A stretch of DNA of 64,000 nt from an uncultured Planctomycetota bacterium (GCA_963737655.1 CAVTTN010000002.1:1856001-1920000), one strand, 5' to 3'. Shown: positions 1 through 64,000, counted from the stretch's first letter. The notes: generated by a model not told the origin, from the sequence alone. Numbers and translations: made by a program.

Positions 1-7
1 GAACGCC

Positions 8-3000
8 GTGAACGCGGCGGCGGCCGCCTACAACGCGGCCGTGGCCGCCTCCGACGCGACCTACAACGCCGCGATCGACGCCGCATCGAGCGTCTACAAC
101 GCCGCCACCGCCGCCGCCGACGCGGCCAATCAGGCCGCCTCCGACGCCGCCGAGGCCGCCTATCAATCGGCCTCCGACGCGGCCCAGGCGGCGTATAATT
201 CGGCCTCTCAGGCGGCCCAGGCGGCCCACGACTCGCAGTATGTCGCCGCCGAATCGGCCTACGCGGCCCAGGCTCAGGCCGCCCAGAACGCCTATACGGC
301 GGCCGTCGCCCAGGCCGATTCCGCCTACGACGCCGCCTCCGCCTCGGCCCAGGCCACCCACGACTCCGCCTATCAGGCCGCCAACGACGCCTACAACAAC
401 GCCTTGCAGGCCCATCAGGCCACCTACAACGCCGCCGTCGCGGCGGCCGACGCCACCCAGAGCGCCGCCTACCAGGCCGCCCAGTCCACCTATGACGCCG
501 CCGTCCAGGCCGCGAGCGACGCCTACGACTCGGCCGCTCAATCGGCCGACGACGCGTACAACTCCGCGGTCCAGGCCGACACCGACGCCACCAACGCCCA
601 GATCCAGGGCTATCTCGACTCGCTCAATGGAACGGTCCAGTCCGCCGATGCCGCCCGGACGGTCTCGCTCAACGCCGCGGCGGCCACCTACAGCTCCGCC
701 TCCCAGGCCGCCAACAACGCGTATAACGACGCCGTGGCCGGCTTCAACCAGACCCGTTCCGATGCCGACAACGCCGCCAGCCAGGCGTACAGCAACACCA
801 TGAAGGGCGCCAACGACGCCCTGAACAACGCGCAAAACGCCTTCTACCAGGCGATGAGCAACATCGAGATGGCCCAGATGCAGTGGTACTACTCGCATCC
901 CAACGGAGGCACCCCGCCCGATTACAGCGCCCAGATGCAAGCGGCCACCGACGCCTTCAACGCGGCGAAGAAGCAATATGCCGTGACCGAGGCGCAAGCG
1001 GAAGTCACCCTGGCCCAGGCCACCGGCGCCGATGCCGTCGCGTTCGTCACGTCGGAGCAAGGCGCGGCCGTCACCCGGATCACGGCCCTGGCCAACGCCG
1101 GGAAGGACCAGGCGATCGCCGGGGCCCAGGCGAACAAGACGTATGTGGACGCGGTGGCCCCGGCCGTGGCCGACTTCCGGGCCCAGCAGGCCCACGCCAA
1201 CGCCGATCTCACGCAAGAGGTGGCCGACCAGCGGGTCGATCTCGCCCAGGCGATCGCCTCGGCCCTGAAGACCTTCCGCAACACGACGGCCGACGCCGCC
1301 GAGACCCAGGCCAACGCCAACGCGGCCGCCGACAAGGCCTGGACCCTGTCCGAGGCCTCGGCCATGGAGGCCATGAACAACGCCGACGCCGCCTCGGCCG
1401 AGACCCTGGCCAACGCCCAGGCCGACGCCGACGGTGCCCTCGACAACGCCCTGGCGCAAGCCGATGCCGCGTGGGTGGCGTCCGAGGCCTCGGCCGCGAC
1501 CACATTGGAGAACGCCCAGGCCCAGGCCGACCTGACCCGGACCACGGCCGAGGCCAACGCCGATGCCGCCCTGACCACGGCCCAATCCAACGCCGGGGCG
1601 GCGGAGGTCGCGGCCCTGGCCACGGCGGGAGTGGCGTGGTCCACCGCCCAGGCCTCGGCCGATCGGGCGTGGGTGGCCTCGGTGGTCTCGGCCAACACGG
1701 CGTTCGCCTCCTCGGCGATCGCGGCGGCCGTGGCCTCGGCCTCGGCGGAAACCAACGCCTGGGCGGCCGAGCAGAACGCCGAGGCCTCGGCCGTGGTGGC
1801 GTCCGCCTCCGCCTGGGCCGGCGCCCAGGGGACGCATTACGCGGGCTACTTGCTCGCTCAGATCCACGCCTGGGCGGCCGGGGTCTCGGCCCAGGTCGCC
1901 GCCGAGGTCACCTACGAGACGGCCGTCGATGCCGCCTGGGCGACCCAGCAGATGTCCGACGCGACGGCCGACGGCGCCCTGGACAACGCCCAGGCCGCCG
2001 CCGACTTCGCCCAGACCGTGGCCGTGAGCGCCGCGGAGGCGGCGTTCGACTCCGCCCAGGCCGTGGCGCAAGCGGCGTTCGACTCGGGAGAGGCCGCCGC
2101 GTGGGCCGCCGAGACGACCGCCGAGGGGGTCGCCGGGGTCGCCTGGACGGCCGCCGCCGCCTCGGCCCAGGCCGCTCTCAAGAACGCCGTGGCCGCCGCC
2201 GAGGTCGCCCACACCGCGGCCCTGGTCTCCGCGGGCAAGGCCCAGGTCTCGGCGCTGGCCTCGGCCAATACCGCCTGGGCCCGGAGCGAGGCGTCGGCCG
2301 ATTCCGCCTTCAAGAGGACGATGGCCGACGCCGCCTCGCAGTGGGTCGCCGCCGGGGCCGCCGCCGCCAAGGACTGGGCCAAGGCGATCGCCGACGCCGC
2401 CAAGACCTGGTCCGACACCGTCTGGCCCGGCTGGGCCACCTACGTCGACGCCCAGGCCCACGCCGCCGCCGACTGGACCGATTCGGTCGTCCACGGTTAC
2501 GCCGATTATCAGAAGGGCGTCGCCGGGGCCGGCGTCACGTTCGTCCAGACCGTGGCCCCCGCGCAGGTCACCTACGCCACGGCGGTGGCCAACGCCGACA
2601 AGACGTTCAACATCGCCATGGCGAACATCACCGTCACGCGCACCGTGGCCGGCGCCGAGTTGAACGTGGCCCAGGTCGAGGCGCAAGACCCCTCGGCCTT
2701 CGCCTCGATCACCCCGACCGGAGGCGGGGGCGGCTGGTTCTCGGGGATCATGAGCTACCTCGGAGGGCTGGCCGGCGGCCTCCTGATCGGCGGGGCGATC
2801 GTCATCGGCCTGGCCGTCCTGGCCTGTTACATGCCGGTGGCCGCCGCCGTGGCGGGGATCGGTCTGCTGGTCGTCCTCGGCGCCAACATCGTGGCCGGGG
2901 CGATGGAGCGCTACGCCGACGGCCAGGGCCTCGGGAGCTCGGTCTTCGGCTCGGTGGCCGACAACACCGGGATCGGCGGGGCGTATGCCGCCGCGACCGG

Positions 3001-3424
3001 CCGGGACATCGCCACCGGACAGGACCTGGGCCTCAGCAGCGACCAGCGGGCGGCCCTGGGCGGCCAGGCCACGGCCGACCTCATCCTGGCCCTCTTCGGC
3101 GGCCGGTTCAAGTTCTGCTTCGTCGCCGGGACTCAGGTGCTCATGGGCGAGGACGACGGCTCGCTCGCCTCGACGACCGAAGACGCCGCCGCGCCCCCGA
3201 TCGACGAGGACGCGACCGACCCCGAGGTCATCGTCCTGAGCCTCGCCGGCCTGTCCCTGGCGTATGGGGCCTATCGGTGGTCCCGGGCCCGGCGTCAGGC
3301 CGAGCGCCGCCGCCGCCTCCGGGCGATCGACGCCGCTCTGAACGACGAGGATTCCCTCGACGACGAGTTCTCGTTCGAGGAGGCCGAGGACGAGCGGTTC
3401 GTCCCGGAACTCCAGGTCGCCTGA
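8..3424 (+). CDS. Large Ala-rich polymorphic-toxin carrier protein (probably 5'-truncated by the window edge) with hydrophobic pre-toxin helices, an N-terminal Hint fragment and a C-terminal membrane anchor
   Basis: 1138-aa ORF with strong GC3 bias and 11-residue Tyr periodicity. Hydrophobic Gly/Ala stretch LGGLAGGLLIGGAIVIGLAVLAC...; CFVAGTQVLM (Hint block A) at 3116-3145; TM-like VIVLSLAGLSLAYGAY (3227-3274) followed by an Arg-rich then acidic tail. Confidence 0.8.
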   Translation: MNAAAAAYNAAVAASDATYNAAIDAASSVYNAATAAADAANQAASDAAEAAYQSASDAAQAAYNSASQAAQAAHDSQYVAAESAYAAQAQAAQNAYTAAVAQADSAYDAASASAQATHDSAYQAANDAYNNALQAHQATYNAAVAAADATQSAAYQAAQSTYDAAVQAASDAYDSAAQSADDAYNSAVQADTDATNAQIQGYLDSLNGTVQSADAARTVSLNAAAATYSSASQAANNAYNDAVAGFNQTRSDADNAASQAYSNTMKGANDALNNAQNAFYQAMSNIEMAQMQWYYSHPNGGTPPDYSAQMQAATDAFNAAKKQYAVTEAQAEVTLAQATGADAVAFVTSEQGAAVTRITALANAGKDQAIAGAQANKTYVDAVAPAVADFRAQQAHANADLTQEVADQRVDLAQAIASALKTFRNTTADAAETQANANAAADKAWTLSEASAMEAMNNADAASAETLANAQADADGALDNALAQADAAWVASEASAATTLENAQAQADLTRTTAEANADAALTTAQSNAGAAEVAALATAGVAWSTAQASADRAWVASVVSANTAFASSAIAAAVASASAETNAWAAEQNAEASAVVASASAWAGAQGTHYAGYLLAQIHAWAAGVSAQVAAEVTYETAVDAAWATQQMSDATADGALDNAQAAADFAQTVAVSAAEAAFDSAQAVAQAAFDSGEAAAWAAETTAEGVAGVAWTAAAASAQAALKNAVAAAEVAHTAALVSAGKAQVSALASANTAWARSEASADSAFKRTMADAASQWVAAGAAAAKDWAKAIADAAKTWSDTVWPGWATYVDAQAHAAADWTDSVVHGYADYQKGVAGAGVTFVQTVAPAQVTYATAVANADKTFNIAMANITVTRTVAGAELNVAQVEAQDPSAFASITPTGGGGGWFSGIMSYLGGLAGGLLIGGAIVIGLAVLACYMPVAAAVAGIGLLVVLGANIVAGAMERYADGQGLGSSVFGSVADNTGIGGAYAAATGRDIATGQDLGLSSDQRAALGGQATADLILALFGGRFKFCFVAGTQVLMGEDDGSLASTTEDAAAPPIDEDATDPEVIVLSLAGLSLAYGAYRWSRARRQAERRRRLRAIDAALNDEDSLDDEFSFEEAEDERFVPELQVA

Positions 3425-3531
3425 GACCCCCGACCTCGAAGGGCCGGCGCCGGAATTCCCGGCGTCGGCCCGCCCCGAGGCCGAGCCCGGCCCCGGACCG
3501 GAACTCCCCCCAAACCGCCGAGGAACCGACC

Positions 3532-4434
3532 ATGAACCGAACCGAAACGGCCCCGAAAGGGCCCCGATTCTGGACGGCCTGGACCCTCTCCTGGGCCGCC
3601 GTCTTCGGCCTGGCCCTCGCCCACCTCGCCTGGCGACACGGCGACAGGACGGCCGACCGCCCGGCCCTCGCCCGGCTCTCCTCGCCCGTCCCGACCCCTT
3701 CGAAAAAGACCAAATCCATCGAAACCATCGCGCCGGGCGATCGCGTCCTGGCCCGCAACGACGTGACCGGCGAAGTGGCGCCCCGACGGGTCGCCCAGGT
3801 CTTCCGCAACACGGCCGACCACCTGAGGACGGTCCGCATCCGCTCCGATTCCGGCACCGTTCAGGAGCTGAAGACGACCGACGACCACCCGTTCTTCGTC
3901 GTGGGCCGGGGCTGGGTCCTGGCCAGGTCGCTGGAACCCGGAAACAAGGTCCTTCAGCCCGACGGCCGCGAGGCGGAGGTCGATTCGACGTCGCGAGAGG
4001 CGCATCCGGAGGGCGTCGCCGTCTTCAACTTCGAGGTCGCCGAGTTCCACACCTATTTCGTGGCCGAGACGGCCAACGATCCGTTCGTCCTCGTCCACAA
4101 CGACTGCGTGGCCCGCGCCGAGGCCGCCGCCGCCCGTCACGGCGGAACACGGATGCCCGGGACCGACAACTGGAGCTTCCCGACCCGAAGGGCGGCCCGG
4201 CAAGCGGCGTCGGAGATCGCCGGCAACCTCGGCTCCGATCCCGTCCCGATCCGCATGAGGGACTTCCGGGGCAAGCCTCCCGGGTTCAACCCCAACTCGG
4301 AGATGGTCCACGGCCAGAAGAGCGCCGACGGCTCGATCCTCTGGCGGGACGACTTCCTCGGCCATCCCCGGTTCGGCGCCGGGCCTCACGTGAACGTGGA
4401 GATCGACGGGCACAACTTCCACCTGTTCTACTGA
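3532..4434 (+). CDS. Membrane-anchored Hint (C-terminal part) + nuclease-like toxin, cassette 1
   Basis: GAGGA 7 nt upstream of ATG 3532. N-terminal TM RFWTAWTLSWAAVFGLALAHLAW; KSIETIAPGDRV, TTDDHPFF (TxxH), VFNFEVAEFHTYFV and VLVHN-DC; C-terminal domain with D..GH..GPHVNV..H.FY resembling Tox-HNH-EHHH. Confidence 0.8.
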   Translation: MNRTETAPKGPRFWTAWTLSWAAVFGLALAHLAWRHGDRTADRPALARLSSPVPTPSKKTKSIETIAPGDRVLARNDVTGEVAPRRVAQVFRNTADHLRTVRIRSDSGTVQELKTTDDHPFFVVGRGWVLARSLEPGNKVLQPDGREAEVDSTSREAHPEGVAVFNFEVAEFHTYFVAETANDPFVLVHNDCVARAEAAAARHGGTRMPGTDNWSFPTRRAARQAASEIAGNLGSDPVPIRMRDFRGKPPGFNPNSEMVHGQKSADGSILWRDDFLGHPRFGAGPHVNVEIDGHNFHLFY

Positions 4435-4512
4435 GGCGAAGCGGGCGAGGCCGGGGGCCCGACACTCGGCTCCTGGCCCGCCGGATTCGATCCGGATCGG
4501 GGAGGTTCGGTC

Positions 4513-4887
4513 GTGAAGGCATTCTGGCGGTACGACTGCGACTTCGGCCATCACTGGACCTTCTACCGAGACCTCGACGCCCCGGAGAGGCCCGAGGACA
4601 CGGTCTGTCCGTTCGGCCACGAGGCCGTGACACGGACCCGAGAGCCGGTGGTCGATCGGGTCGAGATCGCGTTCCGTCCCGGGGCGCGGGTGGTCGATTC
4701 GGTCAAGGGTCAGATCGGCCACGAATACGATTTCCACCTCGTCCTGACCGATCCGAGGACCGGCGAAACGAGGATGTCGCTCCGGCCCGTCCCCTGGACC
4801 GAGGCCCTGAGACACGCCCAGGCCCTGTACGATCGCGGCTTGACCCGCGATCGCTCGTGGGCCTACTTCGACAAGCACCTGTCCTGA
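4513..4887 (+). CDS. Putative immunity protein for toxin 1, possible Zn-binding motifs
   Basis: GGAGG + GTG start, 124 aa, directly downstream of the toxin; CDFGH...CPFGH motifs. Confidence 0.6.
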   Translation: MKAFWRYDCDFGHHWTFYRDLDAPERPEDTVCPFGHEAVTRTREPVVDRVEIAFRPGARVVDSVKGQIGHEYDFHLVLTDPRTGETRMSLRPVPWTEALRHAQALYDRGLTRDRSWAYFDKHLS

Positions 4888-4962
4888 GCGGGCCGGTCCG
4901 CCCGGCCGATCCACCTCACCCCCCATCGCTCGGGCGTGTCTCCGCCCGAGGAGGAGGTCTTC

Positions 4963-5912
4963 ATGATCGGTGAGATTCCGCGAGACGACCCCGCGAACGA
5001 TCCCCGGCCCGCGCGATCGGCCCGGTTCTGGGCCCTCTGGACGATGGCCTCGGCGACCGTGGTCCTTGGGGTCATGGCGACGAGGGGGGCTTCCCCTCCG
5101 AAGCCCGAGAGGCCCGCCGGACCGGTCTGGCGGCCGATCTCCGTCACGGCCGAGCCCGCCCGGCGCTCGAGGTCGATCGAAGAGGTGAAGGTCGGCGACC
5201 TGGTGATGAGCCGGGACGACGCGACCGGCGCCGTGGTCCCGAAGCGGGTCGTTCGCCTGTTCCGCAACACCTCGGACCACCTCCGGCTGGTCCGGGTCCG
5301 GGCCGGGTCCGGCGCCGAGCAGACGATCGAGACGACCGACGACCACCCGTTCTTCGTCGTCGGCCACGGCTGGTCGGCGGCCAGGGACCTTGTTCCCGGA
5401 GACCGCCTGACCCAGCCCGACGGCGAGATGGCCGAGGTCGCCGCGACCGAGAGGCGGGATCATCCCGAGGGCGTCCCGGTCTTCAACTTCGAGGTCGAAG
5501 GGACGCACAATTACTTCGTGGCGCGATCGCCCGACGATGCGTTCGTCCTCGCCCATAACGAGTGCATCCGGGTCAAGCCGGGCCGGCAGGCCCCGGGCCA
5601 CGAGTTCCGGATCAGCCCCGATGAGCTGAATTTCGTCAAGAACTTGCTCGCGAGGAACCGCAAGCCCAACCTGGAGGTCTATCGGACGAACCAGACCGAG
5701 AGGATGGGCGACTTCATCGTGATCGATCGTTCCAATCCCAGCAAACCCGTCGGCTGGGTCGTGGACGTGAAGATGGGCGGAGGGGCGCGGGCAACCAGCT
5801 GGAGAACGCCGCGAGGGCCAAGCAGATGTTCGGCCTCGACCAGCTCAAGACGGCCTCGGGGACCGCCGCCGACCTGATCCGCCAGCTCGGGATCGGCCGG
5901 GGGCAATGGTGA
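4963..5912 (+). CDS. Membrane-anchored Hint (C-terminal part) + PD-(D/E)xK-like toxin, cassette 2 (apparent 1-nt deletion near 5782-5785)
   Basis: GAGGAGGAGG before ATG 4963. TM RFWALWTMASATVVLGVMA; RSIEEVKVGDLV, TTDDHPFF, VFNFEVEGTHNYFV and VLAHN-EC. Toxin motif GDFIVID...VVDVK; adding one G in the GGGG run continues as GAGNQLENAARAKQMFG...GQW* (TGA 5910-5912), 4 nt before the next ATG. Confidence 0.72.
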
Positions 5913-5916
5913 CGCG

Positions 5917-7071
5917 ATGACCGGAGATTCGACGCGATGGCGGATCGCCGACGGAGGGCCGGCGATCCCCGAACCTTCCTCCGAGGAGGTGGCCCGGATG
6001 CTCGGGTCGGCCGAGGCCCGGCCTTCGGGCGATCGGCCCTGGGCGATCGTCCGCTCTCCGGACGACGCACCCCGTCTCCTCGCCCGCGACGACGCCGATC
6101 GGTTCGTGGCCGGGTTCTGGTCCGCGTCCGGTCGGCTCTTCCTCGCGGCCTCGCCGATCGGCGGAGGGCCCGGGTCCGTTCTCAGCGAATGGGTCCCGGA
6201 CGGCTCGTGGCGACCGGCTCTCTCCCTGGCCGGGGAGGTCCTGGGAGTCGCCACCCCGCCGGGCGGCAAGGGACCGGCCGTCACGGTCCTCGAACCCGAT
6301 CGGAAGCGGCTGGCGCTGGTCGGCCTCGACGGCTTACCGATCGCGTCCATCTCGCTCGGGTCGCCGGCCCGGGAGAGGGCCTGGGCGGCCTCCGGGACGG
6401 CCGTTCGTTCGGAGGACGGCACGCTTGCGGTCTTCGACGCCGGGCTCGCCCCCCTTGGCACGCCGTTCCGGTTCCGCAAGAGACTTGATGAACTGGCCCT
6501 CGCGCCGGGGCCTGATCACGTCTTTGGGTTTGGTCGCGATCCGGGGGTCTGGTCGGTCGATCTCCCGGCAGGGGAGCCCTGGTCCGTCGGGCGCGAGGGC
6601 CTCGCCACCCGCGCCGTGATCCCTCTGGGCCTCGGAGGGGCCGTTTGCGGATGGGAAGATGGCGCGGTCACGCGGTTCGATGCGTCGTCGCGACAGGTCC
6701 TCTGGACGACCGAGGCCGAGCCCGGGTGCCAATCCCTGGTGATCGACGTGGCCATCGGGACCGGGCGGGTCGTCTCGGGCTCGTCCTCGGGAAAAGTCCG
6801 AGCCCTCGACCTCCTCGGCGGAGCGGGGCGCTGGGAGATCGACGTGGGGACGGGCACGGTCGAGCACGTCCTGATCCTGGGCGGATGGGTGATCGCGGCC
6901 GGGGCGAACGAAGTCCTCTCCGTCCTGGATCTGGCCTCGGGCGAGGCCCGGGCCCACCTCTTCGGCCACCGGCACCGGATCACCCACTTGACTCCTTCGG
7001 CCCTCGGATCCGGGTTCATCTCCGCCGACAAGACGGGCCGAATCCTCGCCTGGGACCTCGCCGGGGGATGA
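5917..7071 (+). CDS. WD40/PQQ-type beta-propeller protein, candidate immunity for toxin 2
   Basis: Repeats such as VVSGSSSGKVRALD, LFGHRHRITHL and FISADKTGRILAWD; tightly coupled to the corrected cassette-2 stop. Confidence 0.65.
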   Translation: MTGDSTRWRIADGGPAIPEPSSEEVARMLGSAEARPSGDRPWAIVRSPDDAPRLLARDDADRFVAGFWSASGRLFLAASPIGGGPGSVLSEWVPDGSWRPALSLAGEVLGVATPPGGKGPAVTVLEPDRKRLALVGLDGLPIASISLGSPARERAWAASGTAVRSEDGTLAVFDAGLAPLGTPFRFRKRLDELALAPGPDHVFGFGRDPGVWSVDLPAGEPWSVGREGLATRAVIPLGLGGAVCGWEDGAVTRFDASSRQVLWTTEAEPGCQSLVIDVAIGTGRVVSGSSSGKVRALDLLGGAGRWEIDVGTGTVEHVLILGGWVIAAGANEVLSVLDLASGEARAHLFGHRHRITHLTPSALGSGFISADKTGRILAWDLAGG

Positions 7072-7099
7072 CTCCTCCCGAGGGAATCCCCGGCCTCTT

Positions 7100-7663
7100 C
7101 TAGAATTCGATCCCGAGTTGCGCCTTCACCCCCGATTTGTACGGATGTTTCACCGCGACGATCTCCGAGACGAGGTCGGCGGCCTCGATGATCTCGGGAG
7201 GCGCGCCTCGGCCGGTCAGGACGACGTGTTGCCTCGGGTCTCGGGCCTGGAGGAACTCGACGACGAGCTTCGGGTCGAGGTAGCCGAGCTTCATCACGAC
7301 GTTGATCTCGTCGAGGATCACCACGTCATACTTCCCCGAGGCGATCGCCTCCTTGCTGACCTCCCAGATCGCCAGGGTGGTGGCGATGTCCTGCTCGGGG
7401 TTCTTGGTGTCCCAGGTGAAGCCGTCGCCCATGGGCAAGATCGTGATGTCGGGCGCGAGCCGATCGGCCATCTTCTTCTCGCCGGTCTTCCACTTCCCCT
7501 TGATGTACTGGACCATGAAGACCTTGAAGCCGACGCCCAGGGCGCGGAACGCCAGCCCGAGCGCGGCGGTCGTCTTCCCCTTGCCATCGCCGGTGTTCAC
7601 CAGGATCAGGCCCCTCCGCCTCTTGGGCTCCGGGGCGGGCGGCTCGTCGTTCAGTTCGGCCAT
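7100..7663 (-). CDS. cobO: Cob(I)yrinic acid a,c-diamide adenosyltransferase
   Basis: TGDGKGKTTAALG P-loop, QYIKG, GDGFTW, ILDEIN, VLTGR and KHPY..GVKAQLGIEF. Confidence 0.95.
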   Translation of the reverse strand: MAELNDEPPAPEPKRRRGLILVNTGDGKGKTTAALGLAFRALGVGFKVFMVQYIKGKWKTGEKKMADRLAPDITILPMGDGFTWDTKNPEQDIATTLAIWEVSKEAIASGKYDVVILDEINVVMKLGYLDPKLVVEFLQARDPRQHVVLTGRGAPPEIIEAADLVSEIVAVKHPYKSGVKAQLGIEF

Positions 7664-7700
7664 CGGGGCACCTCGTCGGGCGGGAAGGGAAGGAAGGGTC

Positions 7701-9674
7701 TCAGGCGGTCTGGGCCAGGATCGAGCGTCGGATCGCGTCGGGCAATCGCTCGCCCTGGAGGTCGTCGAGCCTCCGGCACGGGACGCCCCAGGCCCGGGCC
7801 AGCCCCTCGGCCATCCCGAGCCGGACCGGGCCCGCCTCGGTGTCGATGACGAGGCCGGCCAGCCGGCGGCGACCCAGTTCCGCGGCGATCGCCAGGGATT
7901 GGGCCTGGGGATCGGCCCCGGGCGAGGTCGGGAGGTTGCCCCGGCCGTCGGTCAGGAGGACCAAAAACGGGATTGCCCCGGGGTCTCTCCGCCGCGAGCG
8001 GTCCGCGACCACGCCCGCCAGGGTCATCCCCGACGCGAGCGGGGTCGCCCCGCCGATGGGAAGGTCGGAGAGGACTCGCGCCGCCTCCCGGACGCTCCTC
8101 GACGGCGGCAGGACGAGCCTCGCGCCGCCCTTGCCGAAGGCGATCAGCCCGACGCGGTCCCTCTTCTGGTAGGCATCGACGAGCAAGGACAGGACCGCCG
8201 CCTTCGTCCGCCCCATCCGCGACCGCGCGCCCATCGACCGGCTCGCATCGACGCAGAAGAGGACCAGGCGGGCCGTCGGCCGTTCCCGGAGTTTCCATCG
8301 CACGTCGATCGGCCGGATTTCGAGTCGCGATCCCGATCCGCCCCGGCGGAGGGCCTGCCTCGGGGCCGCCTGGCGGATCGTCGCGGCCAGCGCCAGGCCC
8401 CGGCCGGACGCCCGGCGATCGGTCGAGCCGACGACGGCCCCGGAACGATCCGAGGGGGAGGCCGCGCCTCCGAGGCCCGATCGCGAGGCCGGGACTCGAC
8501 GAGGTCCGCGGGGCCCTTCGAGGCGGACGACGGTCGGCCCCTCGGCCGGCGCGGCTTCCGGGTGTCCCGCCTCCGGGTCGATCGCGCCGAGTCCGTCGGT
8601 CCCGGACGCCGAAGCGCCCGATCGTCCGCCCGAATCCGGCGGACGAGGCCCGCCCGGCCGGTCGGGAGGGCGATCCGCGGGCGAATCGTCCAGGACCGAG
8701 GGCCGACGAGGCCCCGGGGGCGGCGCCGGGGCCGTCCGGCGATGGACCAGGGCCATCTCCGCCACGGCCTCGACGTCCTCCGAGGTCACCGATTCGCGAC
8801 CATCATACGCGGCGAGGGCCGAGGCCGCCCGGACGATCGTCAGGTCGGCCCGGAGCCCCTCGGCCCCTTCCCGGGCGCACCGAGAGCAGATCGCATCGAG
8901 GACTTCCTCCGGGACGGCGATCGAGGGCAGCCGGAGGCGGGCGTCGGCGATCCTCTGCCGCTCCTCTCGCTCGGAGTCCGCCCAGGTCGCGGCGAAACCG
9001 GCCGGGTCGCGGTCGAACTGGAGCCTCCGGCGGACGACCTCGGCGCGGGTCCGGGATTCGGTCATCGAGTCGGCCTCGACGACCAGGCCGAAGCGGTCGA
9101 GGAGCTGAGGGCGGAGGTCCCCTTCCTCGGGATTCATCGTCCCCACGAGCACGAACCGCGACGGATGAACGAACGCCACGCCCTCGCGCTCGACCCGGTT
9201 CACGCCCATCGCGGCGACGTCCAGCAAGAGGTCGACGAGGTGGTCGGCCAGGAGGTTGACCTCGTCGATGAACAGGACCCCGCGATGGGCCGAGGCGAGC
9301 AGGCCCGGCTCGAACACTCGACGGGCGGAGCCGAGCGCCTTCTCCAGGTCGAGGCTGCCGACGACGCGGTCTTCCGAGGCCCCGACGGGCAGGGTCACGA
9401 ACCGCGCGGGCCTCCGGGCCAGGCCGGCCGAGTCGGGGAGGGGCCAGCCGGCGATTTCCTCGTCGGGGGAGCGTCCGAACGGATCGCCCTCGAACGTCTC
9501 GACGTCGGGCAACAGGGCCGCCAGGCCCCGGGCGGCCGTGCTCTTGGCCGCCCCCTTCGACCCTCGGACCAGGACGCCCCCGAGGCCGGGATGGATCGCG
9601 GCCAGGACGAGCGCCCGCTTCATGGCCTCCTGGCCCACGATCGCCGAGAACGGATAGACGGCCGCGTCCCCCAT
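7701..9674 (-). CDS. ChlI/ChlD-like chelatase subunit (AAA+ ATPase + vWA), probable cobaltochelatase partner of CobN
   Basis: YPFSAIVGQ, G.KG.AKST Walker A, LFIDEVNLL, GTMNPEEG.LRPQLLDRFG, Pro-rich linker and DASRSM MIDAS. ATG overlaps the upstream stop (ATGA). Confidence 0.9.
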   Translation of the reverse strand: MGDAAVYPFSAIVGQEAMKRALVLAAIHPGLGGVLVRGSKGAAKSTAARGLAALLPDVETFEGDPFGRSPDEEIAGWPLPDSAGLARRPARFVTLPVGASEDRVVGSLDLEKALGSARRVFEPGLLASAHRGVLFIDEVNLLADHLVDLLLDVAAMGVNRVEREGVAFVHPSRFVLVGTMNPEEGDLRPQLLDRFGLVVEADSMTESRTRAEVVRRRLQFDRDPAGFAATWADSEREERQRIADARLRLPSIAVPEEVLDAICSRCAREGAEGLRADLTIVRAASALAAYDGRESVTSEDVEAVAEMALVHRRTAPAPPPGPRRPSVLDDSPADRPPDRPGGPRPPDSGGRSGASASGTDGLGAIDPEAGHPEAAPAEGPTVVRLEGPRGPRRVPASRSGLGGAASPSDRSGAVVGSTDRRASGRGLALAATIRQAAPRQALRRGGSGSRLEIRPIDVRWKLRERPTARLVLFCVDASRSMGARSRMGRTKAAVLSLLVDAYQKRDRVGLIAFGKGGARLVLPPSRSVREAARVLSDLPIGGATPLASGMTLAGVVADRSRRRDPGAIPFLVLLTDGRGNLPTSPGADPQAQSLAIAAELGRRRLAGLVIDTEAGPVRLGMAEGLARAWGVPCRRLDDLQGERLPDAIRRSILAQTA

Positions 9675-10066
9675 CAGATCTCCTCGCCGCACGCGCGCCG
9701 GGCCTCGCGCTCGAACCGATTGTCCAGGTAATAATGCCCTCCGCGCCGCCAGGCCCAGGCCGATTCGATCAGGTAGGCCGGGATGAAGAACAGGCCCCAT
9801 CGCTCCGCCTGGCGGACGTGGACATGTTCATGGTCCCGGCAGTAGTCCAGGCAATGGGGATCGCGCCCGACGATCACATGGCCGAGGGTCATCGCCGCGA
9901 ACCCCCACCGGAGGCCCAGCCATCGCGAGAATCCGCCGTGGAACTCGATCACGCCCCGCCGCACCTGGGCCTGGCCGCCGGTCAGGAGCGTGAGCGCCCC
10001 GGCGACCAGGCCGACGCAGGTCGTAGGGGCCGTCCAGGCATAGAGGATCGGGGCGATGGGGCGCAT
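9674..10066 (-). CDS. Small hypothetical membrane-associated protein with HExxH motif
   Basis: AMTLGHVI...DHEHVHVRQAERWG...NRFEREA; translationally coupled to the chelatase gene. Confidence 0.75.
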   Translation of the reverse strand: MRPIAPILYAWTAPTTCVGLVAGALTLLTGGQAQVRRGVIEFHGGFSRWLGLRWGFAAMTLGHVIVGRDPHCLDYCRDHEHVHVRQAERWGLFFIPAYLIESAWAWRRGGHYYLDNRFEREARRACGEEI

Positions 10067-10098
10067 CGGTTCGGTTCGGTTCGGTTCGGTTCGGTTCG
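10066..10098. repeat. Pentanucleotide tandem repeat (TCGGT)6.6
   Basis: Six exact TCGGT units plus TCG, immediately 5' of the minus-strand ATG at 10066. Confidence 0.95.
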
Positions 10099-10110
10099 AA
10101 ATCGGAAGGC

Positions 10111-10629
10111 TCAGGCCGGGACGCTCGACCTCATCGCGAGGATGGACGTTTCCAGGAAGTCCCGCAGCTCGCGGAACTCGGGGAATCTCGCGGCGATCGC
10201 GTCGCGGCCGATCGGGTGATCGCCGAGCTCCCGCGCGAGATTCGCGGCGAATTTGTGGCGATCCTCGGACAGGAGCGGGTTGGTTCGCCGGGCGATTTCC
10301 ACGACCGGATCGGCGCGAATCCAGGCATCGACGTCCGGGATCGCGAAGGTGAGGAGGAAGTTGTCCGGCCGGGCGAGTCGCCCGAGGAAGCTCTCGATCT
10401 CCCGCCGACGGTCCGCGGCCCGATCTCGGTCTGCCTCGTTGAGGACGAGGGCCACCGGCCGATCGGGGTCCTGCAAGAGATAGAGCTGCGCGGCGCCGAT
10501 CGCCGACTCGGCGAGGAGGTAGGAACTGACCTCCGGGAGGCTGGCCTTCCTCTCCTGGCGAAAGATCGCCTGCAAGAAGCGTTGTTCAGGAAGGTTTTCC
10601 GCCAGGAGCTGGAACTTCCTCGTCGTCAT
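10111..10629 (-). CDS. Hypothetical protein, partner of the upstream nuclease
   Basis: 172-aa ORF with GGAGA SD-like sequence and protein-like composition; overlaps the 3' end of the nuclease gene. Confidence 0.65.
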   Translation of the reverse strand: MTTRKFQLLAENLPEQRFLQAIFRQERKASLPEVSSYLLAESAIGAAQLYLLQDPDRPVALVLNEADRDRAADRRREIESFLGRLARPDNFLLTFAIPDVDAWIRADPVVEIARRTNPLLSEDRHKFAANLARELGDHPIGRDAIAARFPEFRELRDFLETSILAMRSSVPA

Positions 10630-11302
10630 GATCGACTTCTCCCTGGATGAACCCGGTGGGGATCTCCATCGGGCCTCGGTCCTCGTCGGCGGTCGAATTC
10701 GGGTCCTCCACGGATCTCGCGATCGGCTGATGGGGACTGCCGTACTTCATCGCCAGGGCCATCTTGCGGCGGACCATCTCCATCATCCGTTCCTGGGACC
10801 CCATCCCCCATGCAAGATCGACCTTCTCGAACATGAGGACGCGAATGGGTTTGATGAGGTTGGCGGTCTCGTTGGCCGGCGGCGTGAAGCCGTTGAACGA
10901 GACGAGCAGGCCGATCGTGCCGACCGGCCGATGTTCGACGAGAACATGAAGACGATAGAATGGATCGATGTCAATCGGGCCCTTCTCGAACTTCGATTGG
11001 ACCAGGAACCCCCGCCACCCGTCCAGGATCAGCCCGTCGTTTTGCCCTCGGACCATGTCCCCCGCCTGGGTCATGATGGGAAACGGATAGTGGACGACCG
11101 CTCCTCCCAGGCGGAATGCCTCGATCACCAACCTCTCGAAGACCAAACCGGCTTCCTGGGGCCGTAGCGCCTGCCCGTCGAAGGACGGCGATGGCGACGA
11201 ATCGTCCCTCCATCCCAGGGCGTCCCAGATCGAGCGGAGATCCTGCCAGCTTCGTGCCTGCCAGGTCGTGAGTTTCTCGAACCAGGTCGATGAATCCGCC
11301 AT
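10586..11302 (-). CDS. Mrr-like PD-(D/E)xK restriction endonuclease
   Basis: FERLVIEAF...QNDGL...LVQSK...GLLVSFNGFT matches the Mrr catalytic pattern (D...QxK, then SGFT-like motif); GGAGG upstream. Confidence 0.75.
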   Translation of the reverse strand: MADSSTWFEKLTTWQARSWQDLRSIWDALGWRDDSSPSPSFDGQALRPQEAGLVFERLVIEAFRLGGAVVHYPFPIMTQAGDMVRGQNDGLILDGWRGFLVQSKFEKGPIDIDPFYRLHVLVEHRPVGTIGLLVSFNGFTPPANETANLIKPIRVLMFEKVDLAWGMGSQERMMEMVRRKMALAMKYGSPHQPIARSVEDPNSTADEDRGPMEIPTGFIQGEVDHDDEEVPAPGGKPS

Positions 11303-11323
11303 CGCGGGCTGCCTCCCGGGAGA

Positions 11324-11509
11324 CTATCCCTCGTGAGACGCGTCGTGCCCCCGGTGAATCCACCGCCGGGCCAGGGTCCACGCCCCGAATCCGGCCAGGG
11401 CCAGGACCAGGCCGACCGATCCGAAGGCGCAGATGTGTTCGAGCGGGGTCGTCGGCGAGAACTCGCGGCCGAACAGCTCGACGGCCACGTGATGCGCGAA
11501 AAGGGACAT
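11324..11509 (-). CDS. Small His-rich single-TM protein
   Basis: 61 aa with GGAGGA upstream, TM GSVGLVLALAGFGAW and 6 His residues; directly after cobN. Confidence 0.5.
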   Translation of the reverse strand: MSLFAHHVAVELFGREFSPTTPLEHICAFGSVGLVLALAGFGAWTLARRWIHRGHDASHEG

Positions 11510-11540
11510 GCGAGATTCCTCCGATTGGTGATGGGATGCT

Positions 11541-14500
11541 TCAGGATCGGGATTCGAGGGCCGCTTCGTTCTTCAGGTAGACTTCGCGGAGGCGATCGAG
11601 CGTCTCCGGGTCGGGGGCCTCCCACAGGCCGCGGTCGGCCGCTTCGAGGAGCCTCTCGGCCATCGCCCGGACGGCCCACGGGTTGGACTTCTCCATCGTG
11701 GCCCGGACTCCGGGATCGAGGAGATAGGATCGGCTCACGTGCTCGAACATCCAGTCGTCGATGACCCCGGCCGTCGCCTCGTAGCCGAACAGGTAATCGA
11801 CGGTGGCCGAGAGCTCCGAGGCCCCCTTGTAGCCGTGGGCGAGCGTCGAGGCGATCCACTTCGGGTTCACGACCCGGGAGCGGAACACCCGGTACGCCTC
11901 CTCGCGGAGGTCGCGGACCCGCACGTCGGCCGGGTTCGAGGTGTCGCCGAAATACGTCGCCGGATCGCCGCCGGCGAGGCTGCGGATCGCGGCGATCATC
12001 CCCCCGTGGTACTGGAAATAGTCGTCGGAATCGAAGATGTCGTGCTCGCGGTTGTCCTGGTTCTGGACGGCCACCGCGACCTGCGCGAGCCTCCTCTTGA
12101 AGGCGCCGGGTGCGGCCGTGCCGTGCTCGGAACGGGTGTAGGCGTAGGAACCCCAGGTGATGTACACGTCGGCCAGGTCGTGGGTCGTCTGCCAGTTGCG
12201 TTCGTCGATCAGGTTCAGGAGGCCGGCGCCGTAGGCCCCGGGCTTCGAGCCGAACACGCGGTAGAGCGCCGCCTCGCGGGTCGTCCCCGAGGCCCGTTCT
12301 CGGAGGACGTTGGCGCGGAGGTAGTTGGATCGTTCGTCCTCGTCGGCCTCGGCGACGAGTTCGACGGCGAGGTCGATCAGGGCCACGACGTTGGGGAAGG
12401 CGTCGCGGAAGAATCCCGAGATCCTGACCGTCACGTCGATCCTCGGGCGGCCCGAGTTCCTCCAGGGGGACGAGCTCGACGCCCGACACGCGGCGATTCT
12501 CGGGCGACCAGGCCGGCCGGCAGCCCATCAGGTGGAGGATTTCGGCGACGTCGTCGCCGTGGGTCCTCATGGTGGACGTCCCCCAGACGACGATGCCGAC
12601 GGTCCGGGGGAATCGGCCGTCGTGTTCCTCCCGGAACCGCTCGATCAGCCGCTCGCCGGCCTGGACGCCCACCCTCCAGGCCGCCTGGCTCGGGATCGTG
12701 TGGACATCGACCGAGTAGAAATTCCGGCCGGTGGGCAGGATGCGGGCCATCCCCCGGGTCGGGGCGCCGCTGGGCCCGGCGGGGACGAATTTGCCCTCCA
12801 GGCCGCGGAGGAGGTTGGCGACCTCGTCGGTCGTCCGGTCGAGCCGGGGCAGGAGGTCGCGGGCGACGAACCTCAGGCAGGCCGTGATCTCGGGGCTGCC
12901 CTGGAACAGGCCCAGCTCGCCGCGTCCGGCCTCCGACGTCGCCACTTCGGAGCCGATGAGCGATGCGGCGTGGAGATCCACGGCCCGCGAGACATCGCCC
13001 CACGTCGTCGTTCCCGCCGCGGGGCGGGCGGCTTCGGGGTTTCGGGCCTCGCGGAGGTCCTCCATCACCTGACCCCAGTCATGCGCCCACCGATCGGGGC
13101 CGCGAGTGATGAAGATACTCCTGAGGATCGGATTCGAGAGGACCTCCTCGACCGGCGACCCGAGCGGCCACTGGCTCGGGGGGGCCTCGATCCCCCACGC
13201 CCGGGCGATCGCGTCTCGCAGGGACGGCACGTCCCCGTTCGGCAATCGGAGCATCGCCCGGACGGTCTCGACCCGTTGCCGGCCCCTCGGCGGCTCGCCG
13301 AGCACATGAAGGCCGTCGCGGATCTGGGCGTCTCCTAATTCGCACAGATATCCATCGATTTCCTGCAAGAACGCATCGATCTTTTCTCCTTCGGGCCGTT
13401 CCGGGGGGCCGCACGCCCTGGGAGGGGCGCATCTCGGGCCGGTTTTTCGGTGCGAGTGCGTCGGGCCGCCCTGGGAGATCCCCCCGGGCTTGTAGACGAT
13501 CCCGACCGGCCCGCACGGCGATTCCACGTCCTTGTGGAGGTCGTTCTCGAGGTAGAGGCCCCAGATTTCCTCGAAGATCGCCGGCAGCTTGGTCGGGTCG
13601 AGCGACGCCATCCGGTAGTATTCGTCGATCAGGTGCTCCAGGCGGAGGAGGTCGTCGTACGTCTCGGCCCGGGTCATGGCCGGGATCATGTGATCGAGGA
13701 TCACGGCGCCGCTGCGTCGCTTCGCCTGCGTCCCCTCGCCGGGATTGTTGATGATGTAAGGATAAAAATTGGGCAGATCGCCGATCATGATCTCGGGAAA
13801 GCATTCGTCCGACGACGCCAGGGCCTTCCCCGGGAGCCATTCGAGGTTGCCGTGCTTGCCCATGTGGATCACCGCATGGGCGCCGAACTCGCGGGCGATC
13901 CAGCGGTAATAGGCGAGGTAATGGTGGGTCGGCGGCAGGTCGGGGCTGTGGTAGATCGCCATCGGGTCGGCGCCGAAGCCCCGAGGGGGCTGGATCCCGA
14001 CGAAGACATTGCCGAGGACCAGGCCCGGGATCGCCAGGCGATCGTCGATCCGCCCGACCGTCCCCAGGGGGACGCCCCAGCGGGCGACCATCGCCTTGCG
14101 GGTGGACGGGGGAAGCTCGTCGAACAGGGGGTCATAGGTCGGCAAGGTCACGTGGCCGACGGCCGACCGCCAACCCTCGTCGGCCTGGAACTCGTCGTCG
14201 AACGTGCAACCGTCGATCAGCCGATGCATCAGGGAATCGCCGTCGGGCGGGATGTCCTCGACGCGATATCCGGCGTTTTTCAGGGCCCTCAGGACGTTCA
14301 TGACCGACGCCGGGGTGTCCAGGCCCACGCCGTTGCCGATCCTCGCGTTCTTCGACGGATAATTGCCGAAGAGGATGGCGATCTTCTTCTCGGAGTTGGC
14401 CGTGCGGCGGAGGCGGGCGAAGCTCTCGACCAGGCGGGCGACGCGGTCGATCCGGTCGGCCTTCGGGACGTAGCGGCGGACCGCCGAGCCGAGGGCGGAG

Positions 14501-15495
14501 GGGCCGTCGTCGCTCTCCTTGAAGCTGATCGCCACGGTGCCGATCCGGCCGTCGAACTCGGGCAGGACGACGTTCATCGCGGCGTCGCGAGGGGTCAGGC
14601 CGGACTTCGACGCCCGCCATTCCGATTCGGTCGAGGTGCACAGGATCGCCTGCAAGACCGGGACGTCGAGGCGGGCGAAGAGGTCGAGGATCGGGCCCGA
14701 GGATTCGGTGTGGGTCTCGTCGCCGAGGGTCGCGGCGGTGAAGCTCAGGGTGCTGATCAGGACATCGACGCGGGATCGCCCGTCCTCGTCCATCAGGACG
14801 TCGCGGAAGACCGCCGGGACGCCTCCGGGGCCGTCCTTCAGGCTGTAGAGGAAGACGGGCAGGACGCGGTGGCCGGCCGATTCGAGGCGGACGATCAGGG
14901 CATCGATCGGCGCCACGTTCCCGCTCATCCAGTGGGACCGATAGAACAGGATTCCCGCGCACGGACGGCCGCGATCGGGGTTCTCGGCGAGCCACTCGGC
15001 CAGGGAGAGCGGCTCGGGCCGGCCGGGCTCATAAATGCCCTCGCGGGGCAGGGGGGCGGGCGGATCGAAGCCGAATCTCGTGCCGAGGAGCGAATCGCCG
15101 AGGCAAAGCAGGAGGTTCCGGGCGTTCTCGGCGCCCCCCTGGGCGAAATAGTCCAGGACCTGGCCGACGAGGGGCAGGGGGGCCCGGCAGAGGGCCGTGA
15201 GCTCGGGGTCGAGGGACATCTCGCCGGGCAGGGCGAGATAGGCGATCCGCCGTTCCCGGCACCCGTGGGCGAGCCTCTCGAACCCCTCGGCGAAATACGG
15301 CTTGCCGCCCAGGACGCGGACGACCAGGACGCTCGTCCCGGGCAAATCCTCGACGAGGAAGCGATCCAGGGCGCCCGGGGCCGCAAGGTCGTTGGGATTG
15401 CCGGCGCGGACGGGAGGGAAGCCCTCGGGCAGGCGGGGGAGGGCGGCGGCGAGGGCCTGGAGCTCGGTATCGGCCGTCGAGAGGATGCGGATCAC
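11541..15495 (-). CDS. cobN: Cobaltochelatase subunit CobN (apparent 1-nt insertion near 12452)
   Basis: PEFDGRI, GVGLDTP, HMGKHGNLEWLPGK, NNPGEGTQAKRR and LPTGRNFYS in one frame; the conserved LGRPRIDVTVRISGFFRDAF is split across two frames at about 12452. Confidence 0.93.
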
Positions 15496-15694
15496 GGGCG
15501 CCTCGGCGGACCTTCGGGAACGGGCCCGGGAGGGTCGCGGCCGGGGACTGGGATGGGGACGCGCCGAGGACGGCCGATCGATCGCATCCGATCGTTGGCC
15601 GAAGGGGCGGTCCGCACGGTCCCCGGGTCGCCTTACCCTCGAAGGCGCCTCGGGTCGGGGCCGGGACCGAGTGATCGGCCTCGACCCCGGAACG

Positions 15695-15865
15695 TCCCGG
15701 CCCGGTCTTCTGGCTCGTGGGCCGTCGGCCTCCTCGGCCTTCCCGCCCGGGATCGGGCAGTGGCCAGACTTTCAGGAGGGGCCGTTCCCACTCACAGCGG
15801 CGGGGCCGCGCCGGCTTCGAACCGGCTTCCCGACGACCGGGACGTCGCGGAGAACGCCGACCATC
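15695..15865 (-). promoter_or_regulatory. Cobalamin (B12) riboswitch
   Basis: Minus strand reads GGGAAGCCGGTTCGAAGCCGGCGCGGCCCCGCCGCTGTGAG...GCCACTG...GGGAAGGC...GAGCCAGAAGACC (B12-box), upstream of cobN. Boundaries are approximate. Confidence 0.9.
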
Positions 15866-15942
15866 ATGGTTCCGAGGGGGCCGGAAGTCAATGGGAGGCG
15901 GTCCGACCGCCTCCCGAAGCCGATGGCCCGGACCGGCCCCGC

Positions 15943-17313
15943 TCAGAACCGGATGTTGAATTGCGCGAGGGCCTCCAGGTTGAACGGCCTCGGCCCGGTG
16001 ATGGGCTCGACGATCGCCATCGAGAAGAGGCTCCGGCGGCGGATCTGGAAATTCGCCCCGAACGTGAGGTCCACCCACGTGTACGAGCCGGCCGGGTCCT
16101 TGATGTTGTAGGCGTTGGCGTGGTTCAGGGGGACGTTGATGTGCGTCTCGAACGTCGGGGCGATGGCCGTGATGAACTGGTCGAGGTTCTCGGCGCGATA
16201 GACGTAATACCCGATGGCCAGGTCCTGATAGAAGATCGTCACGTCGTTGGGGTTCGTGGGGACGTCGATCGACGTGAAGCCCTGGAAGTAGGCGGAGCCC
16301 ATCGTGTAGAAGTAGCCGAGGAACGGCTGGAACGCGAAGTTGTGGGGCGAGCGGAGCCCTCGGGCGCCGGCGAAATTCCTCGGGCCCGTGGGCATGTTCA
16401 GCAGCAAGCCGGCGGAGAGCAGCCGCCCGGCGTCACGATCGGAATACAGGGCGTACTTGAAGATGGCGGCCAGGTCGCCGACCGAGGTGGACGTCCCCCC
16501 GAGGCCGGCGATCCGGCTGTTCAGCGAGAGGTTGTCGATCGGCATCCGCAGGCCGACCGACGCCCGGCCGTCCAGGACCGTCTTCTCCAGGCCGAGGCTG
16601 TAGCGATACGCCTTGAACTGGTTCAGCGGGGAATTGAGCTGCTGGTTGACCTTCTGATTCAGGTTGTCGAAATAATTGAAGGAGAAATAGATGCGATCCT
16701 GGGGCTGGGGGCTCTGGTTCTCGGCGATCTTGAAGCCTCGGACGCTGGGGATCACGGCGACGGTGGTCTTGCCGGCGGCGCCCGCGAGGTGGGGCGGGAT
16801 GCCCGGGACGCCCGGCTGGGGCAGGGCCGGGGGCGCGGGGACGCCCGGCGGCCTCGCCGCGTTGGGGATCGCCAGGAGCCTGGACAGGTTCGGCGCGTCG
16901 CCCAGCATCTGGAAATAGCCGCCGTTGCCGCCGGAGACCGCCCCGCCCAGCCCGGAAGACGCCGAAGGCGTCGAGAGGCCCGGCACCGCGCCGCCCCCGG
17001 CGGAGTTGCTCAGGTCGGGCGCTCCGCCGGCCCCGGCACCGGCTCCGGTCCCCGCACCGGCCCCGGCACCGGCGGCCCCGCCTCCGGCGTCGATCGATCC
17101 GGTGCCTTCCTGGCCTCCGAGGCCGCCCATGCCGCCTCCCGGCAAGGCCGGCGAACCCGGGGCCCCGTATCCTCCGGCCGTACCCGAGCCGCTCTGCGAT
17201 TGGGGGGTCGCCCTCGGCGCCGCCTGGGGGGATTGGGCCGGGGCCGCCGCTGCCCACGACAGCGTGGCCAGGCCGAGGGCCGCGGCCAGCGCGGACCGAT
17301 GTCGTCCATCCAT
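15943..17313 (-). CDS. Exported protein, probable outer-membrane beta-barrel with Gly/Ala/Pro-rich N-terminus
   Basis: Signal peptide, low-complexity linker, alternating aromatic beta-strand pattern and terminal Phe (QFNIRF); AGGAGA before ATG 17313. Confidence 0.65.
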   Translation of the reverse strand: MDGRHRSALAAALGLATLSWAAAAPAQSPQAAPRATPQSQSGSGTAGGYGAPGSPALPGGGMGGLGGQEGTGSIDAGGGAAGAGAGAGTGAGAGAGGAPDLSNSAGGGAVPGLSTPSASSGLGGAVSGGNGGYFQMLGDAPNLSRLLAIPNAARPPGVPAPPALPQPGVPGIPPHLAGAAGKTTVAVIPSVRGFKIAENQSPQPQDRIYFSFNYFDNLNQKVNQQLNSPLNQFKAYRYSLGLEKTVLDGRASVGLRMPIDNLSLNSRIAGLGGTSTSVGDLAAIFKYALYSDRDAGRLLSAGLLLNMPTGPRNFAGARGLRSPHNFAFQPFLGYFYTMGSAYFQGFTSIDVPTNPNDVTIFYQDLAIGYYVYRAENLDQFITAIAPTFETHINVPLNHANAYNIKDPAGSYTWVDLTFGANFQIRRRSLFSMAIVEPITGPRPFNLEALAQFNIRF

Positions 17314-17493
17314 GGAACTAGGTCTCCTCCCCCCCATCCTCGGGGGAATGAACGGTTCTCGATCGGTGGGATCGATCGTCCTTACCCCAACTTATCGCCA
17401 GGATCGGCCCCATCGTTCGCCGGATTTCGATACGATGGGATGAACGAGCCGGGCGACCCGCGCGACCCGCACATCCTGCCACCGAGGCCCCCC

Positions 17494-20400
17494 ATGATCG
17501 CTCGATTCCGCGTCTCGATCCGTCCCGCGATCCTCGGCGCGGCGGCGCTGCTCGCCCTCCCGACGGCCGACGCCTGGGGACAGGCCCAGATCCGCGACTT
17601 CACCCGCCCGTTCGTCGTCCTCCACCCCGGAGGCCACAACGCCCCGGTCCGCTCGCTGGTCTTCACGCCCGAGGGGGACGGCCTGCTCTCGGCCGGGCTC
17701 GACAAGGTGATCGATCAGTGGTCGATCGAAGGGGGCCGGGCCCGGTTGGTCCGCACGCTCCGGCCGGCGTCGTGGCGGGGGATGGGCGGGGCGATCTATG
17801 CGATGGCCCTGTCGCCCCGGGCCGACGCCAAGGGCCGTCGGCTCCTGGCCGTCGGCGGTTACGGCGTGTCGAACAATCGCGGGGAGATCCATTTCCTCTG
17901 GTATCCCGGCTCGCCCGACTTCCCCAACGGCGAGACCCTGCCCGGACTCCCCTCGGGCGTGGCCTCCCGGCCCGATCTGCCCGGTCATACCGACACGGTG
18001 ACCGCCCTGGCCTTCACGCCCGACGGCCGCTTCCTCGCCTCCTCGGCCAACGACGGCCGGGTGATCCTCTGGGACATCGCGACCCGGGGGGCGACGATCC
18101 TTTCCGGCCCGGGACGGGCCGTCAACGCCCTGGCGATCCGGCCCGACGGCCGACGCCTGGCCTCCGGGAGCGAGGACGGGCTAGTCCGCCTCTGGGACCT
18201 CGATCGCCGGGCCCTGATCGCCCAGAAGACCCCGGCGCCGACCGAGAGCCGGCCGGGCGACCCCGCCGGGGATAGCGTCCTGACCCTCGCCTTCGCCCCG
18301 CCCCTGGGCGGCTCGATCGCCGTCGGCCGCGAGAACGGCCGGCTCGTCCGCTTCGACGGCGACCGCCTCGACGGCCCGGCGATCCTCAACGGCGAGGACG
18401 CGGGGAAAGGCCCGGTCGAGGCCCTCGCGTTCCGCCACGACGGCCGACTCCTCGCCGCGAGCGTCCTCAAGAAGCCCGCGCACGCCACCCGGCCCGACCC
18501 GGCCTGCGAGATCCAGTTCCGCTCCTATCCCGACGGCGCCCCTCAGCCTTCGGGCCTCTCCAGCGATGGCCTGGTCTATGCCCTGGCGTTCCGCGCCGAC
18601 GACGGCCTCTTCGCGTTCGCCGGAGGGGAGGACCAGTCGATCACCCTCCGCGACCTCAAGGCGCCCGATCGGCCGCTCTTGCGGCTCAAGGGGCAAGGCG
18701 GGAGCCTCCAGGCCGTCGGCTTCGCCGCCGATAATCGGACCATCGGCGTCTCCCGGACGATCGGCGGCGAGCTCATCGGCTACGACCTGGCCGACCGCCG
18801 CCTGAAGCCCGTCGAAAAGGCCGACCTCGCCCCGATCCCCACGACCGTCGACGGCTGGCGGGTCCAGCCGATCGACCCGTTCTCCCTGAGCGTGATCGAC
18901 CCGAACGGCAACGCCCGGACCCTGAAGCTGGACGAACAGAGGGACCGGCGATGGTGGGCCTGGACGTTCCTCCGGCCCCTTCCGGGGCACCACGGCGCGG
19001 CCCTGGCCGTGGCGTGCCAGGGGGGGATCGCCGTGTTCCGGCGTTCGGACCTCCTCCGGACCCGGACGTTCGCCGGCCACGAGGCGGACGTCCTGAGCCT
19101 CGCCCCCTCGCCCGACGGCCGATGGCTGCTCTCCGGCTCGGCCGACCAGACGGCCCGGCTCTGGTCCCTGGCCGGCTGCGACGCGCGACCCCCTCTCGGG
19201 GCGACCTTCCGCCGAGACCCCGCCGGCCGGTCGGTCGTCGCGACGGTCGCGAAACTCGGGTTCGCCGAGGCGATGGGATTGAAGGTCGGCGACGTGGTCG
19301 AGATCCTCGCCGTGAACGGCGTCCGCCGAGAGCCGATCGGCGACCTCGCCGCTCTGGATAACGAGGCGCCGGGCGTCCGCATCGAGTTCCAGGTCCGCCG
19401 GGGGGCCGAGGCGGTCCAGGTCGGCACGACCCGCCGCGATTCGCCCGCGCTGTCGCTGTTCGTGGGCGAGGATCGCGAGTGGGTGATCTGGATGCCGGAG
19501 GGGTATTACGACACCTCGGCCGCCGGCGACCGGGCCTATCTCGGCTGGCACCGCAACGGCCCCACCGCCGACTCCCCCACGGATCATTTCTCGGCCGAGA
19601 CGTTCGAGAAGGAATTCCGGAGGCCCGACATCCTCGCCCGGTTGTTCGCCACGGCCGATCCGGTCCAGGCGTTGGCCCTCCGCGCCAACCCGGCCGAAGA
19701 CCCTCCGGCGATCGTCCAGAGGCAGGGTCCGCCCCTGCTCCGGATCACCACGACGGCCCCTCGCCCGCCCGGTCGGCCGATCCTCACCCCCGCGAATTCG
19801 ATCGCCGTCCGGGCGCAGGTCGCCACGGAAGACCGGGTTCCCGTGCAATCGGTCACGGTGAAGGTGGACGGCCGCTCGGTCGGCCCTCCCCTGGTGTTCA
19901 ACCCGCCTCGCCCCCTGGCCGATCAGCCGATCGAGGTGCCGTTGCATTCCGGGATGCAGAAGGTGACGGTCGAGGCGGTGAACGTCGGCGGGAAGACGAG
20001 GACCGACGGGTTCGAGGTCGTCTCGACGGTCCCTCCGGGCAAGGCCCCGACCCTGCACATCCTGGCCATCGGGGCGTCGTCCCCATTCCAGGACAGGACG
20101 TTCCCGACCATCGCCCTGGCCGACGAGGACGCGAAGGACGTGGCCGGGTTCCTCGCCGCGCCCGGGGGGGCCTCGAAGTTCGAGTCGGTGGACGAGAAAC
20201 CGCCGATCGTCGGCGACGACCTGACCGTCAAGAACCTCCGGGACGCCTTCCGGAAGCTCGAGCGCGACGTGATCGACCCGGCCGACACGGTGTTGATCCT
20301 CCTCGAAACCCACGCGCTCTCCGGGGCCAAGACCCCGCAGGTCCTCACGGCCGACGCGGGCCCCGGGGCCGCCCCGACGGTCGCCGAGATCACCGATTCG

Positions 20401-20813
20401 CTCGGCAAGATCGCCGAGAAGGGATGCCGGGTGATGGTCCTCCTGGACACCGCCCACGAGGGCGCGCCGAAAGATTGCCTCCTCGGGGTGGCCGAATGGG
20501 CCGGGCCCTGACCCGTCGCGGGGTGATCGCCTTCGTCGCCTCGAACGAGGGGCCGAGCCGTCGCGCGATCACTTCTGGCCACGGCGCGTTCGCCCAGGCG
20601 ATCCTGGACAGCACCGACCCGAGAGGACGCTCCCGGACCTGGGTCGATCCCGACCGCCCGATGACCCTCGACGACTTCCGGGACGTCGTCCTCGGCCGGG
20701 TCTCCGAACTCACCGGGCGCAAGCAGTTCGCCGCGTGCTACCTGCCCGTGACCGTCTCGCCCCGAGTCCCCCTCTTCGAACCCAACCGCCCCGAGGCTTT
20801 GAGCTCGAAGTAG
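17494..20813 (+). CDS. Exported WD40-repeat + PDZ-like + degenerate caspase-like (C14) domain protein (apparent 1-nt deletion near 20501)
   Basis: Signal peptide, GH..V..LAF.PDG WD repeats, WVIWMPEGYYD, LHILAIG...DAKDVAGFL, LLETHA and VLLDTAH; continues as ALTRRGVIAFVAS...GHGAFAQAIL in the next frame. Confidence 0.8.
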
Positions 20814-20845
20814 TGGGGAGCTAACCGCCAGGACGCGAGGGAGAC

Positions 20846-21045
20846 TAACCGCCAAGACGCCAAGATCGCCAAGGGCCGAGGAGAGGGAGCGGACGGAGAG
20901 TAATGAAACGCAGATTTCGCAGATTTCGCAGATTTGAAAAAATGCTACTCGCTTTCAAATCTGCGTCCTCTGCGTTTCGATCCTCTTTCTCTCCACCGCC
21001 TCTTCCTCTCCTCGGCCCTTGGCGATCTTGGCGTCTTGGCGGTTA
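20846..21045. repeat. Nested palindromic (REPIN/MITE-like) element, copy 1
   Basis: Perfect 41-bp terminal inverted repeat TAACCGCCAAGACGCCAAGATCGCCAAGGGCCGAGGAGAGG enclosing an inner inverted repeat (CGCAGATTTGAAA...TTTCAAATCTGCG); lies between convergent genes. Confidence 0.9.
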
Positions 21046-21076
21046 ATCTCCCTCTCCCTCCCAAGAATTTGGCGGC

Positions 21077-24000
21077 TCATCCCCCGCCAGGCCGGACCCG
21101 GACCAGGGGGAACGGCTCGCCGGCCCCTTCGGCCTTGGAGGGCGAGGGCGGGGCGTTGGGGTCGGCCTTCGGGCCGCGGTTCTCGACCTTGGCCGAGAGT
21201 TTGGGTAGGTGGCGGTCGAGGTACTGGCGGATCTCCTCGCTGGTGATCTGGCCGTCGCCGTCGAGGTCGGCCGATCCGAGCTCTCCGGCGGAGGCCGGCG
21301 CGGGCTTCAGCCCCTCGGCGCCGAGGCCCTGGAGGATCAGGTAGGTCATCAGGCCGTGGCCCAGGACGTCCGCCTCTCCGGCCGCCTCGCCCTTCCTCGC
21401 CGCCAGGAGATAGGCGGTCCGGGCCTGATGGGCCCCGGCGTCCACCTTCTCTCGGATGCGGATCACGCCCGGGTCGTCGAAGATCGCGCCGGCCTGGCAG
21501 GCGTCGATCACCACGAGCCGGTTCTTCGCGGCCATCCTCGCGAGCGATCGATAGATCGTGGTATAAGGCAGGATGAACGCGGAGTCGTCCGGCCCGGCCT
21601 CGACGGTGATCGGCCCTCGTTGGCCCGGCTCGATCGCCTTCGGCGGGAACGGATAATCGGCGAGGAGCAGGCGGAATCGATCGCGACGGACGTCGGTATG
21701 CCCGGCGACGAAGAAGATGACGGTGTCCTCGGGCCGGCAGGCGTCGCGGATCGCCGCCAGGGCCCGCTCGACCTCCTTCGGCCGGACGCCCGCGTCCTTC
21801 AGCACGAAGTGGAGGCCGTCCCCGGCGTCGGCCCCGTGCGTTTCGAGGAAGGCGCCGAAGTCCTCGGCGTCGCGGTCGGCGAACTTCAGAGGGATCTTGA
21901 CATATTCGCTGATTCCCAGCGCCAACGTGTGGATCCGGCCGCCCGGGCCGCCGACGGGGCCGGCCACCGAGACCTCGTTCGACCGGCCGTGGACGGAACC
22001 CTCGACGGGCCGGGACGCCATCGCCACGAGGCGATTCTCCCCCTTCGCCAGGCGGACGCGAGCGGTCAGGGCCCTCGGGTCGGCCGAGGCGGCGAAGTCC
22101 TCGGAGTCGGCCACGGGCAAGTCGTTGCGGTAGAGCCGCAGGTTTTGCAGGCCGGGCTCGGCCAGGTGGACCGTCACGATCGCCTCCCGCCCGTCGGGAT
22201 CGAGCCGGGGCGGGTCGATCGCCAGCGAGGGCGGGGTCGGGCCGAGGATCGCCGACACTCCGCCGACGGCCTGGCCCCGGCTGATCGGTTCGGTCAGGCC
22301 GAACAGCCGGGAGGCGTCGGCGAAGGCATCCAGGGGCAGGACCGCGTTTCCTTTTCGCCAGGTCACGGCGGTCTCGCCGCCGGGGGAGCTGTCGAACCGG
22401 CCTTCGGGCGTGAAGGCGACCCATCGGCCGTCCGCCGCCGAGGCCCAGAGCGTCCCCAGGGGCGTCTTCGCGTCGTCGGACCAGAAGCGAATCGTGCCGT
22501 CGTCGCCGGCCGAGACGATCGGCAACCCCGGCCCGCCGACGGTGATGGCGTTGACCTGCTCGGTATGCCCCGGCGCCAGCCTCCTCGGCGCCCCGTCGGT
22601 CGCCAGGGGCCAGGCCCGGACGCTCGAATCGGCCGACGAGGCCAGCAGCAGGCCGCCGTCGGGCGAGGTCGCCACCGCCCTGATCTCGCCGTCGAACTTT
22701 CCGAGCGGGGTCGGCCGCGATTTGCCGCCGTCGAGCAGCTCCCAGAGGATCACCCGGCCGTCGCGATGGCCGGTCACGACCTTGCGGCCCGGGAGCATCA
22801 CGGCGGCGGAGACCGCCGGCTTCGCGTCGGGGTCGTCGTCGCCCGGGGCGTGGAGGTCCCAGAGCGGTTCGCCATCGCGAGCGACGTCCCAGACCTTCGC
22901 CGAGCCGTCGATGCTGCCGGTCAGGAGCCATCGCGAGTCGGCCGAGAACCCCACGACCGAGATCGGCGCCTGATGCCCCCGGATCGTCCTCGACGGGCGC
23001 CTCCGGTCGCCGGCCAGGCGCAAACGAGGGGGCCGTCGGGGCTGCCGGCGGCGATCGTCTTGCCGTCGGGGCTGACCGCGACGCCCGCGAACCCCCAGGG
23101 CGAACCCGGCGGGTCGAACCGCTCGGGCCTCCGCGAGCCCGAGGCGCGGTCTACCAGGACGACGTCGCCGCCCAGGCGGGTCATCGCCAGCGTTGATCCG
23201 CCGGGGAGGAACGCCGCGGACGTCCACGCCCCTTCGATCCGGCTCATCCCCCGGCCGTCCCGGAGGTCCCAGACCGAGGCGATCCGGTCGTGGTCGATCG
23301 GGACGAGGTACCGGCCGTCGGCCGAGACCGCGAGGGCGTCAATCCGGCCTCGATGCGGGGCGATCGCGAACCGGGAGGAGCCGTCGGCCGAGGACCAGCC
23401 CCGGATGCCGCCGTCCTGGTCGGCCGAGGCGATCAACCCGCCGTGAGGGGCGAACGCGACGCTCAGAGATCGCGGCCCTTTGGCGGGTTTCTCCAGGGGC
23501 ACGGCCCGGCTGCCCTCCGGCGTGTCCAGGTCCCAGAGGGTGATCTCGCCCGGACCCGAGAGCGCCGCCAGATGGTGGCCGTCCGGCGCGACGACCAGGC
23601 CGGAGGCCCGGTCTCGGAGCGGCAGGGGCTTCGTGGTCGCATCGCCGAATCGGCATGCGATGGCCCCCTTGCCGACGGCCGCCACGGGCCCGGAATCGGT
23701 GATCGCCACGGCCTCGATCGGCCCCGGGAAGCTCCATTCGCGGAGGAGCTCGCCGCTGGGCAGGCTCCACGCCATCATCCGGCCGGAGCGGTCCCCGGCC
23801 ACGAGCCGATGGGGCTCGCCTTCGCGGCTCAGGACGGCCAGGCCCGATTCGCGGACGACTCCCTTGGGCCCCGCGATCGGCTCCAGGGCGGTGCCGTCGG
23901 CCCGGAACCGGCGGATCGTGGTCCCCTGACCGACGACCAGGCCGCTCGCGGCGATCCCGTCCAGGCCCACCGCCACCGCCCCGATCCCGTCGGCCAGCCG

Positions 24001-25251
24001 TCGAGGCCGGATCGCGTCCTTCTCGATCGTCCAGAGGACCAGGCCGCCGGAGAGGTCCAGGGCCGCGAAGCCGGAGCCGCCGGGGAGGAATTCGACCCGG
24101 GAAATGCCGCGAGAATGCGGCCTCTTGCCCGTGAAGACGATCGGTACGAACGTGTCCATCGGCCAGGCGACGACCCGCCCCGCGCCGTCTCCGCTGGCCA
24201 GGATCGAGCCGTCCGGGCTGATCGCCAGGGCCGAGACCCCCATCGTCGGGCCCGAGAGCGTCCTCAGCAGGGCCCGATCGGCGACCCGCCAGACCCGGAT
24301 CGTCGAGTCCATCCCCGAGGAAACCATCGTCGCGCCGTCGGGGGTGAAAACCACGTTCGCCACGCGGTCCGAATGCCCCGATTGCAGGAGGATCTCGGGA
24401 GGCGTGCCGACGTCCCGGAGGGATTTCGGCCACAGGGTCCAGATCGGGCCGAGCCCGCCGGAGACCGAGAACCGCGAGGCGTTCAGGCCCCGATCGCCGT
24501 TGAGCGCATCGAGGCAAGCCAGGCCGTTCTTCGGCGCCGAGGCCGTGCCGAGACCCCGGGCGAGGGCGTCGTGAAACGGGTTCTTCCCGGTCGGACCGGC
24601 CGGCCTCCCGGACATCCACGCCGAGACGCCGGGCCAGCGGGTCAAGGTGGCGAGCATCCGATCGGAGATCGCCAACCGGGGCGGCAACGCCGCGTTGCCG
24701 GGCCCGGCGAACGCCTCGGGATGGGGGACGTCCAGCACCACGAGGGTCGGGTTCTCTCCCGACGAGGCCACGGCGTCCAGGGCCGAATCGAGGGCCCAGC
24801 CGGAGTCGCCCTGGCGATCGGTCGAGACGGCGAGGATGCGGCCGGAGTCCGCGTCCCGGCCCGGGAAGGCCCTGCCGGCGTAGTAGATCACCACGAAATC
24901 GCCGGGATGGAGGCGGGCGCGGAGCCAGTCCCGGCAGGCCCAATCCAGGTTCGCGCGGGTCGCCTTGATCGAGGCCGTCTGGGCGAGGGGGGCGCCGTGG
25001 GCCTCGGGCGCCGAGTCTTCCAGGGCGAGGATGTGCGAGGCGTCCCAGCCCGCCTTTTCGATCAGCAGCCGACGGAAGGCGCGGGGGTCGCGGTCCGAGC
25101 CGGCGAACAGGGCCGGATCGCCGGGGCGGCCGTCCTGGACCTTCACCCCCGCGACGATCGCCCAGGCCTGGGGGGCGTCGGCGGCGAGAGAGGGCCGCGA
25201 TGAGCCGAGGGCGGCGAGGGCCAGGAGCGCGACGAGCCGGCGGGGGTGCAT
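21077..25251 (-). CDS. Exported protein: degenerate N-terminal caspase-like domain, WD40 repeats and C-terminal caspase (C14) domain (apparent 1-nt deletion near 22996)
   Basis: Signal peptide; AWAIVAGV..IYYAGRA..LVVLDVPH; many WD repeats; C-terminal FFVAGHT and VIDACQAG (His/Cys dyad). Start could alternatively be GTG 25335. Confidence 0.8.
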
Positions 25252-25331
25252 GGATCTCACCTTTGGGGGGAGTGGGGCTCGATCGGGGGGACCTCCCCAG
25301 GCCGCCGGGGCGACGGCGACGGCTCCGGCGA

Positions 25332-27530
25332 TCACTTCCCCGTCTTCGGCAGCTCGACGGCCACGCGGAACCCCAGGTCATCCTGCTCCGGGTCCGACGT
25401 CGGGGCGTCCCCGGCAACGAAATCGCGGGCCATCAGCGAGAATTTGTCGGCCAGGGACCGGAACGATCCGCCCTTGACCACGAACTCGCCGGCCTTCGGG
25501 CCCGGGTCCCGGCACCATTCGCGGACGTTCCCGGCCATGTCGAAGAGGCCCTGCTTGGTCATGTCATCGGGATAATTCTTGACCTTGGTCGTCTTCGTGG
25601 GGACGCCGGTCAGGGTGTCGATGTTCGCCTTGCCGGACTCGGGTTCGAGCGGAGAGTCGTCGGACCAGACGTATTTCCGGTCGTATCGGCCCGCCGAACG
25701 CGCCGCGTATTCCCACTCCGCCTCGGTCGGGAGGACGCCGCCGACCCAGCGGGCGAAGTCCTCGGCCTGGGAGTGGGTCACTCCAGCGGCCGGGTGGAGC
25801 AGGATGGCGTCCTCCGGGACTTTCTTCTTGCGGAGCGCGTCCATCGGCGCCAGGAACGAGGCCGGCGGGTCGAGCTTCCTCGCCTGGTAGTACGCGAGCA
25901 TCTGGCCGTTCGTGACCTCGGTCTCTCCCAGGGCGAAATCTCCCACGGTCTCCGGATGGGCGGCGGGGCCCTCGCCCATCACGAACTCCCCGCCGGGGAT
26001 CGTGATCAGGCGGAGGCCGATCGCCGAGGACTCGCCCTTCGGGACGATCGCCGAGGGTCGGCCGTCCTTCGTGAACGTCGATCCCTTGGCCGCGGCGAAA
26101 CCGGAGGGGAGCCCGGACGCCACCGGGACCGGCGTCCGTCCGGTTCCCCCGTCCTTCGACCTCCACAGCGCGAACATGGCCACGGCCAGCAAGAGCAAGG
26201 GGACCGCCACGAGCGAAACCACGAGCCACGTCGGGACGCCCGGCGGGGGCGGCGGCGGGGGCGGTTCCTCCTTCCTCGGCAGGGCCTTGCGGAAGAGCTC
26301 GGCCACCTCCCGGGCCGATGCCGGGCGGTCCTCGGGCTTCTTCTCCAGGCACTTCATCACGAGCTCTTCGACGCCCGGCGGGTACTGCACGGCCGGGTTC
26401 ATCGCCGAGAACGGCGGAGGGGGCGCCGTGATCGTCTCGGCGATGATCCGCGAGGCCGGCCCGGTGAACGGGCGGAACCCGGTCAGGAACTCGTAGAGGA
26501 TCACGCCGACGGAATACACGTCGCTCCGGGCGTCGGCCTTGCCGTCCACCTGCTCGGGGCTGGCGTAGGGGGGCGTCCCCATGAACATGCCGGTCATGGT
26601 GTGGACGTCGGACTCGACGCCCGTGCCCTCCAGGACCTTGGCGATCCCGAAGTCCAGGACCTTCAACTGCTCTCGGCCGAACGGGCGGTCGGCCAGGAGC
26701 ATCAGGTTCGCGGGCTTGAGGTCCCGGTGGACGATCCCGAACTCGTGGGCGGCCTGCAGGACGTCGCAGAGCTGGTCGAGCATCCGGGCGATCCAGTCCA
26801 GGGGCTTCGGCTCCCCCCGGTGGATGATCTTGTCCATGCTGTCGCCGCGGACGTACTCCATGTCGATGAACGCCACGTCGCGTTCGGTCAACCGGGCGTC
26901 GTGGACGGTCACGGCGTTGGGGTGGTTGAACCGGGCCATCACCCGGGCCTCGCGGAGGAAGCGGCCTCGGGCGTGGGAGTCGTTGGAGATCCCGGCGATG
27001 ATCAGCTTCAGGGCGCGATCGACGTTGAGCTCGCGGTGGGTGACGAGCCAGACGGCCCCCATCCCGCCGCGGCCCAGCTTCTTCTGGACGAGGTATCGGC
27101 CGAAGACGACCTGGCCGGGCTCGAACTCGCCGGTGGCCTCCAGCGTGTCCCAGAACGCGCCGGAGGGGCCGCCGACGGGCTTCTCTCCCGAGGGGGACGG
27201 CGAGGGCGAGGCCGCGCGATCGGCGTCGGACATCGGCCGGGTCGGCGGCGACGAGTCGTCCCAGCCGGCGGTCTCCGGGGTCGAGGGGAATTCCACGGTC
27301 GGCTGAGGCCCGGGGTCCCTCGGGGCGTGGCCGAACGGGGCCGTCGTCTCGGAGACCCCGGTGCCCGGCTGGACGGCCGTCTCGCCGAACTCCTCGGGCA
27401 CGGCGGCGGCCGTCGGAGGCGTCGGGTCGTCGGCCCCGGGGGCGCCGTCCCGGCCGAGCTTGGCCGTGTTGTCCGAGTCGCCGTCATCGGCGGCGCCGTC
27501 GGTCCAGGCTGTCTCCGGGTCGCCGGTCAT
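25332..27530 (-). CDS. Ser/Thr protein kinase with TM and FGE-sulfatase (SUMF1) domain
   Basis: LGRGGMGAV, HRDLKPAN, DFG, GTPPYASPEQ, TM helix, LPTEAEWEYAAR and DMAGNVREW. Confidence 0.92.
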   Translation of the reverse strand: MTGDPETAWTDGAADDGDSDNTAKLGRDGAPGADDPTPPTAAAVPEEFGETAVQPGTGVSETTAPFGHAPRDPGPQPTVEFPSTPETAGWDDSSPPTRPMSDADRAASPSPSPSGEKPVGGPSGAFWDTLEATGEFEPGQVVFGRYLVQKKLGRGGMGAVWLVTHRELNVDRALKLIIAGISNDSHARGRFLREARVMARFNHPNAVTVHDARLTERDVAFIDMEYVRGDSMDKIIHRGEPKPLDWIARMLDQLCDVLQAAHEFGIVHRDLKPANLMLLADRPFGREQLKVLDFGIAKVLEGTGVESDVHTMTGMFMGTPPYASPEQVDGKADARSDVYSVGVILYEFLTGFRPFTGPASRIIAETITAPPPPFSAMNPAVQYPPGVEELVMKCLEKKPEDRPASAREVAELFRKALPRKEEPPPPPPPPGVPTWLVVSLVAVPLLLLAVAMFALWRSKDGGTGRTPVPVASGLPSGFAAAKGSTFTKDGRPSAIVPKGESSAIGLRLITIPGGEFVMGEGPAAHPETVGDFALGETEVTNGQMLAYYQARKLDPPASFLAPMDALRKKKVPEDAILLHPAAGVTHSQAEDFARWVGGVLPTEAEWEYAARSAGRYDRKYVWSDDSPLEPESGKANIDTLTGVPTKTTKVKNYPDDMTKQGLFDMAGNVREWCRDPGPKAGEFVVKGGSFRSLADKFSLMARDFVAGDAPTSDPEQDDLGFRVAVELPKTGK

Positions 27531-27762
27531 GGGGCGGTTCCGATCCCGACCGAAGGAATGGGCGAGGCCCGGGGGATCTCGGGAATACCCCCGGGCCGGG
27601 CCGTACATGATCGTGAAGGCCCCGGCTCGCATTGTACGAGGTGCGCGGCGGTCGCCACAACCGAAGGGGGCCGCCCGGCCGCCCGCCTTGCACCCGGGCG
27701 ATCCCTGTGCGACGATTTTCCCCGCGAGAGACCGATCCTCGCGGACCGAAGCGGAGGCGGCG

Positions 27763-29901
27763 ATGCCCGCGACGTATACCCAGGCCCATCGGGCCTTGAT
27801 GCTCACCCCGCCGGCCCCCCTGGCCAAGGATGACCTCCTCCTGGTCGGGTTCCACGGCCACGAGGCGATCTCCTCCCTCTTCGCCTTCCATCTGGACCTC
27901 ATGGGCGAGAACGGCAAGGCCGTCCCGTTCGACCAGGTCCTCGGCAAGAAGGCCACCGTGCAGCTCGGGCTGCCCAACGTCCCGCCCCGGTTCTTCAACG
28001 GGATCGTCAGCCGGATCGCCCAGGGACGCCGGGACCAGGACTTCACCCGCTACCAGATGGAGATCGTGCCCGAGGCCTGGCTCCTGACCCGCTCCGCCCG
28101 GAGCCGGATCTTCCAGCAGGTCACCGTCAAGGAGATCCTCGCCGAGGTCTTCGCCGGCTTCTCCGTCGACCTCCGCCTCAAGGGCCAGTACCAGTCCCGG
28201 GATTACTGCGTCCAGTACCGCGAGACCGACTTCAACTTCGCCAGCCGATTGATGGAAGAAGAAGGGATCTTTTACTACTTCACCCACGACGCCAAGAACC
28301 ACGTGATGGTGATCGCCGACAGCCCGGACGTCCACCCCCAGCTCGGCGACGCGATCGTGTACGAGGAGCTCGAGGGCGGCGAGCGCGACGACCAGCGCGT
28401 CTTCGACTGGGACAAGGCCCAGGAGCTCCGCTCGGGCAAGTTCACGCTCTGGGACCACTCGTTCGAGCTCCCCCACAAGCACCTGGACGCGGAGAAGACG
28501 CTCCAGGACTCGGTGACCGTGGGCAAGGTCACGCACAAGCTCAAGGTCGGGCCCGGCGAGAAGCTGGAGATCTACGACTATCCCGGCGAATACGCCCAGA
28601 GGTTCGACGGCGTGAGCCCCGGGGGCGGGGATCGGGCCTCGGACATCGACAAGATCTTCCAGGACAACACGAGGACCGTCGGCATCCGCGCCGAGCAGGA
28701 GGCCGCCCAGGCCCTGGCGATCCGGGGTGCGGGGAACGTCACGGCGTTCGTCCCCGGGGTCCGCTTCAAGCTCGCCCGCCACTTCGACGCCGACGGCCCG
28801 TACCTGCTGACCTCCGTCCACCACTCGGCGGCGGTCTCCAGCGACTACCGGTCCGAGGGCGAGGCCTACTCCTATCAGAACTCGTTCGGGGCGCTGCCCG
28901 CGGGCCTGCCGTTCCGGCCGGCGAGGGTCTCGCCCAAGCCGGTGATCCACGGGACGCAGACGGCCGTGGTCGTCGGCCCGGCGGGCGAGGAGATCTTCCC
29001 CGACAAATATTCTCGCGTGAAGGTGAAATTCCACTGGGACCGCTCGGATCATCAGCATATCGACGCGTCATGCTGGGTTCGCGTCTCCACCCCCTGGGCC
29101 GGCAAGCACTGGGGGATGATCCACATCCCCCGGATCGGCCAGGAAGTGGTCGTCGCCTTCGAGGAAGGGGACCCCGACCGCCCGTTGATCGTCGGCAGCG
29201 TCTACAACGCCGACATGATGCCGCCCTACGACCTCCCGGCGAACAAGACCCAGAGCGGGATCCAGTCCCGTTCCTCCAAGGGGGGCGGCCCCCCCCATTT
29301 CAACGAACTGCGGTTCGAGGACAAGAAGGGCTCGGAACAGGTCTTCTTCCACGCCGAGAAGGACTTCGTCCGCGAGGTCGAGAACAACGACACCCTGACC
29401 GTCGGCATCCCCGGCGACTCGCTGAAGGAAGGCAACCAGGCTTCCACCATCTACAAGGACCGGACCGCGACGATCCTCCACGGCAACGAGCTCCTCACCG
29501 TGAAGGAGGGGAACCGGACCGTGGAGGTCACCCAGGGGGACGACCTCCACCACGTGAAGACCGGCAACCGCACCGTGAACGTGGACACCGGCAACGATTC
29601 GCACACCATCAAGACCGGCAACCGCTCGGTCGAGATCGGCATGGGCAACGACTCCCTCCTGATCAAGATGGGCAACCAGACGACCAAGCTCAACCTGGGC
29701 CAGAGCACGACCGAGGCGATGCAGTCGATCACGCTGAAGGTCGGCCAGAGTAGCCTCGTGATCGACCAGATGGGCGTGACGATCAAGGGGATGATGATCT
29801 CGGTCGAGGGGCAGGTCCAGACGTCGGTCAAGGGCCTCATGACGCAGATCAACGGCGACGCGATGCTGACGGCCAAGGGCGGGATCACGATGATCAATTG
29901 A
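27763..29901 (+). CDS. vgrG: Type VI secretion spike protein VgrG
   Basis: YCVQYRETDFNFASRLMEEEGIFY, GTQTAVVVGPAGEEI, SCWVRVS, PRIGQEVVVAFEEGDPDRP, NELRFEDKKG and gp5-like C-terminal beta repeats; GGAGG RBS. Confidence 0.97.
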   Translation: MPATYTQAHRALMLTPPAPLAKDDLLLVGFHGHEAISSLFAFHLDLMGENGKAVPFDQVLGKKATVQLGLPNVPPRFFNGIVSRIAQGRRDQDFTRYQMEIVPEAWLLTRSARSRIFQQVTVKEILAEVFAGFSVDLRLKGQYQSRDYCVQYRETDFNFASRLMEEEGIFYYFTHDAKNHVMVIADSPDVHPQLGDAIVYEELEGGERDDQRVFDWDKAQELRSGKFTLWDHSFELPHKHLDAEKTLQDSVTVGKVTHKLKVGPGEKLEIYDYPGEYAQRFDGVSPGGGDRASDIDKIFQDNTRTVGIRAEQEAAQALAIRGAGNVTAFVPGVRFKLARHFDADGPYLLTSVHHSAAVSSDYRSEGEAYSYQNSFGALPAGLPFRPARVSPKPVIHGTQTAVVVGPAGEEIFPDKYSRVKVKFHWDRSDHQHIDASCWVRVSTPWAGKHWGMIHIPRIGQEVVVAFEEGDPDRPLIVGSVYNADMMPPYDLPANKTQSGIQSRSSKGGGPPHFNELRFEDKKGSEQVFFHAEKDFVREVENNDTLTVGIPGDSLKEGNQASTIYKDRTATILHGNELLTVKEGNRTVEVTQGDDLHHVKTGNRTVNVDTGNDSHTIKTGNRSVEIGMGNDSLLIKMGNQTTKLNLGQSTTEAMQSITLKVGQSSLVIDQMGVTIKGMMISVEGQVQTSVKGLMTQINGDAMLTAKGGITMIN

Positions 29902-29903
29902 GA

Positions 29904-29979
29904 GTCGGGTGCCGGAAAGGCACCTTCTTCCTGCCTGGAGGTTGCGTTCATCGAAGATGGTGCATTTCATGCACCCTAC
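29904..29979. repeat. GTAG-type REP doublet (left arm degenerate)
   Basis: GTCGGGTGCCGGAAAGGCACC ... TGGTGCATTTCATGCACCCTAC. Confidence 0.75.
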
Positions 29980-30020
29980 GGCATGGGGAACTTCCGGGAA
30001 CGGGACGAGGTTCGACGCGA

Positions 30021-30749
30021 ATGGCCGAGACGGTCTGGAAACACGTGGAGGCGAAGACGGCGGCGGAGGTCTGCGGGGCGTTCACCCCGGAGCCCGAGTC
30101 GCGGGCCCTGCTCCGCGACGAGGACACCCCCCGCTCGTTCTTCGCGAGCCTGGCGAAGGCCGGTCACCACCCCGACGCCGTCCGCGTCCTCGCCCATGCG
30201 CTGCCGAAGCGAGAGGCCGTCTGGTGGGCCTGCCGGTGCGTGAAGATGGCCTCGGGCGACCCGCCCGAGCCGGGCGTGGCCGAGGCGTTGGAGGCGATCC
30301 AGCGATGGGCCGCCGACCCGACCGACGCCCACCGGCGCGCCGCGATGGCCGCCGGGGAGGTCCTCGGGATGAACACCCCGGCCGGCTGCACGGCCGCCGC
30401 CGCGTTCTTCAGCGGGGGGAGCCTCGGGCCGGCGAACCTGCCCGAGATCCCGCCCGGCCCGTGGCTGACGGCCCGGGCGGTCGTCGGCGCCGTGATCCTC
30501 GCCGCCGTCTCGCCCGACGCCGCGAAGGCGCCCGAGAAATTCGCCGCGTTCCTGGCCAAGGGCTCGGAGGTCGCCGACGGGGCCGACCGCTGGGCCGATC
30601 CCGAGAAGCCGGAAGAAGCCCAGGCGCCCGCCCCGGCCGCCCCGGGCGATCGCCCGGCCGCCCCCAAGATCGCGCCCCCGCCCCAGATCGCGCCGGCGTC
30701 CCGACGCCCCGCTCCGGCCCCTCCCCGAGGGTTCTTCAAGGAGTCCTGA
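30021..30749 (+). CDS. VgrG/PAAR-associated protein (DUF6931-like)
   Basis: LAHALPKREAVWWAC and AAFFSGGSL motifs; position between vgrG and PAAR. Confidence 0.75.
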   Translation: MAETVWKHVEAKTAAEVCGAFTPEPESRALLRDEDTPRSFFASLAKAGHHPDAVRVLAHALPKREAVWWACRCVKMASGDPPEPGVAEALEAIQRWAADPTDAHRRAAMAAGEVLGMNTPAGCTAAAAFFSGGSLGPANLPEIPPGPWLTARAVVGAVILAAVSPDAAKAPEKFAAFLAKGSEVADGADRWADPEKPEEAQAPAPAAPGDRPAAPKIAPPPQIAPASRRPAPAPPRGFFKES

Positions 30750-30751
30750 CC

Positions 30752-31042
30752 ATGGGCATGCCCGCCGCGCGGATCACCGACATGCACGTCTGCCCGATGC
30801 TGACCGGGATCGTCCCCCACGTCGGGGGGCCGATCCTGCCGCCCGGAGGCATGCCGGTGCTGATCGGAGGGCTGCCGGCGGCGCGGGTCGGCGACATGCT
30901 CGTCTGCGTGGGGCCGCCCGACGTGATCGCCCTGGGCAGCTTCACCGTCCTGATCGCCGGGATGCCCGCGGCCAGGATGGGCGACCTGACGGCCCACGGA
31001 GGGGCGATCATCCTGGGACACCCCATGACCCTGGTCGGCTGA
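30752..31042 (+). CDS. PAAR domain protein
   Basis: Three PAAR motifs (PAARITD, PAARVGD, PAARMGD) with metal-binding His/Cys residues. Confidence 0.97.
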   Translation: MGMPAARITDMHVCPMLTGIVPHVGGPILPPGGMPVLIGGLPAARVGDMLVCVGPPDVIALGSFTVLIAGMPAARMGDLTAHGGAIILGHPMTLVG

Positions 31043-31066
31043 GGCCCCCTTCCCCGAGGAGATCCC

Positions 31067-32404
31067 ATGCCCTCCTACAAGTCGGCGACACCTCACGGGA
31101 CCGGCCCTCGCGGCGGTCAGCCCGGGAACCGGCTGCTCAGCCGATCGGTCATATCCACGAACTATTTCGGCGACATCAGCTTCCCCGGGACGCCCGAGCA
31201 GCGATCGATCGCCGTGGACATCCTCCAGTTCGGCCTGGACCTCGGCGGGATCTTCGAGCCCACGCCGTTCTGCGACATCTCCAGCGGCCTGATCTCCCTG
31301 GGCCGCAAGGAGTGGCTGAACGCGGGCATCAGCGCCCTGAGCATCATCCCGTACATCGGCGACCTGGCGAAGGTGGGCAAGCTGCCGAAGTATCTCAACA
31401 CGATCCGCAAGGCCGTCCGGCTGGCCTCCGAGGACGCGAAATTCGCCGAGCACCTCCGCCCCCTGTTCCTCCGGCTCAAGACCCTGCTGGCCGATCTCCC
31501 GCCCAAGGCCCTGCCCGAGGCGGCCCGGGGCACGATCGCGCAGATCAAGGCGGAAGTCGATGGGTTCCTCAAGGGGGCTAAGGTCGCCGAGGGGCCGATC
31601 ACCAAGATCCTGGCGAGGCTCCCGGAGGGACTCAAGAAGCCGTTCGAGAAGGCCCTCGGCCTCCCCCTGATCCGCAACCCGAGGAAGCTGGCCAAGCACC
31701 ACGGGCCGGTCTCCGAGAAGGCCCTCCTCGAAGAGATCCTCCGCACCGAGAAATCCGAGAAAAAAGGCTTCGAGCTGGTGAAGAAGGGCGACCACAAGAT
31801 GGCGGGCAAGGGAGAATCGAGCGACGTCTACCTGAGAAAAGTCCTCGGCGAGGACGGCAAGACCTATTACGAGGCCATCCGGATCGACCGCAAGCTTGAG
31901 AACACGGCCCTGCGTCACGGGACGATCGACGCCGCTTCGCGAGAAGAGGGCGTCCGGGGAGGAATCCAGCTCCGGAATGAGGCGGAACGGGCCGCGACCC
32001 GGGCCGAGATCCAGGCCGAGGGGGTGGCCCCGAGGCGGGTCCATCATTCCCTGGGAGAGACGCTGGACCCGCTGACCGGCCACCCCTACTCCACGCCCGA
32101 GATCGCCGGCCACCTGAACGCCGGGAGGGCCTACAAGGGGGATTTCTCCCACTGGCACCACGAGACGTTCCCCGCCTCTCCCGAGAACCTCGAAGCCTAC
32201 CTGAAGCCCGGGGCCAAGGTGAACGGCCTGAAGAAGCTGGACTCCGGCGGCGAGGTCGTCAACGAGAGCGTCCTGAAGCACCGGGGCTGGTCCCGCGAAG
32301 AGATCCCCGGCATGCCGAAGAAATCGCGAGAGCAGGCCGAGGCCGTCCAGGAGGCCGTCGATCAGCATCTCAAGGAGACGAAGGAGCGTCTCCAGAAGGA
32401 GTGA
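31067..32404 (+). CDS. Putative T6SS effector with pre-toxin TG-like segment and unknown C-terminal domain
   Basis: GAGGAG RBS; follows PAAR; LDLGGIFEPTPFCD...AGISALSIIPYIGDLAK..K pre-toxin-like motif; C-terminal half with IRID and SHWHHE. Confidence 0.65.
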   Translation: MPSYKSATPHGTGPRGGQPGNRLLSRSVISTNYFGDISFPGTPEQRSIAVDILQFGLDLGGIFEPTPFCDISSGLISLGRKEWLNAGISALSIIPYIGDLAKVGKLPKYLNTIRKAVRLASEDAKFAEHLRPLFLRLKTLLADLPPKALPEAARGTIAQIKAEVDGFLKGAKVAEGPITKILARLPEGLKKPFEKALGLPLIRNPRKLAKHHGPVSEKALLEEILRTEKSEKKGFELVKKGDHKMAGKGESSDVYLRKVLGEDGKTYYEAIRIDRKLENTALRHGTIDAASREEGVRGGIQLRNEAERAATRAEIQAEGVAPRRVHHSLGETLDPLTGHPYSTPEIAGHLNAGRAYKGDFSHWHHETFPASPENLEAYLKPGAKVNGLKKLDSGGEVVNESVLKHRGWSREEIPGMPKKSREQAEAVQEAVDQHLKETKERLQKE

Positions 32405-32419
32405 TTCGGCCTTCGATCG

Positions 32420-33295
32420 CTACTCCTCGTCCTCCTCGGCCCCCTTCAGGTCGTCGGGCTTCAGGCCCATGTGCCGGGCCACGGCGACGAGCTGGTTCTG
32501 CACCTCGAAGACCGCCGGCCTCGCCTCCGGGCTCGGGCGGAGGCAGGCCATGATCGCCTCATTGAGCGTCCCGGGAATCTCCGGGGCGAGCTTCATCGGC
32601 GGCCGGATCTTGCCCCGATAGCCCAGGTCCATCTCCTCCGACCCCGGGAGGCCGGCATTGTTCACGTAATGGCCGGTGAACATCCGGTACATGGTCGCGC
32701 CGAAGTTGTACAGGTCCGTCTTCTCATTGATCACCTTGTCCCGGGCCTGCTCCGGGGCCATGTATTGCGGGGTGCCCTGGACCCGGTTCTTCTCCTGGCC
32801 CTTGATCCAGGCCGTCCCGAAGTCGATCACCTTCACCTCGCCGTTCTTCGAGAGCATGAGGTTCCCCGGCTTCAGGTCGCCGTGGAACACCCCCCGCCGG
32901 TGCATGTGGGCGAGCGCGGACGCCACGTGGATGAACATCAGCACGAGCTGGCCGCGCTCGGGCATCTCCAGCTCGTCCAGGGTCCGGCCGTCGACGAACT
33001 CCATCAGCAATTCCACGCTCGCGGTCTTGAACCAGGCCTTCTTCACCCGACTGTCATGGATCTTCAGGATGCTCTTGTGATTGAGCCTCTGCGCGACCTC
33101 CGCTTCCTGAAGCGCCTGGTCAATATAGATATCATCCTCGGCCGACGCCCGCTTGACGACTTTCAAGGCATAGTAGCCGCCTTTTTTAACGTCGTTAATC
33201 TTGAGGATCGTGCTCCCGGCGCCGGTACCGAGCGGGCCGACGACCCGATATTGCATGTCCGAGAGCTTCAGGACGGGCGCGGTGGTCTCTGGCAT
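32420..33295 (-). CDS. Ser/Thr protein kinase (non-RD)
   Basis: ALKVV, HGDLKPGN, DFG and GTPQYMAPEQ. Confidence 0.92.
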   Translation of the reverse strand: MPETTAPVLKLSDMQYRVVGPLGTGAGSTILKINDVKKGGYYALKVVKRASAEDDIYIDQALQEAEVAQRLNHKSILKIHDSRVKKAWFKTASVELLMEFVDGRTLDELEMPERGQLVLMFIHVASALAHMHRRGVFHGDLKPGNLMLSKNGEVKVIDFGTAWIKGQEKNRVQGTPQYMAPEQARDKVINEKTDLYNFGATMYRMFTGHYVNNAGLPGSEEMDLGYRGKIRPPMKLAPEIPGTLNEAIMACLRPSPEARPAVFEVQNQLVAVARHMGLKPDDLKGAEEDEE

Positions 33296-33728
33296 GACCG
33301 ACCTCAGCCGCGGATGATCCGACGTCGATCGTCACGCGGAACGGTAGAGGGATCGAGCAATCCCCCGGGCGGGACGCCGGTCCGGGCCCCGGGGCTCCTG
33401 GCGACGGTCGGGAGCGGTGGGTGCTCCCGAGTATGGATGGAACCCAGGGTAATGCCTCCCGACCGGCGAATCAATCCTCGGGCCGTCGACCGCCATGCCG
33501 TTTTCCGCCTGATCGGGCGAGATGCCGGAACTTCGCCCCGGGCCCCGAGTTCCGCGACCGGGGCCCGGCGGCCCCGGATCGTCGCCTCATCCGACCGAAC
33601 CCCAGTCCGGCCCATGAGTTCGGCCTCCCTGGCCGGCCCGGGGCGGAAATCGACCCGAGCACGACGCCCCGGGCGCCTATGCTGAAGGGCAGACCGGACC
33701 GCGTCCTCACCCGGGAGACCCCTCGACG

Positions 33729-34220
33729 ATGACCGAGACCGCCGCCTTCCCCTCGGGCGATCCGGCCCGCCCCCTGGGACGGATTCCCAGCGGGATCTTC
33801 ATCCTGACCTCACGAAACGGCGATTTCCGCACCGGGATGCTCGCCAGTTGGGTCCAGCAGGCCGGGTTCGAGCCGCCGATGGTCAGCGTGGCCATCCGCC
33901 GCGACCGCTTCCTGGTCGATTGGCTGGCGGAGAATGGCCGATTCACGCTCAATCAGGTCGCGGCCGGGGACAAGGCCCTGCTCCGCCACTTTGCCCGAGG
34001 CTTCGAGCCGGGCCAGGAGGCGTTCGAGGGGCTGGACGTCCGCGAGACCGAGGGCGGGATCGTCCTGGCCGATGCGCTGACCTACCTCTCGGCCGAGGTC
34101 GCCGGCGCGATCGACGGCGGAGACCATCGCGTGATCCTCGGCCGGGTCCTCGACGGCGCGATCCTTGCGACGGACTCCGAGCCGATGGTCCACCTCCGCA
34201 AGACGGGCCTGCATTATTGA
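33729..34220 (+). CDS. Flavin reductase family protein
   Basis: LGRIPSGIFILT, MLASWVQQAGFEPP, GGDHRVILG and MVHLRKTG. Confidence 0.9.
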   Translation: MTETAAFPSGDPARPLGRIPSGIFILTSRNGDFRTGMLASWVQQAGFEPPMVSVAIRRDRFLVDWLAENGRFTLNQVAAGDKALLRHFARGFEPGQEAFEGLDVRETEGGIVLADALTYLSAEVAGAIDGGDHRVILGRVLDGAILATDSEPMVHLRKTGLHY

Positions 34221-34232
34221 GGGGGGGAGATG

Positions 34233-34418
34233 AACCGCCAAGACGCCAAGATCGCCAAGGGCAGAGGAGAGGAAGAGGAGGAAGAGACCAAGAGGAAGAG
34301 GTTCAAAACACAGATGGCGCAGATTTGAAAGGAAATTTCGTTTTAGATCTGCGTCATCTGCGTTTTGAACTCCCTCCTCCTCTCCTCTGCCCTTGGCGAC
34401 CTTGGCGTCTTGGCGGTT
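34233..34418. repeat. Nested palindromic (REPIN/MITE-like) element, copy 2
   Basis: Same outer inverted repeat as 20846-21045 (one mismatch between its own arms) and related inner repeat GTTCAAAACACAGATGGCGCAGATTTGAAA...TTTTAGATCTGCGTCATCTGCGTTTTGAAC. Confidence 0.9.
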
Positions 34419-34526
34419 AGCCTCCCCCGCTTCCAACGAATCCGGGCCCAACCGCTCGCAAGAGGGGCCGGATCGGGTATCATCGATATCCTGGGCTGTC
34501 GCATCGTTCCCCCCGGAAGCCTTTCC

Positions 34527-35120
34527 ATGACCGTGCCCGAGGGAGGATCGGTCACCCGGCTGATCCAGGACTTCCGCGGGGGCGACTCGTCGGCCTTCGA
34601 GGAGCTCTGGCGACGGTATTTCGATCGCCTGGTGGCGATGGCCTCGAAGCTGACGAGGAACCAGGGGGAAGACGCCGCGCTGGAGGCGTTCAACAGCTTC
34701 CATCGGCGGGCCCGCCGGGGCGATTTCCCGAACCTGGACGACCGCGACGATCTCTGGGTCCAGCTGATGACGCTGACCCGCCAGAAGGTCATCGACTTCC
34801 GCCGCCGGGAGCGCACCTTGAAGCGAGGCGGAGGGGTCGTCACGGTCCGGGAGGCCGACTGGCTCGGCGAGGAGGGGGACGAACCGCCCCTGGCCGAGGT
34901 CCTGGGCCGCGAGCCCGAGCCCGAATTCGCCGCGATGATGACCGAGCAATGCCGGACCTTGCTCGATCGACTCGGGGACGACACGCTCCGGGAAATCGCC
35001 CTGATGAAGATGGGGCTGAACACCCACAAGGAGATCGCCGACCGCTTCGGCCGCTCCCTGAGCTGGGTCAATCGCAAGCTCGACCTGATCCGCACCATCT
35101 GGGGGGCGCCCTCGCCGTGA
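34527..35120 (+). CDS. ECF-type sigma factor (kinase-associated, planctomycete type)
   Basis: GSVTRLI, LWRRYFDRLV, DRDDLW..L and EIADRFGRSLSWVNRKL HTH; overlaps the kinase start (GTGA). Confidence 0.88.
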   Translation: MTVPEGGSVTRLIQDFRGGDSSAFEELWRRYFDRLVAMASKLTRNQGEDAALEAFNSFHRRARRGDFPNLDDRDDLWVQLMTLTRQKVIDFRRRERTLKRGGGVVTVREADWLGEEGDEPPLAEVLGREPEPEFAAMMTEQCRTLLDRLGDDTLREIALMKMGLNTHKEIADRFGRSLSWVNRKLDLIRTIWGAPSP

Positions 35121-37654
35121 GCATCGCCTCCGACCGCCTGCTCGCCACCGTGCCCTGGGAGTGGAAGTGCCGCGTCAACGACGTGTGCGACCGCTTCGAG
35201 GACGCCTGGAGGGACGGCCGATCGCCCCGGGTCGAGGACTTCCTCGCCGATCCGGCCGTGCCCCCGGCGCGCCGCGCGGCCCTGCTCGGCGAGCTCCTGA
35301 AGCTCGAACGCGAGCTCCGGCAGGCGGGCGGGGAGAAGCCCGGCGCGTCGGAATACCTCGCGAGGTTCCCGAGCTACGGCGTCGTGGTCCGAGGCGTGTT
35401 CGGCGAGGACCGCGTGGGCGATTACGACCTGATCGCCCCGATCGGCGAGGGGGGGATGGGCGTCGTCTACCACGCCCGCCATCGCGGGATCGGCCGCGAG
35501 GTCGCCCTGAAGATGATCCGCGCGAACTACCTGGACGACTCCTCGGCCGTGGACCGCTTCCGCCTCGAAGCCCAGCTCGCGGCGAGGCTGGAGCACGAGG
35601 GGATCGTCCCGGTTTACGAGACCGGGCAGTCCGGCGGCCAGCATTTCTACGCCATGAGGTTCATCGCCGGTCAGAGCCTCGCCGAGGTCATCGGCCGTCG
35701 CCCGATCGACCCCATCCGGGCCGCGAACTACCTCGAAGCGGTGGCCCGGGCCGTCGATTTCGCCCACACCCAGGGCGTCCTCCACCGCGATCTGAAGCCC
35801 CGGAACATCCTGATCGACGCCTCCGACCGCGCCTTCGTGACCGACTTCGGCCTGGCGAAGGTGCTGGGGCAGGGGCCCGGCGCCACCCGGACGACGGACA
35901 ACCTCGGCACCCCCCCGTACATGTCGCCCGAGCAGGTCCGCGACCCGTCTCGCGCCGGCGTGGCCAGCGATGTGTACAGCCTGGGCGCGACCCTCTACGA
36001 GACGCTCACCGGCCGACCGCCGTTCGTCGCCGAGAGCCCGGTCGAGGTCCATCGGATGGTCCTGGACGAGGAGCCGGTGCCCCCTCGGAGCCGTGAGCCG
36101 AAGTGCCCGCGGGACCTCGAGACGATCTGCCTGAAATGCCTCGAAAAGGAGCCGGCGGGCCGCTATCCCTCGGCCCTGGCGCTGGCCGAGGACCTCGCCC
36201 GGTATCGCCTCGGGACGCCGATCCTCGCCCGGCCGGTCGGGCCGATCGAGCGGTGCCGCAAGTGGGCGAGGCGTCACCCCACGGCCGCCGCCCTCGTGGC
36301 GGTCAGCCTGCTCGCCGCCGCGGCCCTCGGCGCCGTGGTCCAGGCGAGGCGGACCAACGCCGTCCTGGACCGCAGCTACCATCAGGCGAGGGAGGCCGTC
36401 GATGCCCTGGCGAAGTTCGGCGAGAAGAGGCTGGCCGACCAGCCCGCGCTGAAGTCCGAGGTGCTCGATATCGCGCTCAAATATTACGACCAATTCTTGA
36501 GAGAACGCGGCGACGACCCCGCGCTGGCCGAGGAGCTCGCGGCCACGTTCACCCGGGTCGCCCGGCTCCGGAACGCCCTGGGGGCGAGGGCCAAGGCCCT
36601 GGAAGCCTATCAGCATGCCCTGACGATCCGTCGAGGGCTGGCCCGCCGATCGCCGGGAGACCGCTCGGCCCGCGCCGACGTGGCGGACACCTTCCACGAG
36701 ATCGGCATCCTCGAACGGGCCCTGGGGAGGCCGTCGGCGTCGATCGCGTCGTATCGCGAGGCCCTGGCGATCCGCGAGGCCCTCGTTCAGGACGACGCCG
36801 ACTGCCGGGCCGTCCTCGAAGGGATCGGGCCTCGCGAGCTCTCCCCGTCGCAACGGGGGGCCCTGGCCGACCTGGCGAGGAGCCATGGCTACATCGGCGA
36901 CTGGGAGCGCGAGGAGGGCCGCCCGGACGATGCCCGCGCCTCGTATGAAACCGCCCGACGGCTCCGGGAGGCCGTCCTCGCCGCCGATCCGAGCGACCCG
37001 GTGGCCATGCTCCAGGTCGGTCGGAGCGAGAACAACAGCGGCATCCTCGACCGCGAGTCCGGCCGTCCCGAACGCGCGATCGCCGATCACCGCCGGGCCC
37101 GGACCCTCCAGGAAGCGCTGGTGGCGATCGGCCCCGGGGCGTCGCGGGCCCGGCTCGAAGCGATCGGCCGGGCCTCGGGACGAGATCCGGAATACGACCA
37201 CGACGACTTCCGCGCCGATCTCGCCGCGACGAGGAATTATCTCGGGGTCCTGCTGACCGAGGCGGGGCGGACCGACGAGGCCCTCGCCGAGCACGAGAAG
37301 GCGGGGGCCATCCTCGACGCCCTGGCGACCGAGCACCCCGGCCTCTCGCGGTTCGACCCCGATCGGGCCTGGACCCGCACGTATCTCGGCGCCCTGCGAG
37401 GCTCCCGGGCCGAGCTCGACGACGCCCGGGCCCTCTTCGAACGGCTCCTCGCCGAGAACCCGAACCTCCCCAGGCTCCGGGCCGGCCTCGCCCGCAATCG
37501 GGCCGAGACCGCCGCCCTGGCGAAGAAATCGGGGCGGATCGAAGAGGCCCAACGCCTCCTCAAGCTCGCAAGACAGGCCCAGCAAGCCCTCCTCCGCGAA
37601 CAACCCCGCAATTTCGATTACCGCAAGGACCTGGAGAGGACGGAAGCCCTGTAG
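35117..37654 (+). CDS. Ser/Thr protein kinase with TM and TPR repeats
   Basis: VCDRFEDAW N-terminus, IGEGGMGVVY, HRDLKPRN, DFGLAK, GTPPYMSPEQ and TPR-like helical repeats. Confidence 0.92.
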   Translation: MSIASDRLLATVPWEWKCRVNDVCDRFEDAWRDGRSPRVEDFLADPAVPPARRAALLGELLKLERELRQAGGEKPGASEYLARFPSYGVVVRGVFGEDRVGDYDLIAPIGEGGMGVVYHARHRGIGREVALKMIRANYLDDSSAVDRFRLEAQLAARLEHEGIVPVYETGQSGGQHFYAMRFIAGQSLAEVIGRRPIDPIRAANYLEAVARAVDFAHTQGVLHRDLKPRNILIDASDRAFVTDFGLAKVLGQGPGATRTTDNLGTPPYMSPEQVRDPSRAGVASDVYSLGATLYETLTGRPPFVAESPVEVHRMVLDEEPVPPRSREPKCPRDLETICLKCLEKEPAGRYPSALALAEDLARYRLGTPILARPVGPIERCRKWARRHPTAAALVAVSLLAAAALGAVVQARRTNAVLDRSYHQAREAVDALAKFGEKRLADQPALKSEVLDIALKYYDQFLRERGDDPALAEELAATFTRVARLRNALGARAKALEAYQHALTIRRGLARRSPGDRSARADVADTFHEIGILERALGRPSASIASYREALAIREALVQDDADCRAVLEGIGPRELSPSQRGALADLARSHGYIGDWEREEGRPDDARASYETARRLREAVLAADPSDPVAMLQVGRSENNSGILDRESGRPERAIADHRRARTLQEALVAIGPGASRARLEAIGRASGRDPEYDHDDFRADLAATRNYLGVLLTEAGRTDEALAEHEKAGAILDALATEHPGLSRFDPDRAWTRTYLGALRGSRAELDDARALFERLLAENPNLPRLRAGLARNRAETAALAKKSGRIEEAQRLLKLARQAQQALLREQPRNFDYRKDLERTEAL

Positions 37655-37724
37655 GGTGCATGAAATGCACCAAACACGCGGCGGTTGTCGGCCGCAGCGG
37701 GTTGGTGCATTTCATGCATCCGAC
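37651..37724. repeat. GTAG-type REP doublet
   Basis: GTAGGGTGCATGAAATGCACCAA ... TTGGTGCATTTCATGCATCCGAC between convergent genes. Confidence 0.9.
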
Positions 37725-37743
37725 AAGGAGTTTTCCCCCGAGA

Positions 37744-39774
37744 TCACTTCGAACCGAGGTTCGCCCCGCCGTTGCGCTGGACCAGGGCCCGGTCCAGGGC
37801 CTTCTCCACCTCGGCGGCCTTGCGGATCTTCCGGTTCACGACCTTCCCCTGGCCGTCCACCAGGATCATCATCGTGGTCGAGTAGATGCCCATCTCCTGG
37901 GCGGGCCGGCTCTCCATGCCTCCCGGCTCGAAGATCGTGCTCCAGGGGACCGAGGCGGCCTTGAGGAAGTCGTCGAGGGTCGCCTTGTCGTCGTCCAGGC
38001 TCACGCCGAGGACGTCGAACCCCTTGGCCCCGAGCTTCTCCCTGATCGCCGAGAGCTCCTGAAGCTCTTTCTGGTCGGCCGATGAGCCGGCCCGGAAGTA
38101 GACGACCACGAACGTCTTGCCGCGGAGGGCGTCGGTGCCGGCGGGCTTGCCGTCGGTCCCCTGGCCGACCACTCGCAGGGGCTTGCCGTCGAGGTCCATC
38201 CGCTTCAGCGCGCCGACGGCCTTCTTGCCGGCCTCGGTCGTGGGGTGGTCCTTGGCGAGCCGTTGATACCACGTCTTCGCCGCGTCCTCGTCGCCGTTGA
38301 ACTCGCTGAGGCTGGCGAGCTGGATCAGGACGTCCGGCGCCTCGTCGGCCTGGGGGAAGTCCTGGAGGTATTTTTCGAAGTTCTTGAGGTACGTCTTCTG
38401 GGCTTCGAGGTAGTTCGCGCCCGGCTCGTCCATCTCCATCTCGAACTGGACGAGGATCTTGCGATAGGCGGCATACGAGCCGACCTTGCCGCCCTGGGCG
38501 ACGAACTTGTCGATCGTGGCCATGCCGTCGGGGAGCTGGCCGGTGCGGATCGCCTCGGCGAGGTTGCCGATGACCTGCTTGGTATAGGTGAGCTTCTCGG
38601 TCGGTTCGGTCGCGGCCGAGATCACCGCGTAGAGCAAGCGGGTCCGGGCGATGTTCCACTCGGCCACGGCCTTCTTGCCGGCGTCGGGGCCCGGAGGCCC
38701 GGCCTGGTCGAACTCGGTCAGGGCCTTGACCGCGGCCTCGAACTTCGGATCGTGGGGCGGCGTCACCCCGCCGATCGCTCCGCCTCCGCTGAGGAGGTCC
38801 GTCCTCAGGCTCACCAGCGCCCCGCCCACGGGATTGGCCGGGTCGATCGCCTGCGGGAGATCCAGGAACTTCCAGGTCTCGCCCACGCGGATCACGTCGG
38901 CGGCGCTCAGGAAGGCCATCTTGGCGGCCTTCTCGGGCGTCGTCCCCTCGGCCGGGGCGGGGAAGATCAGGGCGTTCTCGTACAGGAGGATTTCGGACTT
39001 GAGGCCCGGCGCCGAGTCCTCGGGGATCACGTGGGGCATGGCGCCGTCGAACCTCGCCCACTCCGTCGCGGCCGTCCAGCCGACGAGCTTGCCTCGAAGC
39101 GCCGCCAGGGCCTTCACTCGCCCCTCGGCCGCCGTGGCGACCCTCTCGACCGTCTTCGCCGGGGCGCCGATGGCCTGGAGATCCTCGGGCGTCGCCATCA
39201 CGGTGGCGAGCAGGTCGGGGTCATTGGCCACGACCGCCTGGACGAGCACCTTGCTGGCTTCCTCGGCCGAGATCCGGCCCCAGCCGACGATCCGGGAGGT
39301 CCGGCCGCCCCCCTTGAGCTCCTCGGGGCGGACCTTGGCGACGCGGGTGCCGTTGGAGTTCATCCATCGGACCTCGTCGAGGCTGCCGTCCTCGTCGGAA
39401 TCGACCTCGCGATAGACCTCGAAGCCGTCCTGGTAGTAGCTCCACTGGTCCAGGTGGGTGCTCGGCTTCTTCTCGCCGTCGCGCTGGGTCTTCTGGCCGT
39501 TGGTGTCGAGGAACTTGCGGAGGGTTCGGCCCTGGCCGTCCTTGAGGATGAACCCCTTGGTGCTGGAATCGACCTTGCACGCCTCGACGGCCGCCTTGAC
39601 GGCCGGGTCGTTCCCCTTCAGGGCCGAGGCGGGCAGGTCGTATTCGACCCCCTTGAACACCGGGTTGTACCGGGTCAGGAGGAATTCCGGGGTGATCTCC
39701 TGGGCGAGCGCCAGGGCCGGGACCAGCCCGAGCGCCGAGAGCATCACCGCCGAGGTCCGAAGCGAAGCCCGCAT
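37744..39774 (-). CDS. Exported TPR + C-terminal thioredoxin-like (redoxin) domain protein lacking CxxC
   Basis: Signal peptide; LDQWSYYQDGFEVYREVDSD; C-terminal LRGKTFVVVYF...VLGVSLD...ILVDGQGKVV. Confidence 0.78.
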   Translation of the reverse strand: MRASLRTSAVMLSALGLVPALALAQEITPEFLLTRYNPVFKGVEYDLPASALKGNDPAVKAAVEACKVDSSTKGFILKDGQGRTLRKFLDTNGQKTQRDGEKKPSTHLDQWSYYQDGFEVYREVDSDEDGSLDEVRWMNSNGTRVAKVRPEELKGGGRTSRIVGWGRISAEEASKVLVQAVVANDPDLLATVMATPEDLQAIGAPAKTVERVATAAEGRVKALAALRGKLVGWTAATEWARFDGAMPHVIPEDSAPGLKSEILLYENALIFPAPAEGTTPEKAAKMAFLSAADVIRVGETWKFLDLPQAIDPANPVGGALVSLRTDLLSGGGAIGGVTPPHDPKFEAAVKALTEFDQAGPPGPDAGKKAVAEWNIARTRLLYAVISAATEPTEKLTYTKQVIGNLAEAIRTGQLPDGMATIDKFVAQGGKVGSYAAYRKILVQFEMEMDEPGANYLEAQKTYLKNFEKYLQDFPQADEAPDVLIQLASLSEFNGDEDAAKTWYQRLAKDHPTTEAGKKAVGALKRMDLDGKPLRVVGQGTDGKPAGTDALRGKTFVVVYFRAGSSADQKELQELSAIREKLGAKGFDVLGVSLDDDKATLDDFLKAASVPWSTIFEPGGMESRPAQEMGIYSTTMMILVDGQGKVVNRKIRKAAEVEKALDRALVQRNGGANLGSK

Positions 39775-40066
39775 CGGCGTCTCCTTGTTCTTGCGTGCGA
39801 TCGTCCTCGCCGAGGCTCCGCCCCGGCGATCCCCGCCGCCTCTCCGGCGCGGGGGGCCTTCCGTCGGTCTTGTAAGAAGCGACTCGCGACCCGGTCAAAC
39901 TTGCAACGAGCCGTCGCCGGATCGTCGCATCCGTCCCCGTCGTCGCGATCGCGGTCCCTTGCATTATCGGCAGGACCGGCCCCCGTCTGAAGCGATGGCG
40001 ACCCACCCGGCCCGAACGTCTGCAGACGCAATGCCATCGACGAGCACAGATCGGTTCGACGGCCTC

Positions 40067-40155
40067 CCGGGTGGCATGCCCACACTGACGTGGGCATGTC
40101 CTCGGTCCGGCGTTGTCCGAAGACATGCCCACGCCGACGTGGGCATGCCACTCGG
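40067..40155. repeat. Palindromic doublet of a further REP-like family
   Basis: GGCATGCCCAC-N5-6-GTGGGCATG hairpin present twice in inverted orientation, just downstream of the 40170 stop. Confidence 0.75.
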
Positions 40156-40169
40156 ATAACCCTTTCCTC

Positions 40170-41477
40170 CTACTCCACCGGGCTTGCCGACGTCCCCCGG
40201 GCGAAGGCGGGATCTTGCGGGGCCTCGTAGGCGATGGCGAGTCCGGGCGTCTCGACCTTCCGCGACCCCTCGGCCAGGGAGGTCATCGCCGAGTCGAGGA
40301 TCCCTCCCGTGAGCAAGGTCCGCCGGACCGGATACGGCGGCGTCCCGGTCGCCAGGAAGGCTTCGAGGGGCCGGCTCAACGCCGTGAAGAAGTTCGCCCC
40401 GGGCGGCGCCGGCAGCGTGAACAGGCAGGATTCGGCCTTCGGGCGCCCCTCCACCCGCCCGGCGAACGTGAAATCGGCGACGTGGCCGTTCAGCAGGAGG
40501 ACCGCCGCCTTCAGCCCGTCGCGATATTCGACCACGAACGCGGTGGGATTGGGGCAATTCACGCGGATGTCGCCCGGGTTGAGCGTCTCGCTCCGACCCA
40601 GGGCGTTCTCGAGCAGGTCCCACGACCAATCGCCCCGGTCGCCGGCCTCCCAGACGGCCTGGCCTCTCACGGCCGTGACGCCCTTCACGCCGGTCTCGCC
40701 GCCGGGACGGCGCTCGACGAGGCCCTGGAGCGTCTCCAGCGCATGGAAGCCATAAATCTCGTCCGGGCCATAGCCTGCGACGAGCGCTTCGCGATACGTC
40801 GTGCCGAGCGGAGGGTCATACTCCGGCCTCCTCCACGTGACCGGCAGGCTCGAACCGGCCATCAAGGGGCAATGGAGCCGCTCGGCCGTCTCGACCATCG
40901 TGCGGGCCTTCTCGGGGTCGTAGGAGAGGTGCTTGTCGATGAAGATCGGCACGCCCCGGCCCGACTTCGCCACGACGTCGGCCACCTTCTCGAACATCTC
41001 GAACCTCGGATAGAGCTTCTGGCCCTTGCCATTGCTCGGGTAGTCGCCGTGTTCGCCGATCAGGAGGACACCCTCGACGGAAAGCTTGCCCGTCCCGAGC
41101 GTGAGGGCATCGGCGACCGTCGGCGACTCGCGGACGCCGAACCGGCGGGCGAGGTCATGCCCCACGTCGTTCGCCGGCTTCTGGTCGCACCAGAGCGAGG
41201 CGACCTCGAAGGCCGGCTGATGATGGTTTCCCTTCCACTGGTAACCCCAGAGCATCCGGCCGACGATGTGGTAAGCGTGGCTCATGGGGAAATACGCGGT
41301 GACGACGGCGGCGATCTTCTTCCGGGCAATCCCGGGAGGATGCGGGGGAGGGATCGACCGGGGATGATCGTCGGCCCTCGAGGGGGATCCGAACGCGCCC
41401 AGGCCGAGGGCGGCGGCCCCCTCCAGGAAGAGGCGGCGGGACGGATTCGGCGAGAGGCCCGGTGTCTGGCGTCTCAT
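40170..41477 (-). CDS. Tat-exported hypothetical protein, possibly oxidoreductase-like
   Basis: SRRLFL twin-arginine signal; GVLLIGEHGDYP, FIDKHLS, LMAGSSLP and YGFHALE motifs. Confidence 0.75.
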   Translation of the reverse strand: MRRQTPGLSPNPSRRLFLEGAAALGLGAFGSPSRADDHPRSIPPPHPPGIARKKIAAVVTAYFPMSHAYHIVGRMLWGYQWKGNHHQPAFEVASLWCDQKPANDVGHDLARRFGVRESPTVADALTLGTGKLSVEGVLLIGEHGDYPSNGKGQKLYPRFEMFEKVADVVAKSGRGVPIFIDKHLSYDPEKARTMVETAERLHCPLMAGSSLPVTWRRPEYDPPLGTTYREALVAGYGPDEIYGFHALETLQGLVERRPGGETGVKGVTAVRGQAVWEAGDRGDWSWDLLENALGRSETLNPGDIRVNCPNPTAFVVEYRDGLKAAVLLLNGHVADFTFAGRVEGRPKAESCLFTLPAPPGANFFTALSRPLEAFLATGTPPYPVRRTLLTGGILDSAMTSLAEGSRKVETPGLAIAYEAPQDPAFARGTSASPVE

Positions 41478-41566
41478 GGCGGAATTCCTCGGCGAGTTCG
41501 GATACGACCAAATCGGCCCCGCGCATGACTTTAGGGATGGACGGCCGCGAACGCAACGACCTGGCC

Positions 41567-41594
41567 TTGACACCCCGGCCGATCGGCGTAGCCT
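41567..41594 (+). promoter_or_regulatory. Putative sigma70 promoter of the NtrC-type regulator
   Basis: TTGACA-16 nt-TAGCCT about 90 nt upstream of ATG 41682. Confidence 0.4.
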
Positions 41595-41681
41595 ATTGCG
41601 TTGGGGCAGGCCGCTCCAACCGCCGAAGGACTCGCCGGGCCCTCAGGATCGGGGCCTCCGCTCAACCGGGACGAGTGCATC

Positions 41682-43109
41682 ATGGATCGACGCATCCTCG
41701 TGGTCGACGACAGCGAGCTGACCTGCCAGCAGATCTCCAACCTGCTGGCCCGGGACGACCGACGGATCAAGGTCGTCCACGACGGCTCCACCGCCCTGGA
41801 GTGGCTCGTCGAAGGGAATTTCTCGCTGGTCTTGACCGACCTGCAACTCCCCGGGATCGGCGGGCTGGACCTGATCCGCGAGATCCGGGCCAAGAACCTG
41901 CCGATCCCGGCCATCGTGATGACCGGATACGCCTCGATCGCCACGGCCGTCGAGGCGATGCAGCTCGGCGCGTACGACTACCTGACCAAGCCGCTCGATC
42001 CGGTCCGCCTGGAAGTCCTCGTCGATCAGGCGCTCAAGGACCGGACGCTCCAGGACGAGGTGGCGGCCCTCCGCCGGGGCCTCCACCGCAAATTCTCCTT
42101 CCACAACCTCTTCGGTCGCAGCGCCCGGATGCGTGAGGTGTTCGCCCGGGTCGCCCGGGTGGCGCCGTCGGCCTGCACGGTCCTGATCACCGGAGAGACC
42201 GGCACCGGCAAGGAGCTGGTGGCCCAGGCGATCCACGACGCCGACCCCGCCCGACGGTCCGGCCCGATGATCGCCGTGAACTGCGCCGCCCTGCCCGAAC
42301 AACTGCTCGAAAGCGAGCTGTTCGGCCACGAGAAAGGGGCCTTCACCGGCGCCGACCGCGTGAAGAAGGGCCGTTTCGAGCTGGCCCGAGGCGGCACGCT
42401 GTTCCTGGACGAGGTCGGCGAGATCCCCCTGGGGATGCAGGCCAAGCTGCTCCGCGTGTTGCAGGAGGGTCGGTTCGAGAGGGTGGGCGGGTCGGAGTCG
42501 ATCGAGGCCAACGCCCGGGTCGTCGCCGCCACGAACGTGGACCTCCCCTCCGCCGTGGCCGAGGGCAAGTTCCGCGAGGATCTGCTCTATCGCCTGAACG
42601 TGGTGACGATCGACCTCCCTCCGCTCCGTGAACGCCCCGAAGACATCCCCGTCCTCGTGAGCCACTTCCTCAAGAGGCTGGAAGAGCGTCGCTATCCGGC
42701 GAAGACCTTCGCCCGGGAGACCTTCGCGAGGCTGGCCCGCTACGAATGGCCGGGGAACGTCCGGGAGCTGGAGCACCTGGTCGAACAATTGCTGCTGACC
42801 AGCCCGAGGGCCCAGATTGCCCCGGAGGACCTGCCCGCCCACCTCGTGGCCACGAGGGAGGAGCCGTTCTCGCTCGACTTCGACCTCCTCCGCCCGCTCC
42901 AGGAGATCACCTCCGAGCTGACCGAGCGGGTCGAGCGGGCGTATCTCCTGCGAGTCCTCGAGAAATACCGGGGCCGGATCGACCGGATCTCCGAGCACTG
43001 CGGGCTGTCCCGGCGGAGCATCAGCGAGAAGCTCCGGCGATATCGGATCGACAAGGCCGACTTCAAGCCCCATCTGGCCCGCCGCCGCGAGATGGCGCTG
43101 GACGAATAG
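41682..43109 (+). CDS. Sigma-54-dependent response regulator (NtrC family)
   Basis: Receiver domain, GETGTGKE, ESELFGHEKGAFTGA, LFLDEV, WPGNVREL and C-terminal HTH. Confidence 0.96.
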   Translation: MDRRILVVDDSELTCQQISNLLARDDRRIKVVHDGSTALEWLVEGNFSLVLTDLQLPGIGGLDLIREIRAKNLPIPAIVMTGYASIATAVEAMQLGAYDYLTKPLDPVRLEVLVDQALKDRTLQDEVAALRRGLHRKFSFHNLFGRSARMREVFARVARVAPSACTVLITGETGTGKELVAQAIHDADPARRSGPMIAVNCAALPEQLLESELFGHEKGAFTGADRVKKGRFELARGGTLFLDEVGEIPLGMQAKLLRVLQEGRFERVGGSESIEANARVVAATNVDLPSAVAEGKFREDLLYRLNVVTIDLPPLRERPEDIPVLVSHFLKRLEERRYPAKTFARETFARLARYEWPGNVRELEHLVEQLLLTSPRAQIAPEDLPAHLVATREEPFSLDFDLLRPLQEITSELTERVERAYLLRVLEKYRGRIDRISEHCGLSRRSISEKLRRYRIDKADFKPHLARRREMALDE

Positions 43110-43263
43110 CCCGCGACCGGCCCGAAAAAATTCCGGATCGTCGGATTTTCTTCGCCACCGGACCGCCCGAGGATGGTTTCATGAATGGAGACGTGGTCGG
43201 AGGGCCCGTCTCCCCAACCGGGCGCCATTCCCTCCCTCTCCACTTTTCTCGCGGAGGCGAACC

Positions 43264-43701
43264 GTGAAGCGGTACCTCATTCTGGCGTTCCTGGGCGTTC
43301 TCCTGGCGGCCGTGCCCGATTCGGCCTTCGCCCAGAGGAGAGGCCGGTCCAATAGCCCCGGGATGACCCCGTACGGCCCGGAATTCAGCCCCGCGGAGTG
43401 GAAGCAGGCCGGCGGCAATCCCATGATTTATGAACAGATCATGGAACAAAAGATGATGGCCGCCCAGCAGAAGGCCATGCAGCAAGAATACCAGGCGATG
43501 GTGAAGCAGCAGCAGGCCTACCAGAAGTGGATCAAGGACCAGGCCGCCAAGAAGGCCAAGGGCCAGGCCACCGACCCGATGTACGACCAGATGCTCGCCC
43601 AGGAAGCGGCCGTCCAGAAGGCCCGGGACGAGGCGATCGCCAGGGCCGCCGCGAAGAAGGCCAAGAAGAAGAGCACCTCGAAGTCGGCGGCCAGCAAGTA
43701 G
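43264..43701 (+). CDS. Secreted Gln/Lys/Met-rich hypothetical protein
   Basis: GGAGG + GTG; signal peptide ending AFA-Q; helical composition. Confidence 0.75.
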   Translation: MKRYLILAFLGVLLAAVPDSAFAQRRGRSNSPGMTPYGPEFSPAEWKQAGGNPMIYEQIMEQKMMAAQQKAMQQEYQAMVKQQQAYQKWIKDQAAKKAKGQATDPMYDQMLAQEAAVQKARDEAIARAAAKKAKKKSTSKSAASK

Positions 43702-43758
43702 AACGAGTCTCGACCTGCCGCCGAACCGTTCCTGCCCGACCAGCAAGGCCGCGTCCTC

Positions 43759-43813
43759 GAGGGGCGTCTGGCGTCCTGCCCGCAAACGTGAGGGCAGGAC
43801 ACCAGACGCCCTC
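43759..43813. terminator. Long hairpin between convergent genes
   Basis: GGGCGTCTGGCGTCCTGCCC-loop-GGGCAGGACACCAGACGCCC; no clear U-tract. Confidence 0.5.
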
Positions 43814-43829
43814 GTTCCGGTCGGTCTAC

Positions 43830-44309
43830 TCAGGCCGAGGTGGCGACCAGGTCGTCGATCAGCCTCTCCAGGAGTTCGCTGGTGAACTGGCAGGGGACGG
43901 CCTGGCGGCTCCGGGCGGATTCATCGAAGGCGAGCCGCGCGAGCTTCAGGATTCCCGAGCGGTCGATGCGGACCTCGTAATAGGTCCGTCGGCCGTTCTT
44001 CGACGAGGGGGCGCCGCTCTTGAGGACGACCTCGCCGCCGAGGGCGTCGGCCTCGATCAGGGCGAGCGGCTCCATCAGGTACGTCAGGCGGGCGGAGAGG
44101 CGCTGGCCCCACGCCTTGAGGTCGTCCAGGGGCAGGCCGTCGCGGCCGGTGGCGGCGAAGGTCAGCCCGTCGCATTCGATCCCCATCGGGGTCGCCAGGA
44201 GGATCGGCAACTCCAGGCGGTGCGAGCCATCCTCGGCGTGGACGGTCGCCGGGGCCGGGGCCCCGACGAGTTCAGCCACTCCGGCGGCGGTCTTTCTGCT
44301 CAGGCTCAT
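43830..44309 (-). CDS. Hypothetical protein downstream of spoVR
   Basis: 159-aa ORF with good codon bias and GGAGG upstream; RLTYLMEPL motif. Confidence 0.75.
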
Positions 44310-45825
44310 GGCCGGTACCTCCCAGGGGCCGGATCGTGTGGTCCGACCCGTCGAAAGACAAGAGGGTCGTCCGCCCGTCCACCGAGGTCTCCAGGTGGAC
44401 CGGGCGGGTCCAGAGGCGGTTGAGGTGCCGCAGGGTGTCCTGCGCGTAGTCCAGCTTCAAATCGATCCCGAAGTGCTCCTGCTGGAGGTAGAGCTCGCCT
44501 CGGTTCCGGTAATTCCCGTCCTTGACCCGGATGATCGGCTGGCCGAAGTTCGTGAGCTGGAACAGGAGGCGGTCCTTGATCTTCTTGAACTCGCGACTCT
44601 CGATCTCGTAGGTCTCGTGCTGGTCATTGTACCGGAAGCTGAACATGTTGTGGCGGCGGCAGAAATCCACCGTCAGGAACGTGTCGATGAAGGTCACATC
44701 GGAATGGATTTTGCGGACTTCGTAGATCTTCTGGCGGCCAAGCCCCAGTTGCTTGTCCCATTTCCGGCGGGTTTCGTAGTTGTCGCACTCGTCGTACTCC
44801 GGGCCGAACTGGCCGCGGTCCCAGCGTTCCTCGATGTCCCTCAGCAGCTCGATGCCGAGCTTGTACGGGTTCAACCGCCCGGGGCTGGTGGCCATCGTCC
44901 CGGAGTGGTGGTCGGCGTAATCGACGACCTCCGAGTGGTCGAGGATCCGGGTCGTCATGATCGTCGAGTGCCAGAACGACGCCCAGCCCTCATTCATGAT
45001 CTTCGTCTGGCCCTGGGGGGCGAAGTAGTACGCCTCCTCCCGGACGATCGACAGGACGTCGAGCTGCCAGGCGTTGAGCGGGGCGTGCTCCAGGAGGAAC
45101 AGGAGGACGTCGCGCTCGGGGTTCTCGGGGAACTGCTTGGACTTCTGCTTGTCGGCCTCCCGCTTCTTGGCCTGCTCCTTCAGGAACGCGGGCGGGTTGA
45201 TGAACTCGTCCATGTACTTCTTGCTGGCGAACTTCTCGGAGGCCGAGGAGTCGTCCTCCTCGGGCCGGAAGTCGTACCGGCTGACCTCGTCCCGCCTCTT
45301 GATGAACGGCGAGTGGGGGTCGATCAGGTTCTCCAGCGAGAGGCAACTGTCGATGAAGCTCTCGACGGCCTCCTCGCCGTGCCGGTCCATGTACGACCGG
45401 ATGCGGTTGCCGTGGTTGGCCATCTCATCCATCATCTTACGGTTGGTTCGGCTGAAGCAGATGTTATTTTTGAAAAAATCGTTATGTCCGTAGACGTGGG
45501 CCATCACGAGCTTCTGGTCGACCCTCTGGTTGCACCTCAGGAGGTAGGCGTAGCAGGGGTCGTTGTTGATGACCATCTCGTAGATCTTCTGGAGGCCGTA
45601 GCGGTAGCCCTTGGAGAGCTGCTCGTACTCCATCCCGAACCGCCAGTGGGGGTAGCGGGTGGGGAAGCCGCCGAGCGCGGCGATCTCGGAGAGCTCGTCG
45701 TAGTCGAGGACCTCGAAGATCGTGTCGTAGAAGTCCAGCCCGAAGGCGCGGGCGTGGTCCTCGATCTCGGCCTGGAGCTCGCGGAGGTCGGCCGGGAGGT
45801 TGTGGTCGTTGATGGCGATCGTCAT
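44272..45825 (-). CDS. spoVR: SpoVR family protein
   Basis: [52 protein letters not shown] and LNPYKLG. Confidence 0.96.
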
Positions 45826-45857
45826 GGGACCGGTTCACCCCGAGAGGGAAGGCAAGA

Positions 45858-46130
45858 TCACGCCTGGCTGACGAACTTCCGGGCCTCGGACTCGATCATG
45901 GCCAGGGGCACGAGGAACGGCTTCTTGAGGATCTCGAACTCGACCACGTCGCTGCCCGGGTCGCTCCGGTACGACCCGGCGAGCTCGCCGATGGGGGTCG
46001 AGGCGCGGAACGACCCGGAGTCGGGCGTCCCCTCGAACGAGCCATGCCGGCCCATCCGGTCGACGGCCCGGTCGAACAGGGCCCGGCGACGGTCGGGGTC
46101 GCTGGGATAGGGGACTCGGAACGTGGTCAT
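45858..46130 (-). CDS. Small hypothetical protein
   Basis: 90-aa ORF starting MTTFRVPYPSDP with good codon bias, directly upstream of spoVR. Confidence 0.7.
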   Translation of the reverse strand: MTTFRVPYPSDPDRRRALFDRAVDRMGRHGSFEGTPDSGSFRASTPIGELAGSYRSDPGSDVVEFEILKKPFLVPLAMIESEARKFVSQA

Positions 46131-46147
46131 GCAGTTCACCCTCGCAT

Positions 46148-46933
46148 TCAGGGATGGTGTCGGGGGGCCAGGGTCGCCTGGACCCATCGGCGGACCTCCA
46201 GGATCCAGGCGGTCTCGTCGCCGAAGGGCCGTCGCGTCCAGTCGCCGATCCCGGTGGCCGTCAAGGAGGGCAGGACCCCGCTGTTCTCGCTCTCGGCATA
46301 ACGGCCGTTCGGCCCGAGCCGGAAAATCTTGACGCCCGAGGCACGCCCGACCCAGACCTCGGGGACGCGCAGCCGCCGGTAGAATCCCAGGGCCCTGCGC
46401 GCCGGGTTCGTGTGGACGACCTCGATCGCCAGGTCGGGCGGCGGGTCGGTCTTCAGGTCGATCATCTTGCCGATCACGAGAGGGGCGCTGGGGATGTAAT
46501 ACGTCTCGTCCCCCTCGACCCCGGCCCGCTTCGCCCGCCGCCAGAGAGTCATCTGGCCGGTCGCCACGTGCGGGATGCTCAGGCCCGTGAGGACCTCCCC
46601 GACGAAGTAGCCGAGCCTCTTCTTCAACAACTCATGCGGCTGGGCGGGCGACACGAGCTGGAGGTTCCCGTCGAGATAGAAGATTTTTGGGACGGATCGC
46701 TCACCCCGGACCCGGAGCAACGTCAGGTAGCCTCGCCAGTCGATGTTGTGGAACTCGACCGGGGAAGAGGACGACACGAGGGTGAGGTCGCCGTCGAGAT
46801 ACATCATCTTGGGGCTGGATTTCTCCCCACGAAGCCGCAGCAGTGTCGTGTATCCTCGCCAGCCGATGCCGCGCAGGACGACGCACGGCTCGTCGCTCGG
46901 GTCGTCTCGGGTCGGAGCGGTCGGCATCGCCAT
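46148..46933 (-). CDS. Uma2 family endonuclease with duplicated N-terminal segment
   Basis: YLDG.L.LVS repeated twice, GVEGDETYY, PPPDLAIEV and VPEVW. Confidence 0.88.
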   Translation of the reverse strand: MAMPTAPTRDDPSDEPCVVLRGIGWRGYTTLLRLRGEKSSPKMMYLDGDLTLVSSSSPVEFHNIDWRGYLTLLRVRGERSVPKIFYLDGNLQLVSPAQPHELLKKRLGYFVGEVLTGLSIPHVATGQMTLWRRAKRAGVEGDETYYIPSAPLVIGKMIDLKTDPPPDLAIEVVHTNPARRALGFYRRLRVPEVWVGRASGVKIFRLGPNGRYAESENSGVLPSLTATGIGDWTRRPFGDETAWILEVRRWVQATLAPRHHP

Positions 46934-47052
46934 CGCGGTCCCCCTTACTTCAACCCTTCGTACCACTTCTCCAGATCGGCCAGTTCCAGCTGCTTCTCAT
47001 TCGACCCGAAGAGCATGACGTCGGCATCCGGTTCACCTCGACGGGGTTCGGA

Positions 47053-47742
47053 TCAGGGCAAGGCCCCGCGGACCCGGGGGACGACGGCTTCGCGGACCCA
47101 GCGGCGGAGCTCCTTGATCCATCCGACGTCGCCCCGGAGGTCCGCCTCGGGCCGGCGGATCCAATCGACGATCTCTTCGGCCTTCAGGAATGGGAACGCG
47201 GGGCTGACGTCGGAGACGGCGTATTTCCGGCCCGGGCCCAGGACCCGGAACGTCAGCCCCTTCTCCGTGCATACCCAGACCTCCGGCACCCCGAATCGCC
47301 GGGAGACTTCGAGGGCCGCGTCGGCCGAGTGGCTGTAGACCACCTCGATCGACAGGTCGGGGGGCGGATCGACCCGGAGGTCGATCTTCTTATTGTTGAG
47401 GACCCGGGGGATGTTGGCCAGGTAGTACGACTGGTCGGGCTCGGTCCCGGATTCTTTCTTCCTGCGCTTGTATGTGGTCGATCCGGCGATGCGGATCGGG
47501 ATGTCGCACTCCTCGCCGATCAGCAGGATGAAGGCCCCGAGACGCTCCTTGTCCCGCTCGTGGAGGTGGCCGGGCGACATCAGCAGGAGGTCCCCATCGA
47601 GATACGTCATCCGGGGTCGGGGCCGTTCCCCCCGGAGCCGGAGCATCCGGCGATACCCGCTCCAGCCGATCGCGCGGAGGAGCACGACCTGATCGGCCTC
47701 GGCCGGATCGCCCGTCGTCCTCTCGTCGGTCACCGTCGCCAT
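47053..47742 (-). CDS. Uma2 family endonuclease
   Basis: YLDGDLLLMSP, EPDQSYY, PPPDLSIEV and GVPEVW; GGAGG RBS. Confidence 0.9.
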   Translation of the reverse strand: MATVTDERTTGDPAEADQVVLLRAIGWSGYRRMLRLRGERPRPRMTYLDGDLLLMSPGHLHERDKERLGAFILLIGEECDIPIRIAGSTTYKRRKKESGTEPDQSYYLANIPRVLNNKKIDLRVDPPPDLSIEVVYSHSADAALEVSRRFGVPEVWVCTEKGLTFRVLGPGRKYAVSDVSPAFPFLKAEEIVDWIRRPEADLRGDVGWIKELRRWVREAVVPRVRGALP

Positions 47743-47776
47743 GACAGGCCCTCCCTCCATCCCCGCGACGCCCCGA

Positions 47777-47980
47777 TCACCGGCCCCGGCCCAGGAACTC
47801 CTTGATCGAGTCAAAAATCCCTTCTTTGTTACGGATCTCCGACAGCGCCAGGTTCGGCATGTCGTCGAAGGCTTCTTCCAATTCGCGATAGAACTCGCCC
47901 GAGCCGTACGGGCTCTCGACCTGCCCGTAGCCGAAGCAGCGGTCGGGGTCGCAGGGATTGGAGACTCGGAACGTGGCCAT
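47777..47980 (-). pseudogene. Chimeric fragment: start of the 46130 gene fused to a duplicate of the yeaH 3' end
   Basis: 47784-47936 equals 49122-49274 (153 bp, 1 mismatch); 47940-47980 matches 46090-46130 (37/41). Confidence 0.85.
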
Positions 47981-48071
47981 TCGGTAAGCTCTCGAGACAT
48001 CCGAAACTTATTTCCGTGATCGTCTGAACTTGGAATTCGTCGCCCAAGTCCACAAAATCATGCTGGGTGTC

Positions 48072-48099
48072 TTGACACCCCGGCTGGCCATGATAGGAT
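48072..48099 (+). promoter_or_regulatory. Sigma70-type promoter with extended -10 driving an antisense small RNA
   Basis: TTGACA (48072-77), 16 nt spacer, TGn-TAGGAT (48091-99). Confidence 0.65.
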
Positions 48100-48104
48100 T
48101 CTAC

Positions 48105-48197
48105 TGCCCGCTCTGGACTCGAAAGGGTTCTTTGCGTGGCTCTTCCTCGCCATTATTGTAACCCACGGCGACCTAGGTCGCCGTGGGTTTCTTTTTG
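48105..48197 (+). ncRNA. Candidate ~90-nt small RNA antisense to the DUF3800 gene 3' end
   Basis: Bounded by the promoter above and an intrinsic terminator; internal hairpins GGACTC-GAAA-GGGTTC and GTGGC-N8-GCCAT; no ORF. Confidence 0.6.
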
Positions 48198-49109
48198 CGC
48201 TCCTCGAAGGTCGGCAATGTGGACAATGCTATACAACCTCGATCCATTCTCCCTTTGGCCTGACCATTGGAGTCGATAAATCCAATCGATCAGCGGATCG
48301 AGTTCATTTCGTACAGGTTGCGTCCAGTCTTCGGTCGGCCGGAATACGTGGTTAATGGTGTAAATGACGAGATCCGCCACCCCGAGTAGGGTCGTCAGGT
48401 CCGACCTGGCATAAAGTGGTTCGGGAAGGATTCGTGAACTTCGAACCCTTCCGTTGTGAGTCCTCGTGAAATACCGAGCGATGCATTCATTGAGCTTCTG
48501 ACCTTCGAGACATCGAGGGCCCCCGAGGTCGTCTTTCTGATCGAAGACGCACGCCGCCATCTCACCAAGCGGTCGGGACTCCATGAAATAGTACAGGCGT
48601 TCGAAAAGGTAAACGAGGTCTTTGCGGAGCATCTCCGTCCATTCTTCGGCCGGTGGACGAGGCGCTCTAGGCTCGACGGCCGCCGCCGCGATCTTCACAT
48701 CATGCCGAAGGCACGCCTGGAATATTTCATCGACTAGATCAAGACATGCTAATCCGTAAGCCCGGAATTCCCGCGCGTTCGGGGGTGTCTTTGATGCGCC
48801 TTTCTCGAGGAAGCCGAGGGCGTGCTGCCTTCGGTCCTCTTCGCTCTCGAACGTCGGCGGGGGTGAATCGGGCTTCTTCTTGTTCCTGCCCTCGGCATGT
48901 TGGAAGACTCGCTTCTGGAGCAACCGTTCTCCCTTCGACTCCAGGCCGAAACGGCTCAAAGTCGCCCCAAATTGGCGACGTTCGGCGTCTTTGATGGAAC
49001 GGATAAGGTCCCAAGCTTTCGCCATCGGCACGATGATTCCCCCGTGGACTTCGTAGGGCATCTGCTTCTGATCAGTGCCACTCTCATCAATAAATAGTAG
49101 ATAACTCAT
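48153..49109 (-). CDS. DUF3800 family protein (predicted RNase H-like fold)
   Basis: N-terminal LLFIDESG, CVFD and C-terminal LLGVADLVIY; visibly AT-richer codon usage than its neighbours. Confidence 0.8.
   Translation of the reverse strand: MSYLLFIDESGTDQKQMPYEVHGGIIVPMAKAWDLIRSIKDAERRQFGATLSRFGLESKGERLLQKRVFQHAEGRNKKKPDSPPPTFESEEDRRQHALGFLEKGASKTPPNAREFRAYGLACLDLVDEIFQACLRHDVKIAAAAVEPRAPRPPAEEWTEMLRKDLVYLFERLYYFMESRPLGEMAACVFDQKDDLGGPRCLEGQKLNECIARYFTRTHNGRVRSSRILPEPLYARSDLTTLLGVADLVIYTINHVFRPTEDWTQPVRNELDPLIDWIYRLQWSGQRENGSRLYSIVHIADLRGAQKETHGDLGRRGLQ
48160..48197 (+). terminator. Intrinsic terminator
   Basis: Perfect palindrome AACCCACGGCGACCTAGGTCGCCGTGGGTT followed by TCTTTTT. Confidence 0.8.
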
Positions 49110-49114
49110 CGTGG

Positions 49115-50218
49115 CTATCGCCCCCGGCCCAGGAACTCCTTGATCGAGTCAAAAATCCCTTCCTTGTTACGGATCTCCGACAGCGCCAGGTTCGGCATGT
49201 CGTCGAAGGCTTCTTCCAATTCGCGATAGAACTCGCCCGAGCCGTACGGGCTCTCGACCTGCCCGTAGCCGAAGAGGTTGCACTTGGGGAGCAATTGATT
49301 CCTCAACAAGGCGACGCACTGGCGATTGTCCTCGCCCCAGTTGTCGCCGTCGGAGAAGTGCAGGACGTAGATGTTCCAGTCGGCCGGGGGGTGGTCGGCG
49401 TCGATGATCTTGTTGGCGAGGTTGTAGGCGGAGCTGATCCGCGTGCCGCCGCTCTCGCGGGTGTGGTAGAAGGTGTGCTGGTCCACCTCCTTGGCGATGG
49501 CGTCGTGGATGATGTAGCGGGTCGTCACGCCGTCGTACTGGCTCTTGAGCCAGGTGTCGATCCAGAACGCCTCGATCCGGACGATCTCCTTCTGGTCGTC
49601 GGTCATGCTTCCCGAGACGTCCATCAGGTAGAGGATCACGGCGTTGGAGTGGGGCAGGGGGACCGGGTTCCAGGATCGGTACTGCTTGTCCTCGCGGACC
49701 GGGATGACCACCGGGTCGGCCGGGTCATACGTATTCGAGGCGATCTGCCGCTTGAGGGCCTTCTTGTAGGTCCGCTTGAAGTGGCGGAGGCTCTCGGGCC
49801 CGGCCTGGCGGATGCCGGTGTACTTGTCCTTGTCCTCGATGATGTTGGCGCGGCCCTTGGGGAGGATTCGCGGCAGCTCCAGCCCCTCGCCGAGGATCTG
49901 GGCGAGCTCGTCGAGGGTCAGCTCGACTTCGAGGATGTGGTGACCCGGGCTGTCGCCGGCGCCTCCCGGCTGGTCGCCGTCGGGCGATCGGCCGATGGGC
50001 GTGCCGACGTCGCCGGGGCCCTGGCCGACGCCCCCCGAGTTCTTCGAGCCGTAGCGGAACTCGGGGATCTCGATCTGCGGCAAGGGGATCGAGACCAGCT
50101 CGCCGCCGGTCTTGCCGATCATCTCGCCGTGGGTGATGTACTTCCGCAGGTCGCTCTTGATCTTCCCGCGGACGATCTGTTTGAAGCGGTTGGCGTCCCG
50201 CTCGATTTTTCGCACCAC
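49115..50218 (-). CDS. yeaH: YeaH/YhbH (DUF444) vWA-like protein
   Basis: RFKQIVRG, LMDVSGSM, ESGGTRISSAY and HFSDGDNW; located between prkA and spoVR. Confidence 0.93.
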   Translation of the reverse strand: MVRKIERDANRFKQIVRGKIKSDLRKYITHGEMIGKTGGELVSIPLPQIEIPEFRYGSKNSGGVGQGPGDVGTPIGRSPDGDQPGGAGDSPGHHILEVELTLDELAQILGEGLELPRILPKGRANIIEDKDKYTGIRQAGPESLRHFKRTYKKALKRQIASNTYDPADPVVIPVREDKQYRSWNPVPLPHSNAVILYLMDVSGSMTDDQKEIVRIEAFWIDTWLKSQYDGVTTRYIIHDAIAKEVDQHTFYHTRESGGTRISSAYNLANKIIDADHPPADWNIYVLHFSDGDNWGEDNRQCVALLRNQLLPKCNLFGYGQVESPYGSGEFYRELEEAFDDMPNLALSEIRNKEGIFDSIKEFLGRGR

Positions 50219-50503
50219 GGCCTCTATCCCTCGCCGTTGGGGGAGCGCCGGCCCGAGAGAAGGGGCGGCGCGTCCCGACGGGACCGCCCGCGATCGAGGC
50301 GGCGCATGCCGTCCCCCTGGGCGGTCCCACAGTGCCGCGAAATCAAAGAACCGGGGAGAAAAGGCCGAAGATCGGCGAGGAGGGCGCTGGGTCGAGGGTT
50401 CCGACGTCTCCGTCACCCCGAAGCCGGGGACGACCCAGGAACCGTCTGTGCAAATTCTATTCCGAGGCCTGGGTTGCCGTCAAACCCGCCCTGGCCCTCA
50501 AGC

Positions 50504-51229
50504 TCACGGGAGCAGGTCCTTCACCGCGATCCGGCCGACCTCGACGCCGTCGAGGACCACCGGGACCTCCCGATCGGCCCCGAAATCGGCCCTCTGACGA
50601 TAGCCCGGCGCGTCCGAGGGGCCGGACGGCTCGGTGTAGACCTCGACCTGCCGGGCGACGAGGTTCACGATCCAGTAGATCGGGACGCCTTCGTGGGCGT
50701 AGAGGCGTTTCTTGAAGTTACGATCGAAGCTCACGGTCGAATCCGAGACCTCCACCAGCAGGGCGATGTCTTCGGGGCCCGGGTGGCGAGCGGCGAACAT
50801 CCGGGACGTCCCCCGGATCACCTGGACGTCGGGGAGGGGTTCGGTGTCGGTCCTCGGGAGGGAGGAGGGCATCTCCTGATCGACGTAATAACCGGCGGGG
50901 ACGATCCGCGCCAACTCCTCGCGGGTCTGGTACGTGGTGAACCGATGCGGCGGTTTGATGGGTGCCCTGGCGACGAGCCAGCCTCCCAGGAGTTCGACGT
51001 GTTCGAGGTCGGAGGCGTGGTCCGCGAGGTGGAACTGGTCCAAGGTCAGCCGGTGGAGCGGCCCGGACGGCCCCCCTCGGCGGAGGAGGCCGTCGATGAG
51101 GTCCACGTCGCCCGGCAGCGCCCCCGCCTCCCTCGCCCGATCGAATTGCTCGGGCGAGAGGCGGAAGAGGCGATCGACGGGCACGCCGTCGGCCTCGGGG
51201 GTCGGCGTTCGGGTCGCGAGGGTCGTCAT
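50504..51229 (-). CDS. Uma2 family endonuclease
   Basis: EPLPDV, LLVEVSDST, KKRLYA..GVPIYWIVNL; GGAGG RBS. Confidence 0.9.
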   Translation of the reverse strand: MTTLATRTPTPEADGVPVDRLFRLSPEQFDRAREAGALPGDVDLIDGLLRRGGPSGPLHRLTLDQFHLADHASDLEHVELLGGWLVARAPIKPPHRFTTYQTREELARIVPAGYYVDQEMPSSLPRTDTEPLPDVQVIRGTSRMFAARHPGPEDIALLVEVSDSTVSFDRNFKKRLYAHEGVPIYWIVNLVARQVEVYTEPSGPSDAPGYRQRADFGADREVPVVLDGVEVGRIAVKDLLP

Positions 51230-51269
51230 CGGGCGGGCCTCCTCGGGAGGGGTCGGGGCTCCGGTCGGC

Positions 51270-53330
<2,061 letters not shown>

Positions 53331-53623
53331 GAGCGGTCTCCCTCCTGAGCGGTGGATCCGTCGAATGGGTGCGCGGGTCCGCGGGACGCGGAGTTGATCC
53401 GGGCTTGCCTCGATGGACGTCGCGGGCCCGCGCCGGTCCCGTCGTCCTCGATGATTCGAGGCCCCGCCGAATTGTCAAGCTGTCGGGTGTGGGGAATTCG
53501 GGCTCGGAGACGCGCCGATCGGGCCGCGGATCGAGAGGCGAAGGCGGCCCGAAAGGGCGGGCGGAGAGGCCGTCGCGGGCGAGGTCGTCATCGACCGCGA
53601 GAGGCTCCAGGTCAGCACCTTCG

Positions 53624-53652
53624 ATTACAACCCCGGGCCATCAACCTGTCAA
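53624..53652 (-). promoter_or_regulatory. Putative sigma70 promoter of the prkA operon
   Basis: Minus strand TTGACA-17 nt-TGTAAT. Confidence 0.45.
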
Positions 53653-53670
53653 GCGGATCGCCGGGGGCGT

Positions 53671-55020
53671 TCAGAGGCCCGGGGCCTTCTCGCCCGCCGC
53701 GACCAGGCCCTCGTCGACCCAGGGAGAGTCCCCGGCGTCTCCCCGGGCCGAGCCCAGTTCGACCAGGGCCGCCAGGGCGATCAGGCCGACCGGCAGGGTG
53801 GCGTAGTGGGCGTAGCCGTCGGCCGCCAGGAGGACCCACGGCTGGGCCGGCAGCGCCAGGACGGCGTAATAGGCCACGCCCGCCAGCCCTCCGGCCGCCA
53901 GGCCCGCCAGGGCGAGCGTCGCGGCGAGCCGACCCCCTTCGGCCCTGAGCATCCGCCCGTAGCCTCGCAAGGCGCTTCCCCAGGTGCCTCGCGACCAGGC
54001 CGCCGCCCCGGCCACGCCCACGACGGCCAGGGCCCCGGCCTGCAGGCCCACCAGGCCCCAGCCCTTCATGAACGTGGAGACCCAGGCCGAGCGGATCAGG
54101 TTCGCCGGCAGGTGATAGAAGACCGCCAGGCCCAGCCCCGAGGCCACGTACCTCGCCGGGAGGCCCACCAGGCACGCCAGCAAGGAGGCCGGGGCGATCG
54201 CCAGGGCACCCGCGACGTCGAACCCCTCGGGCTCTTCCCCGCCGGGCGACCCTCGGAGCTCGACGAGCACCCACGACAGGATCACCGCATCGGACAGGGC
54301 CATCAGCGCCGGCACCACCCCGGCCTCGACCAGCAGGCACCCGCCCAGGGGCTTGCCCGAGTCGCTGTCGTACACGAGGCTCCCGAGCCGGTAGAGCAGG
54401 TAGAGCCCGGAACCGCCCCAGCACGCGGTCGTCCAGCCGGTCAACGCCGCAGCCGAGCCGCTCATCGGCGCCTCGACCTGGCCCCAGCGGTCGGCCGAGA
54501 ACTTGAAGACCAGGGCCGTGGCCCCGAGGAGCAGGATCCAGGTGTCGCCCAGGCCCAGGACGTCTCGCAGGGGGGTGAGACCGGCGAGCTCGCCCTGCTC
54601 GATGGCCACCTCGGCCCGGGCCTTGCGATTCAGGAGGACGCCGAGCTCTTCCTTCTTCTCGGTCTTCGCGTGCAGGGGGGTCTGCCAGGCGGTCCAGGCG
54701 ATGACCGTCGCCCCCAGGAGGACGGCCACGAGCCGGCCGGTCCGTCGCAAGCGGCCCAGGGCCGCCGAGAAGAGCCGGGCGTGGCCCCGCAGGTCCAGGA
54801 ACTGGCCCAGGGCCCGGCGGGGGCCTTGCGCGAAGATCGCCAGGAGGAGCACCGCCGAGATCCCGGCCAGCCACGCCCACAGCCCGACCTTGCTCTCGCC
54901 CGCCGAGGGCGAGGAGAGCGTCAGGCTCCAGAGCCATCGCTTGTACGCCAGGAGGGCGGCCGCGTCCGGGTCGGTCCCCGGGGTCACCTGGGCCAGAAGC
55001 CCCGCGATCGTCGATGACAT
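53671..55020 (-). CDS. Multi-pass membrane protein of unknown function
   Basis: About ten hydrophobic segments; co-oriented with the two upstream genes. Confidence 0.75.
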   Translation of the reverse strand: MSSTIAGLLAQVTPGTDPDAAALLAYKRWLWSLTLSSPSAGESKVGLWAWLAGISAVLLLAIFAQGPRRALGQFLDLRGHARLFSAALGRLRRTGRLVAVLLGATVIAWTAWQTPLHAKTEKKEELGVLLNRKARAEVAIEQGELAGLTPLRDVLGLGDTWILLLGATALVFKFSADRWGQVEAPMSGSAAALTGWTTACWGGSGLYLLYRLGSLVYDSDSGKPLGGCLLVEAGVVPALMALSDAVILSWVLVELRGSPGGEEPEGFDVAGALAIAPASLLACLVGLPARYVASGLGLAVFYHLPANLIRSAWVSTFMKGWGLVGLQAGALAVVGVAGAAAWSRGTWGSALRGYGRMLRAEGGRLAATLALAGLAAGGLAGVAYYAVLALPAQPWVLLAADGYAHYATLPVGLIALAALVELGSARGDAGDSPWVDEGLVAAGEKAPGL

Positions 55021-55135
55021 GTCCAAGGCGCAAGCCCCCCGATCGGCCGTCCCCGAGCGGCCCTGGGCGCGATCTTAATGCAACGGCCGGGTCGGACGCC
55101 AGGATCTACGAAAAAATTCGTGGAGCGAGCCCCCG

Positions 55136-57355
55136 TCACCGACGACCGGCCCGGCGGAGGACCGGATCGGGGGCCATCGCGTCGGCGGGTCGCCCGTAGC
55201 GATAGTAGACCTCCAGGGTCATCGCGGCGAGGGCCGTCGCGTAGATCCGGCCCCCTCGGTCGTCGTACACGCTCTTGCTGTCCCGGGCGTCCCAGCTCCC
55301 GGCCTGGTGACCGGAGGTCTTCTGGAGGGCGATCAATCCGTCGCGGACCCGGGCGTTCCAGCGGTCCCACGACTCCCCGCCGTTCTGGAACATGGCGAGG
55401 GAGCCATAATACCAGTAATAAAAATTGACCCGGCCGCGGTCCGGGGCATTGGCCAGGAGAAACCGGGCGGCCTCGTCGCTGGCCGGTCCGGGCCCGCCGA
55501 CCCCGAGGAACTGCCGGCAGGCCCAGGCCTCGGCCGTCATGGTCGGCGTGCGGTTCCGGCCCGGCTGGTAGTTGCTGGCGCCTCCATACGGCCCTTCGCC
55601 GGGCCGGTACACGGCCAGGCCCTTCTCCGGCCCTTCGGCCACGAGGTTCAGCCAGGTCCTTGCCCCGGCGCGGACGCCGTCCGGGACCGGGATGCCCACC
55701 TCTCGGGCCGATTTGATCACCAGGACGGCCCAGCCCAGGACGCTCGTATCCCCGGACGCCTCTCCCGGGCCGTATCGCCAGGAGAGGCCGTCGGCCGCCC
55801 TCGACCGAACCAGGAACGCCACGCCCTTCTCCGCCGGCCCTCGGAGCGACTGATCCGCGGTCAGGGCGTAGGCCTCGCAGAGGGCGAGCGTGGCCATCGC
55901 GTGGCAGTACATGCCCACGGTCCGGCTCGGCCCCCGGAGGTCGCCGTCCCCCTTCTGCGAGAGCTTCAGGAATTCCAGCCCTCGGGCCACCGTCGAGGCA
56001 TATTTGCCCCCCGGAGTCCGATGGGTCTGGCCGTTGCCGAGGTAGGCCAGGAGGGCCAGGCCGGTCAGGGCGGTGTCGGCCTCCCAGTAGTAGCATTCGC
56101 CCGAGCAGGCGTCGCCGGGAGGGCAGTGCTGGGTGAAGTTGGCCTCGCCCGGGACGACCGAGCCGTCGGAATATTTCTTCGTCCCGGCGTTCCACCGGCC
56201 GTCGGCGTCCTGATGGCGGGCCAGCCATTCCAGGGCCTTCTCCACGGCCTCCTCGCTCGCCGCCGAGGCGCCCGAGCGCTCGGCCTTGACGAACCGATCG
56301 GGCGCGACCCGGATGCCCAGCGACTCGGGGACCTCGACCGGGGGAAGCCCCGAGGACGGGGCCGGCAGCGAGGGCATCCGGCTCCCGCCCGAAGGCGTCG
56401 TCCGGGCGATCGCGATCGGGGCCAGCCCCGCCGTCGAGCGACGATCCGGAAGGCCGATCGCCGCGCCCCGGACGCCCCGGACCTGATCCCGGAGGTCCTC
56501 GCCGGGCGGAGGCACGTCGCCCGCGACCTCCGCCGGCCGGGACGGCTCGCGAGCGATCGGCGGCTCGGGGGCCGGGGGCACGGGCGGGCCGTCCGGCGAG
56601 CCCCGGTCCTCTCGGCCTCCGTTCATCGAGGGAAGGTCGGCCAGCTTCGGCTCGGCGGGTTCGGCCGGGGCCAATTCGGGCCGCGAGCGGCCCGCGGGCG
56701 TCTCCGAGGCGGACGCGGCCCGGGCCACGCGAATTCGACCATCCGGCGACGGCGACGGAACCCCCTCGGCCGGAGGGGGTGCGGCCTCGGGCGGGAGGTC
56801 TTCGGGACGGATCGGCGCGACGGCCACTTCGATCGGAGGCGCCGGCGAGGGGCCGGCGCCGTCCTCGGGACTCGCGATTTCCGGCGACGAGGGCTCCGGC
56901 GGCGAGACCGAGGGGGGCGCCACCGGCTCGGCCCGGTCCGGGGGGGCGGGCGGTTCGTCGGGTCTCGTGACGCGGCGGGCCTCGATCGGGTCGAGGTCGG
57001 ACGCGGGGAGCGTATCCCGGAGCCGGTCCCACTCCGCGACCCATCGGCCCGGATGGCCCGGGGTCGGCCGTTCGGGGCCGCCTCCGCGATCCACCGAGAC
57101 GACCCGAATGGATTGAATCCGGTCCGCGCCCGGCCCCTCGGCCGGCCCGGCCGCCCCGATCCCCCCGGAGTACACGACGAGGCCGAGGTGGGCGAGGATC
57201 GACAGGACGAGGCACTTCCTGAGGACCCGTCGCGATCCCCAGCTCGTCCAGGCCATCACGCCGAGGATCAGGGCGACGACGGCCAGGCTGATCCAGATGC
57301 CCAGGTCGGCGCGGATCAGCCGGAGGAACGGTTCGAGGTCCAGGCCGTCGCTCAT
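55136..57355 (-). CDS. Membrane-anchored prenyltransferase/squalene-oxidase repeat protein
   Basis: N-terminal TMs, Pro-rich linker, ALEWLARHQDADGRW, TGLALLAYLG, MYCHAMATLALCEAY, YYWYYG and GGRIYATA..LEVYYRY. Confidence 0.85.
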   Translation of the reverse strand: MSDGLDLEPFLRLIRADLGIWISLAVVALILGVMAWTSWGSRRVLRKCLVLSILAHLGLVVYSGGIGAAGPAEGPGADRIQSIRVVSVDRGGGPERPTPGHPGRWVAEWDRLRDTLPASDLDPIEARRVTRPDEPPAPPDRAEPVAPPSVSPPEPSSPEIASPEDGAGPSPAPPIEVAVAPIRPEDLPPEAAPPPAEGVPSPSPDGRIRVARAASASETPAGRSRPELAPAEPAEPKLADLPSMNGGREDRGSPDGPPVPPAPEPPIAREPSRPAEVAGDVPPPGEDLRDQVRGVRGAAIGLPDRRSTAGLAPIAIARTTPSGGSRMPSLPAPSSGLPPVEVPESLGIRVAPDRFVKAERSGASAASEEAVEKALEWLARHQDADGRWNAGTKKYSDGSVVPGEANFTQHCPPGDACSGECYYWEADTALTGLALLAYLGNGQTHRTPGGKYASTVARGLEFLKLSQKGDGDLRGPSRTVGMYCHAMATLALCEAYALTADQSLRGPAEKGVAFLVRSRAADGLSWRYGPGEASGDTSVLGWAVLVIKSAREVGIPVPDGVRAGARTWLNLVAEGPEKGLAVYRPGEGPYGGASNYQPGRNRTPTMTAEAWACRQFLGVGGPGPASDEAARFLLANAPDRGRVNFYYWYYGSLAMFQNGGESWDRWNARVRDGLIALQKTSGHQAGSWDARDSKSVYDDRGGRIYATALAAMTLEVYYRYGRPADAMAPDPVLRRAGRR

Positions 57356-57407
57356 CGTTCCCCCTGATCCGTCCGGGGCCGGGCCGGGCCTTCCCTCTCG
57401 GATCGGA

Positions 57408-58250
57408 TCAGTCCGATTCGAGGGGGATCTCGGCGCGGGAAGTGTGAGGCGAGCCTCCGGTCGGCCCGGCCGGCTCCTTGCGAATCTTCCGCCTCGGGGC
57501 CTCGATCGGGGCGGCCAGGGCGATGGCGTCCACGGCCTCGGCCCCCAGGCGATCGAGCCGCCCGGCCAGCCCCTCGACGCGACCGACCAGGCCGTCGTAC
57601 AGCACCAAGCTGAGGATAGCCAGGGCGACACTGGCGGTCAACGGAGCCAGGGCCGAGGCCACGGTCGGGCCCCACGCCGGGCCGGCCGTCGCCAGGGCCC
57701 GCCCGATCAGCCGGAGCGACCCGAGCAGGCCGATCATCGGCGCCAGGGCGGCGATCCTCCGAAGCGTGCCGACATTCCTCCGCAGGCGATCGACCTCGAT
57801 CTGACGGGCCAGGGCCACGCCTCGCTCCATGTCGGCCGCCGGCCGGCCCCAGCGGCGGACGGCCGCCAGGACGATCCGGGCCGCCGGGCTCGGGTTCAGC
57901 TCGCAATAATCCAGCGACTTGCCCCGGTCCAGCTTCCCCTCGACCAGCCGGGTATGGAACCGGTCGAGGTACGCCTGAGGGATCAGCCGCGTCCGCCGCG
58001 ATCGGGCGAGCCTCTCCAGGGTCACGACCAGCCCGAAGGCGGCGCAGGCCGCCAGGCCGCCCCAGGTGGCCCGCTCGTCGGCCGGGGTCCGGCGATACCA
58101 GTCCAGGGCGGTGCGGGCGACCTTCTTCGCCTGGGCCTCGGCCCATTCGACGGCCGGAGGCCGCCCGTCCGCCCCTCCCGCGAAGAGCAATACCGTCAAG
58201 GCCAGGGCCGCGACGGTCCCCGCCCGACTCCTGGTCGAGATTCGTCTCAT
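57408..58250 (-). CDS. MotA/TolQ/ExbB family protein (degenerate)
   Basis: VTLERL, SPAARIV, LRRIAALAPMIGLLGS and three TM segments. Confidence 0.78.
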   Translation of the reverse strand: MRRISTRSRAGTVAALALTVLLFAGGADGRPPAVEWAEAQAKKVARTALDWYRRTPADERATWGGLAACAAFGLVVTLERLARSRRTRLIPQAYLDRFHTRLVEGKLDRGKSLDYCELNPSPAARIVLAAVRRWGRPAADMERGVALARQIEVDRLRRNVGTLRRIAALAPMIGLLGSLRLIGRALATAGPAWGPTVASALAPLTASVALAILSLVLYDGLVGRVEGLAGRLDRLGAEAVDAIALAAPIEAPRRKIRKEPAGPTGGSPHTSRAEIPLESD

Positions 58251-58526
58251 GGCGGTCGATCCCTCATCGCCTGATGCGGCCCCGGCCCGGGAACGCCGAG
58301 CGACCCCATCGGCCCTCGTCCAGAGATCGGCCGGAGACGGCCCCGAGAATGATCGAAAGCCGGGCGAGCCCGCCCCGGCCGGAGTCCGATTCCTGCGGGG
58401 CGCGTTTCTCGCTAGAATGCAGCCTCACCTCGTCGCCATTCTCCGTCCGCCGGGCCGTCCCGGCCCCGTTTTCGCCCGCTCGCCCGGCCGAGGGGCCCTC
58501 CGCTCCGCATCCGCAGGGGATCTCGC

Positions 58527-58985
58527 ATGGAACCGCAACCGTCCAAGGGCCTCCCGAGAATCCTGATCGCCGACGACAACCTCCAGAACGTCGAGCTCCT
58601 GGACGCCTACCTCGGCGAGGTCGAATGCGAGATCCGCACCGCCTCCGACGGCGAGGAGACGCTCCGGGCCGTCGAGGAGTTCCGCCCGGACCTCGTCCTG
58701 CTCGACGTGATGATGCCCCGGCTCTCGGGCTTCGAGGTCTGCCGGAAGCTCCGGGCCAACCCGGCCACCAAGGAAACCCTCGTCCTGATGGTCACCGCCC
58801 TGAACGAGGCCAGCGACTTCGAACGAGGCGTCCAGGCCGGCACCGACGACTTCCTGACCAAGCCGGTCAACAAAGTCGAACTGCTCTGCCGGATCAAGAG
58901 CCTGCTGAGGGTCCGGCACCTCAAGAACCAGCTCGACCGGACCCTCGCCTACCTCGCCGAGGTCGAGACCTCCAGTCGGATGTAG
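58527..58985 (+). CDS. Single-domain response regulator
   Basis: ILIADD, LLDVMMP, VTAL and FLTKP. Confidence 0.93.
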   Translation: MEPQPSKGLPRILIADDNLQNVELLDAYLGEVECEIRTASDGEETLRAVEEFRPDLVLLDVMMPRLSGFEVCRKLRANPATKETLVLMVTALNEASDFERGVQAGTDDFLTKPVNKVELLCRIKSLLRVRHLKNQLDRTLAYLAEVETSSRM

Positions 58986-59118
58986 GGTGCATGCAATGCA
59001 CCAACCCCGCGGCGGCCCATCGGCCGCCCACCGTTTCCTCTTCGAATTCAAGATTCGAAACGGGACATGCCAGGCGGCCGATGGCCTCGGCATGCTTGGT
59101 GCATTTCATGCACCCTAC
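58982..59118. repeat. GTAG-type REP doublet
   Basis: GTAGGGTGCATGCAATGCACCAA ... TTGGTGCATTTCATGCACCCTAC; both GTAG ends contain the TAG stops of the flanking convergent genes. Confidence 0.9.
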
Positions 59119-59967
59119 ATGACGGTATTGGTCAGCGTGCCGATGCCGTCGATGGCGATGCTCACGGTGTCGCCCGAGGCGAGGGTGAACTCGTCGGGCG
59201 GGACGACCCCGGTGCCCGTCAGGAGGAGGACGCCGTCGGGGAAGAGGTTGTCCCGGCCGAGCCAGTCGATCAGCTCGGCGAAGGAGCGGGCCATCCGGCC
59301 CACGGAGGTCGTCCCCTCGAAGGCCGGGGCGCCTCCGCGATCGATCGTCAGGCGGATGGAGACCTCGGCCGCCGGGGGCATGGCGCCGGCCAGGGTGATC
59401 CAGGGGCCGAGGGCGCAGGAGCCGTCATAGACCTTCGCCTGGGGCAGATACAGCGGGTTGCGGCCCTCGATGTCTCGGGCGCTCACGTCGTTGCCCACCG
59501 TGTAGCCCACGATGCGGAGATCCGGCGAGAGCACCAGCACGAGTTCCGGCTCGGGGACGCTCCATCGCGAGTCGGACCGGACGCGGATCGCCCCTCCGGG
59601 CCCCGACCACGCGCCGGGCCGTGGCCTTGAAGAACAGTTCGGGACGGTCGGCCGTGTACACGAGATCATAGAACGAGCCGCCGGTCTCCGATTCCTCTTC
59701 GCGGGCGACCTTGCTCCGTTCATAAGTCACCCCGGCGCCCCAGATTTCCTGGTCGTCGATCGGCGGGAGCAGGCGGACGCTGTCCAGGGCGAACGTGGGC
59801 CCGGACGGGCTGGCGGCCACGGCCGCCTCGGGCGATTCGGCGGCGAGCAACCGGGAGAGGAGGTTGGCGTCGGCCTCGCCCTCGGCCCCGATCGACCGGA
59901 CGACCCCGGGCCCGACGGTCCCCACGCGGACGGCCCCCTCGGGATCGACGAACTTGGCAAGCTGCAT
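59115..59967 (-). CDS. Fumarylacetoacetate hydrolase family protein (apparent 1-nt insertion near 59602)
   Basis: QEIWGAGVTYERSK and RPELFFK in one frame; VPEPEL, GNDVSARDIEG.NPLYLPQAKVY and LLTGTG in the next. Confidence 0.88.
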
Positions 59968-60220
59968 GGCGAGATCGTCCGGTTCCTGATAAAAATGCCC
60001 GGCCGGCGGCCCGAGTCTCCTCCTCTCTGATACCCTGCGCCCGGTGGTCGGGTCAATCGGCGGGGTCGAGGAACGGGGTCGCCGCGACCCCGGCGAGAAC
60101 CGGCCGGATCGGAGAAATGGGTGGAGTCGGGTCCGGGGCCGGACCGATAGGCGAGTTAGGGAAGCCCTTCCGAAGGATGCGGAGGGCGAGCAAATCGGGC
60201 CCAGACGAGTCGAGGCAAGG

Positions 60221-61480
60221 ATGCCCGAACGGATCGTGATCGTGGGCCACTCGGCGGTGACCTGCCTGGGTCGCTCGATGGACGCGACCTGGGAGGCCCT
60301 GATCGCCGGCCGGTCGGGTCTCCGGCGGCACACCTCGCTCCGCCCCGACGCCTTCCTCCAGGACATCGCCGGGATGGTCGAGGGCGTCGGCCCCGGATCG
60401 CCGGGCGAAGACCCGGCCGTCTCCCGCCTGGGCGCCCGATGCATCCACCTGGGCCTCCTCGCGGCTCGCCAGGCCGTGGCCGACGCCGGGCTCGATCCGC
60501 CGACGGACCTGGACCCGGACCGCGTCGCCCTAATCGTCGGCACCGCCCTGGGCGGGATGGACCTCCTCGACGCCGAATCGGCCAAGGCGGCGACGAGGAA
60601 GAACCTCGCCACGAGCCCGTATCTGATCCCCGGGCTGATCGCCAACCAGACGGCCGGGCAGGTCGCCCAGCACCTGAAATTCTTCGGCCCGAGCCTGGCG
60701 CCGGCCAACGCCTGCGCCTCCGGCGGCCACGCGATCGCCCTGGGCGGGATGATGCTCCGATCGGGCGAGGCGGACCTGGCCCTCTGCGGGGCGTCCGAAA
60801 GCGCGTTCACGCCTCCGATCGTCAACGGGTTCGCCACGATGAAGGCCCTGCTCCCCCGGAGGCCCGAGGACCGCTCGGCCGAGGACCCGTCCCAGGCGAG
60901 CCGGCCGTTCAGCGTCGATCGCGCCGGGTTCGTCCTGGCCGAAGGGGCCGGGATGGTCGTCCTGGCGACCGAGTCGGCGGCGAGGCGGTTGAACCTCCGC
61001 CCCCAGGCCGAGCTCCTCGGCTGGGCGATGAATTCCGACGGATACCACATGGCCCTGCCCGAGCCGGGACGGGTCGCGAAGTGCCTCAAGCTCGCCCTGG
61101 ACCGCGCCGGGGTCCGGCCCGACCAGGTCGATTATTACAACGCCCACGGGACGAGCACCGTGGTCAACGACCGGATCGAGACCGGGGCGATCCGCGAGGT
61201 CTTCGGCCTCCACGCCGAGGCCCTCCCCGTCAGCTCGATCAAGGGGGCGCTGGGGCACAGCCTCGGCGCGGCCTCGGCGATCGAGGCGTCGGCCTGCGTC
61301 CGGGCGCTCCTCTCTCAGACGATCCCGCCGACGATCAACCACCGAGCCGACCCGGCCCTGGGCCTCGATTACGTCCCCGGCGAAGGCCGGGAGGCGCGGG
61401 TCGAGACGGTCCTGAGCGCCTCGTTCGGGTTCGGCGGCACCAATAACGCCCTGGTCCTGCGGAGGTGGTCCGATGCCTGA
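60221..61480 (+). CDS. fabF: Beta-ketoacyl-ACP synthase II-like enzyme
   Basis: ACASG (Cys), NAHGTST (His), KGALGHSLGA (His), SRPFSVDRAGFV and SFGFGGTN. Confidence 0.9.
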   Translation: MPERIVIVGHSAVTCLGRSMDATWEALIAGRSGLRRHTSLRPDAFLQDIAGMVEGVGPGSPGEDPAVSRLGARCIHLGLLAARQAVADAGLDPPTDLDPDRVALIVGTALGGMDLLDAESAKAATRKNLATSPYLIPGLIANQTAGQVAQHLKFFGPSLAPANACASGGHAIALGGMMLRSGEADLALCGASESAFTPPIVNGFATMKALLPRRPEDRSAEDPSQASRPFSVDRAGFVLAEGAGMVVLATESAARRLNLRPQAELLGWAMNSDGYHMALPEPGRVAKCLKLALDRAGVRPDQVDYYNAHGTSTVVNDRIETGAIREVFGLHAEALPVSSIKGALGHSLGAASAIEASACVRALLSQTIPPTINHRADPALGLDYVPGEGREARVETVLSASFGFGGTNNALVLRRWSDA

Positions 61481-61724
61481 TGCCTGTCTGCTCGGCGAAG
61501 TGATGGAGGTCGTCCGAATCGCCGGGAAGATCGCCCCGGGCGTCCCCCTCGACCCCGAGAAACGCCTGGTGGACGACCTGGGGATCGACTCGCTCGACCT
61601 CGTCGGCGTCTTCCTCGACATCCAGGACCGCTATGACGTGACCATCGACGACGAGGACCTCCCGAGCCTGCGCCGGGTCCTGGACCTGGCCGAATACGTC
61701 GAGAAGAGGCGGTCGGCGGCCTGA
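61473..61724 (+). CDS. Acyl carrier protein
   Basis: 83 aa, acidic, DLGIDSLD phosphopantetheine site; overlaps the fabF stop. Confidence 0.92.
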   Translation: MPDACLLGEVMEVVRIAGKIAPGVPLDPEKRLVDDLGIDSLDLVGVFLDIQDRYDVTIDDEDLPSLRRVLDLAEYVEKRRSAA

Positions 61725-61878
61725 TCGAGTCGGCGGCGGTGAAGAACGAAGGACGAACGCGGAGTCCATGGCGGCGGCGATGGTCGGCGGACGGGCGGTG
61801 TCGGAGGGTCGTCCCCCTCCACCGCCCCCTGACGACTGCCCCACTGCCCACTCCCCAATTCCCCCCCGGGAGTCCGGC

Positions 61879-62853
61879 ATGCAGAGGCGATGGCTCAACA
61901 TCCGCAAGGGCCTGCTGAGGATCGTCCTCCCGGCGGTCCGCAAGCTGCCGCCGGCCACGGCCTCGGGCTTCGTCACCGGGATCGGCCGGACGGAGTACGC
62001 CCTGGGCCGAAACCTCCGGACGAGGTTCGACCAGGCGGTCGAGCGGGGGGCCGGGTATTTCGGGGTCCACTGGCAGGTCCCCGAGGTCGGCCGGGCCCTG
62101 GCCGGCAACCAGATCCGCTGGAGGACCCGCGATCAGTTGCTCGACGGCCTCTCGCCCGAGACGATCGCCTCGCTGTTCGAGGTCTCCGGCCGCGATCACC
62201 TGGACGCCGCCCGGTCCGAAGGGAAGGGCGTGATCCTCCTGGGCAACCACTTCGGGGCCCATCTGATGCCGGCCCACTGGCTGGTCCGCCAGGAGTACCC
62301 GCTCCGCCTGTTCATGGAGCGTCCGCATCACATCTCGCGGTTCTTGCGGGACCATTTCGAGACCGACGGCCCCCTCGGCCAGAAGAAGCTGTTCATCTCG
62401 AGGAAGGCCGACCCGTCGGAGGCCGCCGGGTCGATCCTCCGGGCCGGTCGGGTGTTGAAGGCCGGGATGCTCGTCCTGATCGCCGGGGACGTCCGCTGGT
62501 CGGGGCCTCACACGGCCGAGGCGCGGTTCCTGGGCAGCTCGTATCGCTTCTCCGCCACGTGGGTGGCCCTGGCGGCCTTGACCGGCGCGCCGGTCATCCC
62601 CGTGTTCTGCCGGATGGACCCCGAAGGCCGGCATCACCTGGAGTTCCTGCCCGGATTCCACGTCGCCTCGGCCGCCCCGGGACGCGATCCGGCGCCCGAG
62701 TGGGTCCAATCCTGCCTTGACGCCATCGAAGAACGAGTCAAACTCCACCCCGAGAACTCCAACGACTATTTCTTCTGGGACGACCCGGACGACAACGAGG
62801 CCGTCACCGACCGATTCCGCCGGGACCGCGGCGCGGCGGCCCGTCGGGAGTGA
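61879..62853 (+). CDS. LpxL/HtrB-like lipid acyltransferase
   Basis: G.DHLDAARSEGKGVILLGNHFG, LIAGDV, LAALTGAPVIPVF and HPEN..YFFW. Confidence 0.8.
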   Translation: MQRRWLNIRKGLLRIVLPAVRKLPPATASGFVTGIGRTEYALGRNLRTRFDQAVERGAGYFGVHWQVPEVGRALAGNQIRWRTRDQLLDGLSPETIASLFEVSGRDHLDAARSEGKGVILLGNHFGAHLMPAHWLVRQEYPLRLFMERPHHISRFLRDHFETDGPLGQKKLFISRKADPSEAAGSILRAGRVLKAGMLVLIAGDVRWSGPHTAEARFLGSSYRFSATWVALAALTGAPVIPVFCRMDPEGRHHLEFLPGFHVASAAPGRDPAPEWVQSCLDAIEERVKLHPENSNDYFFWDDPDDNEAVTDRFRRDRGAAARRE

Positions 62854-62867
62854 GCCGAGGAGTCGCG

Positions 62868-63794
62868 ATGGCGATCAGTTTCGCGAACCTCCAGAAGTTC
62901 CTCATGAAGGGGCTCATGCCCACGCTCCAGGCCCTCCCGCCGAGGGCCGCGATCCGGCTCGTCGCCGAGGTCGGCCGCCGGGAATTCGACCTGAACCTCC
63001 ACCGCCGCTGGACCTACTCGGCCGCCGTGAAGCGAGGCGCCGCCCACTTCGGCGCCGACTGGAAGGCCGACCGAGTCGCCCGAGAGCTCGCCGCCAACCA
63101 GCTCCGCTGGAGGGCCCGAGACGTCCTGATCGAACGCCTCGGAGACGACGAGGTCGGCCGGTTCCTCCGCGTCTCCGGCTCCGAGCATTTCGAAGCCGCG
63201 TTCGCCCGGAAGAAGGGCGTGATCCTCCTGTTCAACCACTTCGGCGCCTTCCTGATGCCGGCCCACTGGATCGTCCGGCACGGTTACCCCCTGCGATGGT
63301 TCACCGAGAGGCCCCGGCACGTCTCGAACCTCCTCTCGCGAGACTTCGGCGACGACGGCCCCCTGGGCCAGCGCCGCCTGTTCATCTCGCGGAGACTCTC
63401 CCCGAAGGAAGGCTCCACGGCCGTCCGCCGGGCGGTCCGGGTGATCGAGGCGGGGATGGTCGTCCAGCTCGCCGGAGACGTCCGCTGGGGAGGTGCGAGG
63501 ACCGCCCCCGGGACGTTCCTCGGCCGGAATTACCAGTTCACGACGACCTGGGTCACGCTCGCCGCGATGACCGGGGCGCCGGTCGTCCCGGCCTTCTGCG
63601 TGATGACCCGGGACGGCAAGTACGACCTCGAATTCCTCCCCGAGCTCGACGTTCCCAGGACCGCCACCCGGCCCGACGAGGCCGCCCCGTTCGTCCAGAA
63701 GAACCTCGACGAGATCGAGACGCGGGTGAAACTCCACCCCGAGAACAGCCTCGACTACTTCTTCTGGACCGACACCGACCGCTGGGCGGCGTAA
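62868..63794 (+). CDS. LpxL/HtrB-like lipid acyltransferase (tandem paralogue)
   Basis: KKGVILLFNHFG, QLAGDV, LAAMTGAPVVPAF and HPENSLDYFFW; GAGGAG RBS. Confidence 0.8.
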   Translation: MAISFANLQKFLMKGLMPTLQALPPRAAIRLVAEVGRREFDLNLHRRWTYSAAVKRGAAHFGADWKADRVARELAANQLRWRARDVLIERLGDDEVGRFLRVSGSEHFEAAFARKKGVILLFNHFGAFLMPAHWIVRHGYPLRWFTERPRHVSNLLSRDFGDDGPLGQRRLFISRRLSPKEGSTAVRRAVRVIEAGMVVQLAGDVRWGGARTAPGTFLGRNYQFTTTWVTLAAMTGAPVVPAFCVMTRDGKYDLEFLPELDVPRTATRPDEAAPFVQKNLDEIETRVKLHPENSLDYFFWTDTDRWAA

Positions 63795-63855
63795 GGTGCA
63801 TGAAATGCACCATCTTCCTGATTGAACACAAGATGGTGCATTTCATGCACCCTAC
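63791..63855. repeat. GTAG-type REP doublet
   Basis: GTAAGGTGCATGAAATGCACCATCTT ... AAGATGGTGCATTTCATGCACCCTAC. Confidence 0.9.
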
Positions 63856-64000
63856 GTGGGTCGTGACCAATCCCCGGACTGGCCTTGCCCGCTCCGCCCA
63901 TCCGGGGTAAACCACGCCCCCCGGCGGTCGGCCGAGGGAGGGAGGCCGAAGGGATGTCGGATCGGGTCGTTTCGTCGGGTCGTCGCGTCCTGAACCTCTG

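Follow-up and report, generated by a model that had tools for sequence, protein, structure and literature searches.

A candidate pre-toxin Hint domain encoded in two genes of a planctomycete polymorphic-toxin locus

A polymorphic-toxin locus within the 64,000-nucleotide stretch of DNA analysed here (the window) is best explained by a pre-toxin Hint domain of type A in the bacterial intein-like (BIL) class that is encoded in two genes, with a strand supplied by a carrier protein completing the Hint domain of an exported toxin cassette, a reading to which we assign a probability of roughly 0.6. The Hint sequence is divided between two genes, the arrangement recurs in related loci, and catalytic residues are equally conserved on both pieces.

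The source organism is a soil-type planctomycete. The carrier gene occupies positions 2..3424 of the window (all features given here lie on the + strand), is read in the frame whose codons start at 2, 5 and so on, and begins upstream of the window, its total length being ~1,490-1,504 amino acids. Its product, a helical repeat protein rich in Ala, carries the N-terminal motif ...RRRAKKLMFEVLEGRVMLDG; for this protein Pfam returned only a weak PT-TG match and a PDB sequence search no match. The C-terminal part runs in the order PT-TG-like region, CFVAGTQVLM, membrane helix, Arg-rich stop-transfer sequence, acidic tail and TGA. The PT-TG-like pre-toxin region (2966..3109), just 5' of the Hint start, scores weakly against the PF14449 profile whether the carrier tail alone (20.3 bits, E 5.6e-4) or the whole carrier (16.7 bits) is used, the cut-off being 23.5. 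After ...GRFKF follows the Hint N-fragment CFVAGTQVLMGEDDG (3116..3160), with the Cys1 codon at 3116 and CFVAGTQVLM as the first Hint strand, and an acidic linker (3161..3226), the acidic character of which is shared by other loci, leads to the carrier's C-terminal membrane helix, TM1 (VIVLSLAGLSLAYGAY, 3227..3274; hydropathy H=1.47), an equivalent of which is present in all split and continuous relatives. The remainder (3275..3424) consists of the Arg-rich stop-transfer RWSRARRQAERRRRLR, an acidic, predicted cytoplasmic tail (AIDAALNDE...) and the TGA at 3422-3424. Direct reading thus bears out the proposal of an initial annotation that the carrier frame holds only the first Hint motif, a membrane anchor and a stop at 3424. 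Across the 7.6-Mb genome the pattern C[FL].[AEKPS]GT gives 32 six-frame matches, 6 of which precede Hint sequence: four belong to complete Hints, and two stand in a truncated context, one being the carrier described here and the other a further carrier at G000:C2:6074034.

The rest of the Hint domain lies in two downstream genes, from both of which the CFxAGT motif is absent. That motif stands on the carrier, a stop codon and 107 nt upstream of cassette 1 (3532..4434), whose ATG at 3532 is preceded by the Shine-Dalgarno (SD) word GAGGAA (3520-3525), 6 nt away within the spacer (3425..3531). The N-terminal helix of cassette 1 (TM2 or a signal anchor, 3568-3633) is followed by the Hint C-fragment (3709-4101) with TxxH and HN intact, and residues 60-191 match positions 8-137 of the 137-position PT-HINT profile (PF07591; 86.2 bits, cut-off 27.7); after the HN pair at 4096-4101 come D-C and a tail of 107 aa. 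Cassette 2 (4950..5912) is built in the same way, with the SD word GGAGGAGG at 4950-4957, an ATG at 4963, TM2 at 5026-5079, a Hint C-fragment at 5170-5559 (PF07591, 69.5 bits, cut-off 27.7; profile 9-136) and an HN pair at 5554-5559 that is followed by E-C. Both cassettes have an SD word 5-6 nt 5' of an ATG of their own, a start that silent orphans lack, and their PT-HINT match is missing profile positions 1-7/8 only, that is, Block A with Cys1. Reading and profiles here agree with the initial annotation, which had described ORFs at 3532 and 4963 with their own SD and ATG, an N-terminal membrane helix, no CFxAGT and different toxins, with the Hint remainder starting some 60-70 residues in and HN-DC and HN-EC junctions that place Asp or Glu at +1 and Cys at +2.

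The two cassettes indeed carry different toxin domains. That of cassette 1 (4102-4431), C-terminal to the Hint HN, matched no Pfam family, and its Atlas neighbours are polymorphic-toxin clusters, every score being below 0.9 and the assignment a lead only; a small ORF 3' of it (4513..4887), likewise with no Pfam match, is by its position a candidate immunity protein. Cassette 2 ends in a PD-(D/E)xK-like domain that is interrupted at the G-run 5782-5785 by a -1 frame break, after which the shifted frame, as judged from a GC3 frame switch and from homologues that are uninterrupted through the break region, runs to the stop at 5910-5912. A beta-propeller ORF that begins 4 nt after cassette 2 (5917..7071; PQQ_2/WD40-like, PF13360, 35 bits, cut-off 27.6) could possibly encode an immunity protein or be unrelated.

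The pieces occur joined in a same-family relative, G052:C14, a single 1,625-aa open frame that reads CFVAGTRVVV, TM1, RARKRP, a loop of ~75 aa, M-TM2 and KCIEDIKVGDRV...HN, such that a two-helix insertion of ~200 aa separates strand 1 from the remaining Hint. The expectation that joining carrier and cassette rebuilds the usual Hint start is borne out by this continuous homologue, which has the same order plus the two-helix insertion. The positive-inside rule predicts a cytoplasmic location for the tail that follows TM1 and for the start that precedes TM2, which places both Hint pieces on the outer face of the cytoplasmic membrane, and continuous relatives have the same topology, with a TM1-loop-TM2 hairpin between strand 1 and strand 2. 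We consider a real, recurrent two-gene Hint, with halves that come together at the cytoplasmic membrane's outer face, to be well supported.

The same relative gives form to an alternative that we regard as quite unlikely, namely that the true gene in the window is continuous, in the TM-hairpin form of G052:C14, that the assembly dropped one base just before 3422, and that only cassette 2 is separate. The change of frame from carrier to cassette 1 is -1, so that a missed base in about 3404-3421 would render the locus continuous; the genome, with 3 contigs and a completeness of 87.7%, is typical of long-read assemblies that contain indels, and the four frame breaks in its two toxin loci are all -1, a G-run of four or five being the site of three and a GG doublet that of the fourth. 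The cassette 1 frame is, in addition, open far upstream, and within the spacer, where codon periodicity is weak, the cassette frame has the top GC3 (0.86), although GC2 is high as well. Against an artefact, the carrier tail is of coding type in its own frame up to the stop (GC3 0.91), such that the error must fall in its last ~20 nt; the spacer, if translated, gives a string rich in Arg and Pro that does not resemble the loops found in continuous relatives; and the SD word sits 6 nt before an ATG that has the usual distance of 15 aa from TM2. Furthermore, a second, diverged split locus in the same genome reads CFVAGTRVVLADD-TM1-RRRRRR-acidic tail-TGA and, 60 nt past the TGA in the same frame, GAGGTGAGGA-ATG-TM2-Hint(no C1)-HN-toxin. 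Its carrier tail is similar in make-up to that of the window carrier and likewise ends in ...A-TGA, and since its stop is in frame, a single indel error cannot create it. Split loci are also found in short-read-style assemblies, as judged by contig names (e.g., k141).

Recurrence of the two-gene form was assessed in species genomes, where 596 pattern matches and 411 relatives were obtained, the best 80 relatives were kept, and the resulting 67 loci were all read. Among these 67 loci, drawn from the best 80 of 411 relatives, nine are split, including one, L059, that appears decayed; nine are continuous with a two-helix insertion of 165-311 aa; five come from a single long-read MAG in which both forms occur; 13 have TM2-type cassettes with the carrier not in view in the fetched DNA, some of them adjoining unrelated genes; and 31 are ordinary Hints. 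Exclusively single-polypeptide homologues, which the initial annotation had named as telling against its reading, are thus not what is seen, and the search of related genomes that it had proposed finds the stop codons, spacers and SD-ATG starts recurring in other genomes. Stop, spacer and SD-ATG come together in the window locus and in eight more clean split loci, the carriers of split loci ending with TGA, TAA or TAG and their spacers spanning 15-258 nt, and among the split examples tabulated the ATG lies 12-24 aa ahead of TM2 in 9 of 11, with an SD-like word mostly present. A carrier-tail search of a protein collection found nothing, so that split carriers are counted on fetched DNA only; the cassette profile returned, among its best 150 cluster representatives, 88 stand-alone proteins with no C1 and a helix within the first 130 aa, 16 continuous proteins with a TM insertion and 6 ordinary ones.

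The 13 loci with cassettes and no carrier in the fetched DNA, some of them beside unrelated genes, would suit a scheme in which each cassette is a self-sufficient Sec-exported protein made up of a signal peptide or anchor, the Hint core and the toxin, the incomplete Hint being inert or freeing the toxin by Asn cyclisation alone and the carrier's CFVAGT being a relic. The C-terminal cleavage of inteins is independent of Cys1, and many cassette N-termini resemble signal peptides, with small-x-small motifs after the helix. We nevertheless hold this scheme to be very unlikely, as a Hint domain minus a core strand should unfold and a relic would not remain invariant in 10 of 10 split carriers. Indeed, all 18 aligned N-fragments, of which 10 are split and 8 continuous, have the C, F, A and T of CFxAGT, the split carriers keeping the motif invariant despite divergence of the remainder of the tails, and on the complementary piece T116, H119, H189 and N190, which make up TxxH and HN, are invariant in 16 of 16 cassettes.

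The persistence of CFxAGT on diverged tails also bears on the possibility, in our view an unlikely one, that the stand-alone modules are a reservoir used via DNA recombination within the Hint-coding region, the stop in the unconstrained cytoplasmic loop being neutral or a sign of early decay and no chemistry taking place between separate proteins. This would accord with the standard model of polymorphic toxin diversification, in which a change of toxin tip is attributed to DNA recombination with spare cassettes (PMC3482391, available text), and both Paenibacillus spares and Neisseria mafB-CTs (PMC4287609, available text) start ~7 residues into Hint and have no membrane helix. In several other loci of the family, DNA identity between cassettes is 87-99.5% over ~490-625 nt, which recombination or gene conversion would be expected to produce, and in a tree of 48 Hint cores the cassettes group by locus; the downstream cassettes of continuous loci (e.g., L058) are without a consistent start codon and hence are classical silent spares; and the frame breaks in the loci of this genome and the apparent decay of L059 would also fit a reservoir. 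In the window, however, cassettes 1 and 2 share 74% DNA identity across 360 nt with a longest common word of 31 nt, and no homology was found between the carrier and the DNA 5' of cassette 2, so that swapping by homologous recombination is poorly provided for here. In cassettes of split loci, moreover, the spacing of ATG and SD relative to TM2 is fixed. The tree shows split and continuous loci interleaved, and one starred clade (95/82) on it unites L088, a cassette whose carrier is not in view, with the split loci L077, L063, L083 and L090 and the downstream cassettes of these four; with four of its five loci split, this clade argues that the split state persists through divergence.

Structure prediction is consistent with completion of the cassette Hint by the carrier strand, as the N-fragment is placed in the canonical strand-1 position beside TxxH and HN both in cis and in trans. 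In an AF2 model of the continuous relative, strand 1 has a pLDDT of 96 (core 92-98; helices 48-71, 160-179). Co-folding of the N-fragment with a cassette, which had been suggested as a check, was carried out with the 55-aa N-fragment and the cassette 1 Hint core and gave a score of 0.78 against 0.46 for the best of three controls. It thereby passed a mark that 116 of 157 solved complexes attain, as do 2 of 215 mismatched pairs, although the pass may rest on likeness to already solved Hint folds. Runs agree in at least 80% of contacts at a partner pLDDT of 51-52, with N-fragment residues 22-38 predicted to contact core residues 58-64, 113-120, 175-181 and 188-191. In both models the strand sits within the core at high confidence, which argues against cassettes that act autonomously.

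We propose that the predicted split Hint undergoes trans-activated autoprocessing. Each toxin gene has a ribosome-binding site of its own and encodes a short basic N-terminus, TM2 or a signal anchor, the Hint remainder and the toxin, and strand 1 of the tethered carrier would complement the Hint core of whichever cassette protein is exported alongside. Only after complementation would autoprocessing proceed, with Cys1 undergoing an N-S acyl shift and the Asn of HN cyclising, and the outcome could be either cleavage, the commoner one for tested BIL domains, in which carrier and toxin are freed from their anchors, or ligation, in which the toxin is moved onto the carrier. In a split locus the first and later cassettes would be equivalent, such that one carrier could be used by several toxins. 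For the initial annotation's view that the toxin tip is chosen at the protein level, by trans-splicing or trans-triggered cleavage, rather than by DNA recombination, the support is partial: the predominance of cleaved BIL products, the 87-99.5% identical cassettes of several other loci, the frame break in toxin 2 and a possible missed base just before 3422 weigh against its strong form. The +1 residue is Asp in cassette 1 and Glu in cassette 2 rather than a nucleophilic Cys, Ser or Thr; among 137 relatives it is Ala in 75 and Cys in 10, and Cys occurs within +1 to +4 in 69. The products of tested BIL domains are mostly cleaved rather than ligated, according to the available text of two reports (PMC7664689, PMC7765530), and a predominance of cleavage would leave the use of the carrier unexplained without ligation. 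A more speculative extension, which strikes us as unlikely, is that the membrane-tethered split BIL serves as a loading and release device: TM1 would hold the carrier at the cytoplasmic membrane until the exported cassette completes the fold, the Hint would excise with both anchors, and the toxin would be transferred to the carrier by aminolysis or by a nearby conserved Cys, such that one carrier could be armed post-translationally with one or another of several toxins, the genes of which lie close by or at other places in the genome.

A Hint domain that precedes a toxin is regarded as simply cutting itself within the chain. Routine encoding of a Hint in two genes, with a membrane helix beside each piece, points to a second route besides recombination, in which carrier and toxin are made and exported apart and meet only at the membrane. 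If true, this would explain why spare cassettes of several phyla start exactly 7 or 8 residues into Hint, including the seven-residue boundary in Neisseria, noted so far without an explanation; it would provide a testable model for the release of giant planctomycete surface toxins; and it could provide a split Hint that works outside the cytoplasm with a very short N-piece, a combination of practical interest in protein ligation. Were cleavage the only outcome, a self-cutter triggered by the strand of another protein would be a new type of control for toxin release, and were the ligation device real, it would be the first trans protein ligation for combinatorial toxin assembly, with a split Hint N-piece of ~10 conserved residues.

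Literature searches found no paper describing a Hint divided between carrier and toxin genes, in keeping with the initial annotation's impression that the arrangement had not been described before. The domain itself resembles PT-HINT/A-type BIL domains in that the cassette profile matches 2LWY at E 1.3e-34 and PF07591 well above its cut-off, in its location between a carrier end that is weakly PT-TG-like and a C-terminal toxin, and in the presence of Cys1, TxxH and HN together with a non-nucleophilic +1. Known members are single continuous domains, whereas strand 1 here is on another polypeptide or, in relatives, a two-helix insertion of ~200 aa away. Naturally split inteins form the Hint fold from two genes and need reassembly, and atypical ones have very short N-fragments; the present locus similarly has two separately translated Hint fragments, with an N-piece of ~10-15 residues of conserved sequence. 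Split inteins, however, join the halves of one conserved host protein and require Cys, Ser or Thr at +1, whereas the flanks here are a repeat carrier and unrelated, interchangeable toxins, +1 is occupied by Asp, Glu or Ala, membrane tethering outside the cytoplasm is predicted for both pieces, and splicing is putative.

The alternative mafB-CT cassettes of Neisseria likewise follow a full-length toxin gene on its 3' side, possess a start codon of their own and contain an A-type BIL minus its first 7 residues, a boundary equivalent to the absence of profile positions 1-7/8 here (Jamet et al. 2015, PMC4287609). In the available text of that report they differ in that membrane helices are absent from both sides, the upstream MafB may hold a complete BIL rather than the first strand alone, and neither a carrier ending in strand 1 is described nor a trans reaction proposed. 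The UmbC stalk of Streptomyces umbrella toxins, as presented in the available part of the preprint (bioRxiv 10.1101/2023.12.09.570830), is also a long helical-repeat carrier with a HINT and a polymorphic toxin at its end, but forms one chain with a complete Hint. The Hint cores are related (PDB 8W20, E 1.4e-24), and the PDB sequence search returned no match between the carrier and UmbC. Classical orphan modules of Rhs and CDI systems have no translation starts and near-identical 5' homology to the main gene; the window cassettes differ from them in having SD-ATG starts, an export helix and little DNA homology to one another or to the carrier. Shared with the Rhs/CDI modules is the array of toxin-immunity pairs 3' of a main gene (PMC3482391, available text), and 5' homology of their type, absent from the window, is present in other loci of the family (87-99.5%).

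Reading of the open reading frames (ORFs) across positions 1–7100 of the window reveals a single row of genes on the plus strand. It opens with the carrier, an Ala-rich protein of helical repeats and about 1,490–1,504 residues in the genome, whose ORF starts before the window and terminates at 3424, and whose N-terminal start (...RRRAKKLMFEVLEGRVMLDG) is a motif presumably common at the beginning of large planctomycete surface proteins. The last 240 carrier residues match PT-TG weakly (20.3 bits versus a cut-off of 23.5), and the protein ends with Hint strand 1, bearing Cys1 in a CFxAGT motif, and a membrane helix (TM1), in the order ...GRFKF-CFVAGTQVLMGEDDG, acidic linker, VIVLSLAGLSLAYGAY, RWSRARRQAERRRRLR, acidic tail and a TGA stop at 3422–3424. 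After a 107-nt spacer and a GAGGAA element, cassette 1 starts 6 nt further on, at ATG 3532, with a hydrophobic helix (TM2) preceded by 12 residues, most of them polar or basic; its PT-HINT match (86.2 bits) begins at residue 60, covers profile positions 8–137 of 137 and terminates in VHN, followed by D-C and a 107-residue tail. A 124-residue ORF (4513–4887, plus strand) separates it from cassette 2, where GGAGGAGG precedes ATG 4963 and the same design recurs: a second helix, a PT-HINT match of 69.5 bits (profile 9–136), AHN, E-C and a tail unlike that of cassette 1. The layout, including the start at 4963, had been described accurately in the initial annotation, as both the ORFs and the Pfam matches attest. 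Neither toxin domain matches a Pfam family; for toxin 1, BLASTP against two Tox-HNH-EHHH cassettes was not significant and all atlas neighbours scored below 0.9, and toxin 2, read by eye, may have PD-(D/E)xK-like relatives.

Several further features frame this gene row. A Gly-rich hydrophobic stretch, GGGGGWFSGIMSYLGGLAGGLLIGGAIVIGLAVLACYMPVAAAVAGIGLLVVLGANIVAGAM, lies ahead of the PT-TG-like region (window 2700–2960, carrier residues about 1290–1345), and Gly-zipper-like stretches similarly precede the Hint domain in an RHS-type relative (L010). The row gives way at 7100–9800 to minus-strand ORFs resembling, by eye, a cob(I)alamin adenosyltransferase and a Mg/Co-chelatase. A promoter and terminator scan of 2800–7400 returned no promoter-like site and no plus-strand terminator, the GC-rich organism making such a scan uninformative.

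The source genome encodes a second locus of the same design (L040; G000:C2, about 6,066,500–6,075,452). Its carrier is giant and Ser/Thr/Gly-rich and ends with CFVAGTRVVLADD, an acidic linker, LGITCVVLGAGLGGLWL, YRDLQERRRRRR, an acidic tail and TGA; 60 nt on, in the same frame, follow GAGGTGAGGA, an ATG, a helix, a Hint domain devoid of Cys1, HN and a toxin. The Hint domain of this locus has an extra insertion of about 75 residues after the K.IE strand. Elsewhere on the same contig (103015, 2440267, 2807547 and 4780144) lie four paralogous proteins of about 600–700 residues, whose signal-like N-terminus is followed by TPR/HEAT-like repeats and, at the C-terminal side, by a complete Hint domain (CFAAGT...HDN), after which only about 20 residues and no toxin remain; this type accounts for most Hint matches in the 121 same-family genomes.

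Both split loci contain frame breaks. The frame of the cassette 2 toxin changes, as assembled, at the G-run 5782–5785, where relatives of toxin 2 in 7 of 400 other sampled genomes of the phylum read uninterrupted (...DLKQGA.L..GGGGAG.QL.N...), and from there to the stop at 5910–5912 third-position G+C switches to the other frame. Two further breaks, at a G5 run and a GG doublet, lie in the carrier of the second locus; across the two loci there are four, all −1, with three at G-runs of 4–5 and one at the doublet (noted sites: window 5782–5785 and G000:C2 about 6071740 and 6073925). This pattern, in an assembly of three contigs with 87.7% completeness, suggests systematic single-base assembly deletions, a signature that real mutations would share, and similar breaks may affect further genes of this genome.

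A missed base could by the same token have divided a truly continuous locus, making the split between carrier and cassette 1 an artefact, and the weak periodicity of the spacer slightly favours the cassette frame (0.69/0.81/0.86 by codon position). The carrier tail, however, has a coding-type composition in its own frame right to the stop (G+C 0.84/0.39/0.91 by codon position), which confines any missed base to the last ~20 nt; the spacer would translate into an Arg/Pro string unlike the loops of continuous relatives; the Shine-Dalgarno element and ATG are placed as in other split loci; and the paralogous second locus, which shares the tail end (...A-TGA), is split by an in-frame stop that no single indel could create. 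We therefore consider an artefact improbable here, and cassette 2, being preceded by another gene, would be a separate gene in any case. Programmed frameshifting at 3400–3424 was rejected as a simple reading, as the sequence contains no slippery heptamer; low-level read-through of the TGA stops may occur.

To place the split among its relatives, we used the first 193 residues of cassette 1 as a query and obtained matches in 102 of 121 same-family genomes, nearly all of them ordinary Hint domains. One match, on contig C14 of the same-family relative G052 (E 4.7e-42, query residues 23–190), falls within a single open frame of 1,625 residues that runs CFVAGTRVVVADPNPP..., helix, RARKRPDDDALDAALQDEW, a loop of about 75 residues, ...SAMTPSRPQRARGS, helix, ...KCIEDIKVGDRV...VHNAG and toxin. 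Judged by this order, it corresponds to the two window genes as one, with a predicted insertion of about 200 residues and two membrane helices between strands 1 and 2. A match to query residues 6–190 on G053:C2 was dropped, since the protein is of TPR type and its Hint domain ordinary.

In a large protein collection, 46 proteins of 165–525 residues match at E ≤ 1e-5, and among the 33 that were read and typed, 16 consist of Met, basic residues, a helix, a linker and K.IE... without Cys1, four are of the same type with a longer N-terminal part, six carry the Cys1 motif and seven are N-terminally cut fragments. When a profile built from 16 cassettes was run against 1.84 billion representatives, 39,906 proteins matched at E ≤ 0.001, of which 2,245 reached E ≤ 1e-30. 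Script-based sorting of the best 150 gave 88 stand-alone proteins without Cys1 and with a helix within 130 residues of the start, 17 without Cys1 and with the helix further in (some being pieces of continuous genes), 16 continuous proteins with a helix-bearing insertion and six ordinary Hint domains; 15 had no helix at the threshold used, four were start-truncated and four were without the search motif. Carrier residues 1250–1490, by contrast, retrieved nothing at E ≤ 0.001, close relatives included, from a collection of 5.8 billion proteins (candidates of 819–2,608 residues), probably because of their composition, and split carriers were hence counted on fetched DNA only.

A search of species genomes matched 596 stretches, 411 of which encode relatives; the best 80 were taken and fell into 67 loci, all classed by script and reading. 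Nine are continuous, with a two-helix insertion of 165–311 residues (L041, L046, L049, L052, L058, L064, L071, L074 and L107; L041 is taken to be the G052 locus and is counted once), and nine are split (L047, L053, L059, L061, L063, L069, L077, L083 and L090), with L059 irregular and seemingly decayed. In thirteen, helix-type cassettes stand without a carrier within the fetched DNA; two or three of these loci lie at contig ends and the others next to unrelated genes. A further 31 are ordinary Hint loci, mostly from Paenibacillus. The remaining five (L055–L057, L065 and L079) derive from a single long-read MAG, in which units of both kinds stand in tandem, and were set aside, as their breaks may be errors. 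These units, of about 2.5–3 kb, encode an N-part of about 400 residues, CFTAGH (the motif Thr being replaced by His), TM1, loop, TM2, Hint and toxin, some continuous and others broken at varying places in the loop.

Split-locus carriers stop with TGA, TAA or TAG, and the spacer measures 15–258 nt. The cassette ATG lies 12–24 residues ahead of the second helix in 9 of 11 tabulated split examples (window and paralogue included) and often follows AGGAG, TAAGGA or a similar element within a locally AT-richer stretch. In L047, L069 and the paralogue, carrier and cassette share one frame with stop codons between them, and several split loci come, by their contig names, from short-read assemblers, where single-base indels are rare. 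Homologues that are always single polypeptides would, by the initial annotation, have refuted its reading; among the 67 loci, nine split ones stand beside nine continuous ones. The comparisons show a Hint domain encoded in two genes, in a recurrent layout with catalytic residues kept on both pieces.

Two other groups of loci deserve mention. L087, an isolate contig of Neorhodopirellula pilleata, was picked up as continuous when a widened Cys1 pattern matched CVPTDS, which was ruled out on reading; its two helix-type cassettes, accompanied by putative immunity genes of LRR/HEAT-like type, are flanked by IS200/REP-type transposase-like genes and have no carrier within 6 kb. In Paenibacillus (L094, L101, L103, L105 and L106), spare toxin cassettes start about 7 residues into the Hint domain (...KFLTNEGEK.IE...), and L106 has an in-frame stop after CFAAGTKVLTEDGE.

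Across 18 aligned N-fragments (10 split, 8 continuous), CFxAGT never varies at C, F, A and T and hardly at G, with no other conservation beyond the motif; the variant CFTAGH occurs in other loci. On the cassette side, T116, H119, H189 and N190 are invariant in 16 cassettes. That the cassettes are autonomous exported toxins beside a relic CFVAGT motif is, in our estimate, very unlikely. HN is followed by Asp or Glu in the window cassettes. Of 137 relatives, 75 have Ala and 10 have Cys at this +1 position, and 69 carry a Cys within +1 to +4, frequently at +2 or +3 (HN-x-C). Dassa et al. in 2004 reportedly observed some splicing, via aminolysis, by an A-type BIL domain with Ala at +1.

A maximum-likelihood tree of 48 Hint cores, from which the second locus of the source genome is absent because the motif missed it, groups cassettes by locus and interleaves split with continuous loci, as in the pairing of split L069 with continuous L041 (88/81). 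A clade formed by three continuous Schlesneria loci has as its sister a clade starred in the tree (95/82), which unites split L077, L063, L083 and L090 and the cassettes downstream of them with L088, a cassette for which no carrier is in view. Carrier tails within the starred clade have DRY.AAG in common where the helix begins, and RRRR close to the stop, and are otherwise diverged. The split state has thus been kept through divergence, and the switch between one gene and two has occurred several times.

The initial annotation had proposed co-folding the N-fragment with each C-fragment. We modelled a 55-residue carrier piece (from 25 residues ahead of Cys1 to 29 beyond it) with cassette 1 residues 46–193, each with an alignment, and obtained a score of 0.78 (runs 0.78, 0.76 and 0.79) versus 0.46 for the best control. 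Of solved complexes, 116 of 157 attain the score mark, and of mismatched pairs 2 of 215. At least 80% of contacts recur between runs, with a partner pLDDT of 51–52; carrier-piece residues 22–38 pair with core residues 58–64 and 175–181 and touch 113–120 (TxxH) and 188–191 (HN), a predicted placement that corresponds to the canonical strand-1 position. Since Hint and split-intein structures have been solved, passing the mark shows likeness rather than independent proof. In an AF2 model of the continuous relative (25-row alignment, mean pLDDT 71.5), strand 1 reaches 96 and the core 92–98 despite the insertion, with helices at 48–71 and 160–179.

The charge distribution, acidic before TM1, Arg-rich after it and basic before TM2, would place the carrier tail and cassette N-terminus in the cytoplasm and both Hint pieces in the periplasm. 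TM2 could serve as a signal anchor or possibly a cleavable signal peptide, and small-x-small motifs follow the helix in many cassettes of the alignment. We propose, as the most likely mode of action, that the anchored carrier presents strand 1 to any exported cassette protein, and that the Hint domain, once completed in trans, would autoprocess. Since no feature sets the first cassette of a split locus apart from later ones, a single carrier would be contested by several toxins. If only cleavage occurred, carrier and toxin would leave their anchors simultaneously yet stay unlinked; ligation, a possible but unlikely outcome in our view, would let the carrier serve as a carrier.

Alternatively, the downstream cassettes could be a pure DNA-recombination reservoir and the break neutral or decaying. 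Cassettes inside other loci are 87–99.5% identical in DNA, those downstream of continuous genes have no starts, and the Paenibacillus spares, with their boundary within the Hint domain, lack the helix, all of which such a reservoir would explain; the window cassettes, however, are only 74% identical over 360 nt, and the carrier has no DNA in common with the region before cassette 2, and we judge this explanation unlikely. In sum, the division of the Hint domain between genes, as put forward in the initial annotation, holds and extends to a widespread planctomycete family, and the interpretation given there, in which trans-processing is a proposed step, is partly supported.

The Hint core belongs to the A-type BIL/PT-HINT group (2LWY match, E 1.3e-34; the PDB 8W20 Hint domain also matched). 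The succession of PT-TG and PT-HINT is an established architecture (PMC13483458), HINT ahead of a toxin has been described as a releasing peptidase (PMC3482391), and in Streptomyces UmbC a helical stalk terminates in HINT and toxin (bioRxiv 10.1101/2023.12.09.570830). BIL domains yield mostly N- and C-cleaved products, with one mutation turning them into efficient splicers (PMC7664689), and A-type BILs are described as cleaving their own C-end without ligation (PMC7765530). Our search of mostly open-access main texts found no account of a Hint domain with a membrane-hairpin insertion or of a split BIL. The nearest precedent is Neisseria mafB-CT (PMC4287609), where cassettes downstream of a full-length toxin gene encode an A-type BIL devoid of its first 7 residues; the accessible text of that paper draws no mechanism from this Hint boundary and mentions no membrane helices and no carrier that terminates in strand 1. 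The Paenibacillus spares share this boundary with both mafB-CT and the planctomycete split, and differ from the latter in having no membrane helices. Polymorphic toxins with a pre-toxin Hint domain are thus known, whereas a naturally split, membrane-tethered Hint domain, as predicted here, appears to be new.
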